Virus record (IMG/VR): IMGVR_UViG_3300029549_000021
Reading direction: 5' to 3' (one strand)
DNA: 35,344 nt
From: a virus
In this document: one piece after another, positions 1-35,344 of the stretch
Numbering within the stretch: position 1 is the first letter of the stretch
How the letters are laid out: each line of letters begins with the position of its first letter
Notes under the pieces: model-generated
What the model was told of the DNA's origin: nothing
The model's database searches: none
Seen by the model: the letters and a program-made list of their open reading frames with translations, nothing else
Translations under genes and position numbers: made by a program

Positions 1-108
1 CCGCCCCAGCCTGGCATCAGGCTTTCGGCGTAGGCGGCCACAGCCAGCGGGTCGGTGTCCTGCACCTGAATGTCAGCGGCCCGGCCCAGTAGGTGCTGGC
101 TAGATTTA
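1..108. repeat. Terminal direct repeat, copy A (108 bp, identical to 35237..35344); circular-closure or terminal-redundancy overlap
   Basis: Read directly. The first 108 nt (ccgccccagcctggcatcag...gtgctggctagattta) recur exactly as the last 108 nt of the window. Confidence 0.95.
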
Positions 109-326
109 GAGCCGCCCACCTTTGTGTTGTGGCTGGCGGTGCGGTAGCCGCTGGTGATGGTCACCGGCTTGCCGAAGTGCTCCCGGATGCACTGCAGCAG
201 CACCACAAGACCCTCGTCAATGAGGATGGTGTCGGTGCCGTCGCGGCAGCGGAACTCCCGCACACGGAATGCGGGGGAGAGCTGCTTTGCACCATCCTTC
301 TTCAGGCTGTACTGTTTGATCGCCAT
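1..326 (-). CDS. Endolysin, peptidase M15 family (VanY/M15A-type zinc peptidase), 5' portion; the gene crosses the circular junction and ends at 35149
   Basis: My own minus-strand translation (the gene is not in the ORF track because it is edge-truncated). ATG at 326 has AAAGGA about 9 nt upstream. Product: MAIKQYSLKKDGAKQLSPAFRVREFRCRDGTDTILIDEGLVVLLQCIREHFGKPVTITSGYRTASHNTKVGGSKSSQHLLGRAADIQVQDTDPLAVAAYAESLMPGWGG... Zinc ligand pattern SQHLLGRAAD is present. Segments 109..326 plus 35149..35344 total 414 nt and are in frame. Confidence 0.85.
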   Translation of the reverse strand, partial: MAIKQYSLKKDGAKQLSPAFRVREFRCRDGTDTILIDEGLVVLLQCIREHFGKPVTITSGYRTASHNTKVGGSKSSQHLLGRAADIQVQDTDPLAVAAYAESLMPGWG

Positions 327-352
327 ATGGATCACGTCCTTTCACGGCCCGG

Positions 353-505
353 TCAGGCGCTGGTCTTTTCGGTCAGCATCTCGGTCAGTTCTGCGTACTG
401 TTCATCGGTCAGCTTGGCGGCGGCGTAGAAGATATCCAGCTTCTTTTCCATACCGGCGGTCTGGCCGCGCTCGATCATACGTTTGCAGGTTCTATAAAGT
501 GCCAT
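353..505 (-). CDS. XkdX-like small tail-fiber-region protein (50 aa)
   Basis: ORF 353..544 trimmed to the ATG at 505, which has AAAGGA 9 nt upstream. Product: MALYRTCKRMIERGQTAGMEKKLDIFYAAAKLTDEQYAELTEML... Size, position (after the fiber, before lysis genes) and the ...T.EQY..L... ending resemble the XkdX family. Confidence 0.6.
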   Translation of the reverse strand: MALYRTCKRMIERGQTAGMEKKLDIFYAAAKLTDEQYAELTEMLTEKTSA

Positions 506-524
506 AGTAGTCATTCCTTTCTGT

Positions 525-953
525 TTATGCGGTGGTTTCATCATCGGTCACGCCCAGCTCCAAAAGAGTTAGGCGGTAGTCCTGGTCAAGGTTCAAAGCG
601 TCTGCGTCGGCAAGAGCGGCATTCAGCGCCGCCACCGTCTCCGGCAGCTTGTCCTTTGCTTCCTGCTTTTTGCGTTCTTCTTCCTGCGCGGCCAGCTCTT
701 CGGCGGTGTAGCGGATGTATCTCTGGATGGGTACCTTTTCCACCCATTCCTCCTGCGCCTGTACGCCGAGCACATCCACCACCCGCTGCACGTCCATGCC
801 GCCGTTCGGATACTCGGTCACGGTCTCCCAGTGCCACTGCTCCTCCACGCCCTCTACGGCAGGGTGGGTGATCTCTTCAGTGCTGGTGGTCAGATACCCA
901 AGCGTCAGGTCCGGGTTTTCCACGACCGCGCCGGTCTCGTCAAGGATCTTCAT
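525..953 (-). CDS. Hypothetical tail-fiber-associated protein (XkdW-position), acidic, with a coiled C-terminal half
   Basis: 142-aa ORF whose start overlaps the upstream gene. It sits between the fiber genes and the XkdX-like gene. I recognise no catalytic motif. Confidence 0.55.
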   Translation of the reverse strand: MKILDETGAVVENPDLTLGYLTTSTEEITHPAVEGVEEQWHWETVTEYPNGGMDVQRVVDVLGVQAQEEWVEKVPIQRYIRYTAEELAAQEEERKKQEAKDKLPETVAALNAALADADALNLDQDYRLTLLELGVTDDETTA

Positions 954-1252
954 TGTGTCACCTCCATGGGGGTCACATATTTGCCGATTCGCGAGTAAGA
1001 TACTTTTCCGTCAGGACTTTCAGCCGACAGCATCCACTGTCCGCCGGTCTTGCCGGAGTCACTGCGGTTTACTTTTACGCATCCATTTTCGTCCAGCTGC
1101 ATCGGGGGCACAAAGCTACCGTCGCTGCGCCGCAGGTGGAGTCTGATTTTGCAGGTTTTCCACTCTTCCGGGATGGCAAAGTGCAGACTGGTCGGGTGAC
1201 CCTCACTGCCAAACTGCAATGTTGCCACAGTGTCAAATGTCACAGGGATCAT
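950..1252 (-). CDS. Hypothetical structural or tail-fiber accessory protein (100 aa)
   Basis: The ORF lies in the late operon and its end overlaps the next gene's start (953/950). Its composition matches neighbouring genes. Confidence 0.5.
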   Translation of the reverse strand: MIPVTFDTVATLQFGSEGHPTSLHFAIPEEWKTCKIRLHLRRSDGSFVPPMQLDENGCVKVNRSDSGKTGGQWMLSAESPDGKVSYSRIGKYVTPMEVTQ

Positions 1253-1270
1253 CGCTCAAAACCTCCTTTC

Positions 1271-2107
1271 TCAGGCCACGCGCCGCCAGATGTGCACATA
1301 GTAGGCGGCAGGCTGCACGGTGGCGCTGCGGCCGTAGATGGCATTAGACTTGGACGCATCCAGACTGAACTTATATACATCAGAAAAGGAATTATATTCG
1401 CCCGTAGATGCGATCGCGCTGCCGGCAGTGAATGCGCCGGATACCTTATGTTCACCCTTTTTTACATCCGCGACAAAAGAGCCTGTGATGTTCGGCAGTC
1501 CGGCCTCCACGGTGGTGCCCGCTGCGTGGCCGCTGCCAGCACCCATCAGTACCCGGTTCTGCGCAATCTCCTGCCATGTACCGCCGAACAGTGCGGCAGG
1601 GCTGGTGGAATCTACCGAAATCCAAAATTTGATTTTCGCGTGGTCTTTTGCCAGAGCGTCCGCAATTAAGGTATTTACAGCGTCTGCGCTTATCACGCCT
1701 TTCAGCGCGTCACCTGTAGCTTTTGCGTCAGCCGGAGCGCCCTCGACGCTTAGCGTCTTATCGGTGCGTACAATAGCCGCAGCCCTGTCCGCTTCAGCTT
1801 TGGCAGAAGCGGCAGAGCTTCCCGCGCTCTTTGCGTCTGCGGATGCTGACTGTGCGCTTTGGATTGCGCTGGCGGCGGCAGTCTGGGCCGTGCTTTTGCT
1901 TTCTGCAGCAGCTGCTGCCTTTTCCGTCGCAGTGCTGGATGCTCCGGTGGCGGTCTGAGCGGCCTGCAAAGCAGCCTGCTGCTGGCCTGTCACTTCCTCG
2001 GCGCACTGCTTGACGTACTCCATGCCCTGCGCAATATCTTCGCGGACCTCCACACCGCGCTCAGCCTTACGGATTCCATCAATGGCTTCATCAAAAGTTT
2101 TATCCAT
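1271..2107 (-). CDS. Tail fiber / receptor-binding protein with an Ala/Ser/Thr-rich coiled region and a collar-like C-terminal domain
   Basis: 278 aa. The central low-complexity stretch AAAAAESKSTAQTAAASAIQSAQSASADAKSAGSSAASAKAEADRAAA is typical of fiber shafts. The C-terminus, LFGGTWQEIAQNRVLMGAGSGHAAGTTVEAGLPNITG, resembles phage tail-collar or baseplate fiber tips. Confidence 0.65.
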   Translation of the reverse strand: MDKTFDEAIDGIRKAERGVEVREDIAQGMEYVKQCAEEVTGQQQAALQAAQTATGASSTATEKAAAAAESKSTAQTAAASAIQSAQSASADAKSAGSSAASAKAEADRAAAIVRTDKTLSVEGAPADAKATGDALKGVISADAVNTLIADALAKDHAKIKFWISVDSTSPAALFGGTWQEIAQNRVLMGAGSGHAAGTTVEAGLPNITGSFVADVKKGEHKVSGAFTAGSAIASTGEYNSFSDVYKFSLDASKSNAIYGRSATVQPAAYYVHIWRRVA

Positions 2108-2125
2108 AAAACACCTCCTGTCTCA

Positions 2126-3769
2126 TTAGCCTGACATGTACCCCTTGAGCGATCGACTCAAATCGTAAGCATCGGACGCTTTGCGTGCACTCAAAGCCTG
2201 CAGGTCGCTGATGCTGGAAAACTCAGTGCCAAATGTAAACTCCTTTTTATCCGGCGAATCCAACGGCTCAACAAGCTTGGAGCACAGCAACCAGGTATCT
2301 ACACCATGCGGTGCAGAGAAAATGTGCGTTTGCTTTCCAATTGCAATACGGCTGACATCAATATCAGCGTCTTTCAAATCGACTGCTTTGACCGTCATAC
2401 CGTTCAGATAGCGCAGATTTTTGGCAAGTTCTTCCTCTGCCGCATCCAGCAAAGACTGCGGCGTGCTTTCGATGCCTTCAATAAAGATCACTTTTGTGAT
2501 GATGCCAAAAAGCTTTTGCGCAGCCAGATCGTTTGCAGTTTCTGTAATGGTTTCTCCCCATGAAAAAACAAGCCACGATTTCTTTCTGGCACCTACCGCG
2601 ATCACCCGCGTGTAGATATCCTCTGCTTTGACGTAGTTGGTCAAATCCAGCAAGTTGGTTCCAAAAGCCACCGTCTGGCTGTTTTTATCGGTGATTGCCT
2701 GCAGATAGTCCAGATACCGGCGCGGTTTTCCGTCATGATCTTCTGCATGGCGCAGCACCAGATATCCGCCGTACTTTTCCACCAGCTCATTCTGCAAGAT
2801 GTCCCATGTAACGCCGTAGTTTTTTTCATCGCCAAAGCTGTATGTAGGTTCCTTGACATCAAACAAAAAGCGGGGATCCGTCTTGCCGTTGATAGCAAGG
2901 CTGTATTTTCCGTTTTGCTCGGTGATCTTAAAGGTCTTGGATTCAGATGCCTGCTCAACGTTATAAATGGAGTACGTGCCAAAATTCTTGTTGCAAGTAC
3001 CGCAGACGATTTCGGCTTTTTTCACTTCGACCTTTGCAGCGTACGTTTTGCCCTTTACATAGGCTGCAAACAGACGCACGCGGAAATTGTTGCTTCCAAT
3101 CCGTGAAATAATGCGACCGTTCGCAATGTGCTCTTCACCGATTTTCCAGCTCAGGCAGGAAGCTTTGTCGCTCTCTGTTTGCTCATAGAAAATATTCGTC
3201 TTTCCATCCACGGGGTCTACAATTCCCCAATGGTAAATGTAATCTCCATCATCAGAATCGTAACTGTAACCCACCTGCACGACTTTGATGCCGTCTACAT
3301 AGGGCACGATCATGGGAATGTCCATCTCGACTTTTCCGGGAGCAAACGCCTTGTAAGCGTCAACCTGCGCGTTGTGGTTATCGCAGATCCATTCCAGAAA
3401 TTGCGAAAAGCTCACATTTTTTGCAGCGTACGGCGCAATGCCGCTGTCATTCAGATACGCAAGCTCCCCTTCGCAGTAGATTTTCTGACGCATCAAAAAA
3501 TCCTGCTCATGGCTCATAGGACGGCCCTGCCAGATGGAAACGCCGTCCTGCTCCACCTCCACCGTAGTGCGCAGCTTTTGCAGCGCAGAGTGTGCCACAT
3601 TGCCCAGCGGCATGGTAAACTCAAAAGAGCCAGCTTTACCCACTTCGCGGGTCAGCGTGGGGCTGATGAGCTTTTTCGTGTTGGTAATATCGCTGATATC
3701 GTGGATACAGACCTTAGTTTCCCATGTGTCTACATCCGTCTGCACGCCAGCATAAACTTTATAGCTCAT
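2126..3769 (-). CDS. Tail-associated protein Tal / phage minor structural protein (siphovirus baseplate hub)
   Basis: 547 aa, immediately downstream of the Dit-like gene and overlapping it by 4 nt. The N-terminus MSYKVYAGVQTD...SFEFTMPLGNVAHSALQKL...IWQGRPM...IYCEGELAYLNDS is typical of the phage minor structural protein N-terminal / prophage tail family. Confidence 0.75.
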   Translation of the reverse strand: MSYKVYAGVQTDVDTWETKVCIHDISDITNTKKLISPTLTREVGKAGSFEFTMPLGNVAHSALQKLRTTVEVEQDGVSIWQGRPMSHEQDFLMRQKIYCEGELAYLNDSGIAPYAAKNVSFSQFLEWICDNHNAQVDAYKAFAPGKVEMDIPMIVPYVDGIKVVQVGYSYDSDDGDYIYHWGIVDPVDGKTNIFYEQTESDKASCLSWKIGEEHIANGRIISRIGSNNFRVRLFAAYVKGKTYAAKVEVKKAEIVCGTCNKNFGTYSIYNVEQASESKTFKITEQNGKYSLAINGKTDPRFLFDVKEPTYSFGDEKNYGVTWDILQNELVEKYGGYLVLRHAEDHDGKPRRYLDYLQAITDKNSQTVAFGTNLLDLTNYVKAEDIYTRVIAVGARKKSWLVFSWGETITETANDLAAQKLFGIITKVIFIEGIESTPQSLLDAAEEELAKNLRYLNGMTVKAVDLKDADIDVSRIAIGKQTHIFSAPHGVDTWLLCSKLVEPLDSPDKKEFTFGTEFSSISDLQALSARKASDAYDLSRSLKGYMSG

Positions 3770-4506
3770 AGGCTTGCCCCCAAATACTTGATGCTAATGC
3801 TGCAGTCTGCCGATGCAGCAAAAACGAGGGTGCCCACCACGCCATCCGGCATAGTAAGCCCCTCGATATACTGCCAGTCGGTGGACTTGGCCAGAATGCC
3901 CACCTCAAAGCCGTTGAGAGACACCGCAATGTCAGCAGCATCCTCGCTGCGCTTGAAGTAGATACCGGCCGCACGGGGCGCACCGGTTATGGACACTTGA
4001 ACGTCCTTGTTTGCCTTGAGCGGGATATCCGTGTAGTTGCGCACAATATCATGCTCAAAGTTGAAATCGTCCCACAGCCAGTCGTTGGTGCCGTCGTAGA
4101 CGCTGCGCTTGAAGGGGTTGCAGGTGCCGGTGATGGTAAAGGTGCTGGAAAGCCGGTCGCGGGATGGTGTGACTTTCCAAAGCCCTTCCCAGTACCACGC
4201 CGGGTCTTCATCAAAGCGGCACTGCAGCCACTTGCCATGAATGGCATTGGCAATGGTGCTTTCGATGTAAGGCCACTTGCTTTTTGGCGCGTTGCAGAGC
4301 AGCTCCATGGTGATGGTGCGCTTTTTATAGTGCACCTTGCCGTCGTCCCATGTGGTCAGGTTCAGCAGCGAATCAGAGCCGGTGACCTGCACAAGGTATT
4401 CTTCTGGTTCTGCAGCGCCGATTTTAGGACTGCCTACCTTGAGGTACAGCCCCCAATCTGTCAGGGTGTGAAAATTGCCGATTTTTGCTCCCAAAAGCTT
4501 TGCCAT
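3766..4506 (-). CDS. Distal tail protein (Dit), siphovirus tail component family
   Basis: 246 aa. The start abuts the tape measure stop at 4506. This is the canonical TMP-Dit-Tal order. Confidence 0.75.
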   Translation of the reverse strand: MAKLLGAKIGNFHTLTDWGLYLKVGSPKIGAAEPEEYLVQVTGSDSLLNLTTWDDGKVHYKKRTITMELLCNAPKSKWPYIESTIANAIHGKWLQCRFDEDPAWYWEGLWKVTPSRDRLSSTFTITGTCNPFKRSVYDGTNDWLWDDFNFEHDIVRNYTDIPLKANKDVQVSITGAPRAAGIYFKRSEDAADIAVSLNGFEVGILAKSTDWQYIEGLTMPDGVVGTLVFAASADCSISIKYLGASL

Positions 4507-7500
4507 TACACACCCCTCGCTTTCCGTTCCACTGTCACGCCGATGCGTGCATCTACGTTGGTCGCCATGCGGGTCGACAGCACGCCCACCAGTTCACCGG
4601 AGTCCATGACCACCTGGCCCTTGCCGATGTCGGGCAGATGCTCGTCCAGCATCCCTTCAATGCGTTCCAGAATGCTGGTCTGCCGGTCAACAATGGACTG
4701 CTGGCCGGTAACGCGGTACTGCAGGGCTGCACGGGTGGAGAAGGTACCCAGACTGTCATACACGCCGGTCTTGTCAAAGGGGCTCTGGTAGTGGCTGACG
4801 GCGGTGTCATTCTTCTTATTGAAAGCACTGAACAGGGCAAAACCAATGCCCACTGCACCCACGGCAAGGCCGAGGATCGCGGCAAGCACGGGGTTCGAGA
4901 GGATCATGCCGCCCACCTGCGTGAGGATGCCGCCCAGACTGGTGGCGATGCCGCCAAGGCCGCCCATGCTGGAAGCCAGACCTGCAATGCTGCTGCCGAC
5001 CTGCGTCGTCACGCCGCCCATGGCTGTGCCGATGCTGCCCAGCACATCCACGATCACCGACCCGTTTTTACGCACGTCACCGGCAATGCCTGCAAAGCCG
5101 GAACCACTGCCACCCGCGCCCAGCAGCTGCTTTCCGGCATCCCAGATGGAGCCAGAAATGTCGCTGACGATCTGGGACAGGACTCCGTTGATCTGCTGGA
5201 TGATGGGCTTGCCGAAATCGTCGATGGCCTGCTTGGCGGCAGGCGCAAGACCGTTGTACAGGGTGGAAATGACCCATTCGCCGACGCTGAGCCAGTCCTG
5301 ACTCTTCACGGCTTTGTACAACGTGCCGAAGGTGCCCAGCACACCGTTATTGGCCTCTTCCTGCCAGCCCTTCACAAGGCCGGAAAAGCTGTTTGCACTG
5401 GCCTTCTTGAGCTCCTTCGAGGTCTGCTCGGAGCCGTCTGCGGCAATGGTGGTGACCTTTTCAGCCGTCATCAGAGCGCCATTGACGATCTCGTTAAAGG
5501 TTTCGGTAATGACCTGCTTGTGCTGTTCGGTGCCGTCGGCCAGTGTTTCCGTGACCGTTTTGGTGGAGGTCTGGATGCCATTCACAACGGCATCGGTGGT
5601 GGAAGTGACTGTAGACACCACATCCCTTACCGTTTCCATGGTCTGCTGCACGGTCTTTTTGCCGTCGGCGGCAATGCTGGTGACGGTCTTGATATCCTTC
5701 AGCACGCCGTTCACCAGCTGACGGCTGGTCTCGGTGATGGTCTGGGTCTGCTGCTTCTTTCCGTTGGAAAGCTCCTCGTTTACGGTCTGGGTGGTGCGGG
5801 TCACTTTGCCCAGCACCTCGGTCACCGTGTCAGAGTAAGAGTTGACCACCGATGCGGCGGCCTTTGCCGCTGTGCCCGCTGCTTTCCCTGCGGCGGCTGC
5901 CGCATTGCCGGACTTGGTATAGGCCGGGATAGCGATATCCGCCACGGTCTGGGCGCTGTCGGCAAGGTCGGTGTTGGCAGAGGTCCAGTCGACCAGTTCG
6001 TCACGGCTGGCAACATTGGCGATGGTAAAACCGGCAGTGGCTGCGGTAGCGATACCCGCCACTTTACCCTTGCCGGTCAGACCGTTGATGAAGCTTTGGA
6101 TCAGGTTCTTGCCCCACTGCACCGCCTGCGAGGGCAGGCTCTTGATCCAGGCTAAAGCGCTGGAAAAACCGCCCTTGAATGCAGCCAGCATGGAAGAGCC
6201 CATGCTCTTGACGCCGTTGGCCACACCGGTGAGAATGTTCTTGCCGATGTTCAGCCAATTCACTGCAGAAATGACCGAAAGCACCGCCTGCAGGATCTTC
6301 TTCCAGTTGGCCAGCAGGTCAGGTACGGCCTTTACAATGCCCACGCCCAGCTGCACCACCAGCGAGACGCCCTCTGCAAGGAGCTTCGGCATATTGTCGT
6401 TGATGATGCCGCAGATATTGATGATGATATCCGGCACATAGGCGATGAGGTCCGGCAGGCCCGCGATCAGGCCGTTGGCCAGCTGGGTGATCATGTCCAG
6501 ACCGGCGTTCACGAACTCCCCGGCATTTTCCCGCAGGTTTTCCGTAAAGGAAAGTAACTGCGGCAGAGCATTCGCCAGAAAATCCGGGATGCCTTGCGTG
6601 AAGCCCTGCGCCAAAGAGCCGAGAAGCTCGGTGCCGGTCTGCACCACTTCGGGCACAAGGCCGTAAATTACCTGCGGGATGCCCTGCAGCACGTTGCCGA
6701 TCATGGGCAGCAGGTTACCCACAAGGTAGGTCCGGGCCGTGTCCGTCAGTGCCTGCAGGGGTGCCGTCAAGTCTGCGCCGGTGCTCCAATTGCCCAGCAC
6801 GTTCTGGAAGGCCGCACTCATGGAAGCAAAGCTGCCGGTCAGGGTCGTTGCAGCTTCTCTCGCCGTTGTGCCGGTGATGTCCATGTCCTGCTGGATCACA
6901 TGGATGGCGCTGTACATGTCGGCCAGATTGCCCAGATCATAATGGACGCCGGAAATCTTCTCCGCGTCGGTCAGCAGACGCTGCATCTCGGCCTGCGTGC
7001 CGCCGTAGCCCAGCTTGAGGTTGTCCAGCATGGTGTAGTTCTGCTTGGCAAAGCCCTGATAGGCATTCTGGATATCCTGCATATCCGTGCCCATCTTGTT
7101 GGCGTTGTCGGCCATATCCACCATGGCCATGTTGGCAAGCTGGGCGGCGGCATTGGTATCCTTGCTCACGCTGGAAAGCAGGCTTGCCGCAAAGCTGGTG
7201 GTCTGCTCCATGTAGTCGTTGGCGGAAAGACCCACGGTCTTGTAAGCCTGGGCTGCATTGTCAAAAACGGTCTGCTGGGACTGCATCAGGGATGCATATT
7301 CGTCTTTAACGGCATCCACCGATTTGCCCACGGACTGGGCATATTCTTCCATGCTCTTGCCGCCTGCACCGAACAGCGTTTCAATGCCGCCGATGCTCTG
7401 CTGCAGGGCTCCGCCCATGTCGAAGGATTCCTTGATGAGCTTGCCAATGCCTGCCGCCGCCACGACCTTTTTGATGGTACCCACCAGCTGCGTGCCGATG

Positions 7501-7634
7501 CTCAGGCCGGTCTTTGTGCCAAGGCCGTCCGTCTCTTTGCCGAACACATTCTCCAGCGCGCCCTTGATGCCCTGCGCAGACGGTACGATCTGCACATAGG
7601 CTTTCGCCATTTCAATGTGATCTGCCACGTTCAA
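4506..7634 (-). CDS. Tape measure protein
   Basis: 1042 aa and the largest ORF in the window. It is Gly/Ala/Thr-rich with hydrophobic segments near the C-terminus and internal repeats (TITETSRQLVNGVLKDIKTVTSIAADGK versus VITETFNEIVNGALMTAEKVTTIAADGS). It follows the G/GT chaperone pair. Confidence 0.9.
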   Translation of the reverse strand: MNVADHIEMAKAYVQIVPSAQGIKGALENVFGKETDGLGTKTGLSIGTQLVGTIKKVVAAAGIGKLIKESFDMGGALQQSIGGIETLFGAGGKSMEEYAQSVGKSVDAVKDEYASLMQSQQTVFDNAAQAYKTVGLSANDYMEQTTSFAASLLSSVSKDTNAAAQLANMAMVDMADNANKMGTDMQDIQNAYQGFAKQNYTMLDNLKLGYGGTQAEMQRLLTDAEKISGVHYDLGNLADMYSAIHVIQQDMDITGTTAREAATTLTGSFASMSAAFQNVLGNWSTGADLTAPLQALTDTARTYLVGNLLPMIGNVLQGIPQVIYGLVPEVVQTGTELLGSLAQGFTQGIPDFLANALPQLLSFTENLRENAGEFVNAGLDMITQLANGLIAGLPDLIAYVPDIIINICGIINDNMPKLLAEGVSLVVQLGVGIVKAVPDLLANWKKILQAVLSVISAVNWLNIGKNILTGVANGVKSMGSSMLAAFKGGFSSALAWIKSLPSQAVQWGKNLIQSFINGLTGKGKVAGIATAATAGFTIANVASRDELVDWTSANTDLADSAQTVADIAIPAYTKSGNAAAAAGKAAGTAAKAAASVVNSYSDTVTEVLGKVTRTTQTVNEELSNGKKQQTQTITETSRQLVNGVLKDIKTVTSIAADGKKTVQQTMETVRDVVSTVTSTTDAVVNGIQTSTKTVTETLADGTEQHKQVITETFNEIVNGALMTAEKVTTIAADGSEQTSKELKKASANSFSGLVKGWQEEANNGVLGTFGTLYKAVKSQDWLSVGEWVISTLYNGLAPAAKQAIDDFGKPIIQQINGVLSQIVSDISGSIWDAGKQLLGAGGSGSGFAGIAGDVRKNGSVIVDVLGSIGTAMGGVTTQVGSSIAGLASSMGGLGGIATSLGGILTQVGGMILSNPVLAAILGLAVGAVGIGFALFSAFNKKNDTAVSHYQSPFDKTGVYDSLGTFSTRAALQYRVTGQQSIVDRQTSILERIEGMLDEHLPDIGKGQVVMDSGELVGVLSTRMATNVDARIGVTVERKARGV

Positions 7635-8271
7635 CCTCCTTCCACGGCACGCATCGCCGCTTCAAATTCTTCCGGGCTGTCAAAGCTCTGCACATCCGAA
7701 GCGCTGCCGCCTTCCCGGCCCTGCAGACCGTCCAGAATGAGCTGCGGCGCTGCACCCTTGCCAACGCACAGACGCCAGTACAGCAGGTGCAGTGTGTCCA
7801 CCGTCTCCGCCTGCAGCAGGGTCTCAAGCGGCACGGTCTGGCTGGAAAGCTTGAGCAGGCTGCGGCTTGCTTCCGGCAGGCCGGCAGCAAGGGTGGCGGC
7901 CAGATGCAGCGGCAGGGCCCGCCAGTCCAGAATATGGTAATACTGGGCAAAATCGCAGATCAGTGCGTCCTCGTCCGATGCGATCAGGTCGGCGAGGATG
8001 CAGAGTTTTTTCCGTCCTTGATGCAGGACACCAGCTCACCGAAGGCCTTGGCCAGATCGTCCAGCGCCACGGTGCCCTCCGGCGTGCGCAGGTGTTCATA
8101 CAGGCGCTTCTTACCCTCCGGGCCCAGCAGGTGGTTGATGGCCGTAAACAGGCATTTGCCGCTTGCGTCCGTATCCAGAAAGACCATGGCCTCAGTCAGC
8201 TCAGTATCCTTGCGGAAAATGTTCTCGTCCAGCTCAATCTCAAAGCCGGAACTGGTTTTAGCGGTGATCAT
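7631..8271 (-). CDS. Tail assembly chaperone gpGT-like fusion made by -1 programmed ribosomal frameshift
   Basis: I translated the -1 frame from the slip site by hand. It reads ...GKK LCILADLIASDEDALICDFAQYYHILDWRALPLHLAATLAAGLPEASRSLLKLSSQTVPLETLLQAE... with no stop until 7631, joining track ORF 7631..7834. Codon phase (8271 mod 3 = 0, 7834 mod 3 = 1) confirms a -1 relationship on the minus strand. Confidence 0.75.
7984..8271 (-). CDS. Tail assembly chaperone, gpG-like (zero-frame product, 95 aa)
   Basis: The ORF lies between the major tail protein and the tape measure. It ends ...CIKDGKNSASSPT and contains the slippery site GGA AAA AAC 7 codons before the stop. Confidence 0.8.
   Translation of the reverse strand: MITAKTSSGFEIELDENIFRKDTELTEAMVFLDTDASGKCLFTAINHLLGPEGKKRLYEHLRTPEGTVALDDLAKAFGELVSCIKDGKNSASSPT
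8005..8011 (-). promoter_or_regulatory. Slippery heptamer A_AAA_AAC for the -1 frameshift (gpG to gpGT)
   Basis: Plus strand gtttttt corresponds to minus strand AAAAAAC, read in the zero frame as (GG)A AAA AAC. This fits the canonical X_XXY_YYZ pattern. Confidence 0.7.
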
Positions 8272-8876
8272 GCCGTTACCTCCTTACTGACCGTGGCGCT
8301 CTGGGTGGCCTGGCTGGCAGCACCGGTGGCAGAGATCAGATATTCATAGTGGGTGTTGTGATCATCGTCCGGCACGGCGGAAATGGTGGTCTCGTAGCCC
8401 ACGGGGGACTTATCCGCGTAGGTGATGTCACCTACCTCGGTGACAGCTGCTTCCGGGATCACGACGCGCTTTTTGGCGTTGTCCTTCATCATCATATCCA
8501 CGACCCATACGCAGGCGGGCTGCGGGTCAGAATTTGCCTTGACAGTAATGCCGGTCTCCAGCGTGCCGGAAACGTTGTTGTCACCATAGACAGCCGCCAG
8601 CGCGTCCGGGTTCATGGCCTCAATCAGGGTGAATTTGAAGGTGTCCGGCTTTTCGCCCTGGGTGCTCAGTACGGTATCACCGCCCCATGCAGAGGTGTCC
8701 TCGCTGGAGGGGGAGTTGGCGTTGGTCAGGCCGTCCTCGGAGATGTAGCCCAGAGACTTGAAGGCAGTATCCAGTGCTTCAACGGCGTTCTTGGGCAGTT
8801 TGCTGCCTGCAGGCGCACGCCAGACGGCACCGCCCACCTTGGGCTTTGCCGCAGTGACATTTTTTGCTTTTGCCAT
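8268..8876 (-). CDS. Major tail protein (phi13-like family)
   Basis: 202 aa. MAKAKNVTAAKPKVGGAVWRAPAGSKLPKNAVEALDTAFKSLGYISEDGLTN... matches my memory of the phi13-family major tail N-terminus. It sits directly upstream of the chaperones. Confidence 0.8.
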   Translation of the reverse strand: MAKAKNVTAAKPKVGGAVWRAPAGSKLPKNAVEALDTAFKSLGYISEDGLTNANSPSSEDTSAWGGDTVLSTQGEKPDTFKFTLIEAMNPDALAAVYGDNNVSGTLETGITVKANSDPQPACVWVVDMMMKDNAKKRVVIPEAAVTEVGDITYADKSPVGYETTISAVPDDDHNTHYEYLISATGAASQATQSATVSKEVTA

Positions 8877-8895
8877 TTGTTTTGCTCCTTTCGGT

Positions 8896-9249
8896 TCAGT
8901 AATGCGTGATAGAAAAAACGGCCTGATATCTGGGCCGTTTGCGGGTGGTGTCCGGGAAACGATAGTCTGTGCTCAGCTCACAGCTGGAAACCTCCGGCAG
9001 CTCTGCAGCATCTTCCATGGCGGCCTTGACCTCCTCGTTGAGCCGGGAGGCATCCAGTGTGCCGTCATGATCGGTGGCGTTTGGGCCATAGGACTGCACG
9101 GCCAGCGTGGCGGCATACAGGCCGTCCTCGTAGCCGGAGCCGGTCTTTTCCAGCACCACGAATCTGTCCGGGACCGGTGTGGGCACCGTCAGGCGGACAG
9201 GCACCGACAACCGCCCGGACAGAAAATTTTGAATCAGTTCTTCGATCAT
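8896..9249 (-). CDS. Tail completion / tail terminator-like protein
   Basis: 117 aa. Size and position (between the neck proteins and the major tail protein) fit. The family call is by synteny only. Confidence 0.5.
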   Translation of the reverse strand: MIEELIQNFLSGRLSVPVRLTVPTPVPDRFVVLEKTGSGYEDGLYAATLAVQSYGPNATDHDGTLDASRLNEEVKAAMEDAAELPEVSSCELSTDYRFPDTTRKRPRYQAVFSITHY

Positions 9250-9566
9250 TTCTTTCTCTGGTAGCTCCTCACCGTGATGACACGCCCATCTTTCAGGCGG
9301 CGCTTGTGCTCGTGCACTGTTGCGCCGCTGCGGCCGCCGGAAACTGCTTTCAGCAGAGTGTTGTTGGCCGAGTTGTCGTCATAGGCCTTGCGGGAAGCGG
9401 TTTCCACCACAGCCACCGCGCGGGTGGGGGCCACATAGGATTCGTAGCCATCGCCGCAGCGGTCCTTCACGGTGTCGGCACGGTCTTTCAGCACCGCCTG
9501 CATTTCAGGGGAGCGCAGCAGCGCCCGGATGCCGGAGCTGTTCAGCTCGATGCGGATCTTACTCAA
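9246..9566 (-). CDS. Neck protein, HK97 gp10-like / head-tail joining
   Basis: 106 aa, with 4-nt overlaps to both neighbours. MSKIRIELNSSGIRALLRSPEMQAVLKDRADTV... resembles neck proteins of SPP1/HK97-type modules. Confidence 0.5.
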   Translation of the reverse strand: MSKIRIELNSSGIRALLRSPEMQAVLKDRADTVKDRCGDGYESYVAPTRAVAVVETASRKAYDDNSANNTLLKAVSGGRSGATVHEHKRRLKDGRVITVRSYQRKK

Positions 9567-9891
9567 ACCGCACCACCTGCACTTTCTTATTCCAACACAG
9601 CGGAATCATGCTCTCAATGCCCTGCGCAACGCCGCCGCAGGTGCGGAAGGCCTGACCGAAAAACTCCACCTTTGCATCCTCCCAGCTGTGGGCATCGCCC
9701 TTTGGGATGGCCAGCGTATAGGCCAGCCGCCGCCCGGTGAGCTGCAGCTCGGTGGTGATCTCCTCGGCAGAGGGCTCACCCACCAGCACGTTGTGCACGG
9801 TGACGGGCGTTTCCTCATAGACGGGGTTGTGGGCGTCGTCCTCGCCGGTCTGGGTCTTGGTGTAGAGAGTGACATTGATTCCTTTCAGCAT
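9559..9891 (-). CDS. Head closure / head-tail adaptor protein
   Basis: 110 aa. Assigned by synteny between the connector and neck genes, plus a typical small beta-rich sequence. Confidence 0.55.
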   Translation of the reverse strand: MLKGINVTLYTKTQTGEDDAHNPVYEETPVTVHNVLVGEPSAEEITTELQLTGRRLAYTLAIPKGDAHSWEDAKVEFFGQAFRTCGGVAQGIESMIPLCWNKKVQVVRFE

Positions 9892-10259
9892 AAATCCTCC
9901 AGAGGGCTGTGTGCCCCGATGCGGCTGCCGACGCCCAGCAGCTTCTTTTCCAACTTAGAAAGATACAGCTCGCCGGAAGAGCCGCCGCTCATCGTCCAGC
10001 TCTGGCTGTAACCCAGCGCCGTGGCGGTGCCCTGCGTGGAGCCCACGGGAAAGGATACACCGCCCCCGCTGTCGCTCTCGCCCAGCTGACGGCGCACCAT
10101 CCGGCAGGAGACCACCCGCTTGGCGTCTTTGCCTGCATCCGGGTTGTAGCTGTCGATGATCACGGCCGCTTCGGCCAGCAGGGCAGCGCACTGTGTCTGT
10201 TCGTCTCGGGACAAGGCGCGAAAACCTGCTTCCACGTCCTGCACTTCAGCGTAAAGCAT
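9885..10259 (-). CDS. Head-tail connector protein (gp6 / Gp15-19-like)
   Basis: 124 aa, immediately after the major capsid gene. MLYAEVQDVEAGFRALSRDEQTQCAALLAEAAVIIDSY... resembles the Phage_Gp19/gp6-like connector family. Confidence 0.55.
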   Translation of the reverse strand: MLYAEVQDVEAGFRALSRDEQTQCAALLAEAAVIIDSYNPDAGKDAKRVVSCRMVRRQLGESDSGGGVSFPVGSTQGTATALGYSQSWTMSGGSSGELYLSKLEKKLLGVGSRIGAHSPLEDLC

Positions 10260-10271
10260 GGCGGCACCTCA

Positions 10272-11138
10272 TCAGATGGCAGCCTCGGTGCGCTTGATGT
10301 ACAGGGTCTGAGGTTTGGAGACTTTCAGACCATACACCTTGCGGCCCTGCACAGCGGATGCACCGATGTACTTGCCGGAGCCGGACAGGTCCTGCAGGTG
10401 CACCGGGGTCTGCCACTCCATGACGCGGTGACACCAGTTGGGGTGTCCGGCGATAAATTCCGTGGTGGTTTTCTTGCTGGCCACACGAGTAGTGGATTCG
10501 TAATCCATATTGTTGGACTCGAACACGTTGAAACCGGCGATACGGCCAATGACGCCCTGCTGCACCAACTCCTGAGACAGGTCGCCCTGCTTGATGAAGT
10601 GCTCATCCAGCATCAAAACCTCCAGATATTCGGGGGATGCAATGAGGAAACGTCCCTCGTTGGGCACGCCCTTACGGCCCAGGACACGCTTTGCCTCCAG
10701 TGCCAGCTTGTAGGCATTGGTCTCGGTTGCGGCAGTCTTGGTAGCGCTGATGGTAGCACCGACAGCACCCTCCAGTGCGTCGATGGACTTTTTATCCACG
10801 GACAGAGCCAGAGAGTAGCCAGCGCTGTCCAGACGGTCGGCCACGATGTCGTCCGGCACGCTTGCGGCATCGTAGCCATCGATCAGCTCGTTTACGGCTT
10901 CATCGTGGTCAATGTTCAGGTCCAGATAAGTGGTGGTGCCGACTTCCGCGTCCACGCCGGTGGCCTTGTTGTACTCCTTGACGGAAACCTCAGTGTCACG
11001 CACCGGGATCTTTACCTTGCCGGAAGTAGGGTCGCCTTCGTAGCGGCTGTTGAAAATGAGATTATCGCGGGTCACCAGAGTGTTGCGCAGCTTTGCGTCA
11101 ACAAGGGAAGCCCATCGCTCCTGATTTGCGTGTGCCAT
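10272..11138 (-). CDS. Major capsid protein
   Basis: Track ORF 10272..11177 trimmed to the ATG at 11138 (GAGAGG SD 6-7 nt upstream), giving 288 aa. Product: MAHANQERWASLVDAKLRNTLVTRDNLIFNSRYEGDPTSGKVKIPV... It follows the scaffold gene. Confidence 0.85.
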   Translation of the reverse strand: MAHANQERWASLVDAKLRNTLVTRDNLIFNSRYEGDPTSGKVKIPVRDTEVSVKEYNKATGVDAEVGTTTYLDLNIDHDEAVNELIDGYDAASVPDDIVADRLDSAGYSLALSVDKKSIDALEGAVGATISATKTAATETNAYKLALEAKRVLGRKGVPNEGRFLIASPEYLEVLMLDEHFIKQGDLSQELVQQGVIGRIAGFNVFESNNMDYESTTRVASKKTTTEFIAGHPNWCHRVMEWQTPVHLQDLSGSGKYIGASAVQGRKVYGLKVSKPQTLYIKRTEAAI

Positions 11139-11173
11139 AAGATGCCTCTCTTTCTCCGTGCAGAGCGCACGGA

Positions 11174-11719
11174 TCAAACTTTCAGATTCGGATTCAGCTT
11201 TGTAAATGCAGCCAGAACGCCGTCCGGCTGACTGGGAACGTGATTCGGGGTCCCGCCGTCTTTGAGGATGGGATATCCGGCAGCCTGACCTTCACCAAAC
11301 GCCCACGGGTTCGCCTTTGCGGCATCGTCCAGCGCCTTTGCAATGTCGGTGCTGCGGTCGGCAGAGCCCTTCAGGGCGTCCAGATCCAGCAAAGCACGCA
11401 CCGCCTTGACGCTGCGGCCCTTCCTGCCCAGGATGGCAGTGTCCAGAGCGTTGTCAAAGGCAAAGCCCTCGGCCTGCGCCTTCATGTCGTTCTGCAGCTG
11501 GGTGACCTTTGCCTGCAGCCCGGCTACATCCACGCCTTCAAAGGCTTTCAGGCCGTCCTGCGCGGTCTTGAGCTGGGCGTTTGCGTTATCCAGCTGGGTC
11601 TGCAGGGCCGTGGCGGCAGACTTCTCCCGGTTGATGTCTGCGCCGTTCTCCTGCATGATCCAGTTGAGCTGCTCGTCGGTGATGCCGGGGATCTTGTTCT
11701 TCACGTCTTCACGCTTCAT
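11174..11719 (-). CDS. Scaffolding protein (phage GP20-like minor structural/scaffold family)
   Basis: 181 aa. MKREDVKNKIPGITDEQLNWIMQENGADINREKSAATALQTQLDNANAQLKTAQDGLKAFEG is the typical GP20 scaffold N-terminus with a coiled coil. It sits directly upstream of the capsid gene. Confidence 0.8.
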   Translation of the reverse strand: MKREDVKNKIPGITDEQLNWIMQENGADINREKSAATALQTQLDNANAQLKTAQDGLKAFEGVDVAGLQAKVTQLQNDMKAQAEGFAFDNALDTAILGRKGRSVKAVRALLDLDALKGSADRSTDIAKALDDAAKANPWAFGEGQAAGYPILKDGGTPNHVPSQPDGVLAAFTKLNPNLKV

Positions 11720-11812
11720 GGTGGAAACTCCTTTCGTGTGTGAGACCTCAGTTTTTTACACTGTTCTCTGTCAGTGATCCGGTCGTGGGCGGGATACGCG
11801 CCGCCCGCCGTA

Positions 11813-11889
11813 TGGCACCGTTTGCAGGGCTCGAACCTGCCGCTTCCGGTTTTGGAGACCGGTACTCTTCCAACATGAGCTAAAACGGC
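11813..11889 (-). tRNA. trnW: tRNA-Trp (anticodon CCA), 77 nt with encoded CCA end
   Basis: Folded by hand from the minus strand: GCCGTTT TA GCTC ATGTTGGAA GAGT A CCGGT CTCCAAA ACCGG AAGCG GCAGG TTCGAGC CCTGC AAACGGT G CCA. All four stems pair (G1:U72 and G10:U25 are wobbles). U33, A37, GG in the D-loop, the TTCGA T-loop and discriminator G73 are present. The anticodon arm is identical to that of E. coli tRNA-Trp as I remember it. Confidence 0.9.
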
Positions 11890-11969
11890 ATAAAAAAGCA
11901 CGGTGCAAAACTGCATCGTGCTTAAAAGTGGGCAAAAGAAAACCACGGTGCATGTGCATCGTGGTTCAA

Positions 11970-12128
11970 TTACTGTTCCTGTTCCCAGGCCCAGTTTTTA
12001 AATTTATGATACGCTTTCAACGCTTCCTCAGGAACAGCAGAAAAGTCTTTTTCAAGAATCGCTGTACGGTAAGGATCAAACGTATCGACTAACTTTTGAA
12101 TTTCCGGGGGATAACCCAATATACACAT
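11970..12128 (-). CDS. Small hypothetical protein (52 aa), translationally coupled to the MuF-HExxH gene; candidate immunity/partner protein
   Basis: Not in the track (under 60 aa). The junction TAACATG links the MuF stop (12130..12132) to the ATG at 12128, and GGAGG lies 8 nt upstream inside the MuF 3' end. Product: MCILGYPPEIQKLVDTFDPYRTAILEKDFSAVPEEALKAYHKFKNWAWEQEQ. The segment is visibly AT-richer than its flanks. Confidence 0.45.
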   Translation of the reverse strand: MCILGYPPEIQKLVDTFDPYRTAILEKDFSAVPEEALKAYHKFKNWAWEQEQ

Positions 12129-12129
12129 G

Positions 12130-13410
12130 TTACGTTCGCCTCCTTAACGACATAAATTCCGCCTCGACTTCATCAAAGCGGTCGCCTAAATACATATCAG
12201 CAGCATATTTGCTGATTTCTCCTACATTATCGCGCGTAATGCCAAGTTTGTCAATGCGTTCCCTGCACTTTTTGCACAGAGCATCGAGATACTCCCCGCG
12301 ATTTTCGCGGGTGATCGTCCAGCCGGATTGCCGGAAATCCTCTGCCTGCTTCATGTGCCACATTTCATGAGCTTCAACGGCACCAGCACCGCCGGATGCT
12401 TCCTGCACTGCCTTCTTGCCGATGCTTTCAGCGTAGTAAACGATATTCTCGCAGGGGTCATAGACGCCCACTGCACCGCGCAATTCGTCATCACTGACGA
12501 TCACGATTTTAGGCTTGCGGTCAATGCTTACGCCCCAGTCGGTCAATGCGTGCTCAGTGTTCTGGTTGACCTCATGCAGTGCCTTGGGCTTGATAGACGC
12601 TTTATCTGAAACAAAAACCGGCGTTTTGTAAGATTCGACCTGCTTCACAGAGATTTCAACAGCTTCCGTTCTGCGGGTCAGTGTGATCTTACTTGCTGCA
12701 CCCAGATCCTTGCGGTATGCCTGCGCTGCATACGCCGCCCTCTTTTGTGCATTGATGCGCTCCCGGTTGGCGGCGTAATCAATGCGGCGCATTTTGTTGA
12801 TGTCGCCGCCCGCCTCACGATACTGCCGGTAATACTTGTCCGGATCGTACCCGGCAACTGTGGTGCGGTGGTCGAACCGGATGGTAAACTCACAGTCACA
12901 ATGGGCGTGGATATGCTCCGCGTGCCCGCCCTTCAGCAGTTTCTGGCTGGCCTTCTGCCAACCATTGGACGCCAGCGTAATGCAGAAGGGGCAGGTGTCA
13001 CCATGGGGCACCCATGCCCATTCCGCGCCGTCGCGAATGGCGTTTTTCAGGGTGGTGTCCGCACCGGCACGCTTGACAAGGCGGCTGACGCCGTTTGGCA
13101 GGTTGGCGGGGTTCTGGTCCTTGGTAGCGCTCACCATGCGGGCCACCTCGCCATAGCTGGCGGTAGCGGTAGGCTCTGCGGCGGGCACATACACGCCCTG
13201 CGCCTCGGCCAGTGCTTCATACATCTGGCAGGCCAGCTCTGCGCTGCCTTCACTGTACTTGGTCACCAGCCCGTAGGCGTAGGCCACAAGGCCGTCAGTG
13301 TCGGCGGTGCCGTGGGCGTCTATGTATTCCCGCATGAGCTGCCAGGCTTTCTGGTTCAGCCGGGACAGCCGGGTGATGTACTCATTCCACGTTTTCGCTG
13401 AGATCTGCAT
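12130..13410 (-). CDS. Head morphogenesis / minor capsid protein (SPP1 gp7 / MuF family) fused to a C-terminal HExxH metallopeptidase-like domain
   Basis: 426 aa. The N-terminal half carries the MuF-type signature VPHGDTCPFCITLASNGWQ...HAEHIHAHCDCEF, and the gene follows the portal gene. The C-terminal ~190 aa contain IVIVSDDELRGAVGVYDPCENIVYYAE...GAVEAHEMWHMKQAEDF (HExxH, ImmA/IrrE- or SprT-like context). Confidence 0.75.
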   Translation of the reverse strand: MQISAKTWNEYITRLSRLNQKAWQLMREYIDAHGTADTDGLVAYAYGLVTKYSEGSAELACQMYEALAEAQGVYVPAAEPTATASYGEVARMVSATKDQNPANLPNGVSRLVKRAGADTTLKNAIRDGAEWAWVPHGDTCPFCITLASNGWQKASQKLLKGGHAEHIHAHCDCEFTIRFDHRTTVAGYDPDKYYRQYREAGGDINKMRRIDYAANRERINAQKRAAYAAQAYRKDLGAASKITLTRRTEAVEISVKQVESYKTPVFVSDKASIKPKALHEVNQNTEHALTDWGVSIDRKPKIVIVSDDELRGAVGVYDPCENIVYYAESIGKKAVQEASGGAGAVEAHEMWHMKQAEDFRQSGWTITRENRGEYLDALCKKCRERIDKLGITRDNVGEISKYAADMYLGDRFDEVEAEFMSLRRRT

Positions 13411-14791
13411 TTTCCATCTCCATCAGCAGCTTCTGACCGCGCGCCCGCTGCTCCTGCGCCTTGATGCGCCGGATGTCCGCCTGATCGAAGCCGATCATTT
13501 CCAGAAAGGTATCCGTCCCGGCAAACTCCTGCCGGGCAGATGCGATCTTGATAGCGGCATCTGCCGTCACGGCCACGCTGGGCATGGCCGGATTTCTAAA
13601 GTGCGCCATGATACCGGTTTCTTCTTCGGTCAGATCAGAAAGCTCACAGCCCCGTGCCACGGCCTGCGCCATGCAGGCAATGGTGCGCAGGGCGTCGCCG
13701 TTGCCGGTGTTCAGCTGCTGGGCCAGCAGCACCAGCGTCTGGCTCTGAGCAAGGATGGCATCGCTGCTGGTGGGGTTGGCGTCGTTCACCACGCCCACGT
13801 CGGTGACAGTCAGGCCGGTGGCCGCTGCAAACTGGGTGGCCGTCATGCGCATCTTCTCCACATGGGGCTGCAGGCTGCCCTGCGCCAGCTGGCCGAACTC
13901 CGGGTTTTCGCCGGTCTCCGGGTTGGAGGTGGCTGCGATGATTGCGCCGACATACTGTTTAAACTTATCGGCAGTGATAGCATCGTACTGTTCATCCGTC
14001 ACACCGAGAATGTATTTCTGCGGGGTGGTGTCGAACTCCAGCGCAATGGTAGCGTTGGCGGCTGTACGCACATAATCATCGATCAATGCCCGGATGGGGC
14101 GTTTCAGGCGGCTGCGGCCAAAGGGTTTATTGTTGGTCGCATTCCAGATCAGCGGTTCCATCAACGGACGCTTCATCTGGTTCGGATATCGCTTTGCCGT
14201 CCAGATGCCGCCTTCCAGGCTTAACACAATGGTTGCATCGTCAGTGTAAAAGTTCACAAGGGATGGATTCCAGACATCAGCAACAGATTCATCCTGTGCA
14301 GTGTCGATGATGGAAAACCCATAGTCGATGCGACCTTTCTCACCATTCCAGCAGGCAGCTGCGGTGGCAGGAGAATTAAAACGGATGCGGCAGCCGATGT
14401 CCGAATCCTTGGAAAGGGTGGCAAACACGCAGCCGTACTTCAGCTCGTCCCTGCAGGCCTTGGCGTACTCGGCCACAAGGCGGTTATCCTTTACCAGCCG
14501 GGCAAGGCTGTCCAGATTGCCACCGCTGCCCACAAAGCCGTCAAACATGGAGCGTGTGGCCAATGCATCCACGGCTTTCTGTCCCCAGCTGCAGCCTACT
14601 TCCAGTTTGCTCAATCCTTTCGGCAAAGCGATACCAAGGCTGACATCCTGCAGTGTGATATGACCTTCGTAGTATTTGTCCTTGATAACATTGTTGCCCT
14701 GGTGGGTGTTATAAATATTGGTCAATTCCTGCAGCTGTGCCAGTTCTTCCGGTGTCAGGCCGTCCACACGGCCAAAATTCAAAATCTGCAT
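13382..14791 (-). CDS. Portal protein (SPP1 Gp6-like)
   Basis: 469 aa between TerL and MuF. The N-terminus, ...NIYNTHQGNNVIKDKYYEGHITLQDV...SWGQKAVDALATRSMFDGF, is typical of SPP1-type portals. Confidence 0.85.
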   Translation of the reverse strand: MQILNFGRVDGLTPEELAQLQELTNIYNTHQGNNVIKDKYYEGHITLQDVSLGIALPKGLSKLEVGCSWGQKAVDALATRSMFDGFVGSGGNLDSLARLVKDNRLVAEYAKACRDELKYGCVFATLSKDSDIGCRIRFNSPATAAACWNGEKGRIDYGFSIIDTAQDESVADVWNPSLVNFYTDDATIVLSLEGGIWTAKRYPNQMKRPLMEPLIWNATNNKPFGRSRLKRPIRALIDDYVRTAANATIALEFDTTPQKYILGVTDEQYDAITADKFKQYVGAIIAATSNPETGENPEFGQLAQGSLQPHVEKMRMTATQFAAATGLTVTDVGVVNDANPTSSDAILAQSQTLVLLAQQLNTGNGDALRTIACMAQAVARGCELSDLTEEETGIMAHFRNPAMPSVAVTADAAIKIASARQEFAGTDTFLEMIGFDQADIRRIKAQEQRARGQKLLMEMENADLSENVE

Positions 14792-14801
14792 GATGCTCCT
14801 T

Positions 14802-16202
14802 TCAGCCGATCTTCATTTTGCGGGTAGGGTCGCGACGGCTGGTCTTTGCGCCCCAGAGCGCCAGCGCGCAGGCTTCCACCGGCAGGCTGTTGTCTCCGCC
14901 AAAGCCGAAGCCGCCCGCGATGGGCCGTTTGACGGCGGTGACAGCGCTTTCGTCCAGCACCGTCTGAGGCTTATACCATGTCAGGGTGCCCTCGCTGATG
15001 CTATTGGTAAAGCCGCTGACGGCGGCGATCACGTCCTTTGCGGATGGCCGGATCACCGAGTTCTTTGCCCGCCATGTGTCCTTGATGCGTTCCACCAGCA
15101 CATCCACGCCGTTGCGGCCGTCAATGACCACACAGCTGGCCTTGCCGTACCGGTCGTTCAGCCAGTCGGCCAGCCATGTCAGGCCCTGACCGGATGGGCG
15201 CATCTCCAGCAGCGACACCCGCGCGGGGCCTTCTTTCGGGATCACCGCGCCGCACAGGCACACGGCGCTGCCGTCGGCGGAAAACTTGACGCCATAAGCA
15301 GTTTTGCCTTCGGGCTTTTCGTCCTCGCTGGCGCAGGCTTCCCATGCGGTGCGGTCGATGGCATAGTCCAGATGCTCCGTGATCTCCGGGCTCCACCAGC
15401 CCAGCCGCTCCCGCGCAAAGGTGTCCGGGTCCAGCTGTTCGGCTTCGCCCTCAATGGTGGAGAACTGGATGCGCCGCCCCAATGCCGGGTTTGTGGCTGC
15501 CCAGCGTGCCGGGTCCTTCACATCGCCGATCTCCGGCACCGAGAACTCGAACCATGCGGCCTTTTTCGCTTCGCCGTCCAGTGCACGTTTGCGCAGGGCG
15601 TGGAACACAGTACCCACGGCATCCGGGCCGGGTGGCGTGCCCACGTAGATGGTCTGTGGGTTCAGGCTGGCGGAAATGGCGGGCAGAAAAGACCCCTGCG
15701 CGGTCTCGTCCAGCTCCTGTGCCTCGTCAAAGATCAGCAGGTCGCCGTGCTGGCCGCGTCCGCCGTTGCGGGTGCGGGCCAGAAACTTGATGCGGGCACC
15801 GCTTTTCAGGATGATCTGCTCCCGACCAAGTGCAGTCTTGATCTCAGCTACATGGCGGCGCAGCTTCGGGCTTTCAAAAAATGCCCGCATTTCCTCAAAG
15901 GTCTCGGTGGCGGTCTTCTGCAGGTGGGCGGTGTAAATGACTGTCTCATTGAACAGCAGCATCCCGGCTTCGGAGCGTCCCTGCACCAGCAGACTCTTGC
16001 CGTTCTGGCGGGGGACACTGCCGCCCGCCGTGGGCGCTGCCCATTTGCCGGACACTGTGCGGCTCATCCAGTCGTCCAGAATATCGCTCTGCCACGGATC
16101 CAGCACCGTGCCGCCTGCCCGCAGGATGCGCACGGCATCCTGCCCGTCAGTCGCCGGATACTCCGGTGCGATACGTGCGGACGGCTCCTGACTTCCCATC
16201 AT
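14802..16202 (-). CDS. terL: Terminase large subunit
   Basis: Track ORF 14802..16268. Walker A-like VPRQNGKS and Walker B LLIFDEAQEL are followed by a nuclease half. The start is uncertain: I chose the ATGATG at 16202, which overlaps the terS 3' end, and 16268 is an alternative. Confidence 0.85.
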   Translation of the reverse strand: MMGSQEPSARIAPEYPATDGQDAVRILRAGGTVLDPWQSDILDDWMSRTVSGKWAAPTAGGSVPRQNGKSLLVQGRSEAGMLLFNETVIYTAHLQKTATETFEEMRAFFESPKLRRHVAEIKTALGREQIILKSGARIKFLARTRNGGRGQHGDLLIFDEAQELDETAQGSFLPAISASLNPQTIYVGTPPGPDAVGTVFHALRKRALDGEAKKAAWFEFSVPEIGDVKDPARWAATNPALGRRIQFSTIEGEAEQLDPDTFARERLGWWSPEITEHLDYAIDRTAWEACASEDEKPEGKTAYGVKFSADGSAVCLCGAVIPKEGPARVSLLEMRPSGQGLTWLADWLNDRYGKASCVVIDGRNGVDVLVERIKDTWRAKNSVIRPSAKDVIAAVSGFTNSISEGTLTWYKPQTVLDESAVTAVKRPIAGGFGFGGDNSLPVEACALALWGAKTSRRDPTRKMKIG

Positions 16203-16419
16203 GCTCTCGCTGCGCGAGGATCGCGCCGATCTCGTCCGTGTCATCCTTTGCTCCTTCAATCTCTTCAATTTCCCGGATGGTCTCCCGGTATTGTTTGGTC
16301 AGCTGGGGTAGGGCCCGGCAGTCCTTGCAGGCATCAATGCCGGTTGCCAGCACCTTTGCCAGCTGCTTGAGCTGCTCCAGCCGGGTGCCCCGGGCCGTGA
16401 TGCTTTTCATGGTCGCCAT
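16147..16419 (-). CDS. terS: Terminase small subunit (candidate, 90 aa)
   Basis: Position between the HNH endonuclease and TerL. Product: MATMKSITARGTRLEQLKQLAKVLATGIDACKD...QYRETIREIEEIEG, helical with an acidic tail, typical of small terminases in HNH-associated cos packaging modules. Assignment rests mostly on synteny. Confidence 0.6.
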   Translation of the reverse strand: MATMKSITARGTRLEQLKQLAKVLATGIDACKDCRALPQLTKQYRETIREIEEIEGAKDDTDEIGAILAQREHDGKSGAVRTYRTGVSGD

Positions 16420-16486
16420 GGGCCAGAAACACCCCTTTCAAATTTTCCCTGTGTGTAAATCGGCGCTGACGGCACTGGGGGTCGCC

Positions 16487-16518
16487 GAGGGCGAGGGAGG
16501 GGTACCCTCCCCACCCTC
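16487..16518. repeat. G/C-tract imperfect palindrome between the HNH and terS genes (candidate cos or packaging-recognition region)
   Basis: GAGGGcGAGGGAGGGgtaCCCTCCCcaCCCTC, centred on GGTACC. It overlaps the HNH stop, about 70 nt upstream of the terS ATG. Confidence 0.3.
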
Positions 16519-16864
16519 ACCAGCTGCCGTCTGAAACGTGCGGAATCCGCACGATTTTAGCCTGTTTTGGGCCGTTTTCGGCGGTTTTGTTGCCTTTCTG
16601 TGCATTGCAGAACCAATGTGCAGCCTGTAGGTTCGACCAATCTTCCGCAGCGGCCCGCGCGGACGGGTAGCCGAACTGTCTCCACTTGGACACAGGCTTG
16701 ATCTCGTCCACTACAAAAGACAAAGGATGCTGTGCATCAGAAGGCTCATCATAATGGATCGGCCCGAAACGCCCATGACAGATGCCGCACTCGCAGCCCA
16801 TTGCACGCAGCCGCGCACGGTGCTTGCGCCGCAGCTGGCCGTTGGCATAGCGCGGATTGCCCAT
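16517..16864 (-). CDS. HNH endonuclease (packaging-associated)
   Basis: Track ORF 16517..17101 trimmed to the ATG at 16864 (GGAGG 8 nt upstream), giving 115 aa. Product: MGNPRYANGQLRRKHRARLRAMGCECGICHG...VVDEIKPVSKW...NLQAAHWFCNAQKGNK. It has CxxC plus an HNH-type core. The longer version would read through three terminators. Confidence 0.8.
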   Translation of the reverse strand: MGNPRYANGQLRRKHRARLRAMGCECGICHGRFGPIHYDEPSDAQHPLSFVVDEIKPVSKWRQFGYPSARAAAEDWSNLQAAHWFCNAQKGNKTAENGPKQAKIVRIPHVSDGSW

Positions 16865-16895
16865 ACTGCACACCTCCTGCTTCATGGTCTGGCTG

Positions 16896-16927
16896 TAAAA
16901 GAAAAGCCCGCACAGATTTGTGCAGGC
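16896..16927 (-). terminator. Intrinsic terminator T3 of the late-operon leader (minus strand)
   Basis: Minus strand: GCCTGCACA aatc TGTGCGGGC TTTTCTTTTAC. It has a 9-bp stem (one G:U) and a 4-nt loop, and lies about 30 nt upstream of the HNH start. Confidence 0.7.
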
Positions 16928-17000
16928 TGGATGCTTCCCATGTCTCTCCGGTATAGCCCGGGGCCTTTTCAGGGGTGGGGTATCTGCAGGAAGGGCAGGG

Positions 17001-17038
17001 TATAAAAAGACCCCGGGGGTGCTTTGCAGACCCGGGGT
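17001..17038 (-). terminator. Intrinsic terminator T2 of the late-operon leader (minus strand)
   Basis: Minus strand: ACCCCGGG tctgcaaagcacc CCCGGGGT CTTTTTATA. Confidence 0.65.
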
Positions 17039-17041
17039 ATC

Positions 17042-17073
17042 AAAAAAGCCGCCCGGAAGATCCGAACGGCGGG
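17042..17073 (-). terminator. Intrinsic terminator T1 of the late-operon leader (minus strand)
   Basis: Minus strand: CCGCC gtt CGGA tct TCCG GGCGG CTTTTTTG. The stem is 9 bp with a 3-nt bulge, followed by a U6 run. Confidence 0.65.
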
Positions 17074-17151
17074 ATATAACAAAGAAACCCGGCTGGTGCA
17101 TTCAGGCTGTTGGTCGGGAAAGGTGATCCTCTGTGTCAGCCGGGCAGCACA

Positions 17152-17193
17152 AAGCCCGCAGGGATGAAGGGAGTAAGTCTTTCCTGCGGGCTT
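17152..17193 (-). promoter_or_regulatory. 5'-proximal stem-loop of the late transcript (candidate antiterminator loading or RNA-stability element)
   Basis: AAGCCCGCAGG(GA)...(TT)CCTGCGGGCTT gives an 11-bp (extendable) stem. It starts about 5-10 nt after the predicted transcription start and is followed only by a weak U tract (UUUGUG). Confidence 0.45.
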
Positions 17194-17204
17194 CGGCATT
17201 TTAA

Positions 17205-17233
17205 ATTTTAGCAGGGGTTGACAGTATTATCAA
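17205..17233 (-). promoter_or_regulatory. Sigma70-like promoter of the late operon (P-late): TTGATA - 17 nt - TAAAAT
   Basis: Reverse complement of 17205..17233 is TTGATA atactgtcaacccctgc TAAAAT. It begins 18 nt downstream of the late-regulator stop codon (17251). Confidence 0.55.
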
Positions 17234-17250
17234 GTCCGGTTCGCTCCGGT

Positions 17251-17670
17251 TCAGTCCGGACTTTTGATATTCAGTCTTTTTATGGCCGCGCTGTGGCGCT
17301 GGAACATCTGGCTGCGGGAACTGCGGATGTTGATCGCGATGTCCGGCCAGTCCTCCAGCAGGATGTACCGCCGGAACAGGATCATGAAATCCACCTCATC
17401 GTCCAGCTGGCTGAACACCTCCATGATCTCGGCCCGGATGGCATCGCACACGGCAGACTGCGCCTCAGCGGCCCGGCGGGCCTCGTCGATGCGTTCCACA
17501 CTGCGGGGCAGAGCCTGTCCGTCGCCGCTGCCGCCCGGCACAGGGGAAAAGCGCTGGGTGGTGTGGGTGGCATCGGTCTGCAGCGTGGCCAGCTCGTCCA
17601 GTTTGAGCAGCTCGAACCGCTTTGCCGTCCGGTACCGCCAGAGCCATGCCTTTTTCTCTTCGTAGGTCAT
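17251..17670 (-). CDS. Late gene regulator, sigma-70 region-4-like HTH protein (DUF1492 / RinA-ArpU-position family)
   Basis: Track ORF trimmed to the ATG at 17670 (a TAATG overlap with the RusA stop), giving 139 aa. Product: MTYEEKKAWLWRYRTAKRFELLKLDELATLQ...PVPGGSGDG...RAEIMEVFSQLDDEVDFMILFRRYILLEDWPDIAINIRSSRSQMFQRHSAAIKRL. The pattern matches the streptococcal-phage DUF1492-type regulators I remember, and it is the last gene before the packaging module. Confidence 0.65.
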   Translation of the reverse strand: MTYEEKKAWLWRYRTAKRFELLKLDELATLQTDATHTTQRFSPVPGGSGDGQALPRSVERIDEARRAAEAQSAVCDAIRAEIMEVFSQLDDEVDFMILFRRYILLEDWPDIAINIRSSRSQMFQRHSAAIKRLNIKSPD

Positions 17671-18080
17671 TACAGTTCCTCCACCCGGACGAACACGCCG
17701 CAGGGGTCCGACCAGAATTTTTCCACGATCTCGCTGCACACCTGCGCGTCGTCGGCCCAGAAGTGCAGGCGGGTCATTTCGTCCTTGAGGGCCTTTTCCA
17801 GATTATCGGTGTCCGGCTTTGTGGTGCGCCAGCTGCCGTTTTTGCGGCCCTCGGCAGGGAAGCACCACTTGACCAGCAGACGCACCGGACGGCCTGCGGG
17901 GATGGGCTTTTCCGGCGCGTGGGGTGCCAGATGGGCGTGGAGCTTGGCACGGGTCTGTTTCAGTTCCGGGCTGTCGTGGAGCACCGCGTGCGGCTGCCCG
18001 CCCTTCATGTAGGCGTGCAGCTGCTTTGCGTTGTGGGTGGTGGTGGGCGGCTGCATGGGGATAAAGAATTGCATGTACAT
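17670..18080 (-). CDS. rusA: RusA-family Holliday junction resolvase
   Basis: Trimmed to the ATG at 18080 (GAGGTG 6 nt upstream), giving 136 aa. ...RLLVKWCFPAEGRKNGSWRTTKPDTDNLEKALKDEMTRLHFWADDAQV... carries the conserved RusA KPDxDNL...DD motif. Confidence 0.8.
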   Translation of the reverse strand: MYMQFFIPMQPPTTTHNAKQLHAYMKGGQPHAVLHDSPELKQTRAKLHAHLAPHAPEKPIPAGRPVRLLVKWCFPAEGRKNGSWRTTKPDTDNLEKALKDEMTRLHFWADDAQVCSEIVEKFWSDPCGVFVRVEEL

Positions 18081-18123
18081 GGGGTTCACCTCGTTTTTCT
18101 TTTTTTCAGGTTTTAGCGCCAAC

Positions 18124-18190
18124 GTGATGGGGAGGGTTCCCCGAATGGATGGGGGCTGTGTACGCCCCATCCTTCGGGATGCCCCATCAC
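18124..18190. repeat. Extended GC-rich imperfect inverted repeat (cruciform or stem-loop)
   Basis: GTGATGGGG..CCCGAA.GGATGGGG gctgtgtacg CCCCATCC TTCGGG..CCCCATCAC. Three nested arm pairs were read by eye. Confidence 0.6.
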
Positions 18191-18345
18191 AATTGCAGTT
18201 GCAGTTTTAGCTATTATATATAGGCTATTTTGCACTGCAAAATCTGCAGTCATAGCGGCTATAACTGCAAAATTGCAGTTTTTCCTGTCGTGCAAAATAG
18301 CGGCTATTTCTGCATTTTTACAACAAGCTGTAATTGAAGCTATTA
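18191..18345. repeat. AT-rich iteron cluster; candidate origin of replication
   Basis: Directly after the primase-helicase stop (18354). AATTGCAGTT occurs twice (18191, 18271), ACTGCAAAAT twice (18234, 18264; 30-bp spacing) and TAGCGGCTAT twice (18253, 18298). Inverted repeats: ATTTTGCA-c-TGCAAAAT, ACTGCA-aaatc-TGCAGT and ACTGCAA-aa-TTGCAGT. There is no credible ORF. Confidence 0.5.
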
Positions 18346-18353
18346 CAAAATGT

Positions 18354-20600
18354 TTAACCTGCGCTGCCGGGTTCCTTGCGTCCCACTTTCTCGCCATCGA
18401 TCCAGAACCGTCCGTCATCTTTCAGCCGCGTCTTGATGGTGCGGGGCTTCAGGTCCATGTACTCGGCCAGCGCATAGACGGTAACTTCGCCGTCCATCAT
18501 GCAGGCTTCAAAGGCGGTGTCCAGCTCGGCCTTTTTGTCCTTGGTCACTTTGACTTTATCGCCCCAGCGCTTGGATGCACCGCGGCTGCCCAGCGTTTTG
18601 AAATCGCTGTCCGGCTGCAGGTCCTCCAGCAGGCCGCTGTCCGGCTTGTGCACAGGGTAGTCGAACCAGAGGTTCACCGGGTCGAAGCGGGCAAACTCGC
18701 GCAGGGTGCCCTCGATGCGCCATGCGGTCATGCCGTCTGCCTTTTTCTCGGCAGCCGCGACCTCAGCATCGATGGCCCGCAGATCTGCAAGGCCCAGTTT
18801 TTCCTTTGCGATGGTCAGCATCCGGTGGCGGCTGAGGGTATCATCCAAGCCGTAGGCATCCGCATGACCGCGTTTGTCCAACATGGCCTTGATCACGCGG
18901 CAGGCGGCTTTGTTATGCAGCTGTTCCCGGATGGCATCGGTGGGCACCAGCTCGGTCATGTCCAGCATGGCATCCGGGTCGCGGGCGAACACGCCGGAGC
19001 CGGATGCACGGTCCATGCTGCGCTTGCCGCCCTGCGCACCCTTTGAGTGGTGGTGGCAGTAGATCACGGCACAGTTCAGTGCACGGCACACAAGGTCGAA
19101 CTGGTTGCAGAACTTTGCCATCTGGTCGGCAGAGTTCTCGTCGCCGGTAATGACCTTATAAATGGGGTCGAGGATCACGGCGGTGTAGCCTTTTTTCTGG
19201 GCCCGGCGGATGAGCTTTGGGGCCAGCTTGTCCATGGGCACGGACGCACCGCGCAGGTTCCAGATGTCGATGTTCCGCAGGTTCTGCGGGGGCAGGCCGA
19301 GGGCGGTGTACACGTCCTTGAAGCGGTGCAGGCAGGAGGCCCGGTCCAGCTCCAGATTGATGTACAGTACCTTGCCCTGTGCGCAGGAGAACCGGCCCAG
19401 CCACGGCCTGCCTTCAGCGATGGCGATGCACAGCTCGATGAGGGCAAAACTCTTGCCCGCCTTGCTTGGGCCCGCCAGCAGCATCTTGTGGCCCTTGCGC
19501 AGCACCCCGGTGATGAGGGCATCGGCCAGCGGGGGCAGGCTCTCCCAGTCGTCGGCCAGACTCTCGGTCTCGGGCAGCTCGTCGGTCTCCGCTTCCAGCC
19601 AGTCCCGCCATTCATCCCAGCAGGATCTGCCGATGTTCGTTTCCAGCAGCACCTGCCGTTTGTCACCGCGCGGGATGCCGGGCATCCGGGAAAGGCGGGA
19701 AGGGTTGCGGTTCTGCTGGTCGATGGTCAGGCCGTTTTTCTGGCAGGCGGAATAGAGATAATCCACACGCCTGCGGTACTCGGCGTAGTCCGGGGCATCC
19801 ACCTTCACGATGGCGTGGACGCTCTTGCCGCCAGAGTAGACCAGCGCCGCACAGGGCAGTTCCAGCTGCTTGATGATAGCCTGCTGCTTGCCCAGCTCCA
19901 TGTTGTCGCACTCTACGAGGGCATAGCGATAGGCAGTAATATTGGCATCCTTGCGTCCGGTGCCGTCCACAGGGTTGAAGCAGATCCATGCACCTACTTC
20001 AGGATCACAGTCGCCCACCACCTTGCCGAGGTCGCCGCCGCAGGCATCCAGCTCGGTGATGAGCTGCCCTGCGGTGCGGGTCCAGCTGCCTTTTGCAGGG
20101 CGGCGGCGGTCGGCGGCCATAAAGCTTTCGGTCACATAGGCCACATATTCATCCGGCTCAAACAGGGCTTGCAGGTAGCGCTTGAGCTGGTCGGCGGGGT
20201 GCCACTCTGCGGGCAAAGTCAGCTCGTGGGCTTCCACCCAGCGCGGGTCTACCAGACGGCCCTCGGTTTGCGTACTGGTGCCGGCAGAAATATCATCGTT
20301 CCAGTCCAGAGCGTGGCCTGCGGGGCCGCTCCATCCGTGGGAGTAGGCCAGCTGAAAAATGCTGCTTGCGGTGACGGGGCTGGCCCCGCCGCCGTGAAAG
20401 CTTTCCCATTTCTTGACGCACTCGCCCTTGTGATAGCGGCCCGCATCGCGTGTGCTCCACTGTTCCCAGATGGTAACGGGCAGACCGGCATCCTTCAGTG
20501 CCATGCCCACCATGAGCCATTCGTCATAGGTCAGGGCGGACGGGGATACGAAGTCCAATGCTTCCTTGAGTTCATTTTCATGTTCCATTCGCGTTACCAT
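18354..20600 (-). CDS. Primase-helicase: AEP/Prim-Pol-like primase N-terminal region fused to a RepA/AAA_25-like (RecA-fold) helicase/ATPase
   Basis: 748 aa. The N-terminus ALTYDEWLMVGMALKDAGLPVTIWEQWS...KKWESF is PriCT-like, and ...ALVECDN...ALVYSGGKSVHAIVKV is an AEP motif. Walker A is LLAGPSKAGKSF and Walker B is YTAVILDP. A C-terminal HTH-like tail is present. Confidence 0.8.
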   Translation of the reverse strand: MVTRMEHENELKEALDFVSPSALTYDEWLMVGMALKDAGLPVTIWEQWSTRDAGRYHKGECVKKWESFHGGGASPVTASSIFQLAYSHGWSGPAGHALDWNDDISAGTSTQTEGRLVDPRWVEAHELTLPAEWHPADQLKRYLQALFEPDEYVAYVTESFMAADRRRPAKGSWTRTAGQLITELDACGGDLGKVVGDCDPEVGAWICFNPVDGTGRKDANITAYRYALVECDNMELGKQQAIIKQLELPCAALVYSGGKSVHAIVKVDAPDYAEYRRRVDYLYSACQKNGLTIDQQNRNPSRLSRMPGIPRGDKRQVLLETNIGRSCWDEWRDWLEAETDELPETESLADDWESLPPLADALITGVLRKGHKMLLAGPSKAGKSFALIELCIAIAEGRPWLGRFSCAQGKVLYINLELDRASCLHRFKDVYTALGLPPQNLRNIDIWNLRGASVPMDKLAPKLIRRAQKKGYTAVILDPIYKVITGDENSADQMAKFCNQFDLVCRALNCAVIYCHHHSKGAQGGKRSMDRASGSGVFARDPDAMLDMTELVPTDAIREQLHNKAACRVIKAMLDKRGHADAYGLDDTLSRHRMLTIAKEKLGLADLRAIDAEVAAAEKKADGMTAWRIEGTLREFARFDPVNLWFDYPVHKPDSGLLEDLQPDSDFKTLGSRGASKRWGDKVKVTKDKKAELDTAFEACMMDGEVTVYALAEYMDLKPRTIKTRLKDDGRFWIDGEKVGRKEPGSAG

Positions 20601-22225
20601 CCGAAGTCAATGTCTGATGTGGGCGGCTCCTGTGCAGGAGTGTAAGTCTTTGGGTTCACGCCCTTGGGCACGCCGCGCCAGCCCTGCACCGCAATGCGGT
20701 CGATCATGTGTTTGGCTGCATCGAAGCTCCACGTGCCCACGCTCTGGAAACCGTAACGTTCCAGTACGCGGATCTGCTTGGGTGTGGTCAAGCCTTCAGC
20801 GCGGCGCTTGTTCAACCGGTCCAGCAGCAGGGAAGCCTTACCAGCAGATTCTACAGCGTCCGGCAGGATGCCCATTTTTTCAAGAGCAGCAGTCTGTTCC
20901 GCGCTGGGCGGGCCTGCTTCCCAGCCAAAGGCCGGCACATATCCGGCAAGGTCTTCAGCCTGAATGCTCATTTCGTACTGCAGCGGGTCCACGAGACGGG
21001 CTTTTTTGCGGCGCTGTTCTTCCAGCTGTTTTGCAAGTGCTTCTTCCCGCTGGGCCACCACGTCCTCGCTGGCCTGCACGGCTGCTTTCTCGATGTCCTC
21101 CGGGCATCCGGTCTGGGCCAGATTTTCGGTCATCTGCCGGGCCACGGCGCGGTCCTCACAAATCAGATCAGCCGGGCGGCACAGCTCGTGTTTGTCGGTC
21201 ATCCACAAAAAATCCAGCAAAAGCAGATCGCTCTTGCCCGGGGAGAGCCGGGTGCCGCGCCCTACCATCTGACTGTACAGGCTGCGCACCTTGGTGGGCC
21301 GCAGCACCACCACGCAGTCCACAGACGGGCAGTCCCAGCCCTCGGTGAGCAGCATGGAGTTGCACAGCACGTTGTATTTGCCTGCATCGAAATCCGCCAG
21401 CACTTCCTTGCGGTCGGTGCTCTGGCCGTTGACCTCGGCGGCACAAAAGCCCTTGGCGTTCAGCAGGTCCCGGAACTTCTGGCTGGTTTTGATGAGGGGC
21501 AGGAATACGACTGTTTTGCGGCCCTTGCAGCGCTGGGCCATTTCAGCGGCGATCTGTTCCAGATAGGGGTCCAGCGCCGTGCCGAGGTCTCCCACGGCGT
21601 AGTCCCCGCCGCTCATGGTGACAGAAGAAATGTCCAGCTTCAGGGGGATGGTCTGGGCCATGATCCTGCACAGATAACCCTCCTTGATGGCATCGGTCAG
21701 CTTATACTCAAAGGCAAGGCTGTCGAACACCTCGCCCAGATTGCGCATGTCGCCGCGGTCTGGGGTGGCGGTGACGCCCAGCACCTTGGCGCTGCCGAAG
21801 TAGTCGAGGATGCGGCGGTAGCCGTCGGTGATGGCGTGGTGGGCCTCGTCAATGATGATAGTGCCAAAGTAATCATGAGAAAAGCGTTCCAGCCGGGCGG
21901 TGCGCTGCAGGGTCTGCACGCTGCCCACCACCACACGGAACCATGTATTCAGACAGGTGGCATCTGCCTTTTCCACCGCGCTGACAAGGCCGGTGGAGCG
22001 CTGCAGCTTGTCCGCTGCCTGTTCCAGCAGCTCACCGCGATGCGCCAGAATGAGCACCCGGTCACCGGCGCGCACCTGATCGGCTGCTACCGATGCAAAC
22101 ACGATGGTCTTGCCGGTGCCGGTAGGCAACACCAACAGGGTGCGTGTGTGGCCGTTCTCCCACTCGGCGTGGATGCGTTCACGGGCCTGCTGCTGGTAGG
22201 GGCGCAGGGTTTGTGTCTCGGCCAT
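20594..22225 (-). CDS. SF2 DEAD/DEAH-box helicase (type III restriction res-subunit-like)
   Basis: 543 aa. LRPYQQQA, LPTGTGKT (motif I), IIIDEAHH (motif II), VLGVTATP (motif III), and the helicase C domain motif ...TEGWDCPSVDCVVVLRPT...QMVGRGTR. Confidence 0.85.
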   Translation of the reverse strand: MAETQTLRPYQQQARERIHAEWENGHTRTLLVLPTGTGKTIVFASVAADQVRAGDRVLILAHRGELLEQAADKLQRSTGLVSAVEKADATCLNTWFRVVVGSVQTLQRTARLERFSHDYFGTIIIDEAHHAITDGYRRILDYFGSAKVLGVTATPDRGDMRNLGEVFDSLAFEYKLTDAIKEGYLCRIMAQTIPLKLDISSVTMSGGDYAVGDLGTALDPYLEQIAAEMAQRCKGRKTVVFLPLIKTSQKFRDLLNAKGFCAAEVNGQSTDRKEVLADFDAGKYNVLCNSMLLTEGWDCPSVDCVVVLRPTKVRSLYSQMVGRGTRLSPGKSDLLLLDFLWMTDKHELCRPADLICEDRAVARQMTENLAQTGCPEDIEKAAVQASEDVVAQREEALAKQLEEQRRKKARLVDPLQYEMSIQAEDLAGYVPAFGWEAGPPSAEQTAALEKMGILPDAVESAGKASLLLDRLNKRRAEGLTTPKQIRVLERYGFQSVGTWSFDAAKHMIDRIAVQGWRGVPKGVNPKTYTPAQEPPTSDIDFGW

Positions 22226-22714
22226 TTAGAACGCCCCCTGTGTCCAGCCCTGAGTGGGTGCAGCTTTGGGTTCGGGCGGCGGCAGGAAGCGCTGCACTTC
22301 GTTGCTCTGGCCGGTCTCGCCTGCATGAGGACCGCTCTGCTTGGTGTACTCGTGGATACCCAGCTTGCAGATGCCTTTGGCACCCACGACCTCGTTCCAG
22401 CGGGGGCGGAAGGTCTCGCCCCGCTTGCACTGACCGATGCTCTCAAAGAAAGCCCCCAGCAGGCCCTGCGTTTTAGTGTGCAGGTACAGGCGGTGGGTCA
22501 CGGTGGTATCACCCTTGGCCCCGCCGAAGATCTTCAGGGTCAGCTTTGCCATGGAGCAGGGCGGGAGCTTTGCGCTGCCCTCAAAGCGGGCACGCTCCAT
22601 GCCGGTGACCTCAAAGGCATACTCGCCCTCGGGCAGGAGCATGAACTCCTGCTGCTCGTTGGTAAATTCGTCGTCCCAGCTCAGGGCGCGGTCGGTGGTA
22701 TTCATGTCGTTCAT
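22226..22714 (-). CDS. DUF669-like phage replication-module protein
   Basis: 162 aa. ...LSWDDEFTNEQQEFMLLPEGEYAFEVTGMERARF... is followed by a P-rich tail. It pairs with an AAA_24-like ATPase, as in many Firmicutes phages. The family name is from memory. Confidence 0.6.
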   Translation of the reverse strand: MNDMNTTDRALSWDDEFTNEQQEFMLLPEGEYAFEVTGMERARFEGSAKLPPCSMAKLTLKIFGGAKGDTTVTHRLYLHTKTQGLLGAFFESIGQCKRGETFRPRWNEVVGAKGICKLGIHEYTKQSGPHAGETGQSNEVQRFLPPPEPKAAPTQGWTQGAF

Positions 22715-22788
22715 AAGTAATTACTCCTTTATTATAAAACTCCTTCAGTCACGCTTACACGTGCCAGCTCCCTCCGTGAGGGAGCCTG

Positions 22789-23874
22789 TTAAAACGGGAT
22801 ATCACGGTTATCCAGCACCATCTGGAACACCTGCGGCCATGCGGCGATCAGACAGCCCTCCACAAAGTCAGCGGGGTAGTCCTTGATGGGCATATCCTCC
22901 GGGAAATAGCCTCGTTTGCCCACAACGCCCTGCAGCTCTTCACAGCTGACCTTGTTGGCGCTCATCAGAGCGGCCAGCTTTTCCGGCACGCCCAGACTGA
23001 GCAGAACATTTTTCTCAGAGCTTTCCTGCAGCGGTGCGGGCTGCGGCTGAGCCACCGGCTTTGCTTCCTGCTGCGGGCTGGGCAGGATGTCGGCTTCCGG
23101 CTGGGAACGCGGCTGCGGTTCCGGTTTTGGTGCCTGTGCAGACATTGCGCCGGGGATGCAGGCGGCAATGCTGGCATAGTCAAAGGGTACTTCCTCCGGC
23201 AGGTCAAAGCGGTTTTTTGCATCCCAGCAGGGGTGATGCGCGGTGTACAGTACACGCCTGCCGCCGCTGGCCTTGCTTTTGGCGTTCTTGCCGTCGCCCA
23301 CCTTTTCCACAACGGTCTTGTAGTTGGCAAACAGCAGCATATCGCACCACTCGCGCAGCAGCGGGGCCACCTGTTTGGAAGTTTTCATGCTCCAGCGGTC
23401 GTAGTTGCCCACGGCATCCGGCTGCTCAAATTTGGTAATAGCGGCATGGGCCAGCACCACCACGTTGTGTCCGGCCTGCAGCACCTCTTCCAGCGCGTCC
23501 AGCAGCTTGCCGAACTCTTCCTTAACATAGGTGTAGCCCTTGCCGTAGCCGAAATCTTCGATGCCGTTCACCTTGGCTTTGGCACACACGGCCTGAATGC
23601 ACAGGCGTTCAGCCCAGTCGGCGGTATCAATGACCAGCGTGCCGCAGGGGACACTGCCCTTGCGTACCTCGGCCACCTCATCCAGCAGCATGGCCCAGCT
23701 GGTGGGCTGGGGCAGGCGCTTGACGTTCAGCCGCTTGGTGCCGCCCTCGGTGTCGATGAAAACAGGATTCGGGAAATGGGATGCAAAGGTGCTTTTGCCG
23801 ATGCCCTCGGGCCCGTACAGCACGGTCTTGACCGGCGAATTCTGGATGCCGGTGGTAACTGCATATTTGCTCAT
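22789..23874 (-). CDS. AAA_24-like (Sak4/RecA-like) ATPase with a P/Q-rich linker and a C-terminal domain ending in DIPF
   Basis: 361 aa. Walker A is LYGPEGIGKST, and ...VFIDTEGG... is also present. The linker is APKPEPQPRSQPEADILPSPQQEAKPVAQPQPAP. The terminal residues are ...LDNRDIPF. Confidence 0.7.
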   Translation of the reverse strand: MSKYAVTTGIQNSPVKTVLYGPEGIGKSTFASHFPNPVFIDTEGGTKRLNVKRLPQPTSWAMLLDEVAEVRKGSVPCGTLVIDTADWAERLCIQAVCAKAKVNGIEDFGYGKGYTYVKEEFGKLLDALEEVLQAGHNVVVLAHAAITKFEQPDAVGNYDRWSMKTSKQVAPLLREWCDMLLFANYKTVVEKVGDGKNAKSKASGGRRVLYTAHHPCWDAKNRFDLPEEVPFDYASIAACIPGAMSAQAPKPEPQPRSQPEADILPSPQQEAKPVAQPQPAPLQESSEKNVLLSLGVPEKLAALMSANKVSCEELQGVVGKRGYFPEDMPIKDYPADFVEGCLIAAWPQVFQMVLDNRDIPF

Positions 23875-25203
23875 TTAGAACGCTCCTTTCGTCCAGCTTT
23901 TCTGCTGGGGCTTTTCGGTGACGGGCGGCAGGGAGGTTTCGGCATCCTTCACCATGCCGTCCTCAATGATGATTTGGCACTCGCTGCCGGTGGAGACCCG
24001 GGTGGCGATGGCCTGCAGGTGCTCCGCTTCCAGCCATGCGGAGAACTCCTGCAGGGTGGTCATGTCCATTTGTTCCAGCTTGTCCAGCAGCACGAAACCG
24101 CAGTCCGGGTTCAGGCGGCGTACGATGGCAGCGGCCACCCGCAGCTGGTCGCTGCCGGACATGTCCCGCCAGTGCTTGCCTTTATAGGTAAGGGCACCGT
24201 CCTCTACGCCAAGGCCCGGTAGGGGCAGGTCGGCACCGTTCAGCAGGGCCATACGGTCGGCACGCTTCTGCGTGATAGCTTCAGTCAGGCGCTTATATTC
24301 ACTGTCATACTGGGCGGCCTCGTCCTCGGCGCGGGATTTTTCGAGGTTGGCGCGGACTTTGCGGTTGGTCTCCTCAATGCCCCGGATGGAAGCTTCCAGT
24401 TCGGCGGTGGATTCGTCCTGAAGCTGGGCGACGGTCTTTTGAGCGGTTTTCCGCTGATTGAACAGGCGGGTGTGCTTGGCGTCGAGCTGCTGATACTGTT
24501 GTTCCAGCTCGGCAATGCGTTCACGGGTGCGTTTCAGTTCGGCCACACACTGCTGCTCCTGACGCTCAAGCTCTGTGTACTGTGCCCGCAGACGCTGATT
24601 CTCGCCGTTGCGGGCCAGAATTTCCTGCTGCTGGCGGATGAGGTCGGACGCGCTGACCGGCTCATCCGGCGCATCCGGGTAGGAGATCAGCTCCTCGGCA
24701 AAGTGCTTTTTCTGCTGGGCCAGCTGGCCGGTGAAGGTGCGCTTGTCGTACAGGGCCTTGATCTCCATGTCACGGGTGTGCAGCTCGGTGCCGATGCCGA
24801 TGATCCGGAGCAGGATGTCGGCTTTCTCCTTGTCGGTGGCTTCCATGAAGCGGGGCAAGTCCAGCGCCAGCGGCTCCACAAAGGCGTTCAGCAACTGCTG
24901 CCCGCTGCGCCGCCCGGTGGGGTCAGTGACGGTCAGACTGGCATTCTTGCCCTTGCGCTCCACCACCACGCCGTTGGAGAGCCTGACCTTGAGGTGGGCG
25001 GGAGCCACTGCGCCGTCCCGCTGGGCAGCGTCCGGGCGGAAACGGTCGCCGCCCAGTGCCCATGCCAGAGCATCCAGAACACTGGTTTTGCCCTGATTGT
25101 TGTTGCCGCCCACGATGGTCAGGCCAGTGGGCGACGGCGTGAGTGCAACGGCCTTGATGCGTTTGACGTTTTCGGCTTCCAGAGCCGTGATCTTTACAGA
25201 CAT
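23875..25203 (-). CDS. SMC/RecF/SbcC-like AAA ATPase with a long coiled coil
   Basis: 442 aa. The N-terminus MSVKITALEAENVKRIKAV...IVGGNNNQGKTSVLDALAWALGG carries Walker A. It has a central coiled coil and a C-terminal ...FVLLDKLEQMD (Walker B/D-loop-like). Confidence 0.7.
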   Translation of the reverse strand: MSVKITALEAENVKRIKAVALTPSPTGLTIVGGNNNQGKTSVLDALAWALGGDRFRPDAAQRDGAVAPAHLKVRLSNGVVVERKGKNASLTVTDPTGRRSGQQLLNAFVEPLALDLPRFMEATDKEKADILLRIIGIGTELHTRDMEIKALYDKRTFTGQLAQQKKHFAEELISYPDAPDEPVSASDLIRQQQEILARNGENQRLRAQYTELERQEQQCVAELKRTRERIAELEQQYQQLDAKHTRLFNQRKTAQKTVAQLQDESTAELEASIRGIEETNRKVRANLEKSRAEDEAAQYDSEYKRLTEAITQKRADRMALLNGADLPLPGLGVEDGALTYKGKHWRDMSGSDQLRVAAAIVRRLNPDCGFVLLDKLEQMDMTTLQEFSAWLEAEHLQAIATRVSTGSECQIIIEDGMVKDAETSLPPVTEKPQQKSWTKGAF

Positions 25204-26285
25204 GCGGATACCTCCCCTTGAGCGGATGCGAGTGTGTGAACGAACTGGTTGATCGCGGTCTCCCGCTGGTCGTTCGGCAGTTTGCGGAACTGCATTTTGG
25301 CGGACTGAACGATGCTTGTGATGGAGCGCCCGGCCAGAATGATGCTGTCGTAGGCATCGCGGGCATCCTGTTCCTGCTGTGCCTTATAGTCCGCAGTCAT
25401 TCCGGCCGCAATCTCGTAAGCTTTTTCGCCTGCCCGCCGGTCTACCTCTTCCTCATCCACCACGGCGGCGATGGGCTGCTTTTTCAGGGCCGCATTTTCT
25501 TCCTGAAGCTTGTCGGCCCGGAGCTTGGCCGCTTCGGCCACCTGCCGGGAGCCGGAAAGCTGGCCCTCGGCGTTCTTGGCCCGGGCTTCGGCCTTGTCGC
25601 GTTCCGCTTCGGCTTTCTGGCGCTGGAGGTTGGCCGCAATGCGGCTCTCGTCTGCATCGTGGTAGCTCTGCTGGAGCTTGGCGTTCTGCTCTTTCAGGCC
25701 GCTGATGTCGGCAAGGGCGGATTCATAGCGGCTTTCTGCTTCTTCCCGCCTTTCCGCGTCCTTAGAGGTCTGGGCTTCGGCGCTTTTTACCAGCTCCTTG
25801 AAATAGGCATTTTCCTTGCGGGCGTTCTGAGCGGACTTCTCGGCGGCGTCGGCGCGGTCTTTCTCGGCTTTGAGTTGGGCCAGCAGCTCCTGCACCCGCT
25901 GGCTGTCTCCGGCGGCTGCGGTGAGCTGTTCAGCGCAGCCGGAGCGGGCGATCAGGTTCAGGTCTTTGCGGGAGATGGACGGCAGTAATTTTAAATCCGC
26001 AACTGTTGCGGATTTAAAAGCATCTCCGTTCTGGGTCATGGTTCGGGCGCTGCCCTCGCTCATGCCCTTGCTCTCATACCACTTTGTCCATGTGCCGCCG
26101 CCATAGCGGCCAGCCTTGGCCGTCAGGGCGTGCATTTTGGCAACGTAGATGCAGGAAATGAGGTATTCATCCTGTGCGATGCCGTAGTGCAGATCGAACT
26201 GCTGATCGGTCTCCACGGCCTGTTCGGACAGGTCGCCCAGAGCGGAAAAGTCAAAGGCATGGGCTGCGGCAAGTTCTTCGCTCAT
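25194..26285 (-). CDS. Hypothetical coiled-coil protein (DUF3102-like N-terminus?)
   Basis: 363 aa with a long Ala/Glu/Lys/Arg coiled coil. The reading frame is supported by operon packing (overlapping starts and stops). Confidence 0.5.
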   Translation of the reverse strand: MSEELAAAHAFDFSALGDLSEQAVETDQQFDLHYGIAQDEYLISCIYVAKMHALTAKAGRYGGGTWTKWYESKGMSEGSARTMTQNGDAFKSATVADLKLLPSISRKDLNLIARSGCAEQLTAAAGDSQRVQELLAQLKAEKDRADAAEKSAQNARKENAYFKELVKSAEAQTSKDAERREEAESRYESALADISGLKEQNAKLQQSYHDADESRIAANLQRQKAEAERDKAEARAKNAEGQLSGSRQVAEAAKLRADKLQEENAALKKQPIAAVVDEEEVDRRAGEKAYEIAAGMTADYKAQQEQDARDAYDSIILAGRSITSIVQSAKMQFRKLPNDQRETAINQFVHTLASAQGEVSACL

Positions 26286-26596
26286 ACCCTCACCTCCGTG
26301 TCCTTGAGGCGGTCCAGCATCTCGGCCTGCAGGGCCTTGTTCAGGGGCTGGATGTTGTTGCTTTTCCAGCCGTAGCAGAGGATGGGTCCGTAAAGCTGAC
26401 GGCCCCGGTACGTCCGATTCAGCAGGCTGGCGGGCTGGATGGGGCCATCGTACCGGCCCACGAACAGCACCGCCGGGGTGCGGGGCAGTACGATCATCTC
26501 ACTGCGGGTGCCCAGCCGGTTCTCAATGGCCCACAGGCTGTCCGGCAGGGTGGTGACTACCGGTTCTTTGCCCGGTTCGATCAAAATTCCTTTCAT
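26282..26596 (-). CDS. Hypothetical protein (DUF3846-like?)
   Basis: 104 aa. MKGILIEPGKEPVVTTLPDSLWAIENRLG... has a 4-nt overlap with the next gene. The family guess is from memory only. Confidence 0.45.
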   Translation of the reverse strand: MKGILIEPGKEPVVTTLPDSLWAIENRLGTRSEMIVLPRTPAVLFVGRYDGPIQPASLLNRTYRGRQLYGPILCYGWKSNNIQPLNKALQAEMLDRLKDTEVRV

Positions 26597-26648
26597 TGTA
26601 AAACCTCCGATTCTGTGGTATCATCGGGGCGATGGGCGTAGAAATCCA

Positions 26649-26984
26649 TCATCCCTTGCAGCCTGTCGGTGTTGGCGCACCGGCGGGCTGCTTTTTCTTT
26701 TGTGCGGCCAAAATCTCTTTGATGCGGCCTTTGCCGTAGGTTCCGGCGCTTGCCGTGAAACGCTCGTTGTCGTCCACAAGGCCCTGATGGATTGCCCCGG
26801 CCCGCTCTTCCTGCTGGCGGATAAGTTGCTCTGTGCGCTCCCGGTAGCTCGCTTCGAGAGCTTTCACCCTGATATGTACAGCGCGGCACTCCGGACACCG
26901 CTCAGTGCGGCGGCCCACATTGTGCATCACCTTTCCGCAGTCAACACAGACGCGGGTGTAGATCATATTGTTACTGGAAGCCAT
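26649..26984 (-). CDS. Zinc-ribbon protein (CxxC...CxxC)
   Basis: 111 aa. ...RVCVDCGKVMHNVGRRTERCPECRAVH... is followed by a basic helical tail. Confidence 0.5.
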   Translation of the reverse strand: MASSNNMIYTRVCVDCGKVMHNVGRRTERCPECRAVHIRVKALEASYRERTEQLIRQQEERAGAIHQGLVDDNERFTASAGTYGKGRIKEILAAQKKKQPAGAPTPTGCKG

Positions 26985-26986
26985 GC

Positions 26987-27247
26987 TCAGCCCGCCTTCC
27001 TTCCGCTCTTCACGGTGTTGCGCGGCTGCTGGTGCACCTTGCGGCGGCGTTTCTCACGTGCTTCGGCGGCAAAGCCCAGCCGCATGAAGAAGATTGCCAG
27101 CAGGATCAGCACCATGGCCGTGATGAACGCACCGTCCGAAACGATGCCGCCGGTCTGACAGGTGCCCTCAAGGCCCATGCTGTACAGCAGGCCCACGCAA
27201 AAGCTGCCCATCGCCAGCCAGTACCAAACGCCAGATTTGATTCTCAT
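26987..27247 (-). CDS. Small membrane protein (2 predicted TM helices)
   Basis: 86 aa. The hydrophobic stretches are VWYWLAMGSFCVGLLYSMGL and AFITAMVLILLAIFFMRLGF, followed by a basic tail. Confidence 0.5.
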   Translation of the reverse strand: MRIKSGVWYWLAMGSFCVGLLYSMGLEGTCQTGGIVSDGAFITAMVLILLAIFFMRLGFAAEAREKRRRKVHQQPRNTVKSGRKAG

Positions 27248-27510
27248 GCGGATTCATCCTCCTTGCCCACTTCCGGGAAGAAAAGCTCCCCGATCTCGTC
27301 CTGCCGGATGTCCAACAGTTCACAAATTGCTGCGATCTCTTTACTTGTCCACGGCTGGTGCCCGTTCATCCGCTTGCTCATAGTGTACCGGCCAATGCCG
27401 CTATGTTCAGCGACTTCCTGATCGCGGTAGCCGCAGCTGTGGAACCGGCCCCGCAGCTTCCAGTATGGGATCTGCTTGAAAGTGCCGCGAATGGTTGATG
27501 TGTTCAACAT
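27244..27510 (-). CDS. HTH DNA-binding protein (XRE/DUF739-like early regulator)
   Basis: Trimmed to the ATG at 27510 (GGAGGAATAAAATG, with the SD inside the Rha 3' end), giving 88 aa. ...YRDQEVAEHSGIGRYTMSKRMNGHQPWTSKEIAAICELLDI... Confidence 0.55.
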   Translation of the reverse strand: MLNTSTIRGTFKQIPYWKLRGRFHSCGYRDQEVAEHSGIGRYTMSKRMNGHQPWTSKEIAAICELLDIRQDEIGELFFPEVGKEDESA

Positions 27511-27511
27511 T

Positions 27512-28177
27512 TTATTCCTCCTTCTTTTCGGCGGGCAGCCCATCCAGCAGGCTGTCCATCAGGGCAGCGTAGAACGGATAGCCTTTGGCAACGATGGTCA
27601 GGCTGTCAATGGCGTTGGTAAGGAAGCTCTGGGAGCCGCGCACCACGTTCTCCATGGTGCGCACCGTGTCGCAATTCTGGCCGTAAATAGCCTTGAACTC
27701 GCCGCACAGGGCCTTGACCTGCATATACTTGGCCTTGCTGTCCTCGCGGTTCTTGCGGCACTCGTCCAGAAAAGCGGTGTTCTCGTCCAGCTTCTTCCGG
27801 GCTTCGATCACCCGGTCGATGGCGTTCTGGATGTTGGCATCCTGCACGGCCCGCTGCTCTTTGTGCTGTGCGGCCAGCTGCTTCTCCATTGCATTGAACG
27901 CGGCAATGTACTTCAGCTTCCACTGCACCGCCTCCTTGCCGGTAAAGCCCATGGCCAGCAGGGAAAAGCCGTCCCGGTTCATCAGGTACATGGGGTACTT
28001 CTTGCCGCGGTTCTCAAAAGTAGCGGGGTGAAACATGGATTTGGCGGCTGAATTTTCAGCCACGAGATTTGCGACGGCCTGCATTACATTTTTGTGCTCC
28101 TTGCCAAAGCGCTTGGCAACGTCCCGGCTGGATGCCACCGGTTCGCCGTTCTGGGTGGATAAGATAATGTCGGTCAT
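27512..28177 (-). CDS. Rha-family phage regulatory protein
   Basis: 221 aa. ...GEPVASSRDVAKRFGKEHKNVMQAVANL...YLMNRDGFSLLAMGFTGKEAVQWKLKYIAAFNAME is the classic Phage_pRha domain. Confidence 0.85.
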   Translation of the reverse strand: MTDIILSTQNGEPVASSRDVAKRFGKEHKNVMQAVANLVAENSAAKSMFHPATFENRGKKYPMYLMNRDGFSLLAMGFTGKEAVQWKLKYIAAFNAMEKQLAAQHKEQRAVQDANIQNAIDRVIEARKKLDENTAFLDECRKNREDSKAKYMQVKALCGEFKAIYGQNCDTVRTMENVVRGSQSFLTNAIDSLTIVAKGYPFYAALMDSLLDGLPAEKKEE

Positions 28178-28192
28178 GTGGATTTGACCTCC

Positions 28193-28312
28193 TTATTTTC
28201 GATGAATTTCAATATAACGTTCGATTCTTTCGCACACACGGCAGACTGCTGTATAAAATTTGACTTTCTGTTCGGTGACGAGTATCTTAATAATCAGAAT
28301 GAGTTTGTCCAT
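28193..28312 (-). CDS. Possible small ORF (39 aa) upstream of rha
   Basis: GGAGG lies 4 nt before the ATG at 28312. Product: MDKLILIIKILVTEQKVKFYTAVCRVCERIERYIEIHRK. It overlaps the Abi-like gene promoter/leader on the other strand, and support is weak. Confidence 0.2.
   Translation of the reverse strand: MDKLILIIKILVTEQKVKFYTAVCRVCERIERYIEIHRK
28260..28288 (+). promoter_or_regulatory. Sigma70-like promoter for the Abi_alpha-like gene: TTGACT - 17 nt - TATCTT
   Basis: Read directly: ttgact ttctgttcggtgacgag tatctt. It lies about 50 nt upstream of the ATG at 28341. Confidence 0.4.
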
Positions 28313-28340
28313 AGAACCTCCAAAAGAAAGGAATGGTAAG

Positions 28341-29180
28341 ATGAGTGATGAGAAGAATAACGGCAACGTCTTCAATATCAATGCCGTACCAAGTTGTATT
28401 GACGAACCTGTAAAAGCTGTTCTGAAACCCGGTGCTAATCAGATTGGAACTCTTTTTGGCGACCTCCTTTCGATGGCTACAAGCAAAATCCACTTTACAG
28501 CAGAAAAGATGCGACTACAGCAAGCACATGACTTGGATGTTTTTAAAAAATCACTAGGTGACAAATTGAATGCTAAACCGGAAGAATGCTTGGTTGAGCC
28601 TCGTATGCAGGTGGTTGGCCCTGCTATCGAAAATGTCAAGTACTGCATGGATGAGCCGCAAATCAGCGAAATGTTTCAAAATCTTCTTGCGAATGCAGCA
28701 GACGAACGCTATCAAAGTAAGGTTCATCCGTCTTTTCCGGCAATGATTGCACAAATGTCACCTCTGGATGCGGAAAACCTCGGATTGTTTCGACAGGTGG
28801 ATCAGTACCCAATAGTCGAGTTTCGTTACATTTTGTTTGATGATACATTTAGAACAGCTCAATCAAATGTTTTCGCTGCAAATCCTAAAATGACGACATA
28901 TGCTGAGAGTCTTCTTCAATCTGCTTCTTTGAGCTCTTTAGCGCGACAAGGATTGATTGATATCTCGTACACTACATATATTCCAGAAGAAAGTCTGTAT
29001 CGTGTTTTTGACGAATTTGAGCTCATCCAAGAGATGAAAAAGCGAATTCATCCAGAACCCGAAGGTGGATATCGCCATCCTGAAGATGATAAAAAAATAG
29101 TCCGTGTTACGGCTGAAAAGGGAAGAGTAGGGCTTACTCCTCTTGGAGAGTCTTTTCTGCGAGTTTGCTTCTACCATTAA
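28341..29180 (+). CDS. Abi_alpha / DUF4393-like abortive-infection family protein
   Basis: Track ORF 28260..29180 trimmed to the ATG at 28341 (AAAGGAA SD), giving 279 aa. ...VEPRMQVVGPAIENVKYCMDEPQISEMFQNLLANAADERYQSKVHPSFPAMIAQMSPLDAENLGLF... matches the family core (..L...mFa.LLa.a.d......vHP.F..ii.qLsp.DA..L) as I remember it. The gene is low-GC and on the opposite strand to the phage core. Confidence 0.65.
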   Translation: MSDEKNNGNVFNINAVPSCIDEPVKAVLKPGANQIGTLFGDLLSMATSKIHFTAEKMRLQQAHDLDVFKKSLGDKLNAKPEECLVEPRMQVVGPAIENVKYCMDEPQISEMFQNLLANAADERYQSKVHPSFPAMIAQMSPLDAENLGLFRQVDQYPIVEFRYILFDDTFRTAQSNVFAANPKMTTYAESLLQSASLSSLARQGLIDISYTTYIPEESLYRVFDEFELIQEMKKRIHPEPEGGYRHPEDDKKIVRVTAEKGRVGLTPLGESFLRVCFYH

Positions 29181-29200
29181 ATGGCGGTCTCTCCTTCATC

Positions 29201-29245
29201 GCCCAGCGTTCCGGTTCCAGCGGTTCGCTGGGCTTTTTGTTGTTG
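29201..29245 (+). terminator. Intrinsic terminator after the Abi_alpha-like gene
   Basis: GCCCAGCG ttccggttccagcggtt CGCTGGGC TTTTTGTTGTTG. Confidence 0.65.
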
Positions 29246-29263
29246 TCCATGGGGTTCACCTCC

Positions 29264-29292
29264 TTGTGCACACCTCGCTCCTGCGGTAAAAT
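29264..29292 (+). promoter_or_regulatory. Sigma70-like promoter for the TM-protein gene: TTGTGC - 17 nt - TAAAAT
   Basis: ttgtgc acacctcgctcctgcgg taaaat, followed by the AGGAGGG SD and the ATG at 29319. Confidence 0.4.
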
Positions 29293-29318
29293 AAAGAAAT
29301 CAGGAGGGAAGTGCAAAA

Positions 29319-29885
29319 ATGGAAAATGTCGTAAAAGTTGTAAATGAAATCATAAACTGGCTGTGGAATCGTGAAAATATTACACTTTTGATTGCAATTG
29401 CAGGTTTCGGAATGTCTCTGTACAACTTTTTTCGGGCGCTGTGGGATAAACGATGCTCGTTCCGGGTTGACTATGTAAGCCATTACTGCTGTTTATCCAA
29501 AAGCGGAAAATATGCGGAACCTATGTTTCGCTTTAATTTTGTAAATCTGTCCTCTGCACCGCTGACCGTCGTGCGGATGTTCTTGCTGGTTGATGGTGAA
29601 AAATATGAATTTCTCTTTCCAGAGCAGCAAGTCTATCAGATAACACGCCGTCAAAAAGGTGAAACGGTCCAGATCGGAGAAGTTAAGTCTCAAAAATTGC
29701 CTTTTCGATTAGAAGGAAAGGGCGCTCTTGGCGGCTATTTTGCTGCATATCTCCCAACCGATATGGAAAAGACCTTTCAATCAGCAGGAAAATGGCAGCT
29801 TGTCGTTCAAACCCCACAAAAGGAAATAGTGTTTTCAATTGTGGCGGATAAGCCAGGTTACGATATTGAGCAGTATGGATACTGA
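29319..29885 (+). CDS. Membrane-anchored protein (N-terminal TM helix plus beta-rich domain); candidate superinfection-exclusion (Sie-like) protein
   Basis: 188 aa. The TM helix is ITLLIAIAGFGMSLYNFF, and I recognise no family. The gene is low-GC and lysogeny-oriented. Confidence 0.6.
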   Translation: MENVVKVVNEIINWLWNRENITLLIAIAGFGMSLYNFFRALWDKRCSFRVDYVSHYCCLSKSGKYAEPMFRFNFVNLSSAPLTVVRMFLLVDGEKYEFLFPEQQVYQITRRQKGETVQIGEVKSQKLPFRLEGKGALGGYFAAYLPTDMEKTFQSAGKWQLVVQTPQKEIVFSIVADKPGYDIEQYGY

Positions 29886-29904
29886 TGCTAAAGCCAACGT
29901 GATT

Positions 29905-30063
29905 TTAGACACTGATGCATCCGCCCCTTTCAGCTTTTTCTGTTACCGCAGCAACATTGCCAGCCCAATCCGTTGTTTCAACAACAGCTTTACCCTGCCG
30001 CTCCTGTACCGCCAGTACAAGAGCGGCAATTTCTTTGGGCTCGCCAGTGATTTCAATTTTCAT
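29905..30063 (-). CDS. Small hypothetical protein (52 aa)
   Basis: Not in the track. GGAGGTG lies 6 nt before the ATG at 30063. Product: MKIEITGEPKEIAALVLAVQERQGKAVVETTDWAGNVAAVTEKAERGGCISV, with stop TAA at 29905. Confidence 0.4.
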   Translation of the reverse strand: MKIEITGEPKEIAALVLAVQERQGKAVVETTDWAGNVAAVTEKAERGGCISV

Positions 30064-30076
30064 CTTCTTCACCTCC

Positions 30077-30105
30077 TTGCGTCCACCCTAGCCCTGCGTT
30101 ACAAT
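30077..30105 (+). promoter_or_regulatory. Sigma70-like promoter: TTGCGT - 17 nt - TACAAT (for the 72-aa gene)
   Basis: ttgcgt ccaccctagccctgcgt tacaat. Confidence 0.4.
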
Positions 30106-30132
30106 AAGAAAAAACGGAAGGGGGTGAATGCT

Positions 30133-30348
30133 GTGAATGATGGGAATAAGGTAAGACACAATCTGGCGCTTGCATATGCGAACAACAAACTGCAGATTGC
30201 GCTTCAGCGTGGAGAACATCCGCAGAATCTTGATCTGGATGATCCTGCACAGGCGGCCTGTGCACTTGCGCATTGGTACAGAGCTTGTCTGGATGAACTT
30301 GTTGAACTGGCGGATGATGAACTGTTCAATCCGTACAGCATGGATTAA
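30133..30348 (+). CDS. Small acidic hypothetical protein (~72 aa)
   Basis: This is the 3' part of track ORF 29839..30348. I prefer a GTG start at 30133 (or 30124) after GGAAGGGGG. Product: MNDGNKVRHNLALAYANNKLQIALQRGEHPQNLDLDDPAQAACALAHWYRACLDELVELADDELFNPYSMD. Confidence 0.4.
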   Translation: MNDGNKVRHNLALAYANNKLQIALQRGEHPQNLDLDDPAQAACALAHWYRACLDELVELADDELFNPYSMD

Positions 30349-30566
30349 AGCATCCGATTGTCCCGCTCCGATTTCACGGATGCCGACAGCATACTGACGA
30401 TGTGTTCCGCGTCCGAAAAATCAATCTTTTCGCTCTTGAGCTGCTCGAACAGCTTGAGGGCGATTTTCTTTAAGCGCTCGGCGTGTTCGCGGCGCTCTTG
30501 GATTTCTTTCTGGATGTTGTCCTTCATCTTCTTCACATCCTTGTTGGATAGGGTGTTGTCGTTCAT
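30345..30566 (-). CDS. Hypothetical coiled-coil early protein (73 aa), second gene of the Cro operon
   Basis: An AAGGAGG SD lies upstream. Its stop overlaps the stop of the convergent 72-aa gene (ggaTTAAag). Confidence 0.5.
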   Translation of the reverse strand: MNDNTLSNKDVKKMKDNIQKEIQERREHAERLKKIALKLFEQLKSEKIDFSDAEHIVSMLSASVKSERDNRML

Positions 30567-30593
30567 GTGAATTTGTACCTCCTTACTGTATGT

Positions 30594-30608
30594 TCTACTT
30601 TAAGTAGA
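30594..30608. promoter_or_regulatory. Operator-like palindrome O-distal: TCTACTT t AAGTAGA (perfect 7-bp arms)
   Basis: It overlaps the cro stop codon and shares its motif with three sites in the cro-cI intergenic region. Confidence 0.5.
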
Positions 30609-30800
30609 CATATTGGCGAAAAAAATTTGGTCAATCGGAATCCCAACGACCTCACTGATTTTCTTCGCAGTGGCGACTGTGGCATCTTCGGGCGATTGCT
30701 CGATTTTTCGGTATGTATCGCGCGAAATTCCGAGCTTTTCCGCCATTTCACGCTGAGTGAATCCTGCGTACTGGCGGGCTTGCTTTACAGTGAATCCCAA
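30600..30800 (-). CDS. Cro-like XRE-family HTH repressor
   Basis: I prefer the TTG start at 30800 (AGGAGG 8 nt upstream), giving 66 aa. Product: (M)GFTVKQARQYAGFTQREMAEKLGISRDTYRKIEQSPEDATVATAKKISEVVGIPIDQIFF. The ATG at 30845 would lie inside the promoter/operator region. Confidence 0.8.
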   Translation of the reverse strand: MGFTVKQARQYAGFTQREMAEKLGISRDTYRKIEQSPEDATVATAKKISEVVGIPIDQIFFANMST

Positions 30801-30833
30801 ATTATCAACCTCCTTTCGTCTGGGTTCGAGAAT

Positions 30834-30862
30834 ACTATACTCCACTTTTAGTAGAATGTCAA
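30834..30862 (-). promoter_or_regulatory. Early lytic promoter (PR-like) for cro: TTGACA - 17 nt - TATAGT
   Basis: Reverse complement of 30834..30862 is TTGACA ttctactaaaagtggag TATAGT. Confidence 0.6.
30841..30855. promoter_or_regulatory. Operator-like site O1: TCCACTT t TAGTAGA
   Basis: It lies inside the 17-nt spacer of the cro promoter. Confidence 0.5.
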
Positions 30863-30876
30863 GAACTTAAAGTAGA
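30862..30876. promoter_or_regulatory. Operator-like site O2: AGAACTT a AAGTAGA
   Basis: It abuts or overlaps the -35 of the cro promoter. Confidence 0.5.
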
Positions 30877-30893
30877 AAAATTTCAAAAGAATG

Positions 30894-30922
30894 TTGACAA
30901 CGCTCTACTTTTGGTGTAATCT
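30894..30922 (+). promoter_or_regulatory. Repressor promoter (PRM-like): TTGACA, then TGTAAT (15-nt spacer) or TAATCT (17-nt spacer)
   Basis: ttgaca acgctctacttttgg tgtaatct lies upstream of the AAGGAG SD and the TTG start of cI. Confidence 0.5.
30904..30918. promoter_or_regulatory. Operator-like site O3: TCTACTT t TGGTGTA (degenerate right arm)
   Basis: It lies between the -35 and -10 of the cI promoter. Confidence 0.4.
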
Positions 30923-30944
30923 CTACATATAAGGAGTGATTCAA

Positions 30945-31583
30945 TTGAGCATCGCTGAAAATATAAAAAGAATCCGTGCCGAACACGGTCTGTCACAGGC
31001 AGAACTGGGCAAAATCGCCGGTGTCAGTGACAAGGCGGTGTCTACTTGGGAACTTGGTCTGAAAACTCCGCGCATGGGTGCTGTCGAAAAGATGGCGAAT
31101 TATTTTGGCATTACGAAGAGTGTCATTGTGGATGACGTGCAGCCCGCCCCGGCTGCATCCAGAGAGCCCACCATCCCCCCGGGCTTTGAGCCGATGCCAA
31201 AGATGAAGAAGATCCCGCTGATCGGAGCCATTGCCTGCGGGGAACCCATCACGGCAGAGCAGAACATTGAAAAAATGGTGGACGTGCCGGAGAACATTCG
31301 GTGCGATTTTTCCCTGACCTGCCACGGTGACAGCATGGTGGATGCCGGCATTCACGATAAAGACGTGGTGTATATCCGCATCCAGCCGGAGGTGGAGAAC
31401 GGCGAGATCGCAGCGGTGCGCATTGATGGTGAAGCCACCCTCAAGCGGGTATATTACAACCCCGGCACGCTGACCCTGATGCCCGCAAACCCGGCTTATG
31501 CGCCCATGATCTACACCGGCCCCCAGCTGGAAGAGGTGCACATTGAGGGCAAAGCTGTAGGCTGGACGCACTGGGTGGGGTGA
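30945..31583 (+). CDS. cI-like repressor: XRE HTH fused to an S24 LexA-like autopeptidase domain
   Basis: I prefer the TTG at 30945 (AAGGAG 8 nt upstream); the track's GTG at 30936 overlaps the SD. HTH: GLSQAELGKIAGVSDKAVSTWELG. S24 domain: GAIACGEP (Ala-Gly-type cleavage region), HGDSM (Ser) and ATLKRV (Lys). Confidence 0.9.
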   Translation: MSIAENIKRIRAEHGLSQAELGKIAGVSDKAVSTWELGLKTPRMGAVEKMANYFGITKSVIVDDVQPAPAASREPTIPPGFEPMPKMKKIPLIGAIACGEPITAEQNIEKMVDVPENIRCDFSLTCHGDSMVDAGIHDKDVVYIRIQPEVENGEIAAVRIDGEATLKRVYYNPGTLTLMPANPAYAPMIYTGPQLEEVHIEGKAVGWTHWVG

Positions 31584-31630
31584 AAAGCGATATTTCACTA
31601 AAATTTGCGAAAAATAACCAATAATTGATT

Positions 31631-31642
31631 ATTTTGCAAAAT
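31631..31642. promoter_or_regulatory. Perfect 12-bp palindrome ATTTTGCAAAAT, 3 nt upstream of the -35 of the NYN promoter
   Basis: Read directly. It belongs to the ATTTTGCA/TGCAAAAT motif family (see findings). Confidence 0.5.
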
Positions 31643-31645
31643 GAG

Positions 31646-31674
31646 TTGACAAAATCAACAAAAACGCATATAAT
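31646..31674 (+). promoter_or_regulatory. Consensus sigma70 promoter: TTGACA - 17 nt - TATAAT
   Basis: ttgaca aaatcaacaaaaacgca tataat. Both hexamers are perfect and the spacer is 17 nt, with AT-rich sequence upstream. Confidence 0.75.
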
Positions 31675-31680
31675 GGGGGT

Positions 31681-31792
31681 GCATCTTTACAGGATGCCAT
31701 CAGAAACATGATGTTTCAAAATGCTTAACAGACCCCTGGTAGTAAGCCCCCCGCCGATATGGGGAAGGCTGAATCCTGGGGTCTTATTTTTT
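31681..31792 (+). ncRNA. Candidate ~110-nt structured leader / short terminated RNA upstream of the NYN gene
   Basis: It lies between the consensus promoter and the U-run. Hairpins are GCATC/GATGC (31681..31697) and GAAACAT/ATGTTTC (31703..31717), followed by the long terminator stem. I recognise no Rfam class. Confidence 0.4.
31730..31792 (+). terminator. Intrinsic terminator (long composite stem plus TTATTTTTT), also positioned to end the cI transcript
   Basis: AGACCCCtGG ... CCtGGGGTCT encloses AGCC CCCC gccgatat GGGG aa GGCT, followed by TATTTTTT. The NYN SD starts about 5 nt later. Confidence 0.7.
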
Positions 31793-31813
31793 ACCAAAGG
31801 AAGTGTAACACAA

Positions 31814-32494
31814 ATGGCAAAGACAGCAATTCTGGTTGATGGCGGCTTTTACCGCAAACGTGCAGCCCACTTGTGGGGCAAAAAGACCGCCGAGGAACGT
31901 GCGAAGGAACTGAATGCTTACTGTATGGCTCACCTTCACGATAAGGACGGCAACGAGGAGCGTCAGCTGTACCGCATTTTCTATTACGATTGTGAGCCAG
32001 TAGGCCGCCGCAGCGTGTACCACCCGCTGACAAAGAAGAATGTGGATTTGGACAAATCTGATACTTATACATGGACGCAGACCTTTTTGGAAGAATTGCG
32101 GAAGCGCAGAAAATTTGCACTCCGCCTTGGTACATTGTCCAACCAAATGGCCTACAATCTGCGCCCGGATGTGACCCGCAAGCTTCTTGCTGGCACAAAG
32201 CAGCTGGAAGAGCTGACCGAGGACGATTTCGTTTTTGTGGCTCAGCAAAAGGGCGTGGACATGCGTGTTGGTGTTGATATTGCGTCACTCGCGTATAAGA
32301 AGCAGGTTGATCAGATCATTCTGATTGCCGGTGACAGTGATTTTGTCCCCGCTGCCAAGCTTGCCCGACGGGAGGGCGTGGACTTTATCCTTGACCCGAT
32401 GTGGGCTGATATCAAGCCTGATCTGTTTGAGCATATTGACGGCCTGAAGAGCCAGTGGCGTAAGCGCAGCGAAAAAGCTGAAGCGAAGAAGTAA
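31814..32494 (+). CDS. NYN-domain (LabA/DUF88-like, PIN-fold) ribonuclease
   Basis: Track ORF 31721..32494 trimmed to the ATG at 31814 (AAGGAAG SD), giving 226 aa. MAKTAILVDGGFYRKR..., ...QQKGVDMRVGVDIASLAY...QIILIAGDSDFVPAAKLARREGV... These are the three acidic NYN motifs (D-G-x-N/F, GVD and GDSDF). Confidence 0.75.
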   Translation: MAKTAILVDGGFYRKRAAHLWGKKTAEERAKELNAYCMAHLHDKDGNEERQLYRIFYYDCEPVGRRSVYHPLTKKNVDLDKSDTYTWTQTFLEELRKRRKFALRLGTLSNQMAYNLRPDVTRKLLAGTKQLEELTEDDFVFVAQQKGVDMRVGVDIASLAYKKQVDQIILIAGDSDFVPAAKLARREGVDFILDPMWADIKPDLFEHIDGLKSQWRKRSEKAEAKK

Positions 32495-32502
32495 GGCCAA
32501 AC

Positions 32503-32523
32503 AATGTGCAAATTTTGCACATT
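32503..32523. repeat. Perfect palindrome AATGTGCAAA t TTTGCACATT
   Basis: Arms are 10 bp. It lies 9 nt after the NYN stop and contains ATTTTGCA. Confidence 0.6.
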
Positions 32524-32533
32524 GCTTCCAGCC

Positions 32534-32550
32534 GTTGCAAAATCTGCAAC
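32534..32550. repeat. Inverted repeat GTTGCA aaatc TGCAAC (contains TGCAAAAT)
   Basis: It shares the 13-mer TGCAAAATCTGCA with the ori-like region (18236..18248). Confidence 0.5.
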
Positions 32551-32556
32551 AGCTCA

Positions 32557-32599
32557 ATAAAAACAAAAAACGCCCCCGGTGCTACCAACACCGAGAGCG
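32557..32599 (-). terminator. Intrinsic terminator oriented for the minus strand (antisense to int), possibly weakly bidirectional
   Basis: Minus strand: AAACGCtctCGGTG ttggtag CACCGggggGCGTTTTTTGTTTTTATT. On the plus strand only TTTG follows the stem. Confidence 0.4.
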
Positions 32600-32707
32600 T
32601 TTGCAGAGTGGCTTGCCCCAGAGGGTACAATCCAACATGAACACTTGTATTGTACCACCTCCGGGCAGGCTTGTCAAAGTGTACCCTTGTGTATGGAGGT
32701 GGATTTT

Positions 32708-33844
32708 ATGAAAAAGAGAACGAACACGGCATTTTGGGTAGAAAAGGAAAAACGCTGGTGCATCGCGGTGCAGAAGAACGGCACCCGCAAGCGCTTTTAC
32801 AGCAGCACGCCGGGCCGATCAGGACAACGGGAAGCAAACGCAAAAGCGGATGCATGGCTTGATGATAGCATCCGGGACGGCAAGAAGAAAGTAGCTGCCC
32901 TCTATGCCCAGTGGGTAGAAGAACTGAAGCTCACCTGCGGCACATCCTATGTTGAGCAGTGCAAAAAATACGGAGATTACTATATTCTGCCTGTCTGTGG
33001 GGACATCCGTATTGACGAGCTGACCGAAGGCGATCTGCAAAAGGCCATCAATATGTCTTTCAAAAAGCGATGCCTTAAAAAGGAGCGTCAGCGTAGGTCA
33101 AGCGACAAGCCTTTGAGCCGCAAGACCATTATGACGATCCGCTCAACGGAGATCAGCTTTTTGAAATGGTGCCGCCGGAACAGGTACAGTACGATGTTCC
33201 CTGAGCTGTCTATCCCGAAGAATGCCCGCATGGGGAAGAAAAAGATTTTACAGCCGACCGCTTTGAAAGTTCTGTTTGATGTGGACACCCGCCTTTACTA
33301 TGGCAAGCTGGTCTTTGACGAGTATATCTATGCCTACCGGTTTGCAGTTGCTACAGGTGTACGCCCCGGTGAACTTGTGGGGCTCTGGTATGGTGACGTC
33401 AAAGGGAACACGGTCAATCTGCGCCGCAGCATCAACAGGTTGGATGAGGAAACCACCGGCAAGAACGAAAACGCCATTCGCTCATTTGACATGGGCGAGG
33501 AAGCCCGTGAGGCCTACGAAGCGCAGGTGGCCTTGCTGAAGGCTTCCGGTATCCCGCTGAACTATACCACCCCTTTGTTCCAGATCCCGAACCAGAGAGC
33601 TTTATTCAAGCGCTGGAAGAAGTACCAGCGTGACAATGGCATTGAGCCTCAGGTCACGCTGTATGAGATGCGGCACACTTTCGTCAGCATTGAATCCGGC
33701 GTATTGACCGACAGCCAGCTGAAGATGCTGGTCGGTCACAGCAAGAACATGGACACTGCCGGAGTGTATCGGCACGAGCTTGACGGTCAGAGGGAAGATC
33801 TTGCTGCCGCTACCACCGCGGCATTCAGGAAGGCTCAAGGGTGA
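32708..33844 (+). CDS. int: Tyrosine integrase (phage integrase family with an N-terminal arm-binding domain)
   Basis: Trimmed to the ATG at 32708 (GGAGGTG 7 nt upstream), giving 378 aa. The N-terminus is MKKRTNTAFWVEKEKRWCIAVQKNGTRKRFYSS... The catalytic region is ...ATGVRPGEL...YEMRHTFVS...LVGHSKNMDTAGVYRH (R, H-x-x-R, H, Y). Confidence 0.9.
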   Translation: MKKRTNTAFWVEKEKRWCIAVQKNGTRKRFYSSTPGRSGQREANAKADAWLDDSIRDGKKKVAALYAQWVEELKLTCGTSYVEQCKKYGDYYILPVCGDIRIDELTEGDLQKAINMSFKKRCLKKERQRRSSDKPLSRKTIMTIRSTEISFLKWCRRNRYSTMFPELSIPKNARMGKKKILQPTALKVLFDVDTRLYYGKLVFDEYIYAYRFAVATGVRPGELVGLWYGDVKGNTVNLRRSINRLDEETTGKNENAIRSFDMGEEAREAYEAQVALLKASGIPLNYTTPLFQIPNQRALFKRWKKYQRDNGIEPQVTLYEMRHTFVSIESGVLTDSQLKMLVGHSKNMDTAGVYRHELDGQREDLAAATTAAFRKAQG

Positions 33845-33848
33845 TTCT

Positions 33849-33872
33849 GGTAACAGTTTTGGTAACACTATT
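33849..33872 (+). repeat. Arm-type direct repeat, copy 1: GGTAACAGTTTTGGTAACACTATT (candidate integrase arm site, P arm)
   Basis: 22 of 24 nt are identical to 34058..34081. Each copy holds two GGTAAC hexamers 11-12 nt apart. Confidence 0.55.
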
Positions 33873-33983
33873 TTTTGTACCCTAGCACAAGTGGATATTT
33901 TGCAAGCCGCACAACAAGCGCAAATGCAAAGTGATAGAGCCATAACGCCTCCTATTTTTGACGTAGCAATATCAAATTTAATT

Positions 33984-34007
33984 GTTCGACTCCCATCGCC
34001 TCCACCA
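33984..34007 (+). other. attP core candidate: 3' end of a tRNA-like gene (T-loop, T-stem 3' strand, acceptor 3' strand, ACCA)
   Basis: G TTCGACT CCCAT CGCCTCC A CCA. The implied acceptor is GGGGGCG/CGCCUCC with G3:U70 and discriminator A, which is alanine identity (tmRNA/ssrA or tRNA-Ala). The 5' T-stem partner is absent (AATTG instead of ATGGG), so this is a fragment rather than a gene. Confidence 0.6.
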
Positions 34008-34009
34008 TG

Positions 34010-34052
34010 AAAAAAGAACGCCATTTCGTTAGGAATTGGCGTTCTTTTCTTT
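34010..34052. terminator. Bidirectional intrinsic terminator next to the attP core
   Basis: aaaaAAGAACGCCA tttcgttaggaat TGGCGTTCTTttcttt has an A-run on the left and a T-run on the right. It would end the Spo0A_C-like gene (minus strand) and, after integration, the reconstituted tRNA/tmRNA (plus strand). Confidence 0.65.
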
Positions 34053-34057
34053 ATCAT

Positions 34058-34081
34058 GGTAACGTTTTTGGTAACACTATT
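34058..34081 (+). repeat. Arm-type direct repeat, copy 2: GGTAACGTTTTTGGTAACACTATT (P' arm)
   Basis: See copy 1. The two copies flank the core, at about 110 nt on the left and about 50 nt on the right. Confidence 0.55.
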
Positions 34082-34087
34082 AAGTTT

Positions 34088-34429
34088 TCAGGCTGCTCTC
34101 ACCAGCGCATTATACAGCATTTCAATGAACTGTACCGCGCTTGGGCATCCGGTCAGCGGATAGCCTGCCAGCTGCTGCACATACTCCGGGTTTGTGAGCC
34201 ATGCACCTTTAGCTGCCCGGCGGACAGCGCTTTGAATCGCTTTTGGCTCACATCTTCTGCGGTCGGCGATAGGGGTATAGATATCTTTCTCCACGGCCTG
34301 CAGGCGGTCTTCCTGCTCACAGACCAGCTCAAGACACTGGCACAGGATACTGTAGGCGCTCAGGTTACGTGTAATGCCCATCGGGCGCAGCAGATCATTG
34401 ACTTGAGTGGACAATTCGGAAACGATCAT
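34088..34429 (-). CDS. Stand-alone Spo0A C-terminal (DNA-binding effector) domain-like protein
   Basis: Track ORF 34088..34456 begins with TTG; I prefer the ATG at 34429, giving 113 aa. ...LRPMGITRNLSAYSILCQCLELVCEQEDRLQAVEKDIYTPIADRRRCEPKAIQSAVRRAAKGAW...CPSAVQFIEMLYNAL parallels the Spo0A_C pattern (GVP..IKGY.YLR.AI......P.....VTK.LYP.IA......T.S.VERAIRHAIE.AW....PTN.EFI). Confidence 0.7.
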   Translation of the reverse strand: MIVSELSTQVNDLLRPMGITRNLSAYSILCQCLELVCEQEDRLQAVEKDIYTPIADRRRCEPKAIQSAVRRAAKGAWLTNPEYVQQLAGYPLTGCPSAVQFIEMLYNALVRAA

Positions 34430-34489
34430 AGTTGACACATCCTTTCTTTGCGTCAACTCTAACCGAAAAACACTTGAAATTTGTTAATT

Positions 34490-34518
34490 GCGTCGATATG
34501 CGTCGTAAAGCGTCGAAA
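34490..34518. promoter_or_regulatory. Three phased 0A-box-like direct repeats: GCGTCGATA / GCGTCGTAA / GCGTCGAAA (exact 10-bp period)
   Basis: The repeats start at 34490, 34500 and 34510, about 60-90 nt upstream of the Spo0A_C-like start. A fourth, degenerate copy (GCGTCAACT) is at 34450. The core GTCGAA compares with the 0A box TGNCGAA. Confidence 0.5.
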
Positions 34519-34523
34519 CACGC

Positions 34524-34567
34524 CAAACAAAAACAGCCCCGAGGAACCGTCAGGCTCCCCGGGGCTG
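34524..34567 (-). terminator. Intrinsic terminator ending the late/lysis operon (minus strand)
   Basis: Minus strand: CAGCCCCG gGGAgcctgacggtTCCt CGGGGCTG TTTTTGTTTGG. It lies about 35 nt after the holin stop. Confidence 0.7.
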
Positions 34568-34599
34568 CTGCTATGTATGGCTATTTTGGGCAGGGCGGC

Positions 34600-34866
34600 T
34601 TACTTTCCCTGTGCCTTCAGCTTGTTGTAGGTCTGGTCTGCCTGAAGGGCTGCGGTGGTGAAGGAGTTGTTCTTCCACCATGCCACCAGCGCGGCCACGG
34701 TGGTGATGCCAGCGGTAACCAGCTGCTCCACGGTCTGGCTCTCGATGGGCAGCACGGGCTTGCCCAGTGCAGACAGCACCTGATTGGTCAGGGCCAGCAG
34801 CAGGCAGGCGGTGCGGGCAATGGTGCCTGCGGAGATGGTGGGTGCGTTGTAGGTGTGTTCGTTCAT
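34600..34866 (-). CDS. Holin (phi LC3 / Phage_holin_1-like)
   Basis: 88 aa with two hydrophobic segments (IARTACLLLALTNQVLSAL and LVTAGITTVAALVAWW). The motif WWKNNSFTTAALQAD is typical of this holin family as I remember it. Confidence 0.7.
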   Translation of the reverse strand: MNEHTYNAPTISAGTIARTACLLLALTNQVLSALGKPVLPIESQTVEQLVTAGITTVAALVAWWKNNSFTTAALQADQTYNKLKAQGK

Positions 34867-34868
34867 AG

Positions 34869-35120
34869 TTAGGTCCTTTCTCTTTCGTGTTCGTCTGCTT
34901 CTAAATCAGCGATGCGGTGGTTGGCCACCCTCATCTGCTCTTCCAAAATGGGGATGCGGCGGGCAAAATTGTTGTGCTCCCGCACCTCGCGGGTCAGCTC
35001 CTCCAGCTTCGTTTCGGTCACGGCCTGCTGCTTGTCCAGCTTTGCATCCATGCTCTGGGCGGTGCGGTTGTTGGAGTAAATGACCCCCAGCAGGCTCAGC
35101 CCGCCGGTGATCAGCGCCAC
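34869..35120 (-). CDS. Lysis-cassette membrane-anchored coiled-coil protein (BhlA/UviB-like holin-like?)
   Basis: 83 aa from the GTG at 35120. It has a short N-terminal hydrophobic segment (ALITGGLSLLGVIY) and then a charged coiled coil. It lies between the endolysin and the holin. The start codon is uncertain (see rejected list). Confidence 0.45.
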   Translation of the reverse strand: MALITGGLSLLGVIYSNNRTAQSMDAKLDKQQAVTETKLEELTREVREHNNFARRIPILEEQMRVANHRIADLEADEHERERT

Positions 35121-35148
35121 GAGAATGCTCTCAATCGGTCACACCCCC

Positions 35149-35344
35149 TCACAGTGTCCACCGGCTTTTGTTCGGGCGGGTGTCTACATGCACCCAGCCC
35201 TTGCCCCGGCCTGCCTTGACCGGGTAGCGGCCAATGCCGCCCCAGCCTGGCATCAGGCTTTCGGCGTAGGCGGCCACAGCCAGCGGGTCGGTGTCCTGCA
35301 CCTGAATGTCAGCGGCCCGGCCCAGTAGGTGCTGGCTAGATTTA
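35149..35344 (-). CDS. Endolysin, peptidase M15 family, 3' portion (continuation of 1..326 across the junction)
   Basis: Minus-strand translation gives ...GWGGIGRYPVKAGRGKGWVHVDTRPNKSRWTL, with stop TGA at 35149..35151. The VHVD motif supplies the third zinc ligand of the M15 fold. Confidence 0.85.
   Translation of the reverse strand, partial: KSSQHLLGRAADIQVQDTDPLAVAAYAESLMPGWGGIGRYPVKAGRGKGWVHVDTRPNKSRWTL
35237..35344. repeat. Terminal direct repeat, copy B (identical to 1..108)
   Basis: Same comparison as copy A. The repeat starts at ccgc at 35237 and runs to the window end. Confidence 0.95.

What the first reader, a model, noticed from the sequence alone, without database searches (positions are those of the whole stretch)
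31631..32494. Consensus promoter, ~110-nt structured RNA, strong terminator, then a NYN-domain nuclease, in the cI-int moron slot: candidate RNA-gated toxin/defence module
**Seen in the sequence**
- Directly after the cI stop lies the only perfect TTGACA-17-TATAAT promoter in the window. A perfect palindrome, ATTTTGCAAAAT, sits 3 nt upstream of its -35.
- The transcript would begin with two small hairpins (31681..31697 and 31703..31717).
- It then forms a long composite GC-rich stem (31730..31784) followed by UAUUUUUU.
- The SD and ATG (31814) of a 226-aa NYN/LabA-like PIN-fold nuclease follow within about 20 nt. All three acidic motifs are intact (LVDGGF, GVDMRVGVD, GDSDF).
- By default, therefore, the strongest promoter makes a short structured RNA, and the nuclease is translated only from read-through transcripts.

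**Established background**
- Promoter / RNA / terminator / RNase is the layout of type III toxin-antitoxin abortive-infection loci (ToxIN, where a repetitive RNA antitoxin precedes a terminator and the endoribonuclease toxin). It is also the layout of riboswitch or attenuator control.

**Inference**
- This may be an analogous but different module. The RNA has no tandem repeats and I cannot assign it to a known riboswitch class.
- The module sits where Firmicutes prophages keep superinfection-immunity and defence genes.
- I do not know NYN nucleases as a named single-gene phage-defence system, so the combination could be new.
Basis: partly seen in the sequence, partly recalled or inferred. Interest (0 to 1): 0.72.

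Follow-up and report, generated by a model that had tools for sequence, protein, structure and literature searches.

The report
Conserved hairpin RNA guarding phage nuclease
A temperate phage carries a self-contained cassette (strong promoter, conserved structured hairpin RNA that looks like a terminator, then an NYN-type RNase) that recurs in phages of many bacterial phyla, and its RNA is a distant relative of the unexplained Staphylococcus aureus small RNA Teg147.

Summary
The promoter at 31646-31674 is the only perfect sigma-70 consensus in the window. The hairpin at 31731-31783 plus its U-run is conserved with extensive covariation: 16 of 16 pairs show compensatory changes across 68 distinct sequences. 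A hairpin lies directly upstream of every NYN homologue examined that had upstream DNA, in Firmicutes, Burkholderia and Moraxella phages. Enterobacteria and one further clade carry variant hairpins.

The hairpin has a sarcin-ricin-type internal loop (AGUA/GAA). It is a sub-threshold relative of Rfam RF03535, TEG147. In Staphylococcus borealis a threshold-passing TEG147 precedes an intact NYN gene. The copy in S. schweitzeri, of the S. aureus complex, is an orphan relic of the cassette.

The protein is a genuine NYN fold with invariant acidic residues. No antiterminator structure exists, so a riboswitch is unlikely.

Best reading (about 0.38): an RNA-nuclease pair that follows type III toxin-antitoxin logic but is not a member of that family, probably acting in phage exclusion in lysogens. 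Toxicity, binding and defence are untested. The cassette appears undescribed.

The parts
30936..31583 (+). Context: cI-like repressor (HTH + S24 peptidase), directly upstream and on the same strand
   Evidence: Pfam Peptidase_S24 8.6e-27 and HTH_3 2.1e-11
31631..31642 (.). Perfect 12-nt palindrome ATTTTGCAAAAT, 3 nt upstream of the -35; local feature of unknown role
   Evidence: Sequence. Not conserved in related loci. Unlike the cI/cro operator-like repeats.
31646..31674 (+). Consensus sigma-70 promoter TTGACA-17-TATAAT of the cassette; the TSS is inferred near 31681
   Evidence: 12/12 match. Unique in the window, 0.01 expected. A promoter with at least 10/12 matches lies 21-83 nt upstream of the hairpin in 35 of 39 compared loci.
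31681..31717 (+). Two small 5' hairpins of the transcript (31681-31697 and 31698-31713 or 31703-31717); variable in sequence and absent in some relatives
   Evidence: MFE fold; comparison of leaders
31725..31730 (+). Conserved single-stranded UUAACA preceding the hairpin; the following G31731 opens the outer stem
   Evidence: UUAACA, UAAACA or UAAUAA in most of 68 distinct sequences
31731..31783 (+). Conserved three-tier hairpin of the TEG147 class: 9-bp outer stem, sarcin-ricin-type internal loop UAGUAA/UGAAU, GCC/GGC stem, CCCC/GGGG stem with loop GCCGAUAU
   Evidence: Own covariance model R1 85.6 bits, E 4e-25. Rfam TEG147 37.9 bits against a gathering score of 56.1. 90% of cells paired and 16/16 pairs with compensatory change.
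31784..31792 (+). U-rich tail UUAUUUUUU, which makes the hairpin an intrinsic-terminator-like site
   Evidence: At least 6 T in the 9 nt after the stem in 33 of 39 relatives
31796..31803 (+). Shine-Dalgarno AAAGGAAG, 10 nt before the ATG
   Evidence: Sequence. The hairpin-to-start distance has a median of 24 nt across relatives.
31814..32494 (+). NYN-domain (PIN-like) nuclease, 226 aa, with an insertion of about 75 aa in the fold
   Evidence: Pfam NYN 1.4e-9. phrog_5783 1.5e-89, function unknown. AF2 pLDDT 93.3. Foldseek Marf1 NYN 5yaa, prob 1.0. Invariant D9, D59, D149, D155 and D176.
32499..32551 (.). Palindromes after the NYN stop (AAACAATGTGCAAA/TTTGCACATTGCTT and TGCAAAATCTGCA) that share TGCAAAAT with the palindrome upstream of the promoter; possibly cassette boundaries
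   Evidence: Inverted repeats I14 and I19
32568..32602 (.). GC-rich hairpin between NYN and int. It is a strong terminator on the - strand; on the + strand the tail is poor.
   Evidence: Terminator scan: 16 pairs, TTTGTTTTT tail on the - strand; sequence
32708..33844 (+). Context: tyrosine integrase downstream
   Evidence: Pfam Phage_integrase 9.1e-8 and Phage_int_SAM_3 3.9e-6

Best explanation
The region is a self-contained prophage moron.

**Proposed mechanism**
- A constitutive, near-consensus promoter drives a short RNA. The only universally conserved part of that RNA is a three-tier hairpin of the TEG147 class, with a sarcin-ricin-type internal loop and a conserved apical loop.
- The hairpin is followed by a U-run, so most transcripts should end there and accumulate as a stable small RNA.
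- The minority that read through carry the SD and ORF of an NYN endoribonuclease about 24 nt downstream.
- I propose that the hairpin is the cognate RNA partner of the NYN protein. It limits NYN synthesis by attenuation. As the abundant terminated RNA, it also binds and neutralises the nuclease.
- NYN would become active when RNA supply collapses, for example on transcription shut-off by an infecting phage. The lysogen would then exclude or abort the infection.
- This is the logic of type III toxin-antitoxin systems, with a single hairpin in place of repeats and a NYN toxin in place of a ToxN-type one.

**Shown**
- The architecture of the cassette.
- Conservation and covariation of the hairpin.
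- Strict linkage of the hairpin to NYN.
- The NYN fold with an intact acidic site.
- Mobility of the cassette as a unit.
- Absence of an antiterminator.

**Inferred**
- Termination efficiency.
- NYN-hairpin binding.
- NYN toxicity.
- A defence role.
For: 1. **The promoter is far stronger than a merely low-expressed gene would need, and it is immediately countered by a terminator-like hairpin.** The match is 12/12 here and at least 10/12 in 35 of 39 compared loci. The tail has at least 6 T in 9 nt in 33 of 39 relatives. Making much RNA and little protein is what this design achieves.
2. **The hairpin is under selection as RNA.**
   - On 38 distinct sequences aligned by MAFFT, 89.6% of cells pair and 15 of 16 pairs show double changes. 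None of 500 shuffles reaches this, and slid controls give 22-65%.
   - On 68 distinct sequences aligned to the model, 90.3% pair, 16 of 16 pairs are compensatory, and the covariation score is 0.572 against 0.249.
   - G-U pairs fit the + strand.
3. **The non-helical parts are conserved too, which implies recognition by a macromolecule rather than bare termination.** These are the internal loop N(A/U/G)GUAN opposite NGAAN and the apical loop A-NN-AUA-N. The equivalent loop of TEG147 is scored as a sarcin-ricin motif by JAR3D (PMC13085918).
4. **The only gene always linked to the hairpin is NYN.**
   - An R1 hit lies directly upstream in 58 of 58 loci, 28 of 28 with upstream DNA and 81 of 85 with upstream DNA; these sets overlap.
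   - It is also present in Dorea, Streptococcus, Lactococcus, Burkholderia and Moraxella phages.
   - The four loci without an R1 hit, and the Enterobacteria, carry clade-specific variant hairpins in the same place. One stem covaries between E. coli and Proteus.
5. **The cassette moves as a unit.** It sits after cI, near int, or after the terminase.
6. **The RNA survives without the nuclease, but the reverse was not seen.**
   - S. schweitzeri (S. aureus complex) and S. rostri carry orphan hairpins.
   - S. intermedius has a frameshifted NYN behind an intact hairpin.
   - L060 carries a second hairpin-type RNA on the opposite strand with its own -10 box, a U-run and no ORF.
   - S. aureus Teg147 is expressed as a discrete 60-nt RNA classed as having its own promoter and terminator (PMC5826253). 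This is indirect experimental support that the hairpin terminates and the RNA accumulates.
7. **No competing structure exists.** The hairpin forms with probability about 1.0 in most full leaders (35 of 39 at P >= 0.95; lowest 0.64), and some leaders are only 21-30 nt long.
8. **The protein is a NYN fold with invariant acidic residues**.
Against: - No experiment bears on NYN activity, toxicity, RNA binding or phage resistance.
- The RNA has no tandem repeats and the toxin is not ToxN-like, so the known type III precedent does not transfer directly.
- Three of 39 relatives, and the whole P0240 clade, have poor U-tracts. In those, the RNA may stay attached to the mRNA, which fits a cis-acting leader better.
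- The hairpin always lies 15-35 nt from the start codon, as expected of a 5'-UTR operator.
- Clade-specific loop types could reflect plain co-inheritance.
- PADLOC gives only weak partial hits (1e-5), so no known defence system supports the role.
- Survival of a 60-nt orphan hairpin may simply reflect its small size.
Confidence: 0.38

Rival explanations
1. Cis-only autoregulatory leader. The hairpin is the operator through which the NYN RNase controls its own mRNA. NYN binds or cleaves its 5' UTR, or stabilises the terminator as ribosomal protein L4 does on the S10 leader (my recollection). Expression of a dangerous nuclease is thereby kept homeostatic, and the short terminated RNA has no function of its own.
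For: - The hairpin always lies 15-35 nt upstream of the start codon.
- The loops are conserved, which suggests protein recognition.
- Linkage to NYN is strict.
- Clades with weak U-tracts keep the hairpin.
- RNases commonly autoregulate through leader hairpins (rnc, rne, Regnase-1; established knowledge).
Against: - A consensus-strength promoter followed by a strong terminator is a wasteful way to obtain low expression.
- Standalone hairpin RNAs without a NYN ORF exist, with a -10 box or a promoter recorded in the literature and a U-run (L060, S. aureus Teg147).
- 5' stabilising hairpins in many leaders suggest that the short RNA is meant to persist.
Confidence: 0.28
2. NYN-independent terminator and insulator. 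The hairpin ends cI or upstream transcription and sets a fixed low read-through into NYN. Its special loops are bound by a host factor, or only improve RNA stability or termination. NYN is constitutively expressed at a low level and does some other job, such as RNA processing for the phage.
For: - A hairpin plus U-run is the form of an intrinsic terminator.
- Here it lies just after cI and would also end cI transcripts.
- Nothing shows that NYN binds it.
Against: - Generic terminators do not keep conserved internal and apical loop sequences across Firmicutes, Burkholderia and Moraxella.
- The element travels with NYN whatever lies upstream, including the terminase in Mcat4.
- The dedicated promoter sits between the upstream gene and the hairpin.
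Confidence: 0.18
3. Trans-acting regulatory sRNA. The hairpin RNA (Teg147 class) base-pairs with, or titrates, host or phage targets of its own. NYN merely shares the locus.
For: - Teg147 is listed as a bona fide sRNA in S. aureus, where no NYN gene follows it.
- An orphan copy exists in L060.
Against: - Almost all conserved bases lie inside helices or a structured loop.
- Apart from the short UUAACA there is no conserved single-stranded seed.
- Linkage to NYN in more than 100 loci would be unexplained.
Confidence: 0.07
4. Riboswitch or ligand-sensing attenuator. The leader binds a small molecule and switches between a terminator and an antiterminator.
For: The order promoter / structured leader / terminator / gene is that of transcriptional riboswitches.
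Against: - No Rfam riboswitch matches.
- The conserved element is the terminator hairpin itself.
- The outer stem forms with probability about 1.0 in most full leaders (lowest 0.64).
- Leaders can be as short as 21-30 nt, with no room for an antiterminator.
- A sarcin-ricin loop is typically a protein or RNA docking motif (general knowledge).
Confidence: 0.03

Closest known systems
[quoted passage not shown]
   Same: - The length is the same, about 60 nt.
- The UUAAC lead-in, three-tier hairpin, AGUA/GAA sarcin-ricin-type internal loop, CCC(C)...AUA.GGG apical part and U-run are all shared.
- Scores fall in a continuum: Staphylococcus 82-86 bits, Streptococcus 52.6, Lactococcus 38.2, this window 37.9.
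- In S. borealis a threshold-passing TEG147 precedes a NYN gene 54.6% identical to this one.
   Different: - The window's copy scores below Rfam's gathering score (37.9 against 56.1).
- The Rfam family, as named and described (S. aureus small RNA), carries no function; the only threshold-passing copies found here are staphylococcal.
- In the S. aureus complex (S. schweitzeri) the copy is an orphan with only a decayed NYN remnant.
- The link to NYN and the spread across phyla are not in the papers found.
Type III toxin-antitoxin / abortive infection systems (ToxIN, CptIN, TenpIN)
   Same: - The gene order is the same: strong promoter, structured non-coding RNA, terminator that sets an RNA-to-protein excess, then an endoribonuclease gene.
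- Both are carried on mobile elements.
- RNA-only orphans are tolerated.
   Different: - This module has a single hairpin and no tandem repeats.
- Here the conserved RNA is itself the terminator hairpin.
- The nuclease is a NYN/PIN-like fold, not ToxN/AbiQ-like.
- Processing, inhibition and Abi are untested.
Lysogen-expressed exclusion genes next to the repressor (lambda rexAB, Salmonella BTP1 bstA, P22 sieB)
   Same: - The position is immediately downstream of cI, on the lysogenic strand, with its own promoter.
- In E. coli phage ev099 and in Proteus phage Brookers the NYN cassette lies immediately downstream of the LexA-family cI-like repressor; in ev099 an N-like antiterminator gene follows it, which by my recollection is the rexAB slot of lambda.
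   Different: - There is no sequence or fold relation.
- Those systems have no RNA partner of this kind.
- An exclusion phenotype has not been shown here.
Autoregulatory RNase leaders (E. coli rnc and rne 5' UTR hairpins; Regnase-1 self-mRNA stem-loop) and the L4-S10 leader terminator hairpin
   Same: A structured hairpin in the nuclease's own leader could be its recognition site. In the S10 case the protein-bound hairpin is also the terminator.
   Different: - The families are unrelated.
- Those leaders are not paired with consensus promoters and do not occur as standalone small RNA genes.

Membership tests
Rfam RF03535 TEG147 | Covariance-model score at or above the curated gathering score (56.1 bits) | tested here: not met
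   The window at 31727-31788 scores 37.9 bits, E 3.4e-6 in a 351-nt search, and there is no hit in gathering mode. S. borealis and S. schweitzeri copies score 82.3 and 86.3 bits.
Rfam RF03535 TEG147 | Same consensus secondary structure with an AGUA/GAA (sarcin-ricin-type) internal loop | tested here: met
   The alignment to the TEG147 consensus covers model positions 1-60, with both stems and the loop. JAR3D assigns this loop of RF03535 to sarcin-ricin (PMC13085918). AGUA/GAA predominates in 68 relatives.
Rfam RF03535 TEG147 | Homologous genomic context (evidence for common descent rather than convergence) | tested here: met
   The threshold-passing TEG147 in S. borealis L087 5435-5495 is followed by a NYN ORF at 5524-6168, 54.6% identical to the window's. 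Scores fall gradually through Streptococcus and Lactococcus to this window.
Type III toxin-antitoxin (ToxIN-like) | Gene order promoter - RNA - terminator - endoribonuclease toxin | tested here: met
Type III toxin-antitoxin (ToxIN-like) | Antitoxin RNA made of tandem direct repeats | tested here: not met
   TRF finds nothing in 31580-31830 at score 30. A single hairpin is present in all relatives.
Type III toxin-antitoxin (ToxIN-like) | Toxin of the ToxN/AbiQ, CptN or TenpN family | tested here: not met
   Pfam gives NYN only. The structural best hit is the Marf1 NYN domain. PADLOC gives no ToxN-type hit.
Type III toxin-antitoxin (ToxIN-like) | The toxin is growth-inhibitory, processes the RNA and is inhibited by it | not testable with these tools
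   This needs expression, EMSA and cleavage assays.
NYN domain (Pfam PF01936), PIN-like superfamily | HMM score above the curated cut-off | tested here: met
   39.0 bits against 24.2, E 1.4e-9. The HMM aligns only to residues 140-190.
NYN domain (Pfam PF01936), PIN-like superfamily | NYN/PIN-like fold over the whole protein | tested here: met
   AF2 pLDDT 93.3, pTM 0.88. Foldseek finds Marf1 NYN 5yaa_C at E 1.4e-4, prob 1.0, TM(target) 0.67. BFVD hits are NYN/LabA-like proteins. An insertion of about 75 aa is specific to this subfamily.
NYN domain (Pfam PF01936), PIN-like superfamily | Conserved acidic active-site residues | tested here: met
   D9, D59, D149, D155 and D176 are invariant and D174 is at least 90% conserved in 28 homologues of 37-57% identity. 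Catalysis itself is not tested.
Transcriptional riboswitch / attenuator | Mutually exclusive terminator and antiterminator structures | tested here: not met
   The probability of the outer stem in the full leader is about 1.0 in most of the 39 relatives (35 of 39 at P >= 0.95; lowest 0.64). Some leaders are only 21-30 nt long.
Transcriptional riboswitch / attenuator | Match to a known aptamer class | tested here: not met
   Rfam 15 searches in gathering and E-value modes give nothing.
Intrinsic (Rho-independent) terminator | GC-rich hairpin followed directly by a U-run | tested here: met
   The hairpin folds at -27.3 kcal/mol and has 8 T in the next 9 nt. The family ranges from -16 to -34 kcal/mol, and 33 of 39 have at least 6 T. 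Efficiency in vivo is not testable here.
Known anti-phage defence systems (PADLOC-DB v2) | Full-length match to a system protein model | tested here: not met
   Only partial hits over residues 143-190: NYN PDLC01154 at 1e-5 and HEC-09 at 4.6e-4.

The most novel reading that the evidence does not exclude
The cassette may be a new class of RNA-protein toxin-antitoxin / abortive-infection system. A single sarcin-ricin-loop hairpin RNA, made in excess because it is its own terminator, would neutralise a NYN endoribonuclease. It is carried as a one-gene moron by temperate phages of Firmicutes and Proteobacteria, including Stx2a phages of E. coli O121. On this reading S. aureus Teg147 is an orphan antitoxin left behind in a genomic island, and the variant hairpin classes (AGUA/GAA, CAAC/CGAC, enterobacterial) are cognate specificity groups.
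Probability: 0.3. Interest if true: 0.85.

Novelty: new variant of a known kind. Interest (0 to 1): 0.7.

Why it matters
- **A testable role for bacterial and phage NYN nucleases.** A 2017 review of the PIN-like superfamily states that they had not been studied functionally (PMC5499597).
- **An origin for Teg147.** This S. aureus small RNA is experimentally detected but unexplained. The cassette supplies both an origin and a candidate partner protein.
- **A new RNA structural family.** The hairpin shows very clean covariation and has a likely protein-docking loop.
- **A possible extension of type III toxin-antitoxin logic.** If the RNA holds the nuclease in check, that logic would reach a new toxin fold and a non-repetitive RNA. 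It would also add a one-gene defence candidate found in gut Firmicutes prophages and in Shiga-toxin phages.
- **Experimental tractability.** The cassette is only about 950 bp, so it is easy to test.

Tried and rejected
- **Rfam at curated thresholds.** Only a tRNA was found in the window. A weak RAGATH-33 hit (16 bits against 120) was dismissed.
- **Sequence search of the PDB.** Neither the protein nor a 28-sequence profile gave anything significant; 2qip reached only E 0.85. The fold search was needed.
- **PADLOC, NCBIfam and PHROGs.** These gave only partial or function-unknown hits.
- **The palindrome upstream of the promoter as a cI operator.** Rejected. The cI/cro intergenic repeats are of the type TCTACTTTAAGTAGA, and the palindrome is absent from relatives. 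TTTGCAAA-like words are not enriched in the window: 17 found against 19.9 expected.
- **Antiterminator search.** None was found.
- **Extra copies of the hairpin in the window as possible NYN targets.** None was found. The next best hit is the generic terminator at 32562-32605, at 17.5 bits.
- **The hairpin as a mimic of the 5S rRNA loop E arm or the 23S sarcin-ricin loop.** This comes from my memory only and could not be tested, so it is not used.
- **Viral scan with P0252.** It found nothing.
- **Alignment-based viral scan.** It again returned mostly close relatives, at least 58% identical.
- **Literature searches for NYN with prophage defence, superinfection exclusion or abortive infection.** Nothing relevant was found.
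- **Longer ORF from ATG 31721 (257 aa).** Rejected. It runs through the hairpin and is not conserved, and the homologues start at MAKTAILVDGGF behind an SD.
Full report
**1. What is in the window**

Most of the window's long ORFs run on the minus strand, there is a phage-type lysogeny module, and identical copies of the region lie on IMG/VR viral contigs. It therefore appears to be a temperate-phage genome. The lysogeny module is on the plus strand:
- a cI-like HTH/S24 repressor at 30936-31583;
- the finding itself;
- a tyrosine integrase at 32708-33844.

Between the cI stop and the NYN start the sequence reads as follows:
- palindrome ATTTTGCAAAAT at 31631-31642;
- TTGACA-17-TATAAT at 31646-31674;
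- two small hairpins within 31681-31717;
- UUAACA at 31725-31730;
- a 53-nt three-tier hairpin at 31731-31783;
- UUAUUUUUU at 31784-31792;
- the SD AAAGGAAG at 31796-31803;
- ATG at 31814.

The promoter matches 12/12. It is the only exact consensus promoter in 35 kb, where 0.01 is expected by chance. The 150-nt leader folds as described, with a modest z-score of -2.4.

**2. The protein**

- The 226-aa product passes Pfam's NYN cut-off, although the HMM covers only residues 140-190.
- It matches phrog_5783, a family of unknown function, at 1.5e-89.
- It has only weak partial PADLOC hits.
- The family is large: 221 clusters at 50% identity with E below 1e-30, and more than 8000 close sequences in gut metagenomes, some named Subdoligranulum or Pygmaiobacter.
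- In 28 homologues of 37-57% identity, D9, D59, D149, D155 and D176 are invariant and D174 nearly so.
- An AlphaFold2 model is confident, with pLDDT 93.3.
- The only significant PDB neighbour of that model is the Marf1 NYN domain, with probability 1.0. Its viral neighbours are NYN/LabA-like proteins.

The protein is thus a genuine NYN fold with an intact acidic site and a subfamily-specific insertion of about 75 aa. A review of the PIN-like superfamily notes that bacterial NYN proteins lack functional study (PMC5499597).

**3. The RNA is conserved and covaries**

I fetched 76 IMG/VR loci encoding homologues 57-100% identical. Their upstream regions show the same plan: a strong promoter, usually a 5' hairpin of unrelated sequence, UUAACAG, the long hairpin, a T-run, an SD and a start codon.

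The hairpins give these counts:

| Alignment | Distinct sequences | Cells paired | Pairs with compensatory change | Slid-partner controls | Covariation score |
|---|---|---|---|---|---|
| MAFFT | 38 | 89.6% | 15 of 16 | 22-65% | 0.474 vs 0.245 shuffled |
| Fitted to covariance model R1 | 68 | 90.3% | 16 of 16 | 26-62% | 0.572 vs 0.249 shuffled |

- In the MAFFT alignment none of 500 shuffles reached the observed values.
- The second alignment leans towards the structure because it was fitted to the model. The MAFFT result is independent of that.
- G-U pairs fit transcription of the plus strand.
- The unpaired parts are also conserved. The internal loop is N(A/U/G)GUAN opposite NGAAN, and the apical loop is A-NN-AUA-N closed by C-G pairs.

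**4. Linkage to NYN**

The covariance model R1 finds the hairpin directly upstream of NYN in:
- 58 of 58 loci;
- 28 of the 28 further loci that have upstream DNA;
- 81 of the 85 more diverse loci that have upstream DNA.

These sets overlap in contigs.

The hairpin is also present in Dorea phage DO134P1, Streptococcus phage Javan85, Lactococcus phage Bacchus, Burkholderia phage phiE202 and Moraxella phage Mcat4.

The four loci without an R1 hit (the P0240 clade) carry a promoter and an analogous hairpin, GCCCCUUG-CAAC-[stem-loop]-CGAC-CAAGGGGC, with a weak U-tract.

E. coli phages (ev099 and 48 Stx2a-converting phages) and Proteus phage Brookers carry a third variant. It has a promoter, a different three-tier hairpin and a U-run, and the ATG follows within 11-14 nt of the U-run. 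Its inner stem covaries between the two genera: GCAGA/UCUGC against GUAGA/UCUAC.

In the window itself R1 finds no second copy.

**5. The cassette is an autonomous moron**

Its neighbours differ from phage to phage:
- cI->NYN->int here and in Javan85;
- cI->NYN->N in E. coli phage ev099, which by my recollection is the rexAB slot of lambda, and directly after the cI-like repressor in Proteus phage Brookers;
- beside a TA pair and the integrase in the P2-like phiE202;
- after the terminase in Mcat4, next to a C4/isrK immunity-RNA region.

In every case the promoter, hairpin and ORF move together. In E. coli the full module is present in 74 of 5426 complete genomes, for example O121:H19. It is annotated there only as a NYN domain-containing protein.

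**6. Relation to TEG147**

Rfam at permissive thresholds gives one notable hit at 31727-31788: RF03535, TEG147, at 37.9 bits against a gathering score of 56.1.

A pattern scan of GTDB genomes recovered copies in staphylococci and streptococci:
- TEG147 passes Rfam's threshold in S. borealis (82.3 bits) and S. schweitzeri (86.3 bits).
- In S. borealis an intact NYN gene, 54.6% identical to this one, starts about 30 nt after it.
- In S. intermedius the NYN gene is frameshifted.
- In S. schweitzeri (the S. aureus complex, beside an ssl-like gene) only a decayed remnant follows.
- In S. rostri the hairpin is an orphan.

TEG147 scores fall smoothly: Streptococcus 52.6, L024 41.2, Lactococcus 38.2, this window 37.9, Dorea 36.2.

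TEG147 is therefore the staphylococcal branch of the NYN-leader family. The well-known S. aureus copy is most simply read as a relic.

The published data are limited:
- Teg147 is expressed from a genomic island (PMC3053349).
- It is listed among about 50 bona fide sRNAs with their own promoter and terminator, at 386294-386353, a length of 60 nt (PMC5826253).
- Its internal loop is scored as a sarcin-ricin motif by JAR3D (PMC13085918).
- None of the four papers that mention Teg147 links it to NYN.

**7. How it probably works**

These points are shown:
- The promoter is strong.
- The hairpin is stable, at -16 to -34 kcal/mol.
- In 33 of 39 relatives the hairpin is followed by at least 6 T in 9 nt.
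- The hairpin forms with probability about 1.0 in most of the full leaders.
- Some leaders are only 21-30 nt long.
- The start codon follows after a median of 24 nt.

There is therefore no RNA-only switch, and a riboswitch is unlikely. The conserved loops point to recognition by a macromolecule, and NYN is the only constant neighbour.

Pairing a consensus promoter with a terminator makes much short RNA and little nuclease mRNA, which is the design of type III toxin-antitoxin loci. Two further observations fit an RNA that acts in its own right and a nuclease that is not tolerated without it:
- RNA-only relics exist in S. schweitzeri (S. aureus complex) and S. rostri, and L060 carries a second hairpin RNA with its own -10 box and U-run.
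- No NYN gene lacking a hairpin was seen.

I therefore commit, at about 0.38, to an RNA-nuclease pair that works like a type III system and probably serves phage exclusion in lysogens.

It is not a member of that family. It has no tandem repeats and a different toxin fold.

The main rival, at about 0.28, is a purely cis autoregulatory leader. That reading is favoured by the fixed short distance to the start codon and by the clades with weak U-tracts. A NYN-independent terminator (0.18), a trans-acting sRNA (0.07) and a riboswitch (0.03) follow.

**8. Novelty and limits**

- The held literature contains nothing on NYN cassettes in prophage defence or on a NYN-Teg147 link. The library lacks most subscription journals, however.
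- All functional statements are inference.
- The loci sampled are biased towards viral contigs and towards relatives at least about 40% identical.
- Counts from the three sets of loci overlap.

Noticed in passing
window 32558-32677 (- strand): A near-consensus promoter lies on the minus strand: TTGACA-17-TACAAT, 11/12, with TG before the -10, at 32677-32649. About 45 nt later comes the strongest terminator of the region (stem 32602-32568, then TTTTTTGTTTTT). Together they would give an RNA of about 85 nt between NYN and int, divergent from int. R1 gives it a weak 17.5-bit hit.
   Followed up: partly
L060 3999-4064 (- strand): A second hairpin related to the NYN leader (R1 39.2 bits) lies between NYN and int on the opposite strand. 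It has its own TATAAT and U-run and no ORF after it. Its internal loop is CAACG/CAACG instead of AGUA/GAA. It looks like a standalone small RNA gene.
   Followed up: partly
L175-L178 (about 90 nt upstream of the NYN match): A NYN clade (P0240-like, about 41% identical) has a variant leader hairpin, GCCCCUUG-CAAC-[stem-loop]-CGAC-CAAGGGGC, with a weak U-tract. This is a possible second specificity class.
   Followed up: partly
L077 2890-3003; L171 2390-2503; L170 2392-2503: The enterobacterial version of the cassette is found in E. coli lambdoid and Stx2a phages and in Proteus phage Brookers. It has a promoter, a different three-tier hairpin and a U-run, with the ATG 11-14 nt after the U-run, and it lies immediately downstream of the cI-like repressor. 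The full module is in 74 of 5426 complete E. coli genomes.
   Followed up: partly
L088 1265-1400: In S. schweitzeri (S. aureus complex) TEG147 is followed by a decayed NYN start (ATGCAATAGATAAAGTAGCCATTCTAATATATGGAG, compare M..KVAILIYGE). It lies about 2 kb from a superantigen-like (ssl-type) gene. The S. aureus sRNA therefore looks like a relic of the cassette.
   Followed up: yes
L082 133-198; L083 2088-2153 (- strand): Sutterella genomes have a weaker R1-type hairpin (28.8 bits, GAGUAA/CGAAA loop). In L083 the ORF that follows it encodes a 537-aa protein that by eye looks like a TerC/CBS/CorC-type membrane protein; no NYN match was found in either locus. It could be chance, a different use of the motif, or a relic.
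   Followed up: no
L173 3273-3473: In Moraxella phage Mcat4 the NYN cassette is immediately followed by isrK-like RNA, C4 antisense RNA and the a1b1 target (Rfam 61.9, 71.3 and 36.3 bits). This is a P1/P7-type immunity RNA region.
   Followed up: no
window 31631-31642 and 32499-32551: AT-rich palindromes sharing TGCAAAAT/ATTTTGCA flank the cassette on both sides. They are not conserved in relatives and are unlike the cI/cro operators. They may be cassette boundaries or a regulator site.
   Followed up: partly
window 30593-30608, 30841-30877, 30900-30915: Repeated TCTACTTTAAGTAGA-like inverted repeats lie around the divergent cI and cro-like genes. These are likely the immunity operators.
   Followed up: no
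window 11813-11889 (- strand): A tRNA-Trp (anticodon CCA) gene lies inside the phage genome (Rfam 55.7 bits; ARAGORN).
   Followed up: no
window 31721-31813: An in-frame ATG at 31721 extends the NYN ORF to 257 aa through the hairpin. Several database homologues are 236-265 aa long, which may reflect the same over-extension and would hide the RNA.
   Followed up: partly
L082 2208-2427; L084 5814-5886: A HEARO RNA (118.8 bits) and a skipping-rope RNA (56 bits) lie a few kb or less from the weak hairpin hits in Sutterella and Candidatus Allochristensenella. They are probably unrelated.
   Followed up: no

Follow-up and report, generated by a model that had tools for sequence, protein, structure and literature searches.

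A stand-alone Spo0A effector-domain gene of a Lugh-like Faecalibacterium phage is preceded by a conserved array of phased 0A-box-like repeats

Genomic context and transcription unit

The DNA analysed here, referred to as the window, is a viral stretch of 35,344 nucleotides (IMG/VR record IMGVR_UViG_3300029549_000021). It encodes a holin, an integrase, and a CI-like repressor. The phage is temperate and Lugh-like, and its hosts are Faecalibacterium. A stand-alone gene for a Spo0A effector-domain (Spo0A_C) protein of 113 amino acids lies on the minus strand at 34088..34429. The open reading frame starts with ATG at 34429 and ends with a TGA stop codon; a ribosome-binding site, GAAAGGA (34440..34446, minus strand), is located 10 nt 5' of the ATG. 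The upstream-region alignment showed that this site is kept in all close homolog loci (column score 9). A TTG-extended reading of the frame would give 122 amino acids. The 113-residue reading is preferred, because the homologs are 112-115 residues long and have the ribosome-binding site and the ATG in common.

The gene is flanked by terminators on both sides. Upstream, an intrinsic terminator of the lysis/late operon, which includes the holin gene (34600..34866, phrog_263), was identified by a terminator scan at 34532..34569 (minus strand). It has a 17-bp stem with 11 G-C pairs and a T-run, is also present in relatives, and insulates the Spo0A_C gene from late transcription. Downstream, an inverted repeat at 34012..34048 (16-nt arms, 94% complementary) forms a hairpin with T-runs on both strands, assigned as the terminator of the Spo0A_C transcription unit. 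A transcription unit of its own between terminators, at the prophage end, is the arrangement expected of a prophage accessory gene ('moron'), a candidate for lysogenic conversion. The earlier note on this DNA had described the gene as separately transcribed. The terminators agree with this proposal; since a consensus promoter scan of 33800-34700 gave no sigma-70 match, separate transcription is regarded as probable rather than shown.

The most conserved non-coding block of the family (scores 8-9, 14 non-redundant loci) is TTTCGGTTAGAGTTG, at 34454..34468 on the minus strand. It contains a probable -10 element, TAGAGT/TAAAGT (34456-34461), with no matching -35 element. This block has no second copy in the window. 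The putative promoter was assigned at TTTCGGTTAGAGTTG from its conservation. The lack of a consensus promoter upstream of the gene fits a dependence on an activator; the phage immunity promoter, by contrast, has a good TTGACA. Control by the CI repressor was also considered and rejected, as the immunity operators (ACTTTAAGTAGA-like, 30590-30920) are absent upstream of the gene and the conserved block TTTCGGTTARAGTTG occurs nowhere else in the window. Another inverted repeat, at 34430..34459 (minus strand), forms a 10-bp stem (AGUUGACGCA / UGUGUCAACU) that holds the ribosome-binding site in its loop, includes the sequence GCGTCAACT, and ends just 5' of the AUG. Its predicted RNA fold has an energy of -12.4 kcal/mol (z -3.4). 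In the upstream-region alignment this stem is kept in the closest subgroup only, and it was therefore rejected as part of a general mechanism.

Between the Spo0A_C gene and the attachment site there is no further gene. A tRNA gene 3'-end fragment, GTTCGACTCCCATCGCCTCCACCA, was found at 33984..34007 (plus strand), about 80 nt downstream of the stop codon, and is the probable attP core; ARAGORN detected no whole tRNA at these positions. In integrated relatives the next gene after Spo0A_C is a complete tRNA-Tyr or tRNA-Ala, at a distance of about 130-140 nt. These observations uphold the location at the attachment-site end that had been suggested before. The integrase gene ends at 33844. The attP core is flanked by a pair of direct repeats (92% identical), TGGTAACAGTTTTGGTAACACTATT (TGGTAAC...) at 33848..33872 on the plus strand and its second copy at 34057-34081. 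The pair are candidate integrase arm sites, and belong to the context of the gene rather than to its regulator.

Sequence and structure of the protein

The protein matches the Pfam family Spo0A_C (PF08769) with 67.5 bits (E 1.2e-18; gathering cut-off 25 bits). Residues 10-109 align with positions 1-104 of the 104-position profile, so that the match covers the entire domain. Sequence matches in the PDB were 1fc3 and 1lq1. The AF2 model (pLDDT 89.4) has six helices, and Foldseek superposed it on 1fc3/1lq1 with TM scores of 0.78-0.83. The top Foldseek matches were Spo0A chains only (TM 0.74-0.83, rmsd 2.3-3.0 A), and the next match had a TM score of 0.26. The model therefore has the six-helix fold with a helix-turn-helix that is seen in 1FC3/1LQ1. 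The helix-turn-helix spans approximately residues 46-79, and its recognition helix is KAIQSAVRRAAKGAW. A receiver domain with a phospho-acceptor Asp is absent: the whole protein has 113 residues, and the Spo0A_C domain begins at residue 10. In line with this, the Spo0A equivalog model TIGR02875 was matched at its C-terminal part only (positions 147-253 of 262), with 38.5 bits against a cut-off of 200. The protein is one complete Spo0A_C domain without a receiver. The earlier note had recognised such a domain by eye on the minus strand, and both the profile match and the structural comparison bear this out.

The protein shares only about 21% identity with the Spo0A of Bacillus/Clostridioides. 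Besides the fold and the full-length Pfam match, the two have in common the equivalent of R217, a K-x-x-Y-x-x-I-A motif, and the G-Y of the next helix. They differ in the missing receiver, in the loop before the last helix, which is three residues shorter in the phage protein, and in the recognition helix. The base-contacting residues of Spo0A are reportedly E213, R214, and R217, from the work on 1LQ1. The alignment, for which the Spo0A residue numbering was checked, places Q-S-x-x-R (Q66, S67, R70) opposite E213-R214-x-x-R217, and Q66, S67, and R70 are invariant among 16 aligned family members. Two of the three presumed base-contact residues are thus changed (E213 to Q66, R214 to S67), and R217 is kept as R70. 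A literature search on Spo0A base contacts found the contacted bases, but not the contacting residues. Because of the two changes, the specificity of the phage protein may differ from what the box resemblance suggests, and the earlier idea of a Spo0A mimic with exactly the same specificity is not established.

The most conserved protein stretch of the family is VQQLAGYPL. It aligns with the part of Spo0A that we take to be the sigma-A-activating region. Homologs occur in 120 IMG/VR contigs as well as in Faecalibacterium phage Aster. The stand-alone Spo0A_C proteins are a large family on which little work has been done, with about 2,200 clusters when grouped at 50% identity; in the phage family, some protein clusters contain more than 1,000 metagenomic member sequences.

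Phased 0A-box-like repeats upstream of the gene

Three direct repeats with an exact 10-bp period form a putative operator array at 34490..34519 (minus strand), 62-88 nt upstream of the ATG. On the plus strand they read GCGTCGATA at 34490, GCGTCGTAA at 34500, and GCGTCGAAA at 34510; on the strand of the gene they read TTTCGACGC, TTTACGACGC, and ATATCGACGC. The exact 10-bp spacing noticed earlier was thus reproduced. The fourth, degenerate copy, 40 bp closer to the gene, was also recovered: GCGTCAACT at 34450-34458 lies in the same 10-bp register as the array. With a lenient threshold, the position-weight matrix detected a weak further unit on the distal side (34520..34530, minus strand; TGTTTGGCGTG on the gene's strand), which is in register and abuts the T-run of the terminator. 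Its counterpart in L002-type loci is TTTTGGCAT. A T-run is present in each unit, and intrinsic curvature of the DNA could therefore play a part.

The repeats resemble the 0A box (CGTCGAA compared with TGTCGAA). All three retain G2, C4, and G5, the bases of the 0A box that Spo0A contacts specifically (PMC3485338). They are near-matches only, because position 1 is C; the array contains no exact TGNCGAA. The pattern GCGTCGWWA has three matches in the 35 kb, all of them the array repeats (0.75 expected). The window was also scanned with a criterion derived from the canonical box and not from the window itself (xGxCGxx plus at least two of T1, T3, A6, and A7). This gave 333 single boxes and one phased triple only, at 34491-34517; the expectation was 0.01 phased triples per window, and any triple occurred in 2 of 200 simulations. 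The matrix scan likewise showed that this is the sole array of at least three units in the phage. The matrix was trained on the same loci that are described here, and only the canonical-box and IMG/VR pattern scans are independent of it. A genome-wide enrichment of 0A boxes was rejected, since strict TGNCGAA had 28 matches in the window against 20.6 expected.

The window boxes are on the strand opposite to the gene, and in this they differ from those of distant homologs with perfect boxes. The call of orientation is soft, because the TCGA core is palindromic.

Conservation of the array

Both the array and its phasing have been kept in evolution. Nearly all homologous loci with 50-100% protein identity keep 3-6 boxes at 10-bp spacing, although the DNA between the boxes has diverged. 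Counted over 10 non-redundant upstream regions, cores are spaced by 10 in 23 cases and by 20 in 11 cases. The family unit consensus is TATTTCGACRYA, whose flanks were not imposed by the search; its complement, TRYGTCGAAATA, shows that the unit is the complement of the 0A box. Where the canonical box has T at position 1, the three window copies all have C, and so do about half of the family's units. Another 15 genome loci, with protein identities as low as about 58%, have the same array architecture, which was also seen in the upstream alignment. The resemblance to 0A boxes that had been pointed out earlier therefore holds for the relatives as well as for the only phased triple of the window.

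In IMG/VR, 57 stretches match TTCGACRY-N4-CGACRY-N4-CGACRY; a Spo0A_C gene lies directly downstream of 35 of them, and 6 more are cut by a contig end. A control pattern with an 11-bp period matched 92 IMG/VR stretches, none of them near a Spo0A_C gene. Among nine distant loci with stand-alone homologs, five show phased boxes at a distance of 80-110 nt 5' of the gene, and two of these have perfect TGTCGAA. L087 carries TGTCGAATAATGTCGAA; L090 has TGTCGAA, GGCCGAA, and a third, in-register unit; L085 and L113 have three TCGAA/TCGAG units each; L114 has three TTTAACG/TTTCACG units, with a different core. These comparisons suggest that tandem operators ahead of the gene may be a general trait of the stand-alone Spo0A_C family. 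The array is not obligatory, because at least L086 and L109, two relatives in which the gene is at the same position, are without it and none was seen at L106.

Relation to known systems and to the host

The closest counterpart of the array is the pair of tandem 0A boxes in the abrB operator, with 10-bp spacing, presumably TGTCGAATAATGACGAA. Effector domains of Spo0A were reportedly crystallised on such a tandem arrangement (1LQ1). Both have 7-bp direct repeats with a 3-bp spacer, which would place successive proteins on one helical face, and the L087 sequence TGTCGAATAATGTCGAA is almost identical to this abrB sequence. The phage arrays differ in having 3-6 units instead of two, C or T at position 1, and boxes opposite to the gene strand. 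The GTCGAA of the phage array is shared with the target-like sites of Spo0A in Bacillus/Clostridioides. Autoregulation through 0A boxes is also known for spo0A itself: such boxes are present in its promoters in B. subtilis and C. difficile, and among the DNAs tested the region upstream of C. difficile spo0A was the strongest binder (PMC3485338).

In phages of the phi29/Nf group, too, Spo0A-type sites couple the expression of phage genes to a regulator of the Spo0A type (PMC2731898). The phi29 sites reportedly silence replication as well as the early lytic promoters, through a regulator that belongs to the host. Unlike phi29, the window phage has its sole array in front of a phage-encoded Spo0A-type gene; the matrix scan found no array at its lytic or immunity promoters.

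Truncated, receiver-less spo0A homologs of gut phages have been reported and inferred to be independent of the host phosphorelay (Schwartz 2023, mBio, PMC10294663), and PF08769 is enriched on mobile elements of gut Firmicutes (PMC6907783). The present gene belongs to this class: it is a gut phage gene, and it encodes the effector domain only, without a receiver. Schwartz 2023 presents the genes as those of phages of spore-formers, whereas the present family is from Faecalibacterium, which is non-spore-forming. That study (PMC10294663) dealt with the proteins only and mentioned no 0A boxes, upstream array, autoregulation, or att-end position. The novelty thus lies in the site array, genes of this type having been described before.

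Galperin's curated table lists F. prausnitzii A2-165 as a non-spore-former that has spo0A and 86 of 237 sporulation COGs, and the presence of spo0A in Faecalibacterium was taken from this table. A KEGG-based table (PMC7924749) is ambiguous for this genus, because K07699 also collects truncated phage homologs. Protein names such as 'Spo0A homolog' in proteomics data are uninformative on the host Spo0A. A lack of spo0A in the host, which the earlier note had named as a refuting finding, is accordingly not what the table shows. Since Faecalibacterium does not form spores though spo0A is kept, sporulation itself is an unlikely target, contrary to the earlier proposal of an effect on host sporulation.

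Proposed regulation and alternative explanations

The reading that we favour, with a confidence somewhat above even, is that the gene is an independently transcribed moron at the att end, that its product is a receiver-less transcription factor of the Spo0A type, and that the phased array is its own operator. Conserved Spo0A-type sites one DNA turn apart precede the gene, so the protein probably controls its own gene; cognate-type sites in the own promoter region, kept across relatives, are what is expected of an autoregulated tandem operator. The earlier note had suggested autoregulation or control by host Spo0A~P, and one or both, acting through the boxes, is the best reading of the comparative data. 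The domain and its fold, the lack of a receiver, the insulation by terminators, the array with its phasing and conservation, and the att-end position are shown by the analysis; what binds the array, the sign of the regulation, the promoter, the expression in the lysogen, and any host targets are inferred.

In the proposed mechanism, the transcription factor would be the Spo0A effector domain alone, which would supply both DNA binding and activation. Phosphorylation could not gate its activity, because the receiver is absent; isolated Spo0A DNA-binding domains bind legitimate targets without phosphorylation (PMC3485338). Copies of the protein would bind head-to-tail on one helix face, as Spo0A effector domains do on tandem 0A boxes, and would control the gene's own weak promoter, which has no -35 element. 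The array is just upstream of the predicted -35 region, which argues for positive feedback. At high protein levels, the in-register proximal copy over -10/+1 could bring in repression as well. The array may be bound by host Spo0A~P too, as the boxes retain bases read by canonical Spo0A, and the phage protein may also act on 0A-type sites of the host.

The boxes might instead be read mainly by host Spo0A~P, so that a stationary-phase signal of the host would switch the gene on or off, and the role of the phage protein would lie at other sites, such as competition for 0A boxes of the host. This is a serious minority possibility, and it does not exclude autoregulation. The boxes keep the canonical G2, C4, and G5, perfect TGTCGAA complements occur in several relatives (for example, L036 ATTTCGACAC and L001 AATTCGACAC), and the host genus has spo0A (F. 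prausnitzii A2-165). The phage recognition helix departs from Spo0A at two presumed contact positions, phased 0A boxes are found in phages without a nearby Spo0A_C gene (L215), and binding of host Spo0A to phage 0A boxes has a precedent in phi29/Nf (PMC2731898). However, the tight co-occurrence of array and Spo0A_C gene (41 of the 57 IMG/VR arrays, counting the 6 cut by a contig end) favours the phage protein, and position 1 is C rather than T in the window copies and in about half of the family units. Phased boxes also lie upstream of unrelated, stand-alone, non-phage homologs, such as L090 beside MarR and ABC-transporter genes, which is what autoregulation predicts.

The phased T-tracts might also bend the DNA and boost a weak promoter like an UP element, with no dedicated protein and an incidental 0A resemblance. 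The units start with a T-run (consensus TATTT) in 10-bp phasing, T makes up 72-77% at two flank positions that were not imposed, and the T4 tracts of Aster-type loci recur with greater regularity than their CGAC cores. This explanation is nevertheless improbable: the G/C core (C-G-A/G-C), unnecessary for bending, is conserved at least as well as the T-runs; the perfect TGTCGAA pairs in distant homologs are specific protein sites and not A/T tracts; and chance would have to account for the association with a gene of this very DNA-binding family.

It is very improbable that the repeats serve another junction function (integrase/excisionase arm sites, a packaging signal, or the late-operon termination region). 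In favour of such a function, the array has the lysis cassette on one side and the att region on the other, abuts the late terminator, and in Aster-type loci is 100-250 bp from a tRNA-derived att remnant. Against it, about 480 bp, including the entire gene, separate the window array from the attP core. The array-to-start-codon distance is constant, whereas att position and integrase type vary among relatives (tRNA-Tyr, tRNA-Ala, att upstream in Aster, or with a tmRNA gene nearby), and arrays also occur at distant non-phage homologs. The GCGTCG repeats were rejected as arm sites because of their distance from the attP core and because the TGGTAAC... pair (33848, 34057) flanks the core and is the better candidate.

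Biological significance

The earlier observation was confirmed, and its interpretation is partly supported. Receiver-less phage spo0A homologs have so far been a gene catalogue entry only. The array supplies a candidate DNA target of 30-60 bp for the phage Spo0A_C protein, a predicted binding geometry (head-to-tail on one helical face), and a regulatory logic, namely autoregulation with a possible input from host Spo0A~P. Faecalibacterium is a dominant, health-associated gut commensal, and Lugh-like prophages are widespread. If the protein also acts on host sites, the prophage would reprogram a vestigial developmental regulon. A stronger version, in which the protein and its array form a self-activating switch, carried by very common prophages, that takes over the remaining Spo0A regulon of a host that lost sporulation, is unlikely on present grounds. 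If it were true, this would be lysogenic conversion via the hijacked binding sites of a developmental master regulator, in a host that keeps spo0A and about 86 sporulation-related genes, and the stationary-phase physiology of a highly abundant human gut commensal would be altered.

Spo0A_C domain of the phage protein

The Spo0A_C gene (34088..34429, minus strand) has an ATG start 10 nt after the RBS GAAAGGA, and its translation is the 113-aa protein quoted in the earlier note. The Spo0A_C assignment made there was borne out by the PF08769 profile check that it had asked for, and by structure comparison with 1FC3 and 1LQ1. The Pfam match scored 67.5 bits (E 1.2e-18; cut-off 25 bits) and placed residues 10-109 on profile positions 1-104 of 104, i.e. 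one complete domain. In a PDB sequence search, the Spo0A effector domains 1FC3 and 1LQ1 were the sole matches (E about 2-5e-5). The AlphaFold2 model, built from 16 family members, has six helices (pLDDT 89.4), and its structural neighbours are Spo0A chains only (TM 0.74-0.83, rmsd 2.3-3.0 Å). No receiver domain was found in the protein, and there is no space for one at that length. The NCBI Spo0A ortholog model matched the C-terminal part alone, at 38.5 bits against a cut-off of 200. Because the PF08769 match is complete, the receiver has no room and the ortholog score is below cut-off, the protein is a member of the Spo0A_C domain family and not a Spo0A ortholog.

The aligned recognition helix reads KAIQSAVRR in the phage protein versus SRVERAIRH in B. 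subtilis Spo0A. At the positions equivalent to E213, R214, and R217, which we take to be base contacts of Spo0A, the phage protein has Q, S, and R; these are invariant across the family.

Phased 0A-box-like repeats

Three box-like repeats follow one another at exactly 10 bp: GCGTCGATA (from 34490), GCGTCGTAA (from 34500), and GCGTCGAAA (from 34510). GCGTCGWWA has no other match in the window. With C at position 1, all three fall short of an exact TGNCGAA. A criterion independent of the window sequence was taken from the canonical box, requiring G2, C4, and G5 plus two of the other four positions; G2, C4, and G5 are the bases specifically contacted by Spo0A (PMC3485338). It yielded 333 single boxes in the window and one phased triple (34491-34517), against 0.01 expected per window. 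Both strands of the window contained no further array of at least three units. The phased repeats reported in the earlier note are thus real, and its fourth copy, GCGTCAACT at 34450, lies in the same 10-bp register. This copy doubles as one arm of a stem that carries the RBS in its loop.

A proposed model of autoregulation

The abrB operator consists of two boxes with a 3-bp spacer, and in 1LQ1 two effector domains are bound in tandem on it. Copies of the 113-aa protein could line up head-to-tail along the array. The candidate -10 element TAGAGT (34456-34461) has no -35 partner; the phage immunity promoter, by contrast, has TTGACA. Given this -10, the box centres fall near -45, -55, and -65 relative to the predicted start, which would be an activator position; the proximal copy, in the same register, overlaps with -10/+1, where it could be repressive. 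The favoured reading is therefore autoregulation with an inferred positive sign, possibly self-limiting. Phosphorylation is not needed for isolated Spo0A DNA-binding domains to bind legitimate targets, and 0A boxes are present in spo0A promoters themselves (PMC3485338). Host Spo0A~P could also use the same sites.

The RBS-loop stem (10 bp, 34430-34459, minus strand; -12.4 kcal/mol, z -3.4) has the Shine-Dalgarno sequence within the loop and stops one base before the AUG. Only the closest subgroup of relatives has kept this stem, which may therefore tune translation locally.

Conservation of the array in relatives

Upstream regions of homologs with 100% to about 50% protein identity were gathered from annotated phages, IMG/VR contigs, and genomes. 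Outside a handful of blocks their intergenic DNA can often not be aligned, yet 3-6 direct units stand between late terminator and Spo0A_C gene at almost all loci; L086 and L109 have no boxes, although the gene follows the terminator there. In 10 non-redundant regions, the cores are spaced by 10 bp (23 times) or 20 bp (11 times), and rarely by 9, 19, or 29 bp. On the gene's strand the units have the consensus TATTTCGACRYA, with flank preferences not dictated by the search pattern; read as the complement, TRYGTCGAAATA, this is a 0A box followed by an A-rich 3' flank. Across 14 aligned non-redundant regions, conservation peaks at the box cores, the block TTTCGGTTARAGTTG, the RBS, and the terminator, while the spacers drift. 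The 10-bp-period pattern occurs in 57 IMG/VR stretches; 35 have a Spo0A_C gene directly downstream, and 6 more are the same sequence ending at a contig end. The 11-bp-period pattern occurs in 92, none near a Spo0A_C gene.

The FP_Lugh record (NC_047912.1) carries the terminator and phased array at its end (33948-34075), and stops 10 nt short of the Spo0A_C RBS; the gene is thus absent from this reference record. Six IMG/VR contigs likewise finish 25-60 nt past the array. In low-GC phages, IMGVR_UViG_3300045988_085922 (8900-8962) and 7 related contigs have phased TGTCGGG, TGTCGAA, and CGTCGAA boxes ahead of a small ORF whose N-terminus resembles a signal peptide. No Spo0A_C gene was found near these boxes, and the ORF is a candidate host-Spo0A-controlled accessory gene.

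Transcription unit and attachment site

Upstream of the Spo0A_C gene are the holin gene (phrog_263) and, after it, a strong intrinsic terminator with a 17-bp stem (34532-34569); a hairpin with T-runs follows the gene (34012-34048). About 80 nt past the stop codon is a 24-nt tRNA 3'-end-like fragment (33984-34007), which looks like an attP core; no complete tRNA was found there. The fragment, its flanking direct repeats, and the adjoining end of a tyrosine integrase gene have the layout of an attP region. Integrated relatives have a whole tRNA about 130-140 nt after the Spo0A_C gene, tRNA-Tyr in L091 and tRNA-Ala in L093. Both observations support the placement of this gene, as earlier proposed, last at the attachment-site end.

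The flanking 25-nt repeat, TGGTAACnnTTTTGGTAACACTATT (33848-33872 and 34057-34081), contains an internal TGGTAAC duplication, and each of its copies is probably an arm-type site for integrase binding. In phage Aster, the Spo0A_C gene is separated from the lysis terminator by a tRNA-derived att remnant (L001 2680-2745) and is on the integrase side of att; the gene and array module was retained and the integration module exchanged. Elsewhere in the window, a phage-borne tRNA-Trp (CCA; 11813-11889, minus strand) lies amid structural and packaging genes. At 30590-30920, four ACTTTAAGTAGA-like repeats surround a good TTGACA-17-TAATCT promoter between a divergent CI-like (S24/LexA-type) repressor gene and a small HTH gene, a probable immunity operator set.

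Host and the wider family

In both DNA and protein, the window resembles phages Aster and Lugh as well as phage scaffolds from human faeces; it is a Lugh-like temperate Faecalibacterium phage. Among 21 relative-encoding loci of species-representative genomes, 13 are labelled Faecalibacterium; the others come from metagenome bins whose assignment is doubtful. The presence of close relatives of the gene in bins labelled Barnesiella and Oxalobacter (L091, L092, L095, and L108), i.e. Bacteroidota and Proteobacteria, most likely reflects mis-binning of Faecalibacterium phage contigs, not true hosts. The Galperin preprint lists F. prausnitzii A2-165 as not forming spores and as having spo0A together with 86 of 237 sporulation COGs. 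The earlier interpretation stands in part, for the domain, the boxes, and the attachment-site position; a literal sporulation mimic is unlikely in a Faecalibacterium host.

When 1.84 billion representative proteins were searched with a profile, 2,246 clusters matched at E < 1e-3 (319 below 1e-10), and almost all of the best 150 are stand-alone domains of 100-130 aa. Autoregulation would lead one to expect tandem operators before such genes. Phased boxes were found 80-110 nt upstream of the start codon in 5 of 9 distant members examined, and such an operator therefore looks like a recurrent trait of stand-alone Spo0A_C genes. In L087, two perfect TGTCGAA boxes are set exactly 10 bp apart; L090, in a non-phage context adjoining MarR and ABC-transporter genes, has TGTCGAA, then GGCCGAA, then one further unit; there are three TCGAA/TCGAG units each in L085 and L113, and three TTTAACG/TTTCACG units in L114. 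The window boxes, however, are oriented opposite to those of L087 and L090. A few proteins, such as P0132 (439 aa), P0140 (394 aa), and P0216 (849 aa), carry 3-5 tandem Spo0A_C copies in one chain, and would be ready-made readers of phased box arrays.

The gene type is not new, since Schwartz et al. (mBio 2023, PMC10294663) reported human-gut phages with spo0A homologs truncated to the effector domain, and proposed their independence of host signals. PF08769 is also enriched on mobile elements of gut Firmicutes (Jiang et al. 2019, PMC6907783), and the PHROGs entry for the family reads 'unknown function'. No mention of a box array or autoregulation for phage spo0A homologs was found in the searchable literature. 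The present analysis adds a phased operator that is conserved, the gene's place at the att end, and a host that does not sporulate; with these, a gene class known from catalogues becomes a regulatory module open to testing, in prophages of a major gut commensal.
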